64,000 nt of DNA from Zygnema circumcarinatum SAG 698-1b (lineage: Eukaryota; Plantae; Zygnematophyceae), in assembly GCA_037447605.1 (NCBI GenBank), contig CM074809.1, positions 2,470,689 to 2,534,688 on the forward strand. The letters are read 5' to 3'. A model generated the notes under the pieces. That model had not been told where the DNA came from. It saw only the letters and a list, made by a program, of their open reading frames with translations, and did not search any database. Shown here piece by piece: positions 1 through 64,000 of the stretch (positions within the stretch are counted from its first letter, which is position 1; every line of letters starts with the position of its first letter). The position numbers and the translations under genes are program-made.

Positions 1-1149
1 TAGATGGCGCTTCGCCGTCGATCGCACGAGGGTCGTCTGAATCAACGGTGAAAACCGGCTCTCGGGCGACAACTGACAGTCGTCGGTCGGATCGATCGGC
101 GAGCATGCCATCCGCAGCGCCGACGGCTGCGATTGAAGCTTCCGTGACACGTGCGAAGGCGGCTCCTCCCGCCGCCGAAGCCGTGTTCCCGGCGGCCCAT
201 GCAGGCAGGCCGGCGGGCGGAGGGGGAAAAGGAGAGCTCGACAGTGGCAGTCGAACCTCGGGCCTCCCTTCCTCGCGCGGAATGAAGGGTAAGGAAACCA
301 TGGCGGCATCTCCAGGTCCTTCTTCCCGCCCCGCGCGGCATGTCAACTCTCAAATGTCATCAGTGCGGAGGGCGCTTAGGTTTGATGACATAGAGGCGGT
401 AGCTTACCCTGGCAGCGGGGAAGGAGGGGTTCATGGAGGGGGAGGAGGAAAAGAGGTGATAGGAGATTGGGCAGGAAGGCAGAGAGTGGCGGGGGGCGGG
501 ATTCGGAGCGCGGAGGTTTCAAGGAGCGTGATAGGAGGGCCCTGGCAGCGCGCAGGACAGGTGGGTTTTGTGATCTGCGCTGCGCGCATTACAGGAGGTT
601 CCGGGATTCTGCTTTGAGCAGACGATTGTTTGTTTTTAGGACTTCAAGATTTATAAGGATATTCTTCTCAGAGTTTCCATTTGTATATACATATCATCCT
701 CTGGCGTTTCTGTATGCATGTCATCAGTGGAGTAGAATTTTCTGGGACTGTGAACTCGGGCAAGCTCCGCGATTGGGGTGATCGGGTCAGGAATCTGAGA
801 AATTAGCGCTGTAGTCGTCAGATACCTGCTTCTTTTGGTAGAGAGTACAGAGCACTTTTCAAGGATAGGTATATTTTACTTCGCCTGTTTCACCAGAAAA
901 TACGTGGGGTTTCTTTCGCGTTTGGACGGGTTTGCTAGCTCAATAGTTATTACTGATCTCATGTTAACATTGTAAGGTAAGATGATATTTACAAAGATTT
1001 GGAACTGAGAAGGAGGAGATGCTGTCACTCGGAAAGTGTTCCAGTATTTCAGTAGTTTGTGATTCGTGTATATCGGGGAATATGCATCTGATCTCTATCG
1101 CCTACCGCTGCTGAAGCGGAATGTTTTGCGAACATTATCTGAGGTAAAT

Positions 1150-3258
1150 ATGGTACATGCTTTATGGTTCACAAGCTCGTGGTTCACTGTATGGTCGTTT
1201 TTCAGAAAAAAGGAAGCGAGAAGCGAGTCTGCAGATCGTGTGGTTACATTTGGGAACTCGTGAAGTCTGGAATTTTCGAAAGCTTTGTGCTAACTGCTTC
1301 ATCGTCCGCTCGACTGCTTGCAGGGAGCTGTGAACTCAAGCCTGTTCTTTCCCACTGCCCCACCTTTGGATTCCGCAAACCTCACCGCCTTGTATAAGGA
1401 GCGCTTGCCATTGGATTCGATTTTGGAAAACTCTTTTGGGCCGCGGGATATAGAAGGAGGAAGCCTCTTCACGGCATCTGACGCTTTGCCCCCCCCCAGA
1501 TTGCATGGTTTGGACCCGTTCATTGGCAACTTGGCGAGCGAAGATGACGATATCACAAATTTTGGTTTCCCGCAGTCACAGACTCTACAAACCATGGGAG
1601 GAAGAATGTCAGCATTAACTGATTATGTCGGTGGACGATTCTCTATGGGCCTGAATGAGATTGGCGGAGGAAATGAAGGGGGTAGAACACTCGTGGGAGG
1701 GTTATCATCTGCACTTCGAGGCTCTAAGGGGTCGATGCTGGCGATGGGTCCGATACAACCTCCAAGGTGGGCTGGACAGATTCACCAAAGGCATGGAAAC
1801 ATGAGGATTTTATTTCTGCTATACTTTTGTTTCACAAACATGTAGTTCTTCATGGGGGAGGCTGGCCATTAGGTTATTCATGTGGTGATGAGTCCATCTT
1901 CTCAAGAGCCGAGGTAGAATTGCTGCCTTTGGCGTCACAGTCACGGCTCCCTTCCCTTCTCCTTCAAATAACGAATCAGGGTTTCCTATCCTAATACTGC
2001 AGAGAAACATGGCCAATAATGCGATCATTTCAATCGGGTGCGCCTTCGGTGCTGCCGCATGGAGATGCACGAGAGGAGCTTCTCCCATCCATGCTTAACC
2101 TTTCAGCGCTACAAATCCCAGACTTCGATCCATGTCTTCATGGTACCATATCCCCTTTCCTTTTCTCTCCCTCTGCATCCCCCTTCTGTTCATATGCATC
2201 CTTCCCCTTCTGTTCGTTGTAACCCCCGTTCTTATCGTCTTGGTTGCAGCCTTTGGTAAAGAAGGAGGAGGGCTGGCAGAGAGCCTCTTGGATGGGTCCC
2301 GAGGTCAGTCCATGGCGGCGGGCAGTCCTCCCAAGAGTCCGGCGGGGGGGGGAGCAGGGGCCGGCTCGCCTACGACCAATCCGCAGTCCCCCAACAGTCT
2401 CTATAAGACTGAACTCTGCCGGTCGTGGGAGGAGACGGGCTCGTGCAGATATGGCGCAAAGTGTCAGGTCATAGTCTGCTGCCACTTTCCGGGTCAGTTC
2501 GGGCATAATCAGTGTAAAAATTTGGGTTGTTTTTTGAGGGATCAATGCTTGATTGTTTTGAAAAAGGTCCAGAAACAGGGGGATTAACCCGGATGTACAT
2601 TTGGTGCATGAAATGAACGTGGTCGTCCTTCTTCGGTGCGAAAGATTGCACGGATTCTGTCCGATGATCCGAGCTTGTACAGTGCGACCCTCACCACGTA
2701 ACTCATATTTTTCCCTTTGTTATGGGATGGTGCGGTGGGAGTGGTCCGGCAGTTTGCCCACGGGAGTGACGAGCTCCGTCCGGTAGCGCGACATCCCAAG
2801 TACAAAACGGAGGTGAGAATTGGGTCTATGCCCAACCCGAGCTCTAATACTCATCTCTTCGTCCAACCCTGTCTTACTCAGTTCTTCCCCCTTTCTAAAC
2901 CACCCACAACTGTCTTACCAATGCCGAACCTTACAAAGCTTTGCAGCCAGTCCTAGACCTCCTTCGCAAGCCCCTCTCTACACATTTCCCCTCCTTACAT
3001 GGATGAAGAATCCCCGTGTTCTTTGGGCAGATTTGTCGCACATTCAACACAAACGGAACTTGCCCCTATGGAACACGCTGCCGGTTCATCCACCACAGCC
3101 CTAAGGGCTCCCCCTCCTCCGTCAGCACCCCCCCCACCGCTCCAAGTCCTGTGGCGGTAAAGCTCATCTCTGCAAACAGCAGCAGCAACTGCTCCCCCCG
3201 CCGGTTGCCCGTCTTTCAGAAAATAGCGCCGGCGGACGCTTCGAAATCCAACGGCTAA
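1150..3258 (+). CDS. Tristetraprolin/ZFP36-type tandem CCCH zinc-finger mRNA-decay protein (multi-exon; 5' structure uncertain)
   Basis: Spliced exons ~2250-2467, ~2753-2812 and 3031-3258 give YKTELCRSWEETGSCRYGAKCQ|FAHGSDELRPVARHPKYKTE|ICRTFNTNGTCPYGTRCRFIH, i.e. two CX8CX5CX3H fingers with KTE lead-ins, plus C-terminal RRLPVFQKI. The start is provisional (ATG 1150 spliced to the acceptor at 1323). Confidence 0.9.
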
Positions 3259-4884
3259 CCTTCTTCTTCCGCTTTCTTCTTTTCGGGGAGATCAGTTCGG
3301 ATGTTATCAGTTTATTGGTCGGGTCAAGAAAGTCGAAGGGTCTCTACTGGTCTCTGCTGTTCTTGTGAGGATGTTTTCTGCAGGGGGTAGAAGATATTTG
3401 GGTGGTGGGTTTCGGAAATGGGGACTTGCAGTTCCTGCATGAGTCAGAGGTGTGTTATGGGGAGGAAGTTAAGGGGGGGGGGGTCAAGAAGAGAGTTTAT
3501 TAGGGTTTGGCGCAGATAACAGGGAGGCTGCATAATTATGGCCTGAGGGGTCCGATATCCGGCGCGAGGAACGTTTCTAGGGTGCAATCTCTTGCTTTTC
3601 CACCGAAGGGGTGTGGCTGCCTGGCTAGGAGTAGGCTTGCCTAGTAAATATAGGAGAGGAGATGTGCCATAATATGGTTATGATCAGTTGTAGAAAGCTG
3701 ATGTGGGTATCCGCGAGGTAGATTCAACGAGAAAAAAGGAAGGGAGAAACAAGCGAATATAAGTGAGAATATGTCAAAATAGGGTCGACGACAAAATATC
3801 ACGCTGGAAAGGGTGCTGACATAGGTCCTTCATGGATTTGTCTATGTTGTTAGCTTTCATTCGCAGAAGGGTTTGGATAGGTAACTCGAAAGACGGGTTT
3901 AACCATCGTAGTAATTCTCAGCTGGGGGAGGGAAGCCCTTGTCAGGCCCTTGTTGTGCTAACACTGTTGTCAATAATAAGTCGAAATGACCACCGTGGAG
4001 AGGATCTGATTCTATTCAGACGGATGAATGTGATCGATCTATGGCCGTTGGCTTCACATTTGGCGTGAAATTAAACAATTTACATCGCAGTTCGTTAGTT
4101 GTGACTACTACTGGCATCGAGTAAGTAGGGGACGCCGTTCATATGCATCAGTGGAGCCGGTGGAGGATCAAAACTGGAGATACATGAATTGTCGAGTACG
4201 TCTGTTGTTTGTGTGCGGGAGACGGTCCCTTTAGCCAGTTTGAAATGCTGCTAATATTGGCATCTGTTGTTTCTATTATTTTTTAGTTAAAATTTCGGGG
4301 TTACAGCCTTCAAAGAATCGATATGGAATTGGTTCTCTGTGTAGGGAGGGAGGAGAGGGAAGGGTGGGGGGGCTCCGGGAGGGAAAGGGAGAGGGAGAGG
4401 GAGAGGGAGAGGGAGGAGTGAAATTTGCATAAGTGTGAGACCCCTTGTCTGAAGCCCCCTGCCTGAAGTCCACATAAGTTCACATCAATTACAAAATTCA
4501 CAAAAAATAATCGCCTTCATCATCAGACCAGTGCAGTGGGAAAAAAAAAAACATCGAAGACTTGCGAAACAGCTGGCACGTTTACAAATGCACATTTTTT
4601 TTCTTAAAAGGTACGCAATATACATTCTTCGACTACAGTTGCTTCCAATTCTTCTTCCAGTCCCTAAGGTTGTACTCGATCTGACAAAATATATCACAAT
4701 CATCAAAATCACACAAAGTATTGCGCCATTTGGCAGCTGTCTATGTACAAGCTTCTTGGGTTTTGCTGTCACGACAAACTCCAACAGAAACAAACATTAG
4801 CCAATGTTAAGAAACTCGAAAGTCTCAATTTCATCTGTGTCTGAACTTCCCTTCCTTCCTTGCATCCACTCTCCCTCCCTCCCT

Positions 4885-7632
4885 TCATCCCGCCGTTGAC
4901 CAGTTGACCGGCGCAGCCTCCCTCGGCGCCGCCACTCTTATCGGCGCTTCCGGAACCTTCTTTTTGGACCCCCACCGCCACGCCCACTGCGGGCCCCCCT
5001 CCGCCTCCTCGAGGGAGAAGAAGCGAGGGGCCCACTGCCCCCCCTCCCCCCTCTCCTTCTCCCTCTCCCTCTCCCTCCTCTGCCTCTCCCTGCGCTGCGC
5101 GGCCTCCACGGCCTCCTTCTCGCGCCTCGCCGCGGGCCAGTCCTCCCCGCGGATCGCGGCGCTCAGCCGCCGCCACACGACCATCGACTCCGACGCCGCC
5201 ACCGCCTGGAAACCGCCCCTCAAGCAGGGACCGCCGCCATGGTCAGAAAGGAAAGGAATGAAAGGAAGGAAAGGAAGGAAAGGAAGGAAAGGAAGGAAAG
5301 GAAGGAAGCTCTGTGGCACTCTGAGGCAACATTTGGCAACATTGTTGGACACACTCACCGTCGGATTCACAATCTTTGCAATCGGCACGTTGGAGAGTGC
5401 GGCGGCGGCGTCGTACAGCACTTGCGTTTTGTTGGTCTTAACATTCGTCACAAAGACCTGTCTGCACGCACCGCTTGCATCCCCCCCATGGCACATCTTA
5501 GCACCCGCAGAGCAGGCCGTGCAAGCACCAAAGGCAGATTTCTGGACTCCGGCCCATTTTTGTAGATATGAAGGAAGGAAAGCGGAGACTTACCCATCCC
5601 ATTTCCCACTGAGTTTACAAATAGTATCGCCAGTCCTCGTGTCTTTGACAATCCCCTCCACCGCATTCGGAGATCCATGAAGACCAAAAAACGACTTTCC
5701 CTTGAACGAGACCGTTCCTTCGTACCGTGTCTGCATACAATGCATTCCTGAATAGTGGTAAGGCACAAGCACTGGAAGCCGCCACGTGAGAGGCAGATAC
5801 AACAAACGCAAGCATAGCCGAAAGGAAAAAATGTCAAGCAGGAAATCACAGTTAAAAGACTCTAAGGTTCGTACCTGGGAACACGTGACAGTTGTCACGC
5901 CCAGCCACGTTGCCGAGGGGGTGGGAATGAACTGGAAGGCGAGGCAGGGGGAGGTGAGCTCATAGGTTTCGCCATGGCGATGCAGAGAGAGGGTGCGGGA
6001 GCCGACCATGTCCACTCCCAGCCATGCTCCTGCGCAGGGGGGAGGGAGAGGGCAGGGCTCATGGAACAGTAAGAGCCGAAAGTTTTCGGATTAGGAAACA
6101 GTTTTGAAACATAGGCATTCGAGCTTCTTGTATGCCATGTAAGAAAGGGAAAACAGAAAATAAGCGGAGGATGGATGAGAAGCACAGACCATAAAAATGC
6201 GGAACGGCCTTGTGCCACCATGTCATGCTGAGTTGCTTTTTCTCATTGGTCGCATGCAGTGCAGAGATTGGAGGGTGATGGGACACCTGTCAAAGGACGA
6301 ACGGTCATAGGAGGTGCTAAGATTGGGATTCCTGTCAATTGCATTGACGTGGAGAGTGTGATTGTTGGAGGAACACAAAGTGAGAATAAGCTAGTACAGA
6401 GAAGGAGAGCGAGTGGGAGAGACTGAGAGAAAACGTGCAGGTTGGGAGGCAAAGGGATGAGAAAGGGGAGGGAGGAACGGAGTGGAGGTGGAGGTGGAGG
6501 TGGAGGTGGAAAGTTGCGAGAAGCAAAGTAGCGTAAAGAGGACAACAGGGGCGAGGATAGGCAGGAAGAAAGTAGGAAATGAAGAAGGAAAAGGAAAATA
6601 AAGAGGAAAAGGAGAACGGGAAAACGACGAAGTCAGGGGGGATGGAGGGAGGGTGAGAGGGTTGAGAGTGAGAGGAGAGAGAGAGATGGAGAGGGGGGCG
6701 GGGAGGAAGGGAGGGAGGGAGGAAGGGAGGAAGGGAAAGAGGGGGAGAAGGGGAGAAGGGGAGAGAGCGGGAGAAAGGGAAAGAAAGGAGGAAAAGAGGA
6801 AAAGGAAAGAAAACGAGGGAAAGAGGAAAGAGGAAGGGATAGGGAAGAGTGGCGGGGAGAGGGGGAGCGGGAGAGCGGGAGAGAGAGAGGGAGAGCGATG
6901 GGGAGAGAGAGGGGGAGAGAGGGTGACAGGGAGAAAGCAGAGAGGTCGAAAGGAAGAGTGGGAGAGAGGGAGGGGGAGAGGGCGAGCGGGAGAGGCAGGG
7001 GGAGAAGAAGAGAGGGAGAGAGGGCGAGGGGGGAGAGTGGGAGAGAGGGAGAGAGGGAGAGTGGAAGCGAGGGAGAGAGGGGGAGTGGGCGAGAGGGGGA
7101 GGGGGAGTGGGCGAGAGAAGGGGGAGAGGGAGAGGGAGGAAGAGATATGAGAGAGGGGGGAAGGGGGGAAGGATGAGAGAGAGGGAGAGCAAGAGAGAGA
7201 GAGAGTGACCTGTTCGAGCAACACGTTGAGGTCTCCAGCAGACACGTGGTGCGTCTCCCCTAGCACGGGGTTGTACGGAGCCTTCCCGAAGGTCGGCTGG
7301 CGGGTGGTGGAGAGGTGGAAGCGCAGCACTGCGAGGAAGCGCTCCAGCGGCGAGCGCGCGTCGTCGCAGGCCCCGAGCAGGTCCTGCGCGCACCCGTACA
7401 CGGCCAGGCCGTACAGCTCCAGCTGCGACTGCGCGAGGTTGAAGGAGGGCGGCAGGCGCAGGCGGCCCATGTCCCCCCCCACGCCCCGCAGCAGCGCCAG
7501 CACGCTCCGCGCCCCGCCCGCGCTTGTCTGCTCAGCTCCCGCCACCGGGGCCACGTGGCACTGCGCCACGGCCTCCACGCTAGCGAGCTCCCCGAATTCC
7601 CCCGCGGGGCCGTCTGCTCCCCCGCCACCCAT
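4885..7632 (-). CDS. Oxysterol-binding protein-related protein, ORP4-type (ORD only), about 6 exons
   Basis: KAPYNPVLGETH and the OSBP signature EQ|VSHHPP joined across intron 7209-6287. Further exons encode GKWDG and SESMVVWRRLSAAI...AARREKEAVEAAQR; stop at 4885. Confidence 0.92.
5247..5308. repeat. (GAAAGGAAG)n 9-bp tandem repeat in OSBP last intron
   Basis: About 6-7 near-identical copies are visible directly. Confidence 0.9.
6575..7205. repeat. ~630-bp polypurine/polypyrimidine (GA-rich) low-complexity tract in OSBP intron 1
   Basis: Almost exclusively G/A on the + strand, with GGGA/GAGA units. Confidence 0.9.
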
Positions 7633-9371
7633 GGCTTCCGCCGCCTCGGCCCCCGACTTCTGGGCCCCACTCAGATTACAAAGGTGAATTGTTATTATCC
7701 TTTCTACTACTCTCCACGGGGTTATGGGGTGGGCTGCAGGGATCTACTCTCGCAGCTTCTTCTATTCAGAGCGCGGGAGCGCAGCGAGTAAGGGAAGGCC
7801 GCTGTGGAGGCTCAGTGCCCGCCCGGCCGCCCGCTCGCGGCCGCATTCGGAGGGAGGGAGGGAGGGGCTGCTTCCCGGAAAGAGTCTCCTCACTGTCCGT
7901 ACGGAGGGCGTCCGCGTCGACCGACTGAGAACGACAAAAACTAGGGTTCGCGGGCCGCGACATGCGGGGCTCGCCTATTCGGAGGTTGAACTGTTGCCGA
8001 ATGAGACAGCGGGTTCAAGTTCAATTTTCGCGGCAGCAATTCAACATGCAAGAGGATGATCATTATCGTAGTGAGGTACCTGAATGTACGGACACGCCAT
8101 ATCCGTCGATCCAAAGTGGATCGGGGGTCCACCTTTCCGCGCGGGCCAGTCCACGCCGACAGCGCAGTGCTGCGCGACGGAACGGAACGGAAGTGCCGAT
8201 CGCTGGTGCCGCGCCTTTGAGCGCCCGGCTCGCTCTTCCCTGCGCGCCGGGCGGTCGGCGGGCGGCGCAGCCTCATAAGCGGGGCGGGGGCGGGCCAGAC
8301 CGGCGCGGTCGCGCGGACGGACGACCGGCGCGCGCAGGCCAGGGAGGGGGGGAGGAAGGGGGCCAGGGAGGGAGGGCGGGCGACTGCGACCGACGGCGAC
8401 CGAGATTGCGACGGACGGACTGCGAGGGCGCGCGCCGTGCGTGAGCTGGAGGGCGGGCGGACGCCGGGCGGTCGAGAACCTGCGGGCGGGCGGGCGGCGG
8501 GCGACCCGCGGCCCGCCGAGGATCATGAAAACGCGACAGCACCTCATTGCCGCGCTGCGCCTCTCCTATCCTTGGGCGGCCGCGCCCTGGTCTGGTTGGG
8601 TCTGGTCGGGTCGGGTCGGGTCTCTCTCTCCGCGCGACGTGCACGCCACTCGCAATAGCACATCATGCGACGCAGCGACTTGACGATGACGAGCTCACCG
8701 TGCACGCGAACCTCGGACATAGGGACCTGCCAGACCTTGAGTACAACATCGTCTGCCTCTCTCCCGCACGCCGCACACGCGCAGTGGCGGACCTACATAT
8801 ACGACTTGGTGGGACTTAGCCCTTTCTTCTTCTTTTCATTGTATCTTATGTATTTTATGCTGAGGGAGGGCCTAGCCCCACCTCAGCAAAAATCTTGGAT
8901 TCGCCAATGCACACGCAGGCACACATCTATTGCCTTGGTATCTGGGCGAAACACAAAAGCAATATAGCCCGCGGGAGACAGCCAGGCTGACTTTTGCAGA
9001 GAGCAGAAGGGCGGGTTTTGAAACCTGTAGAGGGCAGCGGATGGCGCGTGAGACGAGCGGCAGTCTGCATGCAAATCGGGGCACTGGGTTTCTATGCGGC
9101 AGTTACCGTAACACGCTGCCAGTTGAGGACAAGGGTAGACCTGGAGGCGTTGACGGCGGGTCAACTGAGCGTGGACCTGCCAAAGCCGTCGTCTTGACCT
9201 CGAAAAGTTGAACTTCGCACTTGCGAGAGTGTTCAACTGGAAAAAAACCCAGATCCAAAAGAAGTTAATTTTCATTGTCGAAATGTAATTCAAAATCTCG
9301 GTACCTGTTCAAACCTCGTGGTGGTATTTTGGCGTGCACGACTCGAGATCTGGGTACGCGCGCAGGACTGC

Positions 9372-9740
9372 GTCACGTGGCAGCCCTCCGGAAAGCACGA
9401 CACGTTGCACGCCCTTCAGGCGCAGCATGACACGTGGCGACTTGAGGGGCGTCGTCGAGGGCGGGCTCCGTGTACGCACTTTCAATAAAGCACGCTGACT
9501 GCCACGTGCCATCTCTCGATAGGGCAACGCGACCTCGCCCTGTCGCCCTCACGATCTTGGCCGCCACGTCGGCCCGAACGGCCCCCGGCAACGGCGGCGC
9601 GTCCCCTCGGCCAGTCCAACCTGTAGCTCACACGTGCGACCGCAACGCGGCCATGCATTTGCCACGTGGGTGCACAGGCATCGGCGGGAACGTTTGTCGT
9701 TTTCTGGTTCTGAGAAGCTCGAAGTTTCCAGCCGCGTGGC
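9372..9740. promoter_or_regulatory. G-box/ABRE cluster in the divergent region between the OSBP and glycosyltransferase genes
   Basis: CACGTG at about 9374, 9431, 9503, 9631 and 9663 (several as ACGTGGC/GCCACGT), GCCACGTC near 9563, and CE3-like CCGCGTGGC near 9732. Confidence 0.55.
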
Positions 9741-10016
9741 CGGCCGTGACGGCCGTCCAGCCGGCCGGTTGTCCGGTTGTCCCCCACAGAAACGACAAAC
9801 TCCCCCGCCCAAACACGCCTGCCCCAATGTACGGTAGCCGGTTTGTAGCCGGCCGGTTCTCCGGACGTCGCCAGCCGGTCCGCGCACCAGAGTGTGCCGA
9901 GGGCGTGTCGGGCGAGGCGCGGCGGAGGGGGCTGCGGACGGAGAGCGTGGGGCGGCACAGTTCCATGGGCTCTCGATAGCGCCCCGCGCAACTCAACGGC
10001 GAACACAACTGGCACC

Positions 10017-10225
10017 ATGGGGAGAGGGCCGCGCAAAGGCCGGGGGGAGGGGGAGGGGGAGGGGGAAGGGGAGGGACTCGGCCATGGCCATGGCGGGCCA
10101 CTTGGCGGAGTGGCGGGCGGGGTGAAGGCGGCAGGGCGTGGCTGCCTCTCTTTGGGATGGCAGCTTCGCCGGCGCTGCTGCGTCTTCCGTCCTTTGGAAC
10201 ACTCTGCCTGCAAATATGGTTGCCG
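10017..10225 (+). CDS. Probable 5' exon (coding or uORF) of the glycosyltransferase gene
   Basis: GC-rich ORF MGRGPRKG...KYGCR downstream of the ABRE cluster, ending at a strong donor GTAAGG at ~10226. I could not resolve an in-frame join to the 11366 exon. Confidence 0.35.
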
Positions 10226-11365
10226 GTAAGGCAGTGCATGGCGGTCTTGGAGTGAGATGACGTCTGTGAAGGAGACATAAGCGAAGCAGTGTGGGATAGG
10301 AAGGAGGAGGGAGGATATTAGGAGGTGTGGTGATGATGGATCCCAACGAGGTTTGAGAAATTAATTAATGCTTGGAAATGCGGTTCCGTCATTTACTTGT
10401 CGCAGCGGTGTACTTCATCTGCAGCTGCATATGAGCGCAGAATTTTGTTTTTAATTCAAGTCGTGGTCCATAGCTTGCGCTTATGCGTTGAGGTCTCCTA
10501 CGGTTATAAAGGAGGGGAAGAGGGTATTTAAGAGGACGAGGATTTTTTTTGTTTGTGATCGTAAGAGCAGAATGTGGAGTAATGCTCTCATTTCATAAGT
10601 TTAGTGGCCTCTACTTTGCTTTTTACCATCAACAATGTGACAAGTACAGAATTCTTTTTGAAATGACCTGCCTGGTTTGCCTTAGATCGATTGACTTTGT
10701 GCCAACATTGTGCCCTTTCTCCTTCCTCACCATTACAAAACCCTCTGTTTGCGTTCCTAAAAACTCTTTAGCTTGAACCTTGCATTAAAGCAGACTGAGC
10801 TGCTCAATAATCGTCCCTAAGCACGGCAAGCATGCGCACATTACATAGGTTTGTTTGATGATGTCATGTATCGAGGCCTTTAAGACCAATGTCAACCATA
10901 TGCAGCCCTTTATGTATATGTGTTGACTTGCAGGTGAGATCGTATTAAGCGTTTGTATACATGATATTGGAGGTATTTATAGAAGTTCTTGTGGAATGGA
11001 AAAGTATAGCAAATGAGTAGGCAATAGCAAATTCAGAGCGCACATGTTGTGAAATTCGCTCTCGCTTTCCTTAAAGTTGATTCAAAAGAATAGCCATGAT
11101 CGCTTCTAGTGTCGATTGTATGGAACTGCTGCTTGTTTACTGCTTGTAAATGAACTGCCCTTTTGCCTTATTGCAGCAGAATCTGCCGATTGTGCTTGTG
11201 TTCGAGCGCGTGAATACGAGAAATTGAAGAGTTGGAAATAGATAGGGCGTAACACTTTCTGGTGCGAGGAGGTGCATTGCAGAAGCTAGACCTTCAAGGA
11301 AAGGGACGCAAAACAAAGAAGGAATCTTCAATATAGGGACGCGTCATCACTACTGGAAACTTCTT

Positions 11366-14300
11366 TTGCGGAATCGGAGACGCAACTTACTGTTGGCTCT
11401 GATTCTGCTTGTGGCCGGAGGATCCTTTCTGCAAGTTCCTATCCTTCCATTGGATGTGTCAATTGTTGAAAATGCCTTCCACCAACCCAAAGTGGCATTC
11501 CTGTTTCTCACCAGAGAAACGATGCCGCTAGAGTTCATCTGGGACCAATTTTTTGAGGTGTGATTCTGATTCGTTCGCTTCTTAATTAAGCCATTGTGCC
11601 ATTTCAGTTGTGCCTTTTGTTAGATCCATACCATCAGATGGACTTACGCATTACTCTTGAAGGATTTTCCAATTCCATTTCTTTCTTAGTGCTGAACAAA
11701 TAGGGTCTCAATTCGCACGTAGAAGGGAGATGAGTGAGTGCAATGGCTGAGACTGGGATAGTCTATTGCCGGCCTTATCGTCTATGTGTGATGACAAAGA
11801 TGCTGCAAATGGCAGAGTGCAGATCCCAGCAAGCCATACTCTGTCTATATCCATTCCCGCCCAGGAATTGTATTCAACTCCAATCTCACCTCCTGCCGTG
11901 CCTTCCTCAACCGTCAAATCCCCGACAGTGTCATGGTGGGTCGCCATCCCGAGCAGCACATGCAGTTGATTGGTTTAGCTTTTTGTTTGGTGCTGTTGTA
12001 ATGACCCTACATTCGGATGCAGATAGACATGCACATTACATATTTATCCTTGTTAATGTAAGCAACTGTAATGGAGGTGATGCAAAGCCGGATTTACTTG
12101 TTTTGGTCCACGCGAATGCAGGTGAGATGGGGCGAGTTGAGCATGGTGGAGGCAGAGCAGCGGTTATTGCAGAATGCGCTGAAGGATCCCTTGAACCACC
12201 GATTTGTCCTGCTGTCAGAGAGGTGGTCCAAATTGCTCCCCTATTTAAAAAATCAAATCAAGCTCATGTTTGAAATATGTTGACCTCTTTGTGACGTCTG
12301 CCATGACAGGCATGAGCTACGGCACCTTATCTTCTACTTGTCATATTTTTTTCGATAGCAGCCATTCTTGAGCACACATGCACATATGTGTTACCAGCCT
12401 GATTTGTGCTTATGGTGTCGTTTGATGAAGCAAGCGTAAGGTTGAGCAGCAGTGTGGCTGTTTAGATGCTTTCTAATTTCGTCATCCTTATACTACCTGA
12501 GTGTGTATGAACTTGCTTTATTTCTATCTGAAAATCTTGAAAGGGCAGTTAGGTGACCGAAGCAGATTGGGCGATTGTCTGTCCTTATGCGGCTGATCAG
12601 TGATCGCAGTGTTGAGTACCATCCTGCAGCTGTTTGCCTCTTCACGACTATGACTACGTATATGACTATCTCTTTTATTCACGGAAGAGCTTTCTCGACA
12701 GGTTAGCCCTCTTCCTGCCACTCTCCTGCTAACTAACCTGCCCTCCCTCAACATCGCCAACTAACTCACCTGCTCCATTCCTGCCTGCAGTTTTCGCGAT
12801 AGCGCGGACCGCGTCCAGCAGCGCTACAATCCGGAAATGGCGCCCGTTGTGGCACTATCCCATTGGCGGAAGGGGTCGCAGGTGTGCTACTTTACCCCTA
12901 TCTTGTTCTCTCTTTCTCTCTCTCTCTCTCTCTCGGCTTCTCTCCTTTCCCTATCGCTCCCCCGTGGGATGTGCCTTGCTAATCATGGTTCATGGTGTGG
13001 ATTGGGCAGTGGTTTGCTCTCATTCGGAAGCACGCACAGCTGGTAGCCATGGACAAGGAGATTTTTTCTGAGTTCCAGCAGCACTGCAAGGTGTGGAAGG
13101 CCCTCCGCTCTATATTGACTACATCCGCTTCTTTCATTTGGTTTATGGGAGATTGTTGTTATCTCTGTCATATTGCAGATGTCAGACCCTCAGAAGACAT
13201 GATGCATGCAGTGGTGGTTTGGCCTGCATCGTCAAATATGTTTCATCCAGCACCTGAAGATGTAGAGGACTTGCATGAAGTGAGCAAGCTATGTGTTTCT
13301 ACCACAAAGGTTTAAACGGACACAATGCTCGGTGGAGGAGACAAGCAGTGACTTACGTTCAGCGTTCGTTCATTGGCTTTGTTTGAGGAATACACATGCG
13401 GTAGTTTCGGAAGGGTTATCTCAATGGGTACAGCATGAGGAGTTCCTGTCGATTGAATCAAGGACATTAATTGTGAGATAGCTGCTGAGCTTGAGTTATG
13501 GGTTGCAATTGGGGTATTGCAGCGAGCAAGGGCTGGCTTCAAAGCACGGTATCCTAAGGTGCATCCCTGCCCCTCACCTCTTGCATCCGTATAACCTCGG
13601 CTCCCGAATAGTTAAAACCTACTCGCGATGCGTAAGCTTGGCTATTTTCAAGATGAGGGTTACCAGCAGTGACATCTCCAAAAGAGTCCTGTTTGTGCAG
13701 GGTAAAAACAAAACAACGGAGATTCTGCTTGACTGCGTTCCTGATGAGCACTTTGTACAAGCAGTTTTGGCGGTAAGATCCTTTGCTTCTGCTGCTTCAG
13801 AATTGTTGTACTGCGCAGTTTCCTGTGATGGAATTGCTGTCTTCTGCATTTCTTTGGTGGCAAGCAGCTATAGGTCCTTACACGGTTTTGCTTTTCAGCT
13901 GACAGGTTAAAGGTCGAGAACATGAACTGGTGAGGAGGTCGCTCACTTATGGCCATTGGGAGATAAAAGGCGGGAAAGCTGGGCCATTGCATCCAAAAAC
14001 ATTCGACACCTCAGACGTTACACCCAACGTTCTCAATTCCATGCAGGTGAAACTACCAGCAAAAAAGCTTTGTTTGGCTGAGAGGCCGGCCAGATCTCAA
14101 ACCGGCCTGTACTTGCATTGTGAACACGTCTGTGGTGCTCTTTGTCATATTTGGCTTTGGCCTAGTTACGAGTTGCAGGAGTCTTGATACCACACCATAA
14201 ACTGTCACTCTCTTCCAGGTGATTGAAAGCGTTACATTCGCCACAGAGCAGCGAACTGAGCACTGCGGAACCAAGAGGCTCCCTCAGCCGTGCTTCTTGT

Positions 14301-14407
14301 TCGCCAGGAAGTTCACGCGGGGAGCTGGACTGAAAATTGTGAAGAGAATGCCTGCGCTGATTGGGCTGCCCTATCGGGCGAGCAAAGCGGCGACGGGCGC
14401 CAAGTGA
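11366..14407 (+). CDS. Core-2/I-branching beta-1,6-GlcNAc transferase-like (DUF266, BC10-like) type II membrane glycosyltransferase; start further upstream
   Basis: TM anchor LLLALILLVAGG, then the spliced motifs PKVAFLFLT..PLEFIWDQFF, YSVYIHSRPG, VRWGELSMVEAEQRLLQNAL.D..N.RFVLLSE|SCLPL, WRKGSQ|WFALIRKHA, CVPDEHF, CFLFARKF; stop at 14407. Confidence 0.92.
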
Positions 14408-15149
14408 GAGCACGGGCATTAGTGCAGCCCACGACATCGCTGGAGACGTCTTCCACGTTGTGGGTGTCGTTCGGTGATGTTTTAATGGGACCTACATAAT
14501 TCTGAAACTCCGTTAGTCAGGCCATGTACTATAGAGATCAGCATTTGACATGCATTGAATGTTGGCAGCATCTATATCTTCAATTCCACGAAAGCCTCCT
14601 TCCATTTGTTTAATAGCTGCACTCTTATTTCTTGTTTCGTTGTAGGCAAGCACACAAGGGTATTATGATCTGCCTTTGGTTTGTGCGTGCATCGGAATTT
14701 GATGGGGTAGGGATTAGGCACGCCTATTGTAAGGCCTTTGGTGTACTTACACAGCACACATCTCTAAACTTCATCTGCTCACTCTCAGCCTCTTCCCACC
14801 GCCCATACCTCCCTTTCTCTCTTTACAAAGATCAAATGCATGTCCAACATGGACCACATGTATCTCAATGGAGGCGATGTGTTGTTAAGAGAGAGGTTAT
14901 ACCTCATGCCACTGAAGGAGATTTACTTTACCAAGTAGAGCTCGGGCTGAACAGGATCTGTTTGCGGGCAAGACAAAGGGGTATCTTGCAACACTACTGC
15001 CCACCTTGCCGCTGAGTGTTCCGACGCTATGTAGAACTAAAAGGTTCCGGAAGCTCAATCACTGAAACAAAGCCTTTGGTTACATCAAAGAGCTGTATTT
15101 GCTGACTAAAGAAAAAAGGTTCGCTTTTTCAAAATCTCCATCGTCCATC

Positions 15150-18100
15150 TCAGCCAGGCGGCTGCGTTGGCTCGATCTGCAATCCGATATACCGTAGATG
15201 AGAGGATGCGAGCCGAGAGCGGGGGCTTACCAAACCGACTATGGCATTGGACGCTAGAAAAATGGTCATCATGAAGGACAACAAAGCAAAAGCATAATGA
15301 GTAGTCCAATCCTGCAAGGGACATACCTCCTGCTGACTGCTGGCCTGAGCCCTTCGTCGGTATTTTCTTATCATATACCACCCCCATACGAGCGCTGCAG
15401 TCATGGCAAACAGCCTCATTGTGAAGGAGCCTTTGTCTCCTTCCATTTCTTGTCTTCCTGAGACGGGCGCTTCCTTTGGCATGAAGGTCTTCCCAGCTTG
15501 CATCAGATACTCACTCCATCGCGACAGGAGGGTATGAATTCTTCCCAGTATTGTCAGAGTATCTTCCTCCACTAATGCTGGTGCCTTCATAATCTGCACA
15601 CCAGCAATTGGCCACTCTCGTTCGTAAGCCATCTTGTGCTCGGTGATCTTCTTTCTCAACAGCAGGTACACATGGAACAGCTTCTGAATTGTTTCCAACA
15701 AACAGCATGAAGATTAAGTTCAGCTGAATCCATTACTGAGAAATTGAGAGGATATGCATGTTGAACGGGTGAGCTAAAGCAATGCAAATCACAATTGTGT
15801 ATGCCCCCCCATTCACGAGTGTGAGAGAGAGTACATTTCGTGGGAAGTCTGTTTTGTCCCCCGACGCCACTAAGTGCTCAATCCATTCCTGCACCTGCAC
15901 CTTGAGAACGTTCAGGGGCTGCATTCGAAGGTAATTACGTGCTTGCAGACACTGAGCTCCATTTTTTAATAATTCCGCATCAAGGCCCATCACTGCACAG
16001 TTGATACATTAATCTTCAAAAGTAGAGCTAAAGCCAGAATAAGTCTGGCTGCTGTCAGGAAAGTTTCAAAGCTCAGCTCCAATTCCAACCGAACTCTATA
16101 TCTTTCTTGTTTCTGTAAAACGCACCTCTGTCTGATTGGTCGTGTTGCCGCCATAGATAGACACGTATGTTGTGGCGGGCTGCTGAAGAAGTTCGTCTCT
16201 TTGGAAGACCAGCATTGCCAGTCCAACCGAAAGGCCATCGGATTGCTTGGAGCAGTGCAGTGGAGCATTCCAGGAAAGCAAAAACCCGCAAAATTTCTGC
16301 CTCCAAAAACCCGAATGTTCATAAAGCTCCTGTCCGGTTGCAGCGCTCTCCTCCCCTCTTCATTTTTCGTCGAAAACTGAAAGCCCTAAAGGCTGAAATC
16401 TGACTTCTCTAGAACTTCAGAAGCACTAATCCTGGATGTTAAATTCGATCTACCTCTTTGCATAAGCTCTCTCATGCAATGACCAAGAAAATGGCTCAAC
16501 GGTGTCAAATCAAACACAGGAGATTCCTTTTCACTCAAACAGGCTAAGACTGCTCCAAAGCTGGTCGCACTACCTTCTGCGTTGAACCATCCAGCCAAGA
16601 AAGCGTGAGGCGTTTCTCCATCCATGCCTGTCGTGCAGCTCCCTCCATCTTTCCATTCTCCTCCTCTCTTTCATCTCCCTTGGCTGCAGGAGCGGCCGCC
16701 TGCTCCAACTGCTCCTGCACGCCGCGCATCATCTGACACCACTCCTTCCAGCTGTCAGAACAGGACGCAGATGCAAACACGTCCCTCTTTCTCACCTCCC
16801 TTACCTTCCCTTCCCTTCCCCTCCCTTCCCCTCCCTTCCCCTCCCTTCATCTCTCCTTCTTCCCCCATCCCCCTCCCTCCTCCCCCCCTCCCTCACCTTG
16901 CGTGCCTCGTTCAGAGCGGGTGCGGGTGTGCCCACCGCCACTGCGCAATACCACTTCTGCCTCCCACTGGACCGGCCTCCCCGGGGGAAGCCAAACCCAT
17001 CACAGCCGAGAGCAGCGGTAGTCGCACTTCGGAGCTGCGGTAACACTGCTTCCCCGGCTTCTCCCATGCTCTTCAGAAGGAGACAAGCAACGGAAAACCA
17101 AAGAACACACCTCCCTGCAAGAATGATCCCTTTGTTAAACGGTGTTCAGGCGAAGGAACGCACCGAAGGTGTGGTGTTGCAGAAGAAGCTGATGCAATTC
17201 TCTCCCAGTGATCGGCCCTGCCACACGCGTGAAGCCATATGAGCAACACCGGGGGAATCGCGGAGGGAAGAGAAAATGAGGCAAAAGCATGGGGGAAGAG
17301 TCGGCCTGCCTGAATGGATGATGGGCTCCATAAAGGGATCTTTGTAGATGGCCAGCGCAGGAGGGCCGGAAATATTCCACCTAGCAACCGGATGCAGCAG
17401 TGAACAGAGCACTATATCATTGTGCTGACAAAACGAAGACATTCAAGCAATAGTGCAGGTTGTGTGCACCAAGAAGTACCATTTCTCGTACACGTGTCTT
17501 TCACTGTTGGAGAACGGCAGGATACCCCATTCGGCATATCGCCAGAAATGAGCGGCCCAAAAGCGTACAGTGGGCGGCGGAGATGTCCGGCCCTGCTCCA
17601 TGAGATAGAGCACACGCACCTGCCGGCCATGGAAGGGGTAAGGGCCCTTTTCACAGCGCTAATCAGCGCTCAGTCATGATAGACAATACAAGGTGGATGG
17701 CTTTCGTTTACCTCAGTTAGCAATGTTTAAGAAGATTATCTCTTGCTAACACGGAGAGTCTTCCCCGGGCAACTATGGGGGGAGGGACTCACCTTGTGGC
17801 TCGGCACCTTGGTGAAAAACGCCTTCTTCTGCCCACCATGCCTCCCACTTCCGCTCTTCAGCAGAGGCTCTCCTTCAGCAAGCACACTCTCCTGCCCTTG
17901 ACATTCCCTGACCTGCTGCAGAGCCCTACAAGAACGGATTGTACCACGTTGAGGAGGTTGAACACTTTCATAGCCGGTGTTCTCAGTACACTTTCCACTG
18001 CGAATTCCTCAAGTTCCCGAAGGCCGAGTTTGCCGTGAAATCTGCCCGCCTCCAAAGAGTATCCAGTTCCTCTTAATACCAGAGCAACTTCGCAACTATT

Positions 18101-21100
18101 TCACTACGATACAAACAGCTACACGGCCTTTGGCTTATGTGTGCTATAATGAGGAAAGGATTGGAAGGCACTGTTTGCGTGGAAATATCCCACCTCAATA
18201 AGCATGCGACATGATGACATCCAGGAGGTTTTCCGATGATTTCAGGAAGGCCTGCAAAAAAGCATCTTCCAGTCACGGGCGCTTCTCTTACTGCCGCAGC
18301 TACCTCGCAAACCAAACGCTTCATTCTTTCAAGAAAACAACAAAAATAACTGAATGCCTGCTAGCAGCGGCATCACCAGTAACGAGCTAAGCAGCAAAAA
18401 AAGGTCTACTTAAAGCCTGCCTTCCCTGACTTACAACAAAAGAAATGAAAACAATGAGTAGCACACAAAGTCAAATAAACGACCTCCTGAAAACACGTGG
18501 CGGCCAGTAGAGAGGCCCTTGGGGGCAAGGCTCTGCGCAGCGAGGGGTTGCTCCACAGCGTTGAGGCGGCCCACTGCCAGCGTGGCATCCAGCGCAGCAG
18601 CTGTGCGCCCACCGTTTCCCCTCCCACGGCAGGCTGAGCGGGCCGCTTTGGAGCCATCATGAATGTGTGCAAACCCATGACTTGGCAGAGAAAGGGGACT
18701 GAACGGCTGTGGGCGGCAGCCTCACCCAGCTGCTGCCAGGTGGGTGAAAAGTCGCGGCTTGCCCTCCCAAATGACGAGTAGACCTACATAAGCAGTTTGG
18801 ATGGACCCGGGATAAGCTCCTTTTGTTCAGGGGAAAGTGCAAGAGAGAAAGCTTCACCAGAGATTTCTGATTCAAGACTTCTAGGACTGCCTAGCACAGC
18901 AGCGCCTAACCACTGCTCGACTCCACTGCCAATATGGGACAGCCGCTGTCTTCCTCGAGTTCGTCGCCTGCTGCAGCACCTTCTTCTCGTTCCACTTTCA
19001 AGGCAGAGAGGCAGTAGGACCACCTGAAGGAGCCAAGGCTCGCCAGAAGCGAACACCTGCTGCTCGAGGGCTTCCTCCGTCAGCTCCACACCGGCAGGAG
19101 GTAGAGGCCCTGCACTCCATCCCGTCCCTCTCTCCAGCTCGACAGTTGAGCCTGTGCATGAGAGAGGACACAGCCCACTACAAAACCCCTTCCTTATAGC
19201 AAACGGAGCATGCACACAGAGAAGGAGCCGTTGTGGCACCTGAAGCTGGCGAAGACCAGAAGGGATGCGTGGGAGGACAGTGGCCATTAAAGGCTTCCTC
19301 TCGCCTCTCTGCTTCCTCCACTACCTCCTGTCAGCCCCTCATCCCTCTCATCAGCCAACCCTGCAATCGCAGGCCTGCTGAAGCGGGACGCCCTGACGCT
19401 CCCACTGTCAAGGAGAGAGAGACTGGTCACCTGCAGCTCATCAATTCCCAGCAGGTCGTACAGATGCCGCCTGTCCGCATTTAGCAGCACCTCCTTTGCA
19501 TGCAGCACCTGTGCCGCCAATGAAGCCAGAACGAGAGAGGAACGTTTGTAGCGAACAAAGCATGCTTGCCAGTGGCTCCCAAGTTCGGAGGACAACATGA
19601 TGCAGGAGAGGAGGACGAAAACAAGGCGTTCCCGCTCTAGTGTAGAGTTCCGTCAACCACTGTTGTTGGCTCGACGGCCGTGTGGACCGTGGCTCCAATC
19701 AGAAGCACTGGAACGAAGAAAGGAAATGGAATTGAAATGAAGAGCGAGAAGAGCACCTGAATACACCTCTCTCTTCCCGCAGGAGTGGAGTTGCCCTTCT
19801 GATCCCTGCGATTAAGGTGATTTCAACTAATTATTCTAGCTCTCAAGCGCGATGCACTTAGAAACTATTTTGCCAATTTCAACAGACACACATGAGTGAC
19901 GAATCAAAGATGGGAACACGGGCAGTAACTGCGAAGAAGGCTAGCCACGGTCATCATTAACCAATGGGAATCAGTAAGGCAAGGGTAATCAGCCCTTCGT
20001 GCCACATATCCATTTGAGTTCAAGTTCCACCTACCATTGCAGCAGCTGACTCTGTACTGCCGCCAATATTTCAGTTGCAGTTGCGTTCGACGGAATGCCA
20101 AGTACTGTCAGAATGAACACATTCAATGGGAGTCAACTCCTTCTGTTATGCTTGACGCCAAAGATGTTAGGCCTTGGAAAATTTCTTCTTATTGGGTCAT
20201 TTTCTGTACTTCATATCAACTTCATCTCCACTTCTACCTTCTTCTCCGGGTACCGACCCCACAATAGCTCCACACGGCATGAGCATAGTATGTTTATAAA
20301 CCTCCAAGTGAAACATCAAACTTTCAAACTGTAGCTAAGAAAGATGCACCTTATTTTGCTCAGACAGGAAAAGGCCAAAAGTCTCCTTGCACAAAGCCAC
20401 ATCTACGACGTTGAATTATTTTTCCCTAGCAGATCAATGGAACGAATAAGAATTTTCAAGTGCTCGAATGTTTTCTGAGCCTCTCATCAACACAAGGTCT
20501 TACCCTGTTCTGCATGCACGGTGTCCCTGAACATATTTCAGAACACTACATTCTTAGAGTCTAAGAATTCGGCTCACCCTTTGTTTTAGTAAGCCATAAT
20601 AGTCTTTCCAAAACTAACGATAATTGGATTATTCTATAATCAAGAGGGGAACTCAAGTAAGATCTGCAATATCTTGACGTTCACTGCTGTTTAAGGAATC
20701 CTTTAAGCAGTCTAAAACTCGCATTGTCTCCTCCTCTAAAATTGATCCTTGAACTAAATACGATGATATCAGACTGCCTTAAAATAGATTTTCATAATTA
20801 AATGGGCACATTCTTTCAAGAAACAATAAGACTTTTCTTTATACCAAAATTTCATTCCCTAAACCTGTTACCGCCTCGACATCTGTTCCGTATTCCTACA
20901 ACTAAAATTCAAACAATCTACGAAATGCGAATCTAGAACTATATCCTTCCCATCGTCCAGTTAGCAGGGACGCAGCGAACAGCAGAAACTCCAACATTCT
21001 CACCTGCATAGAGCTCTCCATATTCCCCGGCATTAGCGACAGCCACACGCCTCAGCAGCGCCATACCCACGAGCAGCAACAGCACGCCAGGGAGGGGCCT

Positions 21101-21115
21101 CCTGGAAGCCGCCAT
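15150..21115 (-). CDS. Secretory-pathway J-like domain + thioredoxin-like fold membrane protein (DNAJC16-like / Arabidopsis At1g18700-like)
   Basis: Signal peptide MAASRRPLPGVLLLLVGMALL. Spliced J-like domain VLGIPSNATATEILAAVQSQLLQW|DQKGNSTPAGRERCIQ|VLHAKEVLLNADRRHLYDLLGIDE. Trx-like EPWLLQ|VYSSFGRASRDFSPTWQQL. C-terminal TM segment LFAMTAALVWGWYMI. Confidence 0.8.
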
Positions 21116-21340
21116 GGCTGAGCGCGCCTCGCGCGCGAGCGGAGAGGCGGGAAGCCTTCTCTTTCGAACGCGCTGGTCCTCCAAAGCCGTCGGTCGGTAT
21201 CCGATACGAATGTCCGAGAATATCGACCCCTTGGCGATACACAGTATATCGTGATATTTCAACCTACTGAATCAGCTAGTTATTAATTCTACTGGATCAA
21301 CACGTTATTCTAGCTCTCAAGCGCGATGCACTTAGAAACT

Positions 21341-21493
21341 GGGAAAAGAAGTGACATTGATCTCACGATGGCGAGGCCATCAAATGTACATGAACAAAAT
21401 CAGCATGGGGAACCACGAGGAGCTGGTCGCACAGGACCATTTGATGACATTTGATGACATCGCCATCGTGAGATCAATGCCACGTCCTTTCCC
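21341..21493. mobile_element. 153-bp MITE-like element with ~46-bp terminal inverted repeats (repeat family R1)
   Basis: Left end GGGAAAAGAAGTGACATTGATCTCACGATGGCGAGGCCATCAAATG. Right end reverse-complements to GGGAAAGGACGTGGCATTGATCTCACGATGGCGATGTCATCAAATG. No clear TSD. Confidence 0.7.
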
Positions 21494-22633
21494 TTCTGTT
21501 ATGCTTGACGCCAAAGATGTTAGGCCTTGGAAATTTCTCCTTATTGAATTTCCATTTTCTGACAGCTGGCGAGTTCTGCTGGTGTCCTGCTGCCTTGCAG
21601 CTCCCTTGCAAGGATAGGGGCAGGTCTGCAGACAGGGTTGGCGAACGGTTTACATGCTCCAGACTGAGTCGTACTGAATGAAGATACCATGGTTCGCTGG
21701 CGTTAGAGGACGGGCGCAGGCGAGCCAGCCGGGCCCTCCAGAGGCGGCCTTCCTCGCTTTCTGCTACCATGCCGAGCAGGTGTATCAGGCTGTTAAACTT
21801 TGGTATTTCGCATCGAGACGTTTATCGATAGCAGTACACCGCTAGTTTGATCGTTGGTACACTCAAAGACCCAAATGTACTGGTTTTGAGGAGCAATGCA
21901 TTTGGTAGCAGCGGAGGCTTCCTGCAACTTGTTTTCTCGCTTTGGCGGAACCACTCTGCAAGCCGCGGCTGGCGCAATGGCGGCCAGGGACCTCCAGGGG
22001 ACTCGGCCGGCTCGGAAAGACGACTTTACGAAGGCAGTCATTAAAGAATTTGAAGATTTAACCGACCCTTGAGTTAACAAAGGTTATCTGGAACGTAAAG
22101 AATATTTTGACAAAAAATACGAAAAAGCAGCAGGCACAGAGGCTCGGTTCCAACGGCGGGTGTGTGAGGCCTTGTCTATGCTTCTCCTTCCCTTCCTATT
22201 GTTATAATCGGCCGTACGCCGTACAGATTCAAGAATGGCAACTGGGATGTACTTCACTATTGATTCTCCTTTTTTGTTTTTCTTCCTTTTTACCATGGAC
22301 ACAGAGAAGGTTGTTCCCAATTCACACTCGTGCAGTTGAAAATGCTACGAAGCACCTCTTGGAAGTTAACTCATTGATAGTTTTGTTTTCAACATCAATA
22401 ATAAACAAAAAAGGGGGCCAAGGTTGTTCGGCTGTTCTAGCTCGAATCAAGTAATGATGCATCAGAATCGTGCACGTTCGGAGTAGCTAAACTCAGATCA
22501 ACAATTGGCAGTACCAATGCCTGCTTCTCTAAATGCACGTGATGTATACTTCTGATTCTGCCTGTCTGTCCATCCGCCAGCTTGTGAAGACTGCCAATCA
22601 CTTGAAAGCTGCCAATCATTTGAGGGCTGGCGA

Positions 22634-25456
22634 TCACTTGAGCTGCTGTAGAATCCTAACAGCCATTGTCGGACCTCCATCGCCTGCTCGGACAATCTCA
22701 CATATGCTAGAAAGACCTGCGCATGGACAAGCACGCCAAGCTCGGAAGACGCAAAAAAACACTTAGTTAGCCATGGCAGCATAACGATGGCTACTTGAAT
22801 CATTACAGAACTGTTTTCGTTTGAATCCTATTCAAGCCTCGTCGTCTGAATAGTCTTCAATTCGCATCAAGGACAGCTCGTGTTCCTTTCCACACACCTT
22901 CGTTCGGCTGCAAGTTTGTGCAAACCGCAGCTCCGTACTTTGCGCATTTGCCTCTGCATAGTAGCAAGGTAGAGACAACAAAGCGAACGGCTTACTTGGT
23001 CGTGCGATAAACCTTAGCAATTATGATTTTTGAAGATAAACAGGTTGATGTTCATTCACATTCTGACCAAATCCAATATCATACTGTCTAATGGGCAGCG
23101 CGTGAATGCACGGCACATAGATGAGTGTATGCTTACCTCGGCTTCCAGTCGCCAGCATTTCCAACCCACCCTTTTGTGTTAAAAATACCTGCAAAAGAAA
23201 TGGGCGAACACGCATTATGTAAACATGAAGCGAGTTCCGAAAAAACTGTTTAGATGCACTCGGAATTAGGAGTATGGGAGAGAACAGGGAGCAGAGTTAC
23301 CTCTTGTTTCTGGAGAGGAAATATTATGCGCATCGAAAATGCCTCCGATGGCTTGATCAGAATGGAATGGCGTCTCATGGCTTCCCAAAGTAGCATAGGT
23401 CCACGATCCATCCTTCCAACCATCCATGAAATAGAGCTCCCACTGTCGGGCATCAATCACCTGCATAGTGCCTGCAAAAGCAAACAAGGAGGAGATTCAG
23501 CGACTATCTGCTCTGTCTGCCTCGGCCACAGTAAAATGAATAAGTAACGCTTAAGTTGGCTCGATAAAAAACAGCAAGACACTATTCACATGACTTTCTC
23601 ACCTTCACAACTGCTCAGATTGCAGATTGGACAGCGGACTAAATGCAAATCTGCACCAAAAACCTCACCAGAATCAAAAGCTGTACAAAACAGTAGATTC
23701 TGACGGACAAGTGTCCGTGCATCTTGATGGACCTTTCACGGTCCCCTTGATTCATATTGTTCTCAAAAAAAAAAAAAAAAACCATAATCGATAAACTATA
23801 CGACTGTTTGATTATGCCCTCCCTGGTCGTTTTGCATTGTCCTGCTGTCTCGTCCCCTCCCACCCAGGCTCTTTTTAGTTGCACAGCTGCATAAGTTAAT
23901 GTCACGCTCCAGAACGCAAAAAACATTTGGACGAAGCCTTGCTAAACTGCATGCTTTTCACTTACCTGCAATCCAGATTCCTGGGGCAGCACCATCAATA
24001 CTCCAACAGCTAGATGGCTCAAAGTCGCTTTTGATAGGCTGATAAACAGAACGACATAACAGAAGTCAGGCGTGAAAAATCATGTTTGTATGGAAAGGAC
24101 AACTGCATGCATGGTGAAACCAGTGTCTCTGTCATTGGTAACAGAGTTGTGCGCAGAGGTTTCTAATGCGGCAGAGCATCAATGCGCAATAGATCCCTAC
24201 TTAACCAAGAACTAGTAATATGGTGCCAGCTGTGAGGAATTTTAGGAAAGAAAGTAAATAGCAAGGATGATAGGAGTTCGCTTGCAAAGCTACCTGTGGG
24301 AGGTCACCGTCGATTGAGAAAGATGGTGATGTAGATAGCAGATCCGTTGCGAGAATCCTTCCAGAAGTGACATTGAAGGCGCCAATCCTCATCCAATCTG
24401 CATGCATGAGATGCTCTTCTCTTAAAAAATATGTGCTGATTTGAGGCTAAGGTTTGCAGTAGGCTGTGGAAGTAGTACATTCCATGGAAACGTTAAAATC
24501 TCACCAAGATGTTTGTCAGCAGATCGGGTACTGTAAGAATGAATCGGCTCTGGTTGAAGAGACGCGAACAGGTTAAAGTTAGCACCTTCACAAGCACCAG
24601 CAAGACTTTCAGGATTTTGCTCACGAGTATGCATTCACTTGAAACCGATAAATAAAATTTGGAATCAAGGACACTTTACGACTTTCAGCTGACACGCAAA
24701 CAGGATTCACGCGCTTGCATCGCCTGGCGCCTATAAGACGCTGTTAACGAACAATGGCTTTCAAGCGTTTCATTCAAAAACTATTTTTTGGCTCACAGTA
24801 ACGAAAAGTGCACAGGCACCTGCAATAGCAGCAATAAGCAGCTCCCTCCAACCGAAGCTAGGTTCAGTCGCTGGTTCGTCAACATGAAGGTTCTGCAAAG
24901 CAAGGTGCTTCCAGAGAACCTCCTCCAGGGCCAATGAATGAAAAAAATGGCTGACACTGGACATCCTGACAAGATCATCAGGATCAAGGAAGCCGAATAT
25001 TTTGATCCAGGGAATTGCAGGATTTTTTAAATCCTGATCCGCCCTGCAATGAAATCCAATGCCATACACCGGCAAATACGTCCATGCGGATGTATGTCAG
25101 TCTGCATACACGACAATAGTTTCACAATAGTCCGCTAATAGTTGCATCACATAATGTTAGATGCGGAGAAACTCAATCTTTAAATCGAGTAGTATCGCAA
25201 ACCAACGTTAGATGGTGCTAAGTGACAGTCCTTAATCCTGCAGCTTCGCAAACTCGCAGCCCTTTCGATCACCTTTCACAGAAGGCAGTTGTTTCTAGCA
25301 CCAGATTTGTTTGCTCCCGCGCTTGCACATTTAAAATATGCACAAAATAAGCATTTACCTCGTATTGTCGTGTGAAGCCTCCCTGGAGTCATCACATTTT
25401 CTACGCCACGATGAGCAATTGATGAAACTCGTAAAATACTTCACAGCCTGCTTCAT
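22634..25456 (-). CDS. F-box protein of the RMF/ZYGO1 (meiotic SCF) family
   Basis: F-box PWIKIFGFLDPDDLVRMSSVSHFF..LWK, then spliced PIHSYSTRSADKHL|DWMRIGAF, GIWIA|DLHLVRCPICNLSSCEG|TMQVIDARQWELY..GWKDGSW, GGIFD, GWVG..DWKPR, AVCTNLQPNEG, AVRILQQLK*. These match my recollection of RMF/ZYGO1 motifs. Start provisional. Confidence 0.88.
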
Positions 25457-28265
25457 ACTCAACCTTCAGCCTTCTTCTCCCTGCTGCTGCAGGCTACTTC
25501 GTCGCAGCAGGCGTTCAGACCCAGTCGTCTGCAAGCAGCTGCCGGGGTTGGGTTGCAGTAGGCCCTTCCAAAACCTCTCTCCCGCCTTTTGTAGGGAGGG
25601 AGCCGCATTCTCAGGGAAGCTTTTGAACGGCGTTTTGAATTTCAAGCACTTTTTTCCTGATCAAAAAATAACGTATACTGTACGGACGCTTTTCAGGGTC
25701 CATGCAGCCAATCAGCGCTCGAAGACTGGCCACGTAACCAAAAAAAATCGAGCTAAAACAATTAAAAATATCACATTGGGTCCATTTTCGAAACGAACGC
25801 CTTGAGCGCCAAAGTGTGCCCGTACCGCCAAAAGCTTCCGGCCCAAAGGTGGTCCTCTCTTCTTGCCGGTGCAAACACACACATCTTCCGTATGTGAAGC
25901 ACCTACACAGTCATTTTGTCGGTGACGTTTCTCGACCTATTCTTCTCATCTTTGATGTTTCTTTCAATTGTAGGACTTCCTGGATAAATCTGTTCTTCCT
26001 GTTGTTGGAGCTAATGAGGTATACTGTCAGGAAAGTTCAGGATGCACTGCAGAGGACGTGAGCCAGCTGAAGAGAGGGTCTAAGCCTATGTTGAGAGCTT
26101 CAGTTACCGAAACTGTTGCAATGCCTATAGACAGAGTCGGCTTCGTACAAGCAAAGTGTGTTTCATAGCACTGTGGGAGGATAACCAATGCCTTGGTGTT
26201 CCTTTTTTTGCTGTCTGATACCTCGACAGGACCTACTCCTTATGGATATGGCCGGACTGACGTTTGCATATTTGGATTTTTTTTTTTATATCTCTGGACG
26301 TATGCAAAAGCATGTGCTGTTTGAATGCAGAATTCGACTATACGCTGTTTGAATCCGACTAGTTGAACTCCGAGGCTTTTATGCAGTCCAAATGCCTATT
26401 CACCAGCGAGTAGCATGCAGTTCACTGTGCTCCCTTTCGTTCCATTAATCTCTCCTTTTCTAATTTCATCTCGTTTATCTGCAGCATTCTGCATCCGACT
26501 ATCTGTGCATGAGGTTAGAACTTTCGCCGTTTCTTTTTAGGCTTTCAGTTCTGCTGCCAAGCCTCATACGCTAGAAAGTGAAAAGGCGAGCTCTTTTCTG
26601 AACACTCCTGGACTCTGGAAAGCGACGACGAACCAGCAAGTTTTGGGTCCGCTGTCCTCTATGGTGAAGTCGACAGCAGATATGGCCACTGATCGTATTT
26701 GGAAATCGTTGTTTGAAAAAGCTTCATTTTTTTTTTTTGTTCGTGTTCATTGGTTACAAGTGAACGCGGTGCCATTGAGGCGTGGCACCATAGAATGGAT
26801 CCTTGGCAAGCTCCTGTGTGACTGGGTGGGAAAATTTCCCGCTTCAACATCTGTTCCTGTCGATCTTCCGAGCACAAGAGAAGCATCCTGTCGATCTTCC
26901 GAGCACAAGAGAAGCATCAGATCAGCTCGAGAAATGCAGAGTGTTCGTAATCGATATTGAATCGCATGGGTGTTTCAATTGCTTTTCCTCTCTTGTAAGG
27001 AGGAAGAAATTAAGACCGCAACAATTCTCAGAGTTGATTCGAGGGTCAATGGAAAGCTTGGTGCCATCGCTGAATACGAGGTTGCCCACTCTATCCACTC
27101 TATTACATCTAAATTAGTAATCATCATAAGTTTCCCGCGGAATTGTCCCTTGCATTTACCTATCCGTTGTTCTGAGGGATTAAGGCATTGGCACTCATTC
27201 TCGCGAGGTTTTGATACCCATATCCTACGCCATCTTCTCTACATGGGAAGGAAGTATCTACATGGGAAGGAAGTATCTGTTCACCTTTCAAAACACTGCA
27301 AACCTTCTTGACTATATTAGTAGCCACATCTGCCTTCGCCATAAATTTGACTGTTTACGCTGCAGGCCTTTCATAGATTACTCTCAGAAGGTCTGCTCAA
27401 AATATGGAAACCGAACCTCCGTGAAGGGAAATGAAGCCTCATGCAAAAAGTCTGGTGAAAAGTCCAACTGCTTTGGAATATAGGAATGCTATGCGAGGTA
27501 TCCCAGATCATCCAAGATCTCCTGTGATACTAACAGCCCTTTGCAGGCTGCAACCGGCAAAGAACTGCACACCTCGATTACTTTTCATATTGCTTATAAC
27601 ATAGATGTTCAGATTAACTTTGAGGCAAATTGCATTTTCCCAACACATACACAGCGATTCCAACGTTCAGCAATCGCATGCAAAACAACATTCATCAGCC
27701 GAGAAGGCCAAACAAAGCTTATTCGATGCTAGAAACTAAGCTTGCATACAGCAAAAAGAAATTCGAATGGGGGCAAGAAGCCAAGAAAGAAAAAAATCGA
27801 GAGGTTTCACAGCATGCCTCGTTTGAACATGTCATGGCAATTTACGACGAGGCAGAAGATATCCAAAATGAGAATCCATACACTCCGGATGAACAGCGTC
27901 CTACTCAAAACTAGCAAACCGCACCAAGGAACAACATGCTCTTAAATTTTTGAAAAATAAAATACAGCAATGTTTCCGTCTCTCTCTCGACTTCTCTCGT
28001 TCTTCAACAGCCTTTTTCCGCACACGAACATGTACATTCAGTTTTCTATTCACATCATGGACTTATCGATGCCTTCCAGAGTCTCCACCGAAATCTTTAC
28101 CCCTGCCCTATATTAAAAAAATAGAAAGGGTAAAGAAACCGTGTGCTTATCGGAAAAGCTTGACCTATCCTTATTCCTCCCCATTGCATACGTATCGGTC
28201 AAAAGAAAGAGAAGGTCAGAATCCTTCGGCACAACGCCCCCATCGCCGAGGGAAAAACCTCCACA

Positions 28266-28463
28266 TCAGTGGTGAGGTCCAGGATGCGGCTGCGGCGGGT
28301 GGGGCCCAGGATGTGGCCCCCCCTGCGGCCCCCCGGGGTGCTGCCCCTGCCCGGGGCGGTGCGGGTCGTGCTGCGGCTCGCGCGGCCCTCCCTGCGGCCC
28401 CCCCGGGTGCGGCGCGGGGCCGCCATGATGCGGGTCGTGCTGCGGCTGGTGCGGCCTCTCCAT
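28266..28463 (-). CDS. Small His/Pro/Gly/Gln-rich intronless protein (65 aa), unknown function
   Basis: MERPHQPQHDPHHGGPAPHPGGPQGGPREPQHDPHRPGQGQHPGGPQGGPHPGPHPPQPHPGPHH*. Internal duplicated unit, good GCCATGG start context, CCAAT and ABRE motifs upstream, AT-rich 3' flank. Confidence 0.6.
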   Translation of the reverse strand: MERPHQPQHDPHHGGPAPHPGGPQGGPREPQHDPHRPGQGQHPGGPQGGPHPGPHPPQPHPGPHH

Positions 28464-28639
28464 GGCTTCTGCGCTGGCTGGCAGGCAACCTTCTTCGCCC
28501 CTTCGCACTTGCAGCCGTTGCCGCGAGAGCGCCTCCCCTTCCAGAGACATCTGCTGCTCCGCGGCCTTAAAGTTCGAGCCGGGCCGGTACATGCGGTCGC
28601 CATCGAAGGAAGGGACCGCGGGAGCCAATCGCCGTCTGC

Positions 28640-28920
28640 CACGTTACCACAGGACCTGACGTGGCAAGGCGCCATTGGTCCAGCATGGCCGCGGTGCGCC
28701 CAGCGGCCCCCGCGCGACGCGGTGGAGCGGGGGCCGGGCCGGGGGGCCTCGTGGCGAGGAGCGCTGTCACTTGGCGCCACGTGGCGCCTGGACCCGTTCG
28801 GCCGCACGCGACCGCCAGCGCAGAGCGTGCCACGTCAGCAAGTGCCTGGACTGGCGAACGGCCCGGGACGAACAAACTTACGGAGCTCGTTGTAGTGCCA
28901 CTTGGCGAGGGACACGTGAC
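28640..28920 (-). promoter_or_regulatory. ABRE/G-box and CCAAT motifs upstream of the minus-strand His-rich ORF
   Basis: GACGTGGC ~28658, GCCACGTGGC ~28775, GCCACGTC ~28829, GACACGTG ~28911, CCAAT (minus strand) ~28675. Confidence 0.5.
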
Positions 28921-29088
28921 GGAATGTGTATGGCGACTCGCGCGTGCCGTGCCACGCTCTGGTTGGAGGGACAGTGGCGCGTTCACTCGTGAATAATGCG
29001 AAGGCGACGGGCACAATGCTAGTACCAAGTACAACTAAGGAATCAAAACTGAAAGTCTGGAAGAAAGGAGTTGGATAAAAAGAAAGAG

Positions 29089-29255
29089 GTCCATGCACAT
29101 TTGATGGCCTCGCCATCGTGAGTTCAATGCCATTTTCCCTGCTATTTGCATCGATCTCAAAATGGTAATGCCATTAAGCAGACAAGTTCAACACGAGGCA
29201 CCACAAGGAGCCGGTCACAAAGGACTTCAGGGCAAAAAAAGAAAACCCATGAGGT
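29089..29255. mobile_element. Two head-to-head ends of repeat family R1
   Basis: 29089-29139 reads CCATGCACATTTGATGGCCTCGCCATCGTGAGTTCAATGCCATTTTCCC (reverse copy). 29145-29255 is a degenerate forward copy including CACCACAAGGAGCCGGTCACAAAGGAC. Confidence 0.65.
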
Positions 29256-29457
29256 GACCTCTGCTTATTGGCTCGACAACACGGCCCCAGAAATAATCTG
29301 GACTGTTAGATTCTACGTAAGCATGACCTTCGATTTCGCTTCCCGATTGAACATCTAAAAATGACCACATTGGACCTTTCGGAACTATTGGCTACACGAA
29401 GGCAAACTTCTGTAGCGGTCGCTACGCCCAACATGTGGCCCGCCTTACGGCCTTACC

Positions 29458-29549
29458 GTACGGCTACGCGCTTCGGCCTTACTGTACGATATGACATACG
29501 GACGACCGTACTACATGTACGGTGAATTGTACGAATATCCGTACAGTAC
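29458..29549. promoter_or_regulatory. Dense GTAC cluster (SBP-box / copper-response-element core)
   Basis: GTAC at 29458, 29484, 29508, 29517, 29529, 29541 and 29546 (7 in 92 bp), several as CCGTAC. Confidence 0.5.
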
Positions 29550-30744
29550 GCCCATACGGCGGGCGTCCGTCAGTCCTGGCGGACGTGCAGCAACCTTTGA
29601 CGCGTGTAAGAGGCGATCCCATGACACGTGGCGCCTCGCCAGTGGCTGGCCCTGCTCCCGGTCCCTTACGCTGGTAAAGGGTTTGACGGGGGGAGCGGAG
29701 GAGCAGGGGGGAGCGGAGGGGCATGGGCGAGCGCTCGGAGCTCGCTGGAAACTAGCACACAGAGGGAAGTATGGCAAGGGGCTGAAAAGCCTCTTGTTAC
29801 AACAACAGCGTGGGCCCCGCAAGTGCGCCCTAAATGTTGAGCAGCTAATTCTAAAGTTCTGGCGCTCCAACTGTTGTAAAATTTGAACCTGACTTCCGAA
29901 AACTCATAATCCATCCATAGATCGAGCAATTCACAAATCTCAGGACATGTACATACGTAGCTCTTGTAATTAAGTTCCTTTTTCACCTTCTCTCTACACC
30001 ATTCATTAGTTATTTTTTCCTCCCGTGGTTCCTTTTGCCACCCGAGCCCCTGTTTTCATCCACCCCGCATTTCTCACTTCCCAGTCCCTCCCTGGCCGTG
30101 GATCCTTCTCCCTCCCCGCGCTCCCTCCCTCCCTCCCTCCCTCCCTCTCATCCGCGGCCTCTGGTTCCCGGGGGGTTGGCCCGAGCCTCCCTCCCTCTGC
30201 GCCCGCTGCGGGCAAGGGCAAGTTCGCACCGCCGCCTGCCGCACGTGACGCAAGCCGTCGTCATTGCCCTGCCCCGTCTGAGCTTGCAACGCGTTGTCCC
30301 GCGCGCACGGAACATCCTATCGTATCGTACAATATCGCATTCAATGATATCGGTAGAGCCCGTACGCTCACCGTCAGTGCCGTACGGTCCCGAATCCCGC
30401 TTCCCCCGAAGGTTCTCCGCCTTGCCGAGACGTGTCGCGGACGCAAATTTCCTGCTCGACCGTTCCGCCACTCGCGTGCTGCCACGCTTGCGAGGACCTC
30501 AAACCGGCCAATCAGCGGCGGGCTGGCGCTCAATAGGAGCCACAACGCACCTTCTCCTCGCCTCTATAAGTACCGCGGGCCCGCCAGCTCTGGAGAGACT
30601 GACCTCTTATTTCGGGAGCCTTCTAGGTTTCAAGGCTCTATTCGTCTTCTAGGGCTGGTGCTCAGCTCTGCAGCAGCAACAGCAGCGCCAAAGGGAGAAT
30701 TTTACGGCGTCTTGCCTCACGTAGAGCGCGAAGGAGTCTCAGGC

Positions 30745-30960
30745 ATGGGCCATCCTCACGACCAGCATCATCACGATAATCATCACGATCATCATCATCA
30801 TCATCATCCGCATCATCCTCCTCCCCACCATCCTCCGCCGCCTGTTGTGGTATTCACACCACCGCCTCCGCCGGTGGTTGTCATCGATCCTTTCGCCATC
30901 TTTCGCCCTCACCCTCATCCACCTCCGCCCCACCATGGCCATGGCCCCCATCATCGCTAA
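30745..30960 (+). CDS. Small His/Pro-rich intronless protein (71 aa, ~24 His, ~22 Pro), unknown function
   Basis: MGHPHDQHHHDNHHDHHHHHHPHHPPPHHPPPPVVVFTPPPPPVVVIDPFAIFRPHPHPPPPHHGHGPHHR*. GGCATGG start context, TATAAG ~30565 and CCAAT ~30508 upstream. Confidence 0.65.
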   Translation: MGHPHDQHHHDNHHDHHHHHHPHHPPPHHPPPPVVVFTPPPPPVVVIDPFAIFRPHPHPPPPHHGHGPHHR

Positions 30961-32913
30961 TGGAAGGACATCGGATGGAAAAGGCAGCAATGTATATGAT
31001 GGCCATGTAGCAGTTAGGCAGTTTTTGGAGACTGGAGGTGACTGGAACTCGGTATCAGTTTTTTGTTGAACTGATGGATGAACAGTCCAGTTAGCTCTAT
31101 TTTGGAAAATAGAGGGGGGAGGAATTGTAAGGGAAGGATTTTCTCAGGCTGTTTGGTGAATGTGGCAAACAGGAGGGATTTGCTCGTCTCTATAAGGTAG
31201 AAGACCTTACTTAAAAAATACTATATAAGACAGGAAAGGCTGCTAGAATCTACCAAGCATCCTTGTTTTAGGGTGATTTGCAAAAAAAATTGTAAAATGA
31301 TTTGTAAAATGTGCTCGTTATGGGGACTTTTATGCTATTTGCTTTAGCGAGTTTAATTGTTGTACACGGTGTTCAGTCGTAGAACTGCTTTGCTGCACCT
31401 GCACCCTGCCCTGGTTTTGAATACAATAGCTATCTCGCAGTACTGCAGCACAGAAAGGAAGGAGGAACAATCGATGAGGATATCCTCATCTGAATATGTC
31501 CATCAAGATTTATGTATTTTACTTTACTCCTCAAGAACGCTCTACTACATTTGCTGCTTCCTTTTTCGTGGTTGTTGAAGTCTGTGATTTTGGTGTGTTG
31601 CGAATTGCAAATTCCTTTGGCTCGTTCAGGAAGATAACCTGCCAAAGATGATGTTGGAACGACACAAAGCCCGAGTTAACAATTGACAGAGAAGGTTTCC
31701 GAATGTACGCAGAAAAATGAAAAACCCAGATTCTCAGTCTCATTCACTTTTTTTGGCTGATTTCTTTTGGAAGGGGAGGTGTTAAAAACTGTGGCGAGTA
31801 TCCCGCACTGCTCGTCCGTGAAAAGTTTAAAACGGCAGATGGGTTCTACAGACAAGAATTAATTCTTGGTCTATTGTCTTTCGCTTTTTCCAGATTGAAC
31901 TTAGCAAATCATGCAGGTTTTCGTTGTTTGAAGATAGACGCTGCAGAGTACAAATTGTGCTTAAACAATCGACTCTAAAAAAGGTGAGAGTCTTTCTTCA
32001 TGTACTCATGTACTTCATTGCCGACTTTCACGGCTGCTTTTGGAACCGAGCTGCTATATTATGCATTCTCCCATGCCAACGTCAGGCAAAAAGTTACTAG
32101 CATGACTTACTCCCTGTTAAGGTTTTGCCATCAGTGTTGCATTTAGTCCCGACAGATCACTCACACAGGCTACAATCAGGACTGCCTTCCACTGGACATG
32201 GACAAAAAGGTCCAAGCCAAGATCAACAGTGGGTCTCCGTTCCACGAGCACTCATCAGTCAAGGACAATCTACCCCATGGCCTCGTGTTACGTTTCACAT
32301 GAAGAATTCCAGACCTATCACATACACAGTAGGAATTAGGGGAAGACTACTTGATCACAAAGTGAAAGTCATGACGGTCCACATAGTTGTATGGAATCTG
32401 TATGCCTCGTGGTTTCCAACAATGCACGAATTTGAAAATAGGGCAAAGGGTGAAGGACAATCACGGGAGGTGGACAGAGAAGACTGCCAGGCTCAGTAAC
32501 CGGTAGGATTGAATACGACAAAAAAACCCGGTAATAAACTCTTGTTACAAAACGAGCTCAGACTGCAGTTCTCCTGACTCCCATGTCAGCTAGTACACAG
32601 CTTGGCGTCATTACCTACAATCCAAACCATTGTGGTTGGAAAAGTCATATTTCTCATCTCAATTTGCTCATGATGCCTCCGCTGCGTACAGGCCTGCATC
32701 CTTTGTGAACTGCCAGATCAACTTGATCAACTTCTACGCATGAATCCGGGCAGACTTGTGCCAGCTCACAGGTAACCTTCCATCTCCAGCTAACCAATGA
32801 CCTCCTCGTCTTTTTGGTAAAAAATCGGAAAGCATCTCCCAGGTCAGCGTATAAGAAAAGGATCCCAACAATTGATATTAAAAAAAAGAAGAGGAACACT
32901 TTACGAGAAGAAT

Positions 32914-35638
32914 CTACTTGGATTCAGCAGGAGCTTCCTTCTTGGCCACAGAACCCGTGGTTGGCCTGAACAAAATACACCCACCACCACCAGAGAGGTT
33001 AATCCACATTTTAGTTTGAAAGTATAAGCGCTTACACAGACGACCTATGCATATCAGGTAGCAATTTCCAGAAGCCGCCTCACCATGAACACTGTCCCTA
33101 GGCTGTGAGAGTTCAGGCATGACATCAAACTTCCTTCACTAGGCAGTAGGCAGGCCGTGAAAATCGAGACAGTACAACATCCCCGAATGCAGAGAGATTC
33201 TATGGTCAACAAAAGCAACCATAAAATAGGAATCGCAACCTATATTTTCTAGTACCCGCTCTTCTATTTGACCAAATGAAAAAGAAAGGCCATTTGCGGG
33301 AAACAAGAACCAAGATAAGGTGGGAAGAACTCACAGGCCCATGGAGACCTTGAATGCATCATAGATACCCCATTGGGCTCCAGTAAGGGTGCCAATCATC
33401 ACAATACGAAGTGGAAGCCCTCGGGTGAAGAGACCCACCATACCGAACTCGGACACAGCCTGCCCAAATCAGCATACGGCAAGGTGATCAAAATCTCAGT
33501 ACCGAGTATGAGGATTGCTGCTCTAAACTCTACATAACGTCAAAGATCCCTAACAAATAGACTGCGTACACCATTTCTAAAAAGCGATCCAGAAACGCAC
33601 CCTCCCCNNNNNNNNNNCCCCCCCCCCCCCCCCCCCCGAAAAAAAAAAACAGCAGCAGTGAACATACCAAAAATAAAAAAAAGCTTGAGGCATGGAATGG
33701 ATCTACGCTATTTGTGAAACACAGTTGTACCTCTAAAAAGCTACGGTTTTTAGTCCACCAATGAAAAATGCAAATTGTCATATAAAAGTACGAGAATGAT
33801 GTAGCTGTACACGGCATACCTGGGAGATAGTTGCCCCCTTCGACTTGTTGAGATAAGACACCAAGTTGTCAGCTGGATGCGATACAATTGCGCAGAAGAC
33901 ACCCGCAATGTATCCCGCAAGGAAACTGACACCCAGTTGAAGTGGCTTTGTGCAATCATCCTTGGGATATGGCACGACATACTGATACAGGGCCTCCACA
34001 GTTTTCTCAAAGCAGGCGAACTTCATCATCGTATCTGAACACAGAACACGACATCAACAAAGACAAGTTAAAAAAGAAATCCTGATTGTACAAGCACGTC
34101 GGCCACAAAAGCTACTAGGTCATTATATGATTACAAACAAGGAGCAGTCCCTAAGCCGAAATAACCCAGCCTAACAGAAAGACAGTGACTAACAGCAATA
34201 CTCAAGCACAATGACCCTCCAGCTCGATCACTTAACATTCGCGAGTGGACCAGTGCACACTTGTAGACAGAGCTAATAGGCAGCAGGACCCACTTTGAGG
34301 TTCACTCCAACCAGTAGAGCAAAGGTTGCTTATACAAAAGTGCAGAAATGCCAGATTCTTCCGACAAGGCAGCAAGGCAAAATGATTATATAACTTATAT
34401 TTGGAAAAAGATCATTAATGAATAAAACACATTTAAGAATACTTACAAGGAATTTGACGTCCCCACAGAGGGCCCAATCCCCTGTAAAGCCTGCATTGGA
34501 GCAAAAAAATAATAAACACATTAAATTACTCCCTCACACATTGAGCAGACAGCGACATTATCCAGCACATCACTATGAATGACATTTCCGCTCTGATTTT
34601 GGCCCAGAACCATCTGCCCACAATCGTATAACAAGAAAATCAATGTGCAGTCATTGATAGGCCAATCCTGATAAATGAATTCACTACACAATCTCCAAAG
34701 AAAACAGTCGAGGGACAGAAAGCTAAAAAATACAGCACTTACCCGCCCACACCTTCGGCAGCGACAATCTTTGGCCACCCGTCAACCAATCCATTTGCGA
34801 ATCCAGGCTGAGTTTGAACTCGGACTTTGACAGCCTCAAAAGGGCAAAGAGCCACGTCAGCGATAAGTTCAGCCGACGCACTTCCGGCAAGATAGATCAA
34901 AGTCTTGTACTTGGCAGCATACTCAGGACCAGCAAGATCGGAGTAGTACTTCTTAAAAAATTCATAAAACCCAAACTTGCATGCACCCTGTGCACTATAT
35001 CCAAGAAGAGTAGGAAACCAGCCCTTAAAAAATCCTCCCACGCCCTGCTCTTTGTAGAGAATGCCAAAACCGGAACCGATGCTCTTGTACTTCACTGGAT
35101 CAATCTGCAAGCGCTCCCAAGCAACCATTCCAAGTAACAGGCAACTGATTCAGCGACTCGTATGAAGTGGGAGTCATGCCAACCTTTAAAAAAAAAGGAA
35201 AAACAAGCTCGACGGGACAACGCGGTAGGAAAATACAACGGATCACAGCTCTGCAACTCAAAATAGAGGATAGGACAAAATGGACTTCACAGCATTTTGT
35301 AGAACTCCTATGGATCTTACCTGCATGTTACACTTCACCAGATCGAGAGGAGTGACAGCCATATGAGTCAGACCGCAGCTCAACACACCACCGAGAGTGC
35401 ATGCTGCGTAGTACTCCTTGGAGTACAGGGCGATCTTCTTCGATTCAACAGCTGCAGGGATCAAGAACTTTGAGGTCTGCACAGCAGCCTTTCGGAAAGG
35501 CGTCTCCGCCAAGACAGGCGCTTCCGCAACTCCTGGCAAAGCTCCAAGAGCTCTGGCCTTCGCGAGAGCCGAGAAAGCCCCCGTGGTGTACAGAGATCCT
35601 GGGATCAGCGGTTGTCTGAAGTCCTGCGACGGCGCCAT
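32914..35638 (-). CDS. Mitochondrial phosphate carrier (PHT3/MPT family), 6 exons
   Basis: [31 protein letters not shown]|[83 protein letters not shown]. Confidence 0.97.
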
Positions 35639-36177
35639 TGCGACCTGCTCTCAGCAAAGGCAAACCGAGGGTTTCAAATAAGTTCCCTCTCCTTCCTGCT
35701 GCCTCCTGCTGGTATGAGCTCGAGCGGAGTCCGGAACAATTGGCTGTAGCAAGACCTTCTCTCACTCCCTGTCTTCTCCCTCCCTCCCTCCCTCCAGGCG
35801 CCTGAGGTCAGCCAGGGCCTTCGCAGCCGCCCGATGGATATCAGCGCCAATCGCCACCGTCCGTCTCAAGGGTCCCCAACCCGCGGAGAGCGACAGACTG
35901 CCACGTGGTGCCCGGCCCGCCGGAGCGCATATTCTGATATTCTGTTCGTCCGTACAAGGAATGTCACGTCCCGTTCGCTGTGAAACGCGAGCCCTACTCG
36001 TGGAACAAAAAGAGACGCAGTTCTATGCGCCAACAGCAGTAGAGCAGCGAGGGCCGCATGGGAAGTGAGCTTTGCTTGGTGAAGGCCGCCAGGGGGATGA
36101 GTGGGTGTAGATCAGGGCAGGGCAGGGCAGGGCTGGGCTGGGCTGGGCCAGGGCTGCGCAAGAAGGAGGCGGACAGT

Positions 36178-44479
<8,302 letters not shown>

Positions 44480-44574
44480 ATCTGGATATGACTAAGCGAG
44501 TGGCGCTTCTTGAATGGAGCCACGGGAAGAGAGGAGGGGAAGGAGAGGGGGGGGGGGGGGGGGGNNNNNNNNNN

Positions 44575-44610
<36 letters not shown>

Positions 44611-45019
44611 CTGAGGAATATTTCTAATGGTATTTACCGTATCACAGGTTTTTTGACTCACGGTATGATTGAGTATTCATCTATAAGGCCATAGTTATCG
44701 GCCCGCCATACATGAGCAATTTGTATTGCTAGAGCAGATCATAAGCACGGTGGCTCCTACTTGCCGAGCAAACTTTGCAAGATTTGTCGAGCAATTGCTC
44801 TCATTTCCATATAACGAGAAGTGTGAGAAGAGACTTGGAGTAGGGATGTGGTGCCCACATTCCCGGCTGAACGGTCGGTGTAAGGCAGCAAACCAGATTT
44901 GTCCGCTGCCCTCATGTAATGAAATTTCTCCCTATCATCTCTACACTAGAAAAGCACTTCGCTGCAGAGTCTGCACCTAGCGAAAACAAGGCATCTTGTA
45001 CTGTATTGTAGGATTTGTT

Positions 45020-45990
45020 TTGGAGCCGTTGGGGGGCTGAAGTTGGACCGTGCGACGGCCGACCGGTGCCCGCAGACCCAAAAAAAAGTAGTGGCTGGCG
45101 GGACCTCCCTGCCTCGCTTCCCCGCAGGCAGGCCGACGGTTTTGGAAGGCGGCGCCTCCGTGCCAGGCAGGTGGGCCGCAACCTCTCTTGTTCTATGCTG
45201 CAGTTTCGCTGCTAACAGCCGCCGTACCGTAAAATACAGTTCGGACCCTCCTAAACGACAACAGCCTGCCGTTTTGGGACTACATGGAACGCCGCCGCTG
45301 GAGCTAATAACCGACCGCCACGTTGCCCTCTCTGCACCGCTGGCCCCGCACGTGCGAGACCCCTCCGCCAATGAGCGGCAAGCGCGTTGCAGGGCGGCCC
45401 GTTTGTCGCACGCGTGCCATCAGTTGCCTAGGACAAAGCGGCCCCGTTGCGCCGTACCATACGGCCTCGTCCGTACTGCAACTGCTCCGCGCTATTCCCA
45501 CAAGGCCGCGCGGCCCCCTCGGAGTGCACCACGTGGCACCGAAGCTTCCCGGGCGGCAGGGGCGGCCAAATTTTGGGCGAAAAGCGCGGGAAGCGCAGGG
45601 CGCGGAATTTGGAGCGCCGTCCGCCCTCTGACAGGCGGCGGAGGGCGCCCTCCCGCGCTGGGCTCGCCAATTTTCAAAATTCGAGTGGCGCCCACTGGGC
45701 GAGCGCCGCGTGGCGCGCGACAAGCTTCCGCCATATCCGCAGCGGCACGAGCGGCTCAAAAAAAAGCGCGCGGGAAAAAAAGAAGGGGGCGGAAGCGGAT
45801 AAAGGGGACTGGCGTACGGACGGGAGGACGGGACTGCGGCATGTGTCGGCGGGCGGACGGGCGGGCGGGCGGTTACCCCACGGAGCCCCGCGCCGCGATT
45901 GGCTGCGCGCGGTCAACTCGCGCGTGCGGGGAGGGAGGGAGCGGGGCGGGGCGGGGCGGACGGGGGGGGCACTTCAAAAGTCGCGCGCCA
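45020..45990 (+). promoter_or_regulatory. GC-rich cyclin A promoter with E2F-, MSA- and CCAAT-like motifs
   Basis: GCGGGAAA (TTTCCCGC on minus) at 45770-45777, CCGTTGG (MSA core CCAACGG) ~45025, ATTGG ~45898, TTCAAA ~45973. Confidence 0.5.
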
Positions 45991-46443
45991 CGCCAAAGAG
46001 CAGCGTCCCCGCCGTCTGGCAAAAAAGCACAAAATATAAACAAAAAAAGTTCCAACTTTTTGGGCGGGCGGGCGGGCGGGCGGGCGAAAGGCGGCCAACG
46101 TTTGGCAAAGGAGGGCGGGCGGGGGTGCGCTGAGGGGAGAGGGAGAGGGAGAGGGAGAGGGAGAGGGAGAGGGAGAGGGCGAGGGAGGGAATAAGTAGCT
46201 GCCAGGGCACGCGGGCAGGCAGGCAGGCCATGCATGGCCGCTGCCTGGGACGTACTCACTGCCTGCCTGCCTGCCGCGGAAAAGCGTATCGCCTCTGCGT
46301 ACTGCTGCTGCTTCTTTCCTCTTGAGGGAAAGAGGAGATTGCTGTGAGGGCCAGAACAAGTGGAGAATGCTGGTGGCTGCCTGCGGTTTGTAGAAGAACA
46401 GGAAAGCTTGCGGCAGGCCTGCAAGGCGTAGACACTAAAGGTA

Positions 46444-49179
46444 ATGATGAAGGATACGAGAACGGCGACAAAGCGATCTTCCATGGACACGGATCACCTT
46501 GCAGGAGCAAGCAATGCAGTTCCGAACAAGCGCCAAGCTTTGGCTAACATCAGTAACGATATGAACCAAGCTCACGGAAGGAACTTGAAGCAGAAGGTAT
46601 GAAAGCTTCGAAGTCAGTTTTCTGGACAATTTCTCCTTGAATCCCTTGAATGCCTTTTGTAGTGGTAACTCTTTTTATCTAAATTGAGGCTTCCCGATCA
46701 GCCAGGATTCAAGATGTATCTGAAATGGCATGATGTTACTAGCTTCGATTTCACGAGGACGTATGTTGACAGCTGTTGGTTGTGCAGTCTGCAGGAGCTG
46801 ACTTCTCTGGAAAAGAGAAGTCCCATTCAGCCGGACTGTCCCCATGCCATGCTTCTGCGAAAGCGCTTCAGAAGTCTGGACGGCTCACCGTAACGAACAA
46901 CGCCGTCCTTGGGAATGCTGCGCAAATGACTCCTGTCGTTCCAGCCTGCAACAATGGCACTGTGCAGCCTGCAGAAGCCAGTGCTGAAGCTGTGGTGCAG
47001 GAGCCCATGTCCGCAGAGCAAGAATCGGATGGTAATGCCGCTGATATAGCGTCGTTGCAAAGGCGGACAGTGAATAATTTACGGATTTCATCAGCTCCAA
47101 CGGATGCTCATGGAGGTATTGCCTCTCACCTTTCCAAGAAACCATGCATTTATTGGGCCTTGCTCTTTCCTTCGCTGTGCTGATTGGACTCTGAGTGTGT
47201 TTGCAGAAACATGTGCAGGATCTCCGGAACTTAAGAGCAGGAACTGGTCTTGTAGCATGGGTTACACCTGCATTGACAACAATCCTGCGGATCCCCAAAT
47301 GTGTAGTGTATATGCGACTGATATCTATGCACACCTTCAAGCTGCCGAGGTATGTGGCAACGAAGGACTTAAGGCTCTGCACTCTTTTGCAACGTTTGCA
47401 AATTGCAATGTTTGTCTTAAATTTAAATCCCAATCAATTAGTTCAACGGATTGTGAATATATCCAGGAAGCATCATCTGAAGTATTGACCGTATCTGCAC
47501 ATTTGAGTCCGGCTGTAAAACTGATAAGACAAAAAAACAAAAAACTGATAAGTCCTCTGCATAACATCTGAACTGCAGATTCGACGGCGCCCTGCGACAA
47601 ATTTTATGGAGACATTGCAGAGGGATATAAACTCGAGTATGCGGGCTATTTTAATCGACTGGCTTGTGGAGGTGAGGGTCACTTTTATGCTGTTGGTTAG
47701 GCAATCTGCAATGGCCTTGTTCGTCTTTCTTTTCTAAGGCGCTGGCTTACAGGTTCTTGACTTAACGTTAGCATATTGTCCTGCAGGTGGCTGAGGAGTA
47801 CAAGCTGGTTCCTGATACTCTCTATCTTACTTGCTCATTGATTGATCGTTATCTCTCCAAGAGTGAGGTGCCAAGGAGCCGTTTGCAGCTTCTTGGAGTC
47901 TCCTCTATGCTTATTGCATCGTAAGTCGCTATCTTGAAATGAGGTCGCAAGTAGTAGAAGCTCGTTGTGTCCATGATATTGCCTGTCTGCTGCCTCAGTG
48001 AAAGCCAACTGTATTTGAATATGCTGATTAGGTCGTTTAATCATCTGGGTGGCTGCTTCCTGTTTGACATGCAGGAAATACGAAGAGATCTACCCTCCAC
48101 AAGTGGATGAGTTTTGCTATATTACTGACAACACATACAAGCGAGAAGAAGTGAGCCTTTTGGTGACTGTGCTTTGGGAGGGTATCGTTGCGTCTATTTC
48201 CCTGAATACTGCGAGCTAGTGATTTCTGTTATAATATTTCCCTGATGATTGGTCTTTCCAATTTTTTTCTGTCTTTTTTATCCAGATAATTGAAATGGAA
48301 AGACGTGTCCTAAACGAGCTCCATTTTGAGCTCAGTGCACCCACAATTAAAAGTTTCTTGCGACGTTTCATTCGAGCGGCACAAGTCAGCTTTGAGGTAT
48401 GCTTTCTTCTCGTAAGACTTATTGGATCTTTATTTTACGAAGTTTGCCCTTATCACTTCTATCACTTTAATTTTTTTTTTCACTCTGAGCTGGTCAATGA
48501 GCTGATCCATGTTATTCTCCATGCAGGCCCCATCATTACTCCTAGAATTTCTTGGAAACTACTTGGCGGAATTGACGCTTGTTGAATATTCGTTTATAAA
48601 GTATCTCCCCTCTCTCATTGCAGCATCTGCTGTTTTCGTGGCGAAACTCACACTCAATCCAGATGTCTACCCTTGGGTAAGGAAAAGTTCCATAGGAGAT
48701 CTTGTTTTCGCACTATGCAGTGTGTGGCTAGCTGTGTCTCCCCTTCCTGCATAGACTGCTAGAGTCAATTATGGCGACTAAGCATAAGTTCCTCTGATGT
48801 TTGCAGACTCCAACTCTGGAGCACTATACAGGCTACAGGCCGTCGGCATTGAAGGAGTGCGTGGAGGCAATGCATGCTCTGCAGCGAAACCTTGGAGGTT
48901 GCACTCTGCCAGCGATCCGTGAAAAGTACAGTCAAGCCAAGGTGTGTAATGACGACAACGACTTCAAACACCAGTTTTGTGTTTTTCTTTGGTTGCATAT
49001 TCATCAGTCTGATAGCATCGGGATTTCTTTCGGTTCTTGACAACTGAACTCTCTTTTTGATGTCAATGCAGTTCAAATCAGTTTCGGTTTTGACTTCACC
49101 TGAAGAAATAAACCAAAGGTTTTTTGAAGATGTCATAACTGAACCTGATGTTACAGTCATGAAAGCATGGCCGGCTTGA
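46444..49179 (+). CDS. CYCA: A-type cyclin
   Basis: D-box RQALANISN; DPQMCSVYATDIYAHLQAAE, MRAILIDWLVE|VAEEYKLVPDTLYL, LQLLGVSSMLIAS|KYEEIYPP, FCYITDNTY, LSAPTIKSFLRRF, YLAELTL, AIREKY; stop at 49179. Confidence 0.96.
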
Positions 49180-50292
49180 TCTTCCTTTCCTCCAATGTAG
49201 TAATCGATGTAGTAGGAAACGCCTGTAGGGTGACGCCTTGATGCCGGGCTTCTCTTCTACGATAGAGCTGTACAGCTATCAAAATTTTTGCCAGGTGGCT
49301 GGACATAGCAGGCCACATGTTGTTGCTTTTGTTCTAGTCGACACAGATTAAAACTCTTACGGTTGAGAGTCGGATATTCCTTGTTTTATGTAGAACCAAC
49401 TACGTATTCTGATCCTGGAATAAAAGTTTCTAGACTAGGTAGGGATACAGGTGCGTTGTTTATTCCATCTAAGCATAAAGAAGTACATAGTGCCAACACT
49501 CCGTAAGGACAGGCTCACTTCACCTACAAACCATCCGTCTTCATTCTTTTTGCGATAAGACTTCCGTGTATGTTCAAGTAGATTCAGAGTCCGATCTCTC
49601 ATCCAGGAACTTGTACCTTCTGTAGCGACGCTGACATTTTAAAATAGAATCCGGTATTGATGGCCTTCGCTCACTGAGTTTCATTCCTCTTGAGGAGATT
49701 GCATATTTTGTTACAGAATCGCGCAAATGTTTCCTGCACGAGGCCTGTTAATTTGCCCTATTGTATTTTTTCGTTGGCTGTCATGAAAATGGAAGGAACA
49801 GTTGAAGTATAATCGAAGAAATGAAAGTTATGCATAGCAGGAGGTTCCATCTCAGCCAGACAAACTCCCAAAGCTTCTCTGAAACTCCGAAAAGCTGCAA
49901 CCATTTGCTTAGCAATATAATGTTCTGGTACTGAAGTGACATGCTCGTTTTTGGAGTTTCATAACTATAGCACTGTTCAGTGACAGAAGCTACATCCACC
50001 GTGAATCTGTGCGCGCAAACGCTTCCACGGTATCGTCCTTTGCCTGCACGCGTCTTCGTCAGTAGGGATGTACAATTGTCCGTACAAGCGATTTTAGAGG
50101 ATATCAAATTTAAAACGTTCTAATATCTGAAAGTTTCAGAGTTTTAGAACACTTATAGAATGACCGTACGAGCATTGAATTTGAACAGCTGCCAACTTGA
50201 AAATTGTTTTATGAAACGGCCAGACTTTAACGGCCTGACCTTCGCGGCTGCTTCTAGGGCTGCGTTGTTGCGCCTAGGCGTAGTTTTCCGCT

Positions 50293-50638
50293 CCTAGCTT
50301 CGTTTTATTGTGTTTCGGTCCTTTGTGACCAGTCCTTCGTGGTTCCACATTTTGCCTTTCTCCATGTACATTTGATGGCCTCGCCATCGCGAGTTCAATG
50401 AAAATTTCCCTGCCTGACTTTAAGAACTATTGATTGGAATCCTAAACTGCGTTCCACATGCTGCTTTTATCCATGTACATTTGATGGCCTCGCTATCGTG
50501 AGTTCAGTGAAATAAAGAAGAGGGAAGTGGCATTGATCTCAGCTCGCGAGGCCATCAAATGTACATGGACAAAATCAGTATGGGGAACCACGAGAAACTG
50601 GCCGCAAAAGGACTTTAGCACAAAAGAAAAAAGCTAGG
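50293..50638. mobile_element. Cluster of three repeat-family R1 copies forming a ~118-bp-arm inverted repeat
   Basis: 50293-50410 is a diverged reverse complement of 50522-50638 (GGGAAGTGGCATTGATCTC...GAGGCCATCAAATGTACATGGAC...AAAGCTAGG). A third partial reverse copy lies at 50449-50510. Confidence 0.75.
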
Positions 50639-50694
50639 TAAAATTATGGTTGGATAGGCGAATGCGAGACTGGGATCAATGGCCGGGTCGGTCA

Positions 50695-51050
50695 CGCCAC
50701 GTGGAGGTGTGTGGGATTGATTCAGACCGCTGGATAGCCGCGTGCAAGATATTCGAGAAATGACCGACAGCCACGTGGACATACGCTAGAGTGTGGCCGT
50801 TGGATGTGCGCCCGAGAGATTCTGCGAACAATGGCCGTCGAGTGTGGCTCGCGGAAACGAACGCGTGGCGGCTGAAACCGGCGGATGGCCGCACGAGTGA
50901 TTTCTGAATATTTTGAATGTTTACAGATTATGCCACGTGGACAAGTTTGAGCTTTGAACCGTTGGATTGCCGCGTGCGAGTTAAACGGCAAATGCCCTCG
51001 TGGATATTTCACGCGGTAGAAAGACCGTTGGATATCAGCGTGCGAGATTT
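50695..51050. repeat. Degenerate array of CCGTTGGAT..GCCGCGTG and GCCACGTGGA units upstream of SufC
   Basis: About five CCG(T/C/G)(T/C)GGAT copies (~50727, 50797, 50878, 50959, 51025) interleaved with GCCACGTGGA (~50696, 50770, 50932). Confidence 0.65.
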
Positions 51051-51280
51051 TGGAATTTTATTTTTTTCCTCAGCACTATAATGCTGTTCTATGTACGAAA
51101 ATTCGATCACAGTTTTTGCTACACATCGAACGCATGATGCATGTGACGGTGCCCGTTTCGTCACCGTTACGTTGTCGCGTCGCCTATAACGGAGCGTGAA
51201 ACTATGGCGCTGCCTCTTGAGGCCTGCGCTTGACCCTTGAGAGAGGGAAGAAAGGCTCGCGTGACTGCAAGCTGTAGGCC

Positions 51281-53773
51281 ATGGCGCTCGCGGCTGCCGT
51301 AGACTGCTCTGCGCTGCACGTGCTTCGAGCGCAGCCTTCGGCGAGCAGGAGTGAGTTTAATTCGCTTTGTGAGCAGCGGCTGCTGAGCTATGTGGACAGC
51401 GGGAGGACAGTTCAGGCGGGAGCATCAAAAACCGTGAAGGAGAGGAAGGATGGAAGAGGCAGGAGAGCAGTGGCATCAGCAACGGCAGCTGCGGATGCGG
51501 CAACATCGGAGGCAGTGACTGTGTCGGAGAAAGGCAAGATTCTGCTGGAGGTGAAGGGGCTCCGGGCGATTATAGCAGAAACGGAGACGGAGATATTGAG
51601 GGGAGTCGACCTGATTATTCGGGAGGGGGAAGTAAGTTGGTGACTTTGAGCTCTTGGCATTTTGCCTTCACACTCTGCACCTTTCATTTGTATGGCACTC
51701 TTTAGTCATGCCCCTAATTACACTCTCGTGCGTGCATTTCTCGAAGTTAATTATCTGGTCTTCGTTATGCGCCTTCTATTTTTATGACAGATATTGAAGC
51801 TGGCTTGCTTGGGCACAGGTGCATGCGATTATGGGGAAGAACGGCTCCGGAAAAAGCACATTAACGAAGGTATGTCCGTCTTAGAGTACTTTGCTCCCAT
51901 GAACCTGATAATCTTAAGAAAGGGCAGAAGGAACGTGATGAACGGAAGGATAGGTGCTCCCGCAATTTTTCGGTAGCCTTTGGAAGACCAACATGTCGGA
52001 CTGTGATGCATACTCAAGGAAGTTCATCCGTGTAGACTGCAGGACAGACACTTATCATTTACCTTATTACTGAACTTAAGCTATTAAAAACACTCTGGTC
52101 CTTTTGTTTTTAAGTCTTGACGACAAGCTGACATCGGAACCGGCAAACGAAACGTTTTGTGTCCCAATGAAATTGTTCTGTGAAGAACTGGTCCGCTGTC
52201 TCCTATCTTCCTCTTCCGTTTCCCCCTTACGCCCCTCTCCCTCCCGAAGCCTGTGGGCCATCTCATTATGACGGTCAGGGAGTGGCTGCAATTGGCAACC
52301 CCTAGCTGGCTGTCTTTCACCTCTTGCCAAACCGTCTCGTGTTTGGGTCTCTTGTCAAACAGTTTTTCTCGCCCCTGGCGGCATTTCAAGTTTGTTCTGA
52401 CGCCTGCTGCAGGTGCTGGTGGGTCATCCGGACTACGAGGTGACAGGTGGCACTGCGATGTACAAGGGGCAGAATTTGTTTGACCTTGAGCCTGAGGAAA
52501 GGAGCCATGCAGGCTTGTTTTTAAGTTTTCAGTCACCTGTGGAGATACCAGGTGTCAACAATGTAGACTTTCTCCGCATGGCATGCAATGCGAAAAGGGC
52601 AGCCCACGGCCTTCCAGAGCTAGAACCTCTAGAGGTACTCTTTCTGCTCAGAGGCGAGTAACTTTGTTGAAATTTTAAGATGTTAAGTCAAGGAGTCTGG
52701 ATGATTACAGTCCTGATCATTGCTTTGCTACCAAAGACGAGTGGAATTTTCTGTTCTTTCTTTGATTAAACTTGGGGTCAACCTCAGACAAAAGGTGGTC
52801 CAACGGTTGACTGAACTACATCTCTGTGTGGTGCAGTTTTACGGTTTTCTTTCACCCAAGCTTGACGAATTACGAATGGATATGAGCTACTTGCAGCGTA
52901 ATGTCAACGAAGGCTTCAGTGGGGGGGAAAAGAAGCGGAATGAGATTTTGCAGCTAGCAGTGAGTGAAAATGGCACTCCCTTTCTACGTCTTGTCGTGGT
53001 CTATTAGTGTCGGAAGCTTGTTTCATTCAGTCTGCTTGTGCAATTTCGTACGCTTTAATGCCCTAATAAATAGGGCTCTCATCTGACTTCGACGTGAAGA
53101 AGTGGAACGCAAGGGATGGGAAGCGAATGCCAATGAAAAGCGAGAGTGATGCAGACAAGGGTGACAATGATTGTGTTGCTGCAGGTTCTGGAAGCTGAGT
53201 TAGCAATTTTGGATGAAATAGATTCTGGATTGGACATTGACGCTCTGCGCGACGTGTCCTTGGCGGTCAACGGATTGCGAAAGCCTGACCGATCGCTTCT
53301 TATGATCACTCATTATCAGCGGCTGCTTGATTACATCCAGCCAGATTTCGTCCATATTATGGTAAACACCGAGGGACTTTGCTCATTGCTCATTGTCCCC
53401 CTATAGGCCGTATCCCCTCCCATGTGTACTACTAGTCCACTTTCTCCTCTTCTTACCTATTTAATCTCACATGGCAGAACAGGGAGCACTCGTGCCTGTT
53501 GGGTTATGTGAAGTTTCAGCTTGTCAAGTAAATCTGCGTTGCTTTTGCATTACATGAAGCCTTGTCCTTGCGTTGTCACCAATTGCATCATTGGGCTTCT
53601 TTTGTGGCGTGCGTGAAAGCTGGTCATTTGTCCAAACATTGGGACTACTTGGGGATGTTTTAACTGGGCCGTCGACTGTGTGTTGGCAGGAGAGTGGGCG
53701 GATTGTGAAGACGGGCGACCTGTCATTGGCGAAGGAGCTAGAGGCTGGCGGATATGCAGCCGTACAAGTGTAA
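51281..53773 (+). CDS. SUFC: Plastid Fe-S assembly ATPase SufC (ABCI6/NAP7)
   Basis: Transit-peptide-like N-terminus; [79 protein letters not shown]. Confidence 0.97.
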
Positions 53774-54838
53774 CGAGAGGTGTAGACCTGCCAGCGCTGG
53801 CTATGGCATGCATGGCACGCTGGACTGCCAACATGCGGCATATGGTGGCGGTCTTCACGGCCATTGGACGGGTTCATGTGTTCCTTAGTATTCTGCTCTT
53901 AAAGATGCGCACAAGCTGACTTTCATGCTTCTCCTGCTGGAAGAATGTGGGCATTTTCTAATGGTTGGTGTTTACTGCATTGGTTGGAATCACTACTTAG
54001 AAAAAAAAAGTGCAAATTTTATACATCGACTAGCAGACTCGAAATCACGCCTCATAGTATGGAAACGGTGTGCTTTAACCGCAATATTTTATCGCAAGAT
54101 AAGTTTATTTGCATAAAAAGAATCTACATAAAACAACAAGGTTCCCTAACCAACGGTTCAAACTATTCGCAATGAACAGTTGTTCAGAAATCAATAGTTA
54201 GTGACTATTCCAATAGTTGATCCAGTGGTCCAACGTGTGAACTACTGTCATTAAAAAAATCCACGTGATGCTCGCTTTCTTTCTCCAAACTCTGTCGCCA
54301 CAAGAGTTCATGCGCCACACGTGGATCCCATTGCGGTCCCTTTCACGGACGGTGCACGGTGGAGCTTAAACCAATGTGCCCATGCTCTCCCCCTCACTCT
54401 TCAAACAGATAGCACCCTCCTATGTCTCCCCACTCTCATCAGAAGACCAATATATGAGTAAAACAAGAAACTGGTCCAGTCAAAGTTTTCAATTACCTGC
54501 TTTACATTTCAGAGAAGAGACACACTCACATCGGATTTAATTCTTAAGCGTATATACATTGGTGGTCAGCTTACACTGATATACGGCTGCCATTCTCATG
54601 TGAAGGCAAGGAACCCTAAAGCCTATTGGCCATCTCCCTTCCAGGAACATAGGCCTCCTCCCACTTCACTTAATTACAGAGACACCAGCGGCGATCCAAG
54701 AACTGCCTGTAAGGCGGTACACACCATGGAACAGTTCTGTCCTTCATTCCAAGTAGGAAACTTTTATGGCACAGCGACTGCACCACCTGTAATGACCAGC
54801 AGAATTTGGCTCTGCCTGCGCCTGCATCCATGTTCTCC

Positions 54839-56926
54839 TCAATGCCTGCGGCCTGAAGCGAGTATAGCTGCAAGGCCTCCTGCGACAATAGCTGCAGCTC
54901 CAGCAGCGATGCCAATGCCGATTACACCGTCTGCACACATGAAGGACCAGCTGGTTTGGTAAATTGCAGGAAGAAGGGCAGACTGGAGGACAAAATAGGT
55001 CCTGACAATCCACCTTCAGCACATTCCATAACTTTCCTTAGCTGCCGGAATTCTCTCAAGAGTACACAGCATGCTTTCTGCATGATGAAACTCCTGACGC
55101 GCTACTTCCATTTCAAACATTTCAAGTAAAGCGTCCACTGCATAACTTTTCCCAACCAGAATCAATGTTCTTTCAAGAACAGAAACAAGCTCCTGCTTGT
55201 GCTAGAAGTTATCACGGATGCGGAGCATGACAATAGTACCCTTGCGTTTCTACAGCTCGAGGATAGAATTGCTGGAACAGCACATACCTGCTTTGATTTT
55301 CTCCTCGATCATTTTCTTCAACATGGCAGCTTGTCGAAAATCTGGGGCTATCTGCACTTGTAACACAACATATTCTAGTTCAGAAAAACAGTGTAAAAGA
55401 TAGAGTCCTGTAAATTTCACCTAAAACCTTGATGGTTGTCCAACATGAGGTATGTCACGACTATTGGTTCATTCCGGGAGAATCAAAGCCCACAACAGCA
55501 AGACGTAAATGTAATGAAAGGAGCCGCATCCTCACCTCCAAGGCCTCATCGACGAGCTTTCGGCTACGTGAATATTCACTGGTCCGAAAGTAGCCGACAG
55601 CCATCAAATATAAAATCTCGCGCTGCTCTGCTGAACTGTTCTTAATGGCCAACTGTGCTGTAAACAATGACAGGGCCCACGTAAGCCCAGCCATACTTTG
55701 CAGAGCACAAAATATAACGAGGCAAAAGCGCAAAGCAGGCAAAGAAAACTGTGAGGTGAGAAAAGAAAAGAAGTAGGTACTGTATTCAAAAAAATAATAG
55801 AGAAACAGTCTACGGTAGCTTACAGAAGTAGCGGAATGGAAGAAAGCAAGACCATAGAATTCAATCATAACAAAATGCAGCCACAAGATTGAGTCCGCTG
55901 AAAAGGCAGGCGTCACATCCAACTTGACCCTTACGATGGATTCAATTTAAAAAAAAAAACAAATCTGTCAATCAGAAATGAAAAAAATGATAAAACGATT
56001 GGAAAGGAAACATGGAGCCCAGCAACAGTGTACGCCCAGCCTCACAAAGTTCCACAACCAAAAAATAACGTTGATAGTAAGACGCTAGCAAGAGATCCGC
56101 TCCTATTATCAACAAACATCTCATGGGAGAAGCCCCGAAAGGAACACTGTTCGCAACCTAAGCAGATGACAACATCCTGTGTATACTACTTTCCGCCTTG
56201 TGAATACAAAGGAGCAGTTCCGGCCACTTTTCAATTCAAGCCAAAACAAGTTAGTTGGTTTAGTCTAAGTTTTGTGCTGGTAGACTTGTGAGAAAACTTC
56301 TGAAACAGTGATATACTAAGGTTGGACGCTCGACTCTGAAACATCACTTCATTCAACAAGCGCAACAAGTAGACAGATGACCAAAACGACTGGGAAGAAG
56401 TTGCCATGGAAGTGAATGAGAACCTCGTGTCATGGCAATTCGTCATACTGGCGATTCAGTAGCAACGGCCCACTGCTCAAGCACTCACTCTCAAGCATGG
56501 CGATTCCACGCTGAATGTCTGGAGTCTGATGTGAGTGCACGAGGGCCCAGGCCAGGCGCATCACGTTTTCTTTCTGATTAGTGAGGCCAGGCTCCCTTCC
56601 CGACGCTTCACGTTCACATTTCTGCATCATCAACACCTTCACTCCTGAGACAACGGAGAAGTTCACGCAGACAAGCAGAACAGCCTTGCCTACCCAGCAA
56701 CGAAAGGATTCCGAGTTACAAGCGTACAAAATCACTCCTGTGACTGCTGATAAGGTATCCAGCAAAATGGATGCGGGAGCCTATGTGCTAAATCATTATA
56801 ATCACTATCGAGGCGGACGTCCAAGAGCTGGGAAATGTCAGCGACCTCAATCGTTTCAGCGTCTGTCCAAGGCAACGTGTCTCCGGCGACGAATAGAGAC
56901 GAGATGTTCTCAAAGAAGGAGGCCAT
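54839..56926 (-). CDS. FIS1: Mitochondrial/peroxisomal fission protein FIS1
   Basis: MASFFENISSLFVAGDTLPW, MRLAWALVHS..DIQRGIAMLE, REILYLMAVGYFRTSEYSRSR, IAPDFRQA, C-terminal TM GVIGIGIAAGAAAIVAGGLAAIL. Confidence 0.95.
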
Positions 56927-57343
56927 TGCGTCGCCGACCACTTGACAAGGTCGTTCCACTGATGAAGCTAAATTCTAGCTCCTCACACAAGCTCTCTCCC
57001 TTTGCAAGCTGGCTTTGCCGCCAAAGCACGCAGATGAGGAGCCAACGGAGATGCAGCAAGAAAGTCGGAAAAGAATATGCGGATGCTCTCGTTCTCGCGA
57101 TGCGGGAGGGAGGGAGGAAGGGAGGGAGGGAGCCACAAGCTCTTCCAAGGGGAGGGGAGGAAAGGGAAGCGAGCAGGCGGGCGGAAAGACGTGTGGACGA
57201 AGACAACGCCTTTCCTCTCCTCTCCCGTCCAAATATTTTTTTACGAAGAATATTCTCAAGCGGCTAAAGTATTTGCACCACGGGTCCGTACGGCGTACGG
57301 CTCGCGTTGGCACCGTACGGCCATTATTTTTTAGTTTTTTTTT

Positions 57344-58292
57344 GGGTAGTGATATTTCCACCCCTTTTTTGGATCCAAACACCCCTTCCCGGCCGGGCAG
57401 ATTTCCAAAGGCATTAAAAACGGAGAATGCTTTTTTCACACCTTTTTGGAATCGATACCCACCTTCTTCCGTCGGCTGATTTTATTTTTGCTAACCAAGG
57501 GAAATGATACCCCGTCACTGCATTTTGAATACTGTATCCCGCCTCCCTGAAATTTTTTTTTTGAGGGAAAGAAATATCTGCCAGCCCGAATCCGCTCGAA
57601 GTGGAAGATCCGTCCGCCACGAGATCGTTCGCGGGTGTCCGTCCTTCACACGTGTGTGTCAATCGCAGCTGTCGATTCCCTCGCAGATCGCACCACTGCA
57701 GATCACCGTTCGATCTGCAGCCGGGCTCGATCTTAGCGAATGGAAAGCGCCCACGAGTCCCGTTAAAGCCGGATCGCCCGTGCGAGTGCGCGCGTCCCTC
57801 GGCCCGAGATCTCGTCATTGTTAGCTCTCAGCCAATAAACAGCTGCCACGTGTTACAGTTTTGACGTGGAAAATTTTGATTGGTCCAAGCTCTCAATGTA
57901 CGAAATTTTGGGTTCCTCAAAGTTGCGACCGTACAACATTTGTACGGACAACTTTTGAGGCGACTTTGGCGGGATACGTGGGCTCGTGCCATTCGCTGTG
58001 ACCGAGCCCGGCTGCAGATCAAATAGTGATCTGTCGTGTTGCGATCTGCGAGGGAATCGACGGCTGCGATTGACCGCACGCGTGAAAAGAAATTCAGGTA
58101 GGCGGGATATTCTAAATGGGGTGACGGGTTATCATTTTTCTTGTTTCGCAAAAATAAAATCTGCCGATGGAGGGTGGGTATCGATTCCAAAAAGGTGTGA
58201 AAAAAGCATTTTCCGTTTTTAATCCTTTTTGAAATCTGCCCGGCCGGGAAGGGGTGTTTGGATCCAAAAAAGGGGTGGAAATATCACTACCC
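57344..58292. mobile_element. Non-autonomous Mutator-like (MULE) foldback element with long TIRs
   Basis: Begins GGGTAGTGATATTTCCACCCCTTTTTTGGATCCAAACACCCCTTCCCGGCCGGGCAGATTTC and ends with the exact reverse complement. Inverted similarity continues for ~330-420 bp (left arm has an extra ~85 bp). Flanked by T-runs (9 T left, 13 T right), compatible with a 9-bp TSD. No transposase ORF. Confidence 0.88.
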
Positions 58293-58570
58293 TTTTTTTT
58301 TTTTTGTAAACACAGGAATTGTTCACTTACGAAACAAGACCCCACCGCTTACAGTGGTACTGTATTGCGTATTGCCAAGCGGCCGACTGCTCCTTCAGAA
58401 TTGTAAATAGTTCAGGCGCAAATTGTGTTGCTCTGCCCGTTTCGAACGAGTGCCCTGTGCCCGTTCGCGGGCGAGGCGCTGCTTGCAGGCCATGGCCGGC
58501 AAGGCGAAGTGCCCGCGCCAGTAGCAGCAGGCAGAGGCGAGCTGCGGAGAGGCAGGGCTGGAGGGGGGCC

Positions 58571-59522
58571 ATGGACGCCGCAGAGGAGACGCCGGAGCAG
58601 GCCGCGCTCATCTCTGACGTGGAGCGTCTCAAGATTGTGTGGCGGAACGAGAAGGCCGCGCCCGAGATTTTGGCGCATCAAGGGGACCTCGTCGCTCGCC
58701 TCGCTGAGCAGATTCAGCTGCTGGTAAGGGCTCAGGGAGGGTGCAGGTTGCGGGAGGGGCCCAGCAGGGGCAATTGATTGCAATAGTCCTTGTCCTACCG
58801 GGTTCTTCAGAAATGCAAAGGCGTGCTGAAATGCGATTGCTTTTGAAAAGAGGATCGATGAGGTGGGGTTGAGTTAAATGCCTGAGGATTAAACGTGTTT
58901 TTAGGGCTGAGTCTCTCTCTGGCTAGCTTCTGTGCTTGTGCTTCCGGCGGCATCTGCGGTTTTGGATATTAGGCGGACAATGGGACGACTTGAAGGTTCC
59001 TCTATTGTTCAAATCCCTGTTTGGATTATGAGTCGTTATAAAAAGGTTCCGCTTTATTTTTTGTTTTTTGTTTCAGTCCTCCGCACCAGAATGCCTTGAA
59101 GGCCACATGCCCCTTAATAATTTGGTGGCTCCCTCCAGATGGAAAACACTTCTCACCTCGACTTAGAATGTGTTGCCACTTAGCCACTGCAGTCTATGAT
59201 GGAAATTGCGACAAGACCTTACTGTTAGAGTACATTCAACTTTTCGAAGTAAAGTCGACCCCATTCTTTTCTTTTTTAGAAGCAGGAAATCTCAGAATTG
59301 CAAATTTTACGTGATAGTTCTTGAATAAAAACGACCATAAACGAGCATTTTAGCACCCTGACTCAGTTTGAACATATTGGACTTCCCAAGCATGTAACGA
59401 TTGTAAATTGAGATTCGCGGCGTCAGAGACAGAGCAAAGAACAATCGGATGATTGAATCAAACAACTTGAAAAGTGGGAGCTCTTCCTGGATTTTTCATT
59501 TCTAGAGGTGACAGAAATTCAG

Positions 59523-59572
<50 letters not shown>

Positions 59573-61379
59573 AAAGTCCAGTCTGTTCGCTGGATATCAG
59601 CCATAACTCATTGCTTATAGGCAGCCTTTGTACGTACCGGTGTTAGAGTGGTTCAGGAGCTGTATGTCAATTTCTTTTTGACGTTGCTCGTTTATGTGTG
59701 TACCTTGTAGGAAGAAACCATCGCCGATTTCGCATCCGACTCGAGCCAATCACTGCAAGTCCAGCTTTACACCATGGATGTAAATCGAGCGAGCTTTCTC
59801 GTGCGGGCCTATTTGAAAGTACGACTCAGCAAGGTCTGTGGAAGAACCGAGTATGAATTCCTGACTGATGACTTTTGCTCTGAAATGGAAGGTTGATTGA
59901 TCTGTGTCATTTCGTAGTATGTGGTTGATGTTCTGTTCAAAACAGACATGCATGTTATGCTCATGGGAAAGACTTACAGTGTAGTAACATGTCTGAAAAT
60001 ACGAGATATAGATACCAAATTAAAGATTTTTAACCCACATGTAAGAACTTTGTTTATGCTGATTGCTACAGCAATGAAGGGAAGAATGACCAAATACATT
60101 GCTGACGATCGTCAGTTGCCTTAGCTTCCCTGTGGATATCGGAGTCATTTCTGAATGTGGTTTCAAAATCAGCCTGATACTGTTATTTGACAAGGGAGCT
60201 TAGCCCTTGAAGCGTGCTGCATTGTACTTTGTACAAGTTAAAGTTGACTTGGGCCATAAGAATCTTGTTTTGGGTGATAGCATGGGGCCATAGATTGAGG
60301 AGTATGCGCTTCAGATTTGCAATACTCCGGAGATATTTAGCCGATTATCACAAGAGGAACAAGAGTATGCTCGTAGGTGAGCCTTGAAATCCGAATGCTC
60401 TTGTCAAGTACTCGGGGGGTTGAGAACACCTGGGGCTCACATTCCTAATGTAACGCAAAAAAAGAAATGGTTTCCTTTTTTATACTTCCCTGTGTATGAT
60501 ATCTTGTAACATACGTTTGGAGCCACATAGCGCTATTCAATCTTTGTCTGCTAGTGTTTTGATGAAGTTCACAACTATGCTGTGGTGAATTGCGGCTTGT
60601 GCATTTCGCAGGACGGTGGACACATTGGGAAAGCATTATGGGGAATCGTTTCTGGACAAGTTACCGCCAGACTACAGGTCCATGTTGCAGCAAGGTGGAT
60701 TTGATCAGCAGGAGGGTGCTTCTGACATGAGTATCCACCCTTAGACGAGGCAGAAGTTGTGAGGCTGCAATTTAGAGCTTTCCCATGTTGCTGCTGAAGA
60801 TACTGCAATACAACCACCTGAAGTGATGTTCGTGAAGTGTGCACTCCATACAGCAGTTCTGTTATGGTTTCAGCGTAGTCTTTCGCTCGTGAGCCTCCTG
60901 CAACTCTGGTGGCTTTCCTCATCCTAACTTGAAGTTATGCAGTGGATGATGCCTTCCTTGACATTTATGCTTTAGTTCCAGAGGCCCCCTTAGACTCCTT
61001 TGTCTTCTGCCGCACGAAGGCCCCTATTGAGGATCTGCAGCTGGATGATACGTAAGCTTATTTTTTTCTCTTTATCCTTCCCTTTTTTTCCCCTCTGCTT
61101 CCTTATATGTACTTTCAATATTTCTTTCTTACGCAGAATAAACATCGTTTGGATAGTAGCATCTTGCTTCCTTAATAGCCTCTGCTGTATCTCAATTTTT
61201 TTTTCAACTGTTTGAGCTGTAGAGGGAGCAAAGATGATCCAAGTGAACTGGAGAAGAGGGACTCTTGTTGGCTGTGCAGGGGAGACGAGACGGTGAGCTG
61301 GGAGCCGGAGGAGCTCTACATTTTGCGCTACCGCCCAGTCAGGCAGCTGCTGGAAGACAACGTTATTGAACTCATCTGA
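58571..61379 (+). CDS. SLD5: GINS complex subunit SLD5
   Basis: WRNEKAAPEIL, LYTMDVNRASFLVRAYLKVRLSK|IEEYA, RLSQEEQEYARR, LDKLPPDY, DM|IPEAPLDSFVFCR, LYILRYRPVRQLLEDNVIELI*. Confidence 0.93.
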
Positions 61380-62136
61380 TGCCATTGCGGCTTTTTGCTG
61401 CAGCCTTTTGAAAAACTTGTGCAAAGAAAAATGGAAAAAATGTGAAAGTCTGCACTTTACAAGTGCGTTTTGATTACAGTCTAGAAGGAAGAGAAGGCCC
61501 GACTTATATCAACACGTCCTCTGACATTTTGTCTTCTGTGCTTCTGTAATTTTTTGTTTTAGAGGTTACTGTTCCAGAGCTTAACACCGGGTACTGCACC
61601 GTGGAAGTTTTCACTCCACGACGCCTTGTGTTTTGGAATGTGACTCAATAATTGTGCCACGTACTTTGAACTTTCTGTTTCATTTTTGTTCCATATAGTT
61701 CCGTGTGATCTAATCTGTATTGCATCACATTCTTAGAACTTCCTGATCGGAATGCCACAAAAATCACAAGGCACCGCAGCTCTGCGTGGTGGATTTAGTC
61801 CTTCCGAAAAAAAAAACAAGAACATCATAATGCAGGAAAATGATTGACCCCGTGCCCTCTCACTTCCTCTTTTGCCCCTCCCCTCGACCTCTCTCCTCCT
61901 GTCCCTATCTCCTCCTCTCCCCCCATCCGTCGCCCTCCATTCCAGGGCACCGCTCTTACTCGTCAGTGAATGCCGCTCAATCAAGCCAAGGACCGCACTC
62001 ATTCATTGAGAAAGGCAAAAAAGGCACCCTTTTTGTAGGTGATTGCACAGGATACAGTAAAACGCTCGCTGAGGCTTTTGCAGTTTGTGGCACAGAGCCG
62101 GCAAGCTTAGCCTCTGATTAGGGCTTGCCTGACAGG

Positions 62137-64000
62137 TTAAGACCATCTGAAGTGCTTCAAGGATGATACGTTCTTGCCACAAACTCGGCAGCTCGTAATG
62201 GAATATTTTTTTTGACAGTCTTCGCACGGACCGTAATGGGCTGCAATTGCGCAACGACAAGCCAATGGAAGCACGCTAGTCAGGCCAAAGACTCCGCAGT
62301 CATCAAGACACAAAAAAAATGAATAACGTCTGGAAGAAACAATCCATGGTGGGCCCAGACATTGTTTTGTGTGTAAAAATTGAGGGCAACCGTAGCTTTT
62401 GCACTAAGGTCAAAATGAAGCCTTCAAGATTGTCTGCACTAGTTCTATTGTAAGATGTAGCGAGTGAAATCAAGGGCACACCACTTTACCAAGCATGAAG
62501 AATGAAGAAGCCATAGGAAGAGGGCAGCGCAGCCTTACCACAGTCCAAGACAATGTACTCCGCTTGTCTGGTCTGACAGAAGGTGCAAGCGTGCCGCAGA
62601 CGTTCGGATGGAGGCACCACGCTCGGAGCGACTACGGAATCATAGGCCGGCGGCGCCTTCCCTCTCTCCCCTCCCGCTTCAGCTTGAAAACGATGGGCAG
62701 CCGAAAAAGGATGTGCCTCCATGGCTCGTTCCGCAGTGGACATGGAGGCAGCGCCATGGCCAAGAGGACCATCTGTTCTCATCCCTATAGAGGGCCTCAC
62801 GGATTCCATCGCAGCTACTCTTGAGTTCACTGCAGTAACAAGTTCTCCCGTGGACTTTGCCCCTACCTTTGTTCGGTTCTCTGAGGCTCTCTCAATGGCC
62901 TCCTTTGGGGTATAATAGTGGTTATGGCCATGGGCGGGCAACTCCTGGGAAGCATCTCCTCTGGTCAACGGCAGGCTTGGCCAAGCAGATAGCTCGTTTG
63001 GTGACCTCGAACTAGGGGGCATCCCCTGGAGAGGCGGGCACTGCGAAGCAGCCATGTTTCTCTGTGCCATCTCCCATGGTTGGAGGACTGTATTATTGCG
63101 TACAGGGTTGATCTGCATAAATGGAACAGTAAGGTCAGTTCTCTGTGACAGAAACATTCCCACTGATGAAGTTCAGAATGAATCATGACAAACTTGTGTT
63201 CATGTTACAAACTGAATGTCAATTCTGGAACAATTCACACTGTTCTAATGAACAGTGTGAATATCCAGTAAGCGGCCTTCAGTCATACAACAGACTCAAG
63301 AAGGGCTCCTTCGTTCACCCGTAACTGCACAAGGTCAGTGCTTTTGCAAAATCTACAAATGCCACCTTACATATTACGATCACATAAAAAATACACAACG
63401 CAGTGGCCATCAAAACATTTTAAACATGCGTTTCTTTTGATGAGTTGGAGAAGCTCGCCTGGCACCCATACCATGTCCCTTCGTCGATTTTCTCCGTATT
63501 TACGTTTCCTTTTTTCCCTTTTAAGCTATTTTCTGATGAGCCAAAATTCAACGCAAGATTCACCTCTTGCGCTTCTAATCAAACGTCAGCCTATCGTTCA
63601 TTTACGCAAACGATATCTGAACATTCTTTTCAATCGACCAGTGAAACCTTCCCAGGAAAATCAGTGCCAAGAATCTTGATGATCGATTGCTTGGTGTTTC
63701 TGCAGGTGAGTTTGTTTTTCCTTTTTCTTTTTTACAGAGACCATTTGCGCCAAACTTTGAAAACGAGCATGGAATGCTATGCAAGCAAGGTGTACTGTTC
63801 CCGGTCAGAGTCTCACTGCATAAGGGACAGCACCTCAACCCCTGAACCCCCCCACGTTAGCAGCCACATCACCCACCTCCATCTCGTCCGCTACTCGCTG
63901 CAGAAAAGTCGTCCCTACCGTCCCATCGCGCGCAAGAGACCAACACTCGGAATCGCCGGGCACACTCATTCTGCACACAGCGCACCAAATGCACTCATTC
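62137..64000 (-). CDS. 3' part of a gene encoding a C-terminal RING-HC (C3HC4) finger, probable E3 ligase; 5' end outside the window
   Basis: Spliced CTFCQTRQAEYIVLDC|AHYGPCEDCQKKYSITSCRVCGK (C-x2-C-x11-C-x-H-x3-C-x2-C-x8-C-x2-C), preceded by a low-complexity linker exon (~63112-62539) and small upstream exons. Confidence 0.75.

Follow-up and report, generated by a model that had tools for sequence, protein, structure and literature searches.

Two short, divergent open reading frames (ORFs A and B) in the 64-kb window, i.e., the whole stretch of DNA that was analyzed, are probably two real orphan microprotein genes, judging from their sequence features. The reading preferred here, tentatively and at somewhat less than an even chance, is that their products are disordered intracellular His-rich peptides that buffer Cu/Zn under stress, with A responding to drying or osmotic stress and B possibly regulated by SBP factors. 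Metal buffering is plausible by analogy with known His-rich proteins. The kinship of the two genes is uncertain, and their shared regulation is unsupported. The evidence that A and B are genes is consistent and of an indirect, sequence-based kind. The two ORFs and their neighbors are as follows:

28266..28463, minus strand: ORF A, 65 aa, intronless
30745..30960, plus strand: ORF B, 71 aa, intronless
24773-25096: F-box gene, left neighbor
Right neighbor, converging toward B: mitochondrial carrier gene, which, judged by its sequence, is presumably the phosphate carrier

The original prediction described a divergent pair of 65 aa (minus) and 71 aa (plus) around a spacer of about 2.3 kb. The coordinates, lengths, orientation, and quoted start and end residues were all confirmed, and the ATG-to-ATG distance is 2281 bp. 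Both proteins had also been called His/Pro-dominated. This is true of B, which is His/Pro-rich (His 34%, 24 residues; Pro 31%) with a Val/Phe core, but A is rich in Pro, Gly, His, and Gln (32%, 22%, 20% with 13 His, and 12%, respectively), and the pair is less alike than claimed. Among the 508 ATG-initiated ORFs of 40–150 aa in the window, A and B rank as the top two by His fraction (0.34 for B and 0.20 for A vs. a mean of 0.033, sd 0.029). Lys, Ser, Tyr, and Cys are absent from both proteins. The start contexts of A and B are good: position -3 is a purine and position +4 is G, as in the neighboring carrier gene, and the start and stop codons flank the compositionally biased segments exactly. 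Internal DNA repeats lie at offsets divisible by three in 20 of 21 segments of A and in all 32 of B, with the first codon position being the least variable. Triplet periodicity alone also yields such offsets; the stronger point is synonymous-codon variation, and the repeated peptides of both ORFs are indeed spelled with different synonymous codons.

The anatomy of A is dominated by one internal repeat:

28315..28461, minus strand: tandem duplication of 69 nt (23 codons) within ORF A, 2.1 copies at 80% identity

The duplicated 23-residue blocks vary at synonymous sites. The entire chain is hydrophilic (GRAVY -2.04), the hydropathy scan found no hydrophobic segment, and the longest Pro run is two. 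Immediately past the stop codon, the G+C content falls from about 0.7 to 0.42. Since further in-frame ATGs occur upstream at 28550 (which would give 94 aa) and 28592 (108 aa), the start of A is putative, its length of 65 aa is provisional, and extensions are possible.

B is organized as a His-rich N-terminal arm, then a Pro/Val core, and then a His/Pro tail, with a GRAVY of -1.37. The core is as follows:

30832..30903, plus strand: hydrophobic core of B, residues 30-53, with two PPPPVVV units followed by a short Ile/Phe stretch

The two PPPPVVV units use different synonymous codons at six of seven positions. The core was ruled out as a transmembrane helix, being too short and Pro-rich (19-residue hydropathy 1.46). 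In the AlphaFold2 model of B, no secondary structure exceeds three residues, the pTM is 0.23, and a globular fold is not predicted. The expectation that both peptides are disordered is supported by the low GRAVY of each and, for B, by a model that has no fold. The expected lack of a signal peptide was likewise borne out by hydropathy, as neither protein has a hydrophobic N-terminal stretch. A signal peptide supplied to B from the stop-free frame upstream of it was rejected, since that frame has neither an ATG nor a usable intron.

Each gene has putative promoter elements of its own, and the 2281-bp spacer between them contains several unlike parts:

28464..28571, minus strand: TATA-like word and putative 5' leader of A (from sequence)
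28638..28835, unstranded: G-box/ABRE-type cluster upstream of A, five ACGTGGC in about 200-220 bp
28625 and 28674: CCAAT boxes beside the G-box/ABRE cluster of A
29089..29244, unstranded: decayed half-copy of a ~350-bp inverted-repeat (MITE-like) element
29456..29549, unstranded: GTAC array forming an imperfect hairpin, seven GTAC cores in 92 bp, mostly CGTAC (SBP/SPL-type)
30327..30385, unstranded: three CGTAC/GTACG sites near B, 180-240 bp upstream of its TATA box
30508..30744, plus strand: CCAAT (30508), TATA box (30565-30570), and ATG-free putative 5' leader of B (from sequence)

The TATA-like word and the upstream CCAAT that had been predicted for each gene are both present (28566-28571 and 28674-28678 on the minus strand for A; 30565-30570 and 30508 on the plus strand for B). 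The five ACGTGGC words near A were reached in 0 of 1000 shuffles of the spacer. Since an equally large cluster occurs near 9371, the G-box/ABRE type is a common promoter type here. Other copies of the inverted-repeat element are found at 50293-50638 (a fuller one) and 21324-21502. The spacer holds 15 GTAC words, whereas other bins average 5.8 and never exceed 11; for CGTAC, the count is 13 vs. 2.4. The array is 993 bp from the start of A and 1196 bp from that of B. Its hairpin has z = -3.6, a value computed on a hand-picked stretch, and a CCGTAC hairpin also occurs at 57275-57330, ahead of a gene unrelated to the pair. A microRNA or other ncRNA at the hairpin was rejected because self-complementary GTAC words fold unaided, as they do at 57275, and because Rfam gave nothing credible over 27000-32500. 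A 131-aa ORF (29491-29886) was also rejected as a gene; it has no family match, and its Tyr content stems from the GTAC words. The spacer had been proposed to be one shared co-regulating unit, which does not agree with proximal promoters that differ in their motif sets and have a transposon relic between them. In its sequence, the spacer is a mosaic, a single shared promoter is unlikely, and A and B are probably regulated separately.

Whether the two genes descend from one ancestor is a related question. The original prediction of an ancient inverted duplication is weakly backed at one point: the 5' leaders together with the first 14 codons are similar (p 0.003-0.04). This range, for the regions from TATA to codon 14, comes from a null model in which the leader and the codons were shuffled independently and is one among many tests run. 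The similar starts were confirmed, as the first 14 residues agree at 8 of 14 positions (p ~0.002, for a region picked after the fact). Colinearity is seen over the final 80-120 nt of the leaders (p 0.01-0.06 vs. shuffles), but leaders taken from unrelated genes of the window come close to these scores. The whole proteins match no further than their composition. Their local alignment score of 79 is under the shuffle mean of 91, the p values for whole proteins are 0.13-0.88 (0.13-0.58 for composition-adjusted alignments), and the proteins have no 5-mer in common. Neither the coding DNA nor the 3' flanks nor the upstream promoters are more alike than expected by chance (p 0.05-0.94 for the promoter alignments). 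The common GPHH end is present as quoted, yet with p 0.08-0.12, it is not significant. The supposed likeness of the core promoters (TATA..CTCTGGA) was not sustained either, since each core word matches many unrelated sites in the window better than it matches the partner gene; as proof of duplication, the TATA-to-CTCTGGA match was rejected as no better than chance. Codon habits diverge as well, with a GC3 of 0.83 in A and 0.44 in B. From these sequence comparisons, it is about as probable as not that A and B are old paralogues that are alike at their 5' ends only.

A stronger version of the same idea partly overlaps with the preferred reading. An inverted duplication may have left a pair that is jointly driven by one bidirectional spacer, e.g., via the central GTAC array. 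The alike starts, the colinear TATA-to-codon-14 regions, and the nearly midway position of the array would suit such an arrangement, as would the finding of two ORFs this rare only 2.3 kb apart. It is nevertheless unlikely. The G-boxes are gathered at A, the transposon relic separates A from the array, and the chance-level alignments, the divergent GC3, and the high-scoring leaders of unrelated genes all speak against joint descent under one control.

Under the preferred reading, A and B would be intronless lineage-specific genes, each with its own promoter. Because a signal peptide is absent, the products would stay in the cell and remain in the cytosol as unfolded polyproline-rich chains displaying many His side chains. 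The 13 His of A and the 24 His of B could bind loose Cu(II)/Zn(II) via their imidazoles. A Gly-His N-terminus is a known Cu(II) binder, and after Met removal, B would start with Gly-His. Metal capture might then limit metal-driven radicals in drying or osmotic stress, as the His-rich dehydrin AtHIRD11 does. In a study of 27 dehydrin-derived peptides, the degree to which Cu radicals were silenced followed from the His content and the length of the peptide (PMC3617826), and metal binding by A and B is a reasonable inference by analogy from their His content. Extrapolation of the dehydrin-peptide fit, which was not obtained from Pro-rich chains, gives ID50 values of 0.59 uM (A) and 0.37 uM (B). 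Every His-rich peptide binds metals in vitro, and such binding does not equal function.

The control of the two genes can be pictured in similar terms. A would probably be activated via its G-box/ABRE cluster by bZIP factors; in zygnematophytes, the components of the PYL-PP2C-bZIP module show co-expression (PMC12185132). B, and perhaps both genes, may answer SBP/SPL factors through the GTAC sites. SPL7/CRR1 switch genes on when Cu is scarce, and GTAC is also read by other SBP factors. SPL7, the Cu-deficiency regulator, binds GTAC (PMC12430517). Clustered GTAC cores, which are a feature of the SPL7/CRR1 regulon, are found in the spacer between A and B. Since other SBP factors read the same word and a similar hairpin precedes an unrelated gene, a copper link through these sites is possible and is put no higher than that. 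The hairpin at 57275-57330 is an observation against GTAC-based copper control. Separately, activation by SPL7/CRR1 at low Cu fits badly with a Cu scavenger unless the sites repress or the metal is Zn.

The most instructive comparison is with His-rich KS-type dehydrins of LEA group 2, such as Arabidopsis AtHIRD11 and citrus CuCOR15. A and B are likewise small, hydrophilic, disordered, His-rich, and unsecreted. Their His content falls within the limits at which Cu radicals are silenced in vitro (PMC3617826). Dehydrin promoters typically carry ABREs, and an ABRE-type promoter is also found at A (PMC6275027). The differences are substantial: A and B have no K-, S-, or Y-segment and no Lys, Ser, or Tyr, their Pro content is about 31%, and a Pfam dehydrin match is absent. 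A and B were rejected as dehydrins on this account, since the definition requires the K-segment (PMC6275027), which they lack together with Lys, and Pfam was blank. The best reading by analogy is that A and B would work like His-rich dehydrins without being dehydrins.

Other known systems resemble the pair in fewer respects. Plant GPRPs are under 200 aa and have no signal peptide, as is the case for A and B, and their three-part layout of a polar arm, a hydrophobic middle, and a His/Gly tail is seen in B too (PMC7504531). They differ in their N-terminal XYPP repeats, which A and B lack along with Tyr, and in their Ala-rich central domain, whereas the middle of B consists of Val/Phe/Ile/Pro with one Ala and A has no such middle at all. 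Their C-terminal HGK repeats are also absent, as is Lys, and B has only a short His/Gly tail. In the vertebrate histidine-rich glycoprotein (GHHPH repeats) and the prion octarepeats, His is spaced by Pro/Gly on an extended chain, as in A and B. Prion-protein octarepeats bind Cu. The His/Pro-rich region of histidine-rich glycoprotein binds zinc (PMC5988744). Both are parts of larger secreted animal proteins, and A and B have neither a GHHPH pentamer array nor Trp, so that the analogy is compositional only, with a sequence match being absent. The Pro runs, His, and PPV words of B are comparable to those of extensins and cell-wall PRPs. A and B were rejected as members of these classes for want of a hydrophobic N-terminus, Ser, Tyr, and Lys; they have no signal peptide, no Ser-Pro3-5, no PPVYK-type repeats, and no Tyr/Lys cross-linking motifs. 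ASR proteins and Helicobacter Hpn are small His-rich metal-binding disordered proteins. The ABA/WDS domain of the former is absent from A and B (Pfam blank at E up to 1), and so are the Cys pairs of the latter.

If A and B are expressed and bind metal, they would rank with the smallest His-based metal buffers on record for the green lineage. In algae near land plants, they would also offer an alternative to His-rich dehydrins that does without Lys. The case for the pair draws on composition and promoter words, and as His-rich disordered stress proteins are already a known kind, the surprise would be moderate. Both peptides are short enough for whole synthesis, so the metal-buffer idea is cheap to test. 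A bolder extension, which appears improbable, is that A and B belong to a hitherto undescribed streptophyte-algal family of microproteins that buffer metal and contain no cysteine. The duplicated pair would have split into a drought-driven (G-box/ABRE) and a copper-status-driven (SBP/GTAC) copy, joining desiccation and copper homeostasis before land plants.

The His side chains might also serve another purpose. As pH- or metal-switched hydrophilins, A and B would be protonated at His on acidification or drying and would then bind to membranes, nucleic acids, or each other (as a gel or condensate), with metal buffering being incidental. At pH 7.2, the computed net charge is about -1, whereas at pH 6, it is +5 for A and +10 for B. 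The hydrophobic core of B is flanked by two His arms. Dehydrin His motifs mediate self-association and lipid binding (PMC6275027). However, aromatic and Arg stickers are few in both proteins and A has no hydrophobic segment to contribute, which makes a switch of this kind rather unlikely.

A further alternative, which is quite unlikely, is that A, B, or both do not exist as the small proteins described, either because the ORF is non-coding or arose as a by-product of triplet repeats or because it forms the end of a longer product (with A starting at an upstream ATG and B serving as the last exon of a longer frame). The two in-frame ATGs upstream of A suit a longer product. Part of B is encoded by a CAT triplet run, and upstream of B, its reading frame stays open for 240 codons, a length matched by 9 of 2000 shuffles. 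That long frame contains no ATG, however, the B leader is itself ATG-free, and TATA boxes lie close upstream of both ORFs. The synonymous variation in the repeated peptides extends outside the CAT run, and the exact bracketing of the biased segments by start and stop codons also favors genuine products.

The search for relatives bears on the same alternative. The statement that the pair belongs to no named family was upheld, as family and sequence searches with A and B were blank. No match was found in Pfam at E up to 1 or in NCBIfam, the exact sequence look-up did not find either ORF, and word searches, in which only subjects of 0.55-1.75 times the query length are visible, gave no relatives. 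ESM Atlas and JGI metagenome contigs yielded none for A or B, PDB sequences none for A, and a set of 1.84 billion representatives, queried with B only, none for B. The ESM recognition scores of the two ORFs (1570 and 1467) are under the known-family range. Such blanks and scores could be taken to mean that the ORFs are not made, but all these searches penalize low-complexity queries and hold few genomes of these algae. For this reason, the blank results are a weak sign of uniqueness: that A and B have "no detectable family" is weakly shown and is not the same as being unique. In the literature on zygnematophyte and streptophyte algae, such His-rich peptides were not found described. Small low-complexity genes like A and B escape both annotation and homology search.

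The Pro-rich chain itself could be the working part, with A and B engaging domains that bind polyproline (profilin, WW, GYF, SH3) as short ligands or decoys and the His runs serving as targeting tags. DPF is an AP-2 ear-binding word, and B contains one DPF tripeptide in addition to four poly-Pro runs and the repeated PPPPVVV. A His-rich segment directs the nuclear localization of the dehydrin OpsDHN1 (PMC6275027). Such short motifs, however, arise by chance in Pro-rich chains, and the Pro runs of A never exceed two, so this alternative is decidedly improbable.

The chance is very remote that the true product at A is an antisense plus-strand exon of metallothionein-like, Cys/Gly/Pro-rich appearance: the plus-strand frame over 28275-28425 is Cys-rich and has its wobble positions in common with the His frame, but it lacks both an ATG and a polypyrimidine acceptor and is interrupted by one stop at its beginning and another inside the repeat, and all promoter signals point to the minus strand. 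A and B were also rejected as a metallothionein or CYSTM, because they contain no Cys and the Cys-rich antisense frame of A is startless and holds stops. Pro-His and Pro-Gln codon pairs that end in G automatically read Cys on the opposite strand.

Promoter-type motif clusters also occur in the window outside the spacer that separates ORF A, a microprotein frame on the minus strand, from the divergent His/Pro-rich ORF B. At 9371-9770, five ACGTGGC and five CACGTG motifs fall within 400 bp, a G-box/ABRE density equal to that of the cluster upstream of A. The arrangement of G-box and CCAAT is common to the promoters of ORF A and of a spliced, phosphate-carrier-like mitochondrial carrier gene, which has an N-run assembly gap near 33610 within an intron. 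A second hairpin-forming CCGTAC cluster (57275-57330) serves as a control, since it indicates that such clusters also occur away from copper genes. It adjoins a transposon. The coordinates of the carrier gene and of the repeat elements are as follows:

33330-35638, minus strand, mitochondrial carrier gene, spliced
57343-57480 with 58130-58295, inverted-repeat pair (near-perfect, arms ~135 bp) enclosing ~950 bp
50293-50638, 21324-21502 and 29089-29244, MITE-like inverted-repeat element family, unit ~350 bp

The repeat-bounded unit at 57343-58295 is a young non-autonomous DNA transposon. It lies immediately upstream of a gene start at 58571, the first exon of which presumably resembles the GINS subunit SLD5; a Pfam search of this exon gave no match. 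The conserved core of the MITE-like family (40-50 bp) occurs six times in the window.

Upstream of the ATG of B, 240 stop-free codons extend in its frame (30025-30744), a run matched by 9 of 2000 shuffles, and a second open frame spans 30035-30652. These long stop-free frames probably reflect composition. Antisense to ORF A, a Cys/Gly/Pro-rich, metallothionein-looking plus-strand frame (28275-28425) has no start and contains stops, and is most likely a shadow of the codon pairs.

Two arrays were also observed. A long low-complexity G/A-rich array of GA and AGGG units at 6635-7205 shows the maximum strand skew of the window, and a 52-bp tandem repeat at 42853-43008 (three copies, 97% identity) is directly followed by a helicase HA2 exon (43005-43805).
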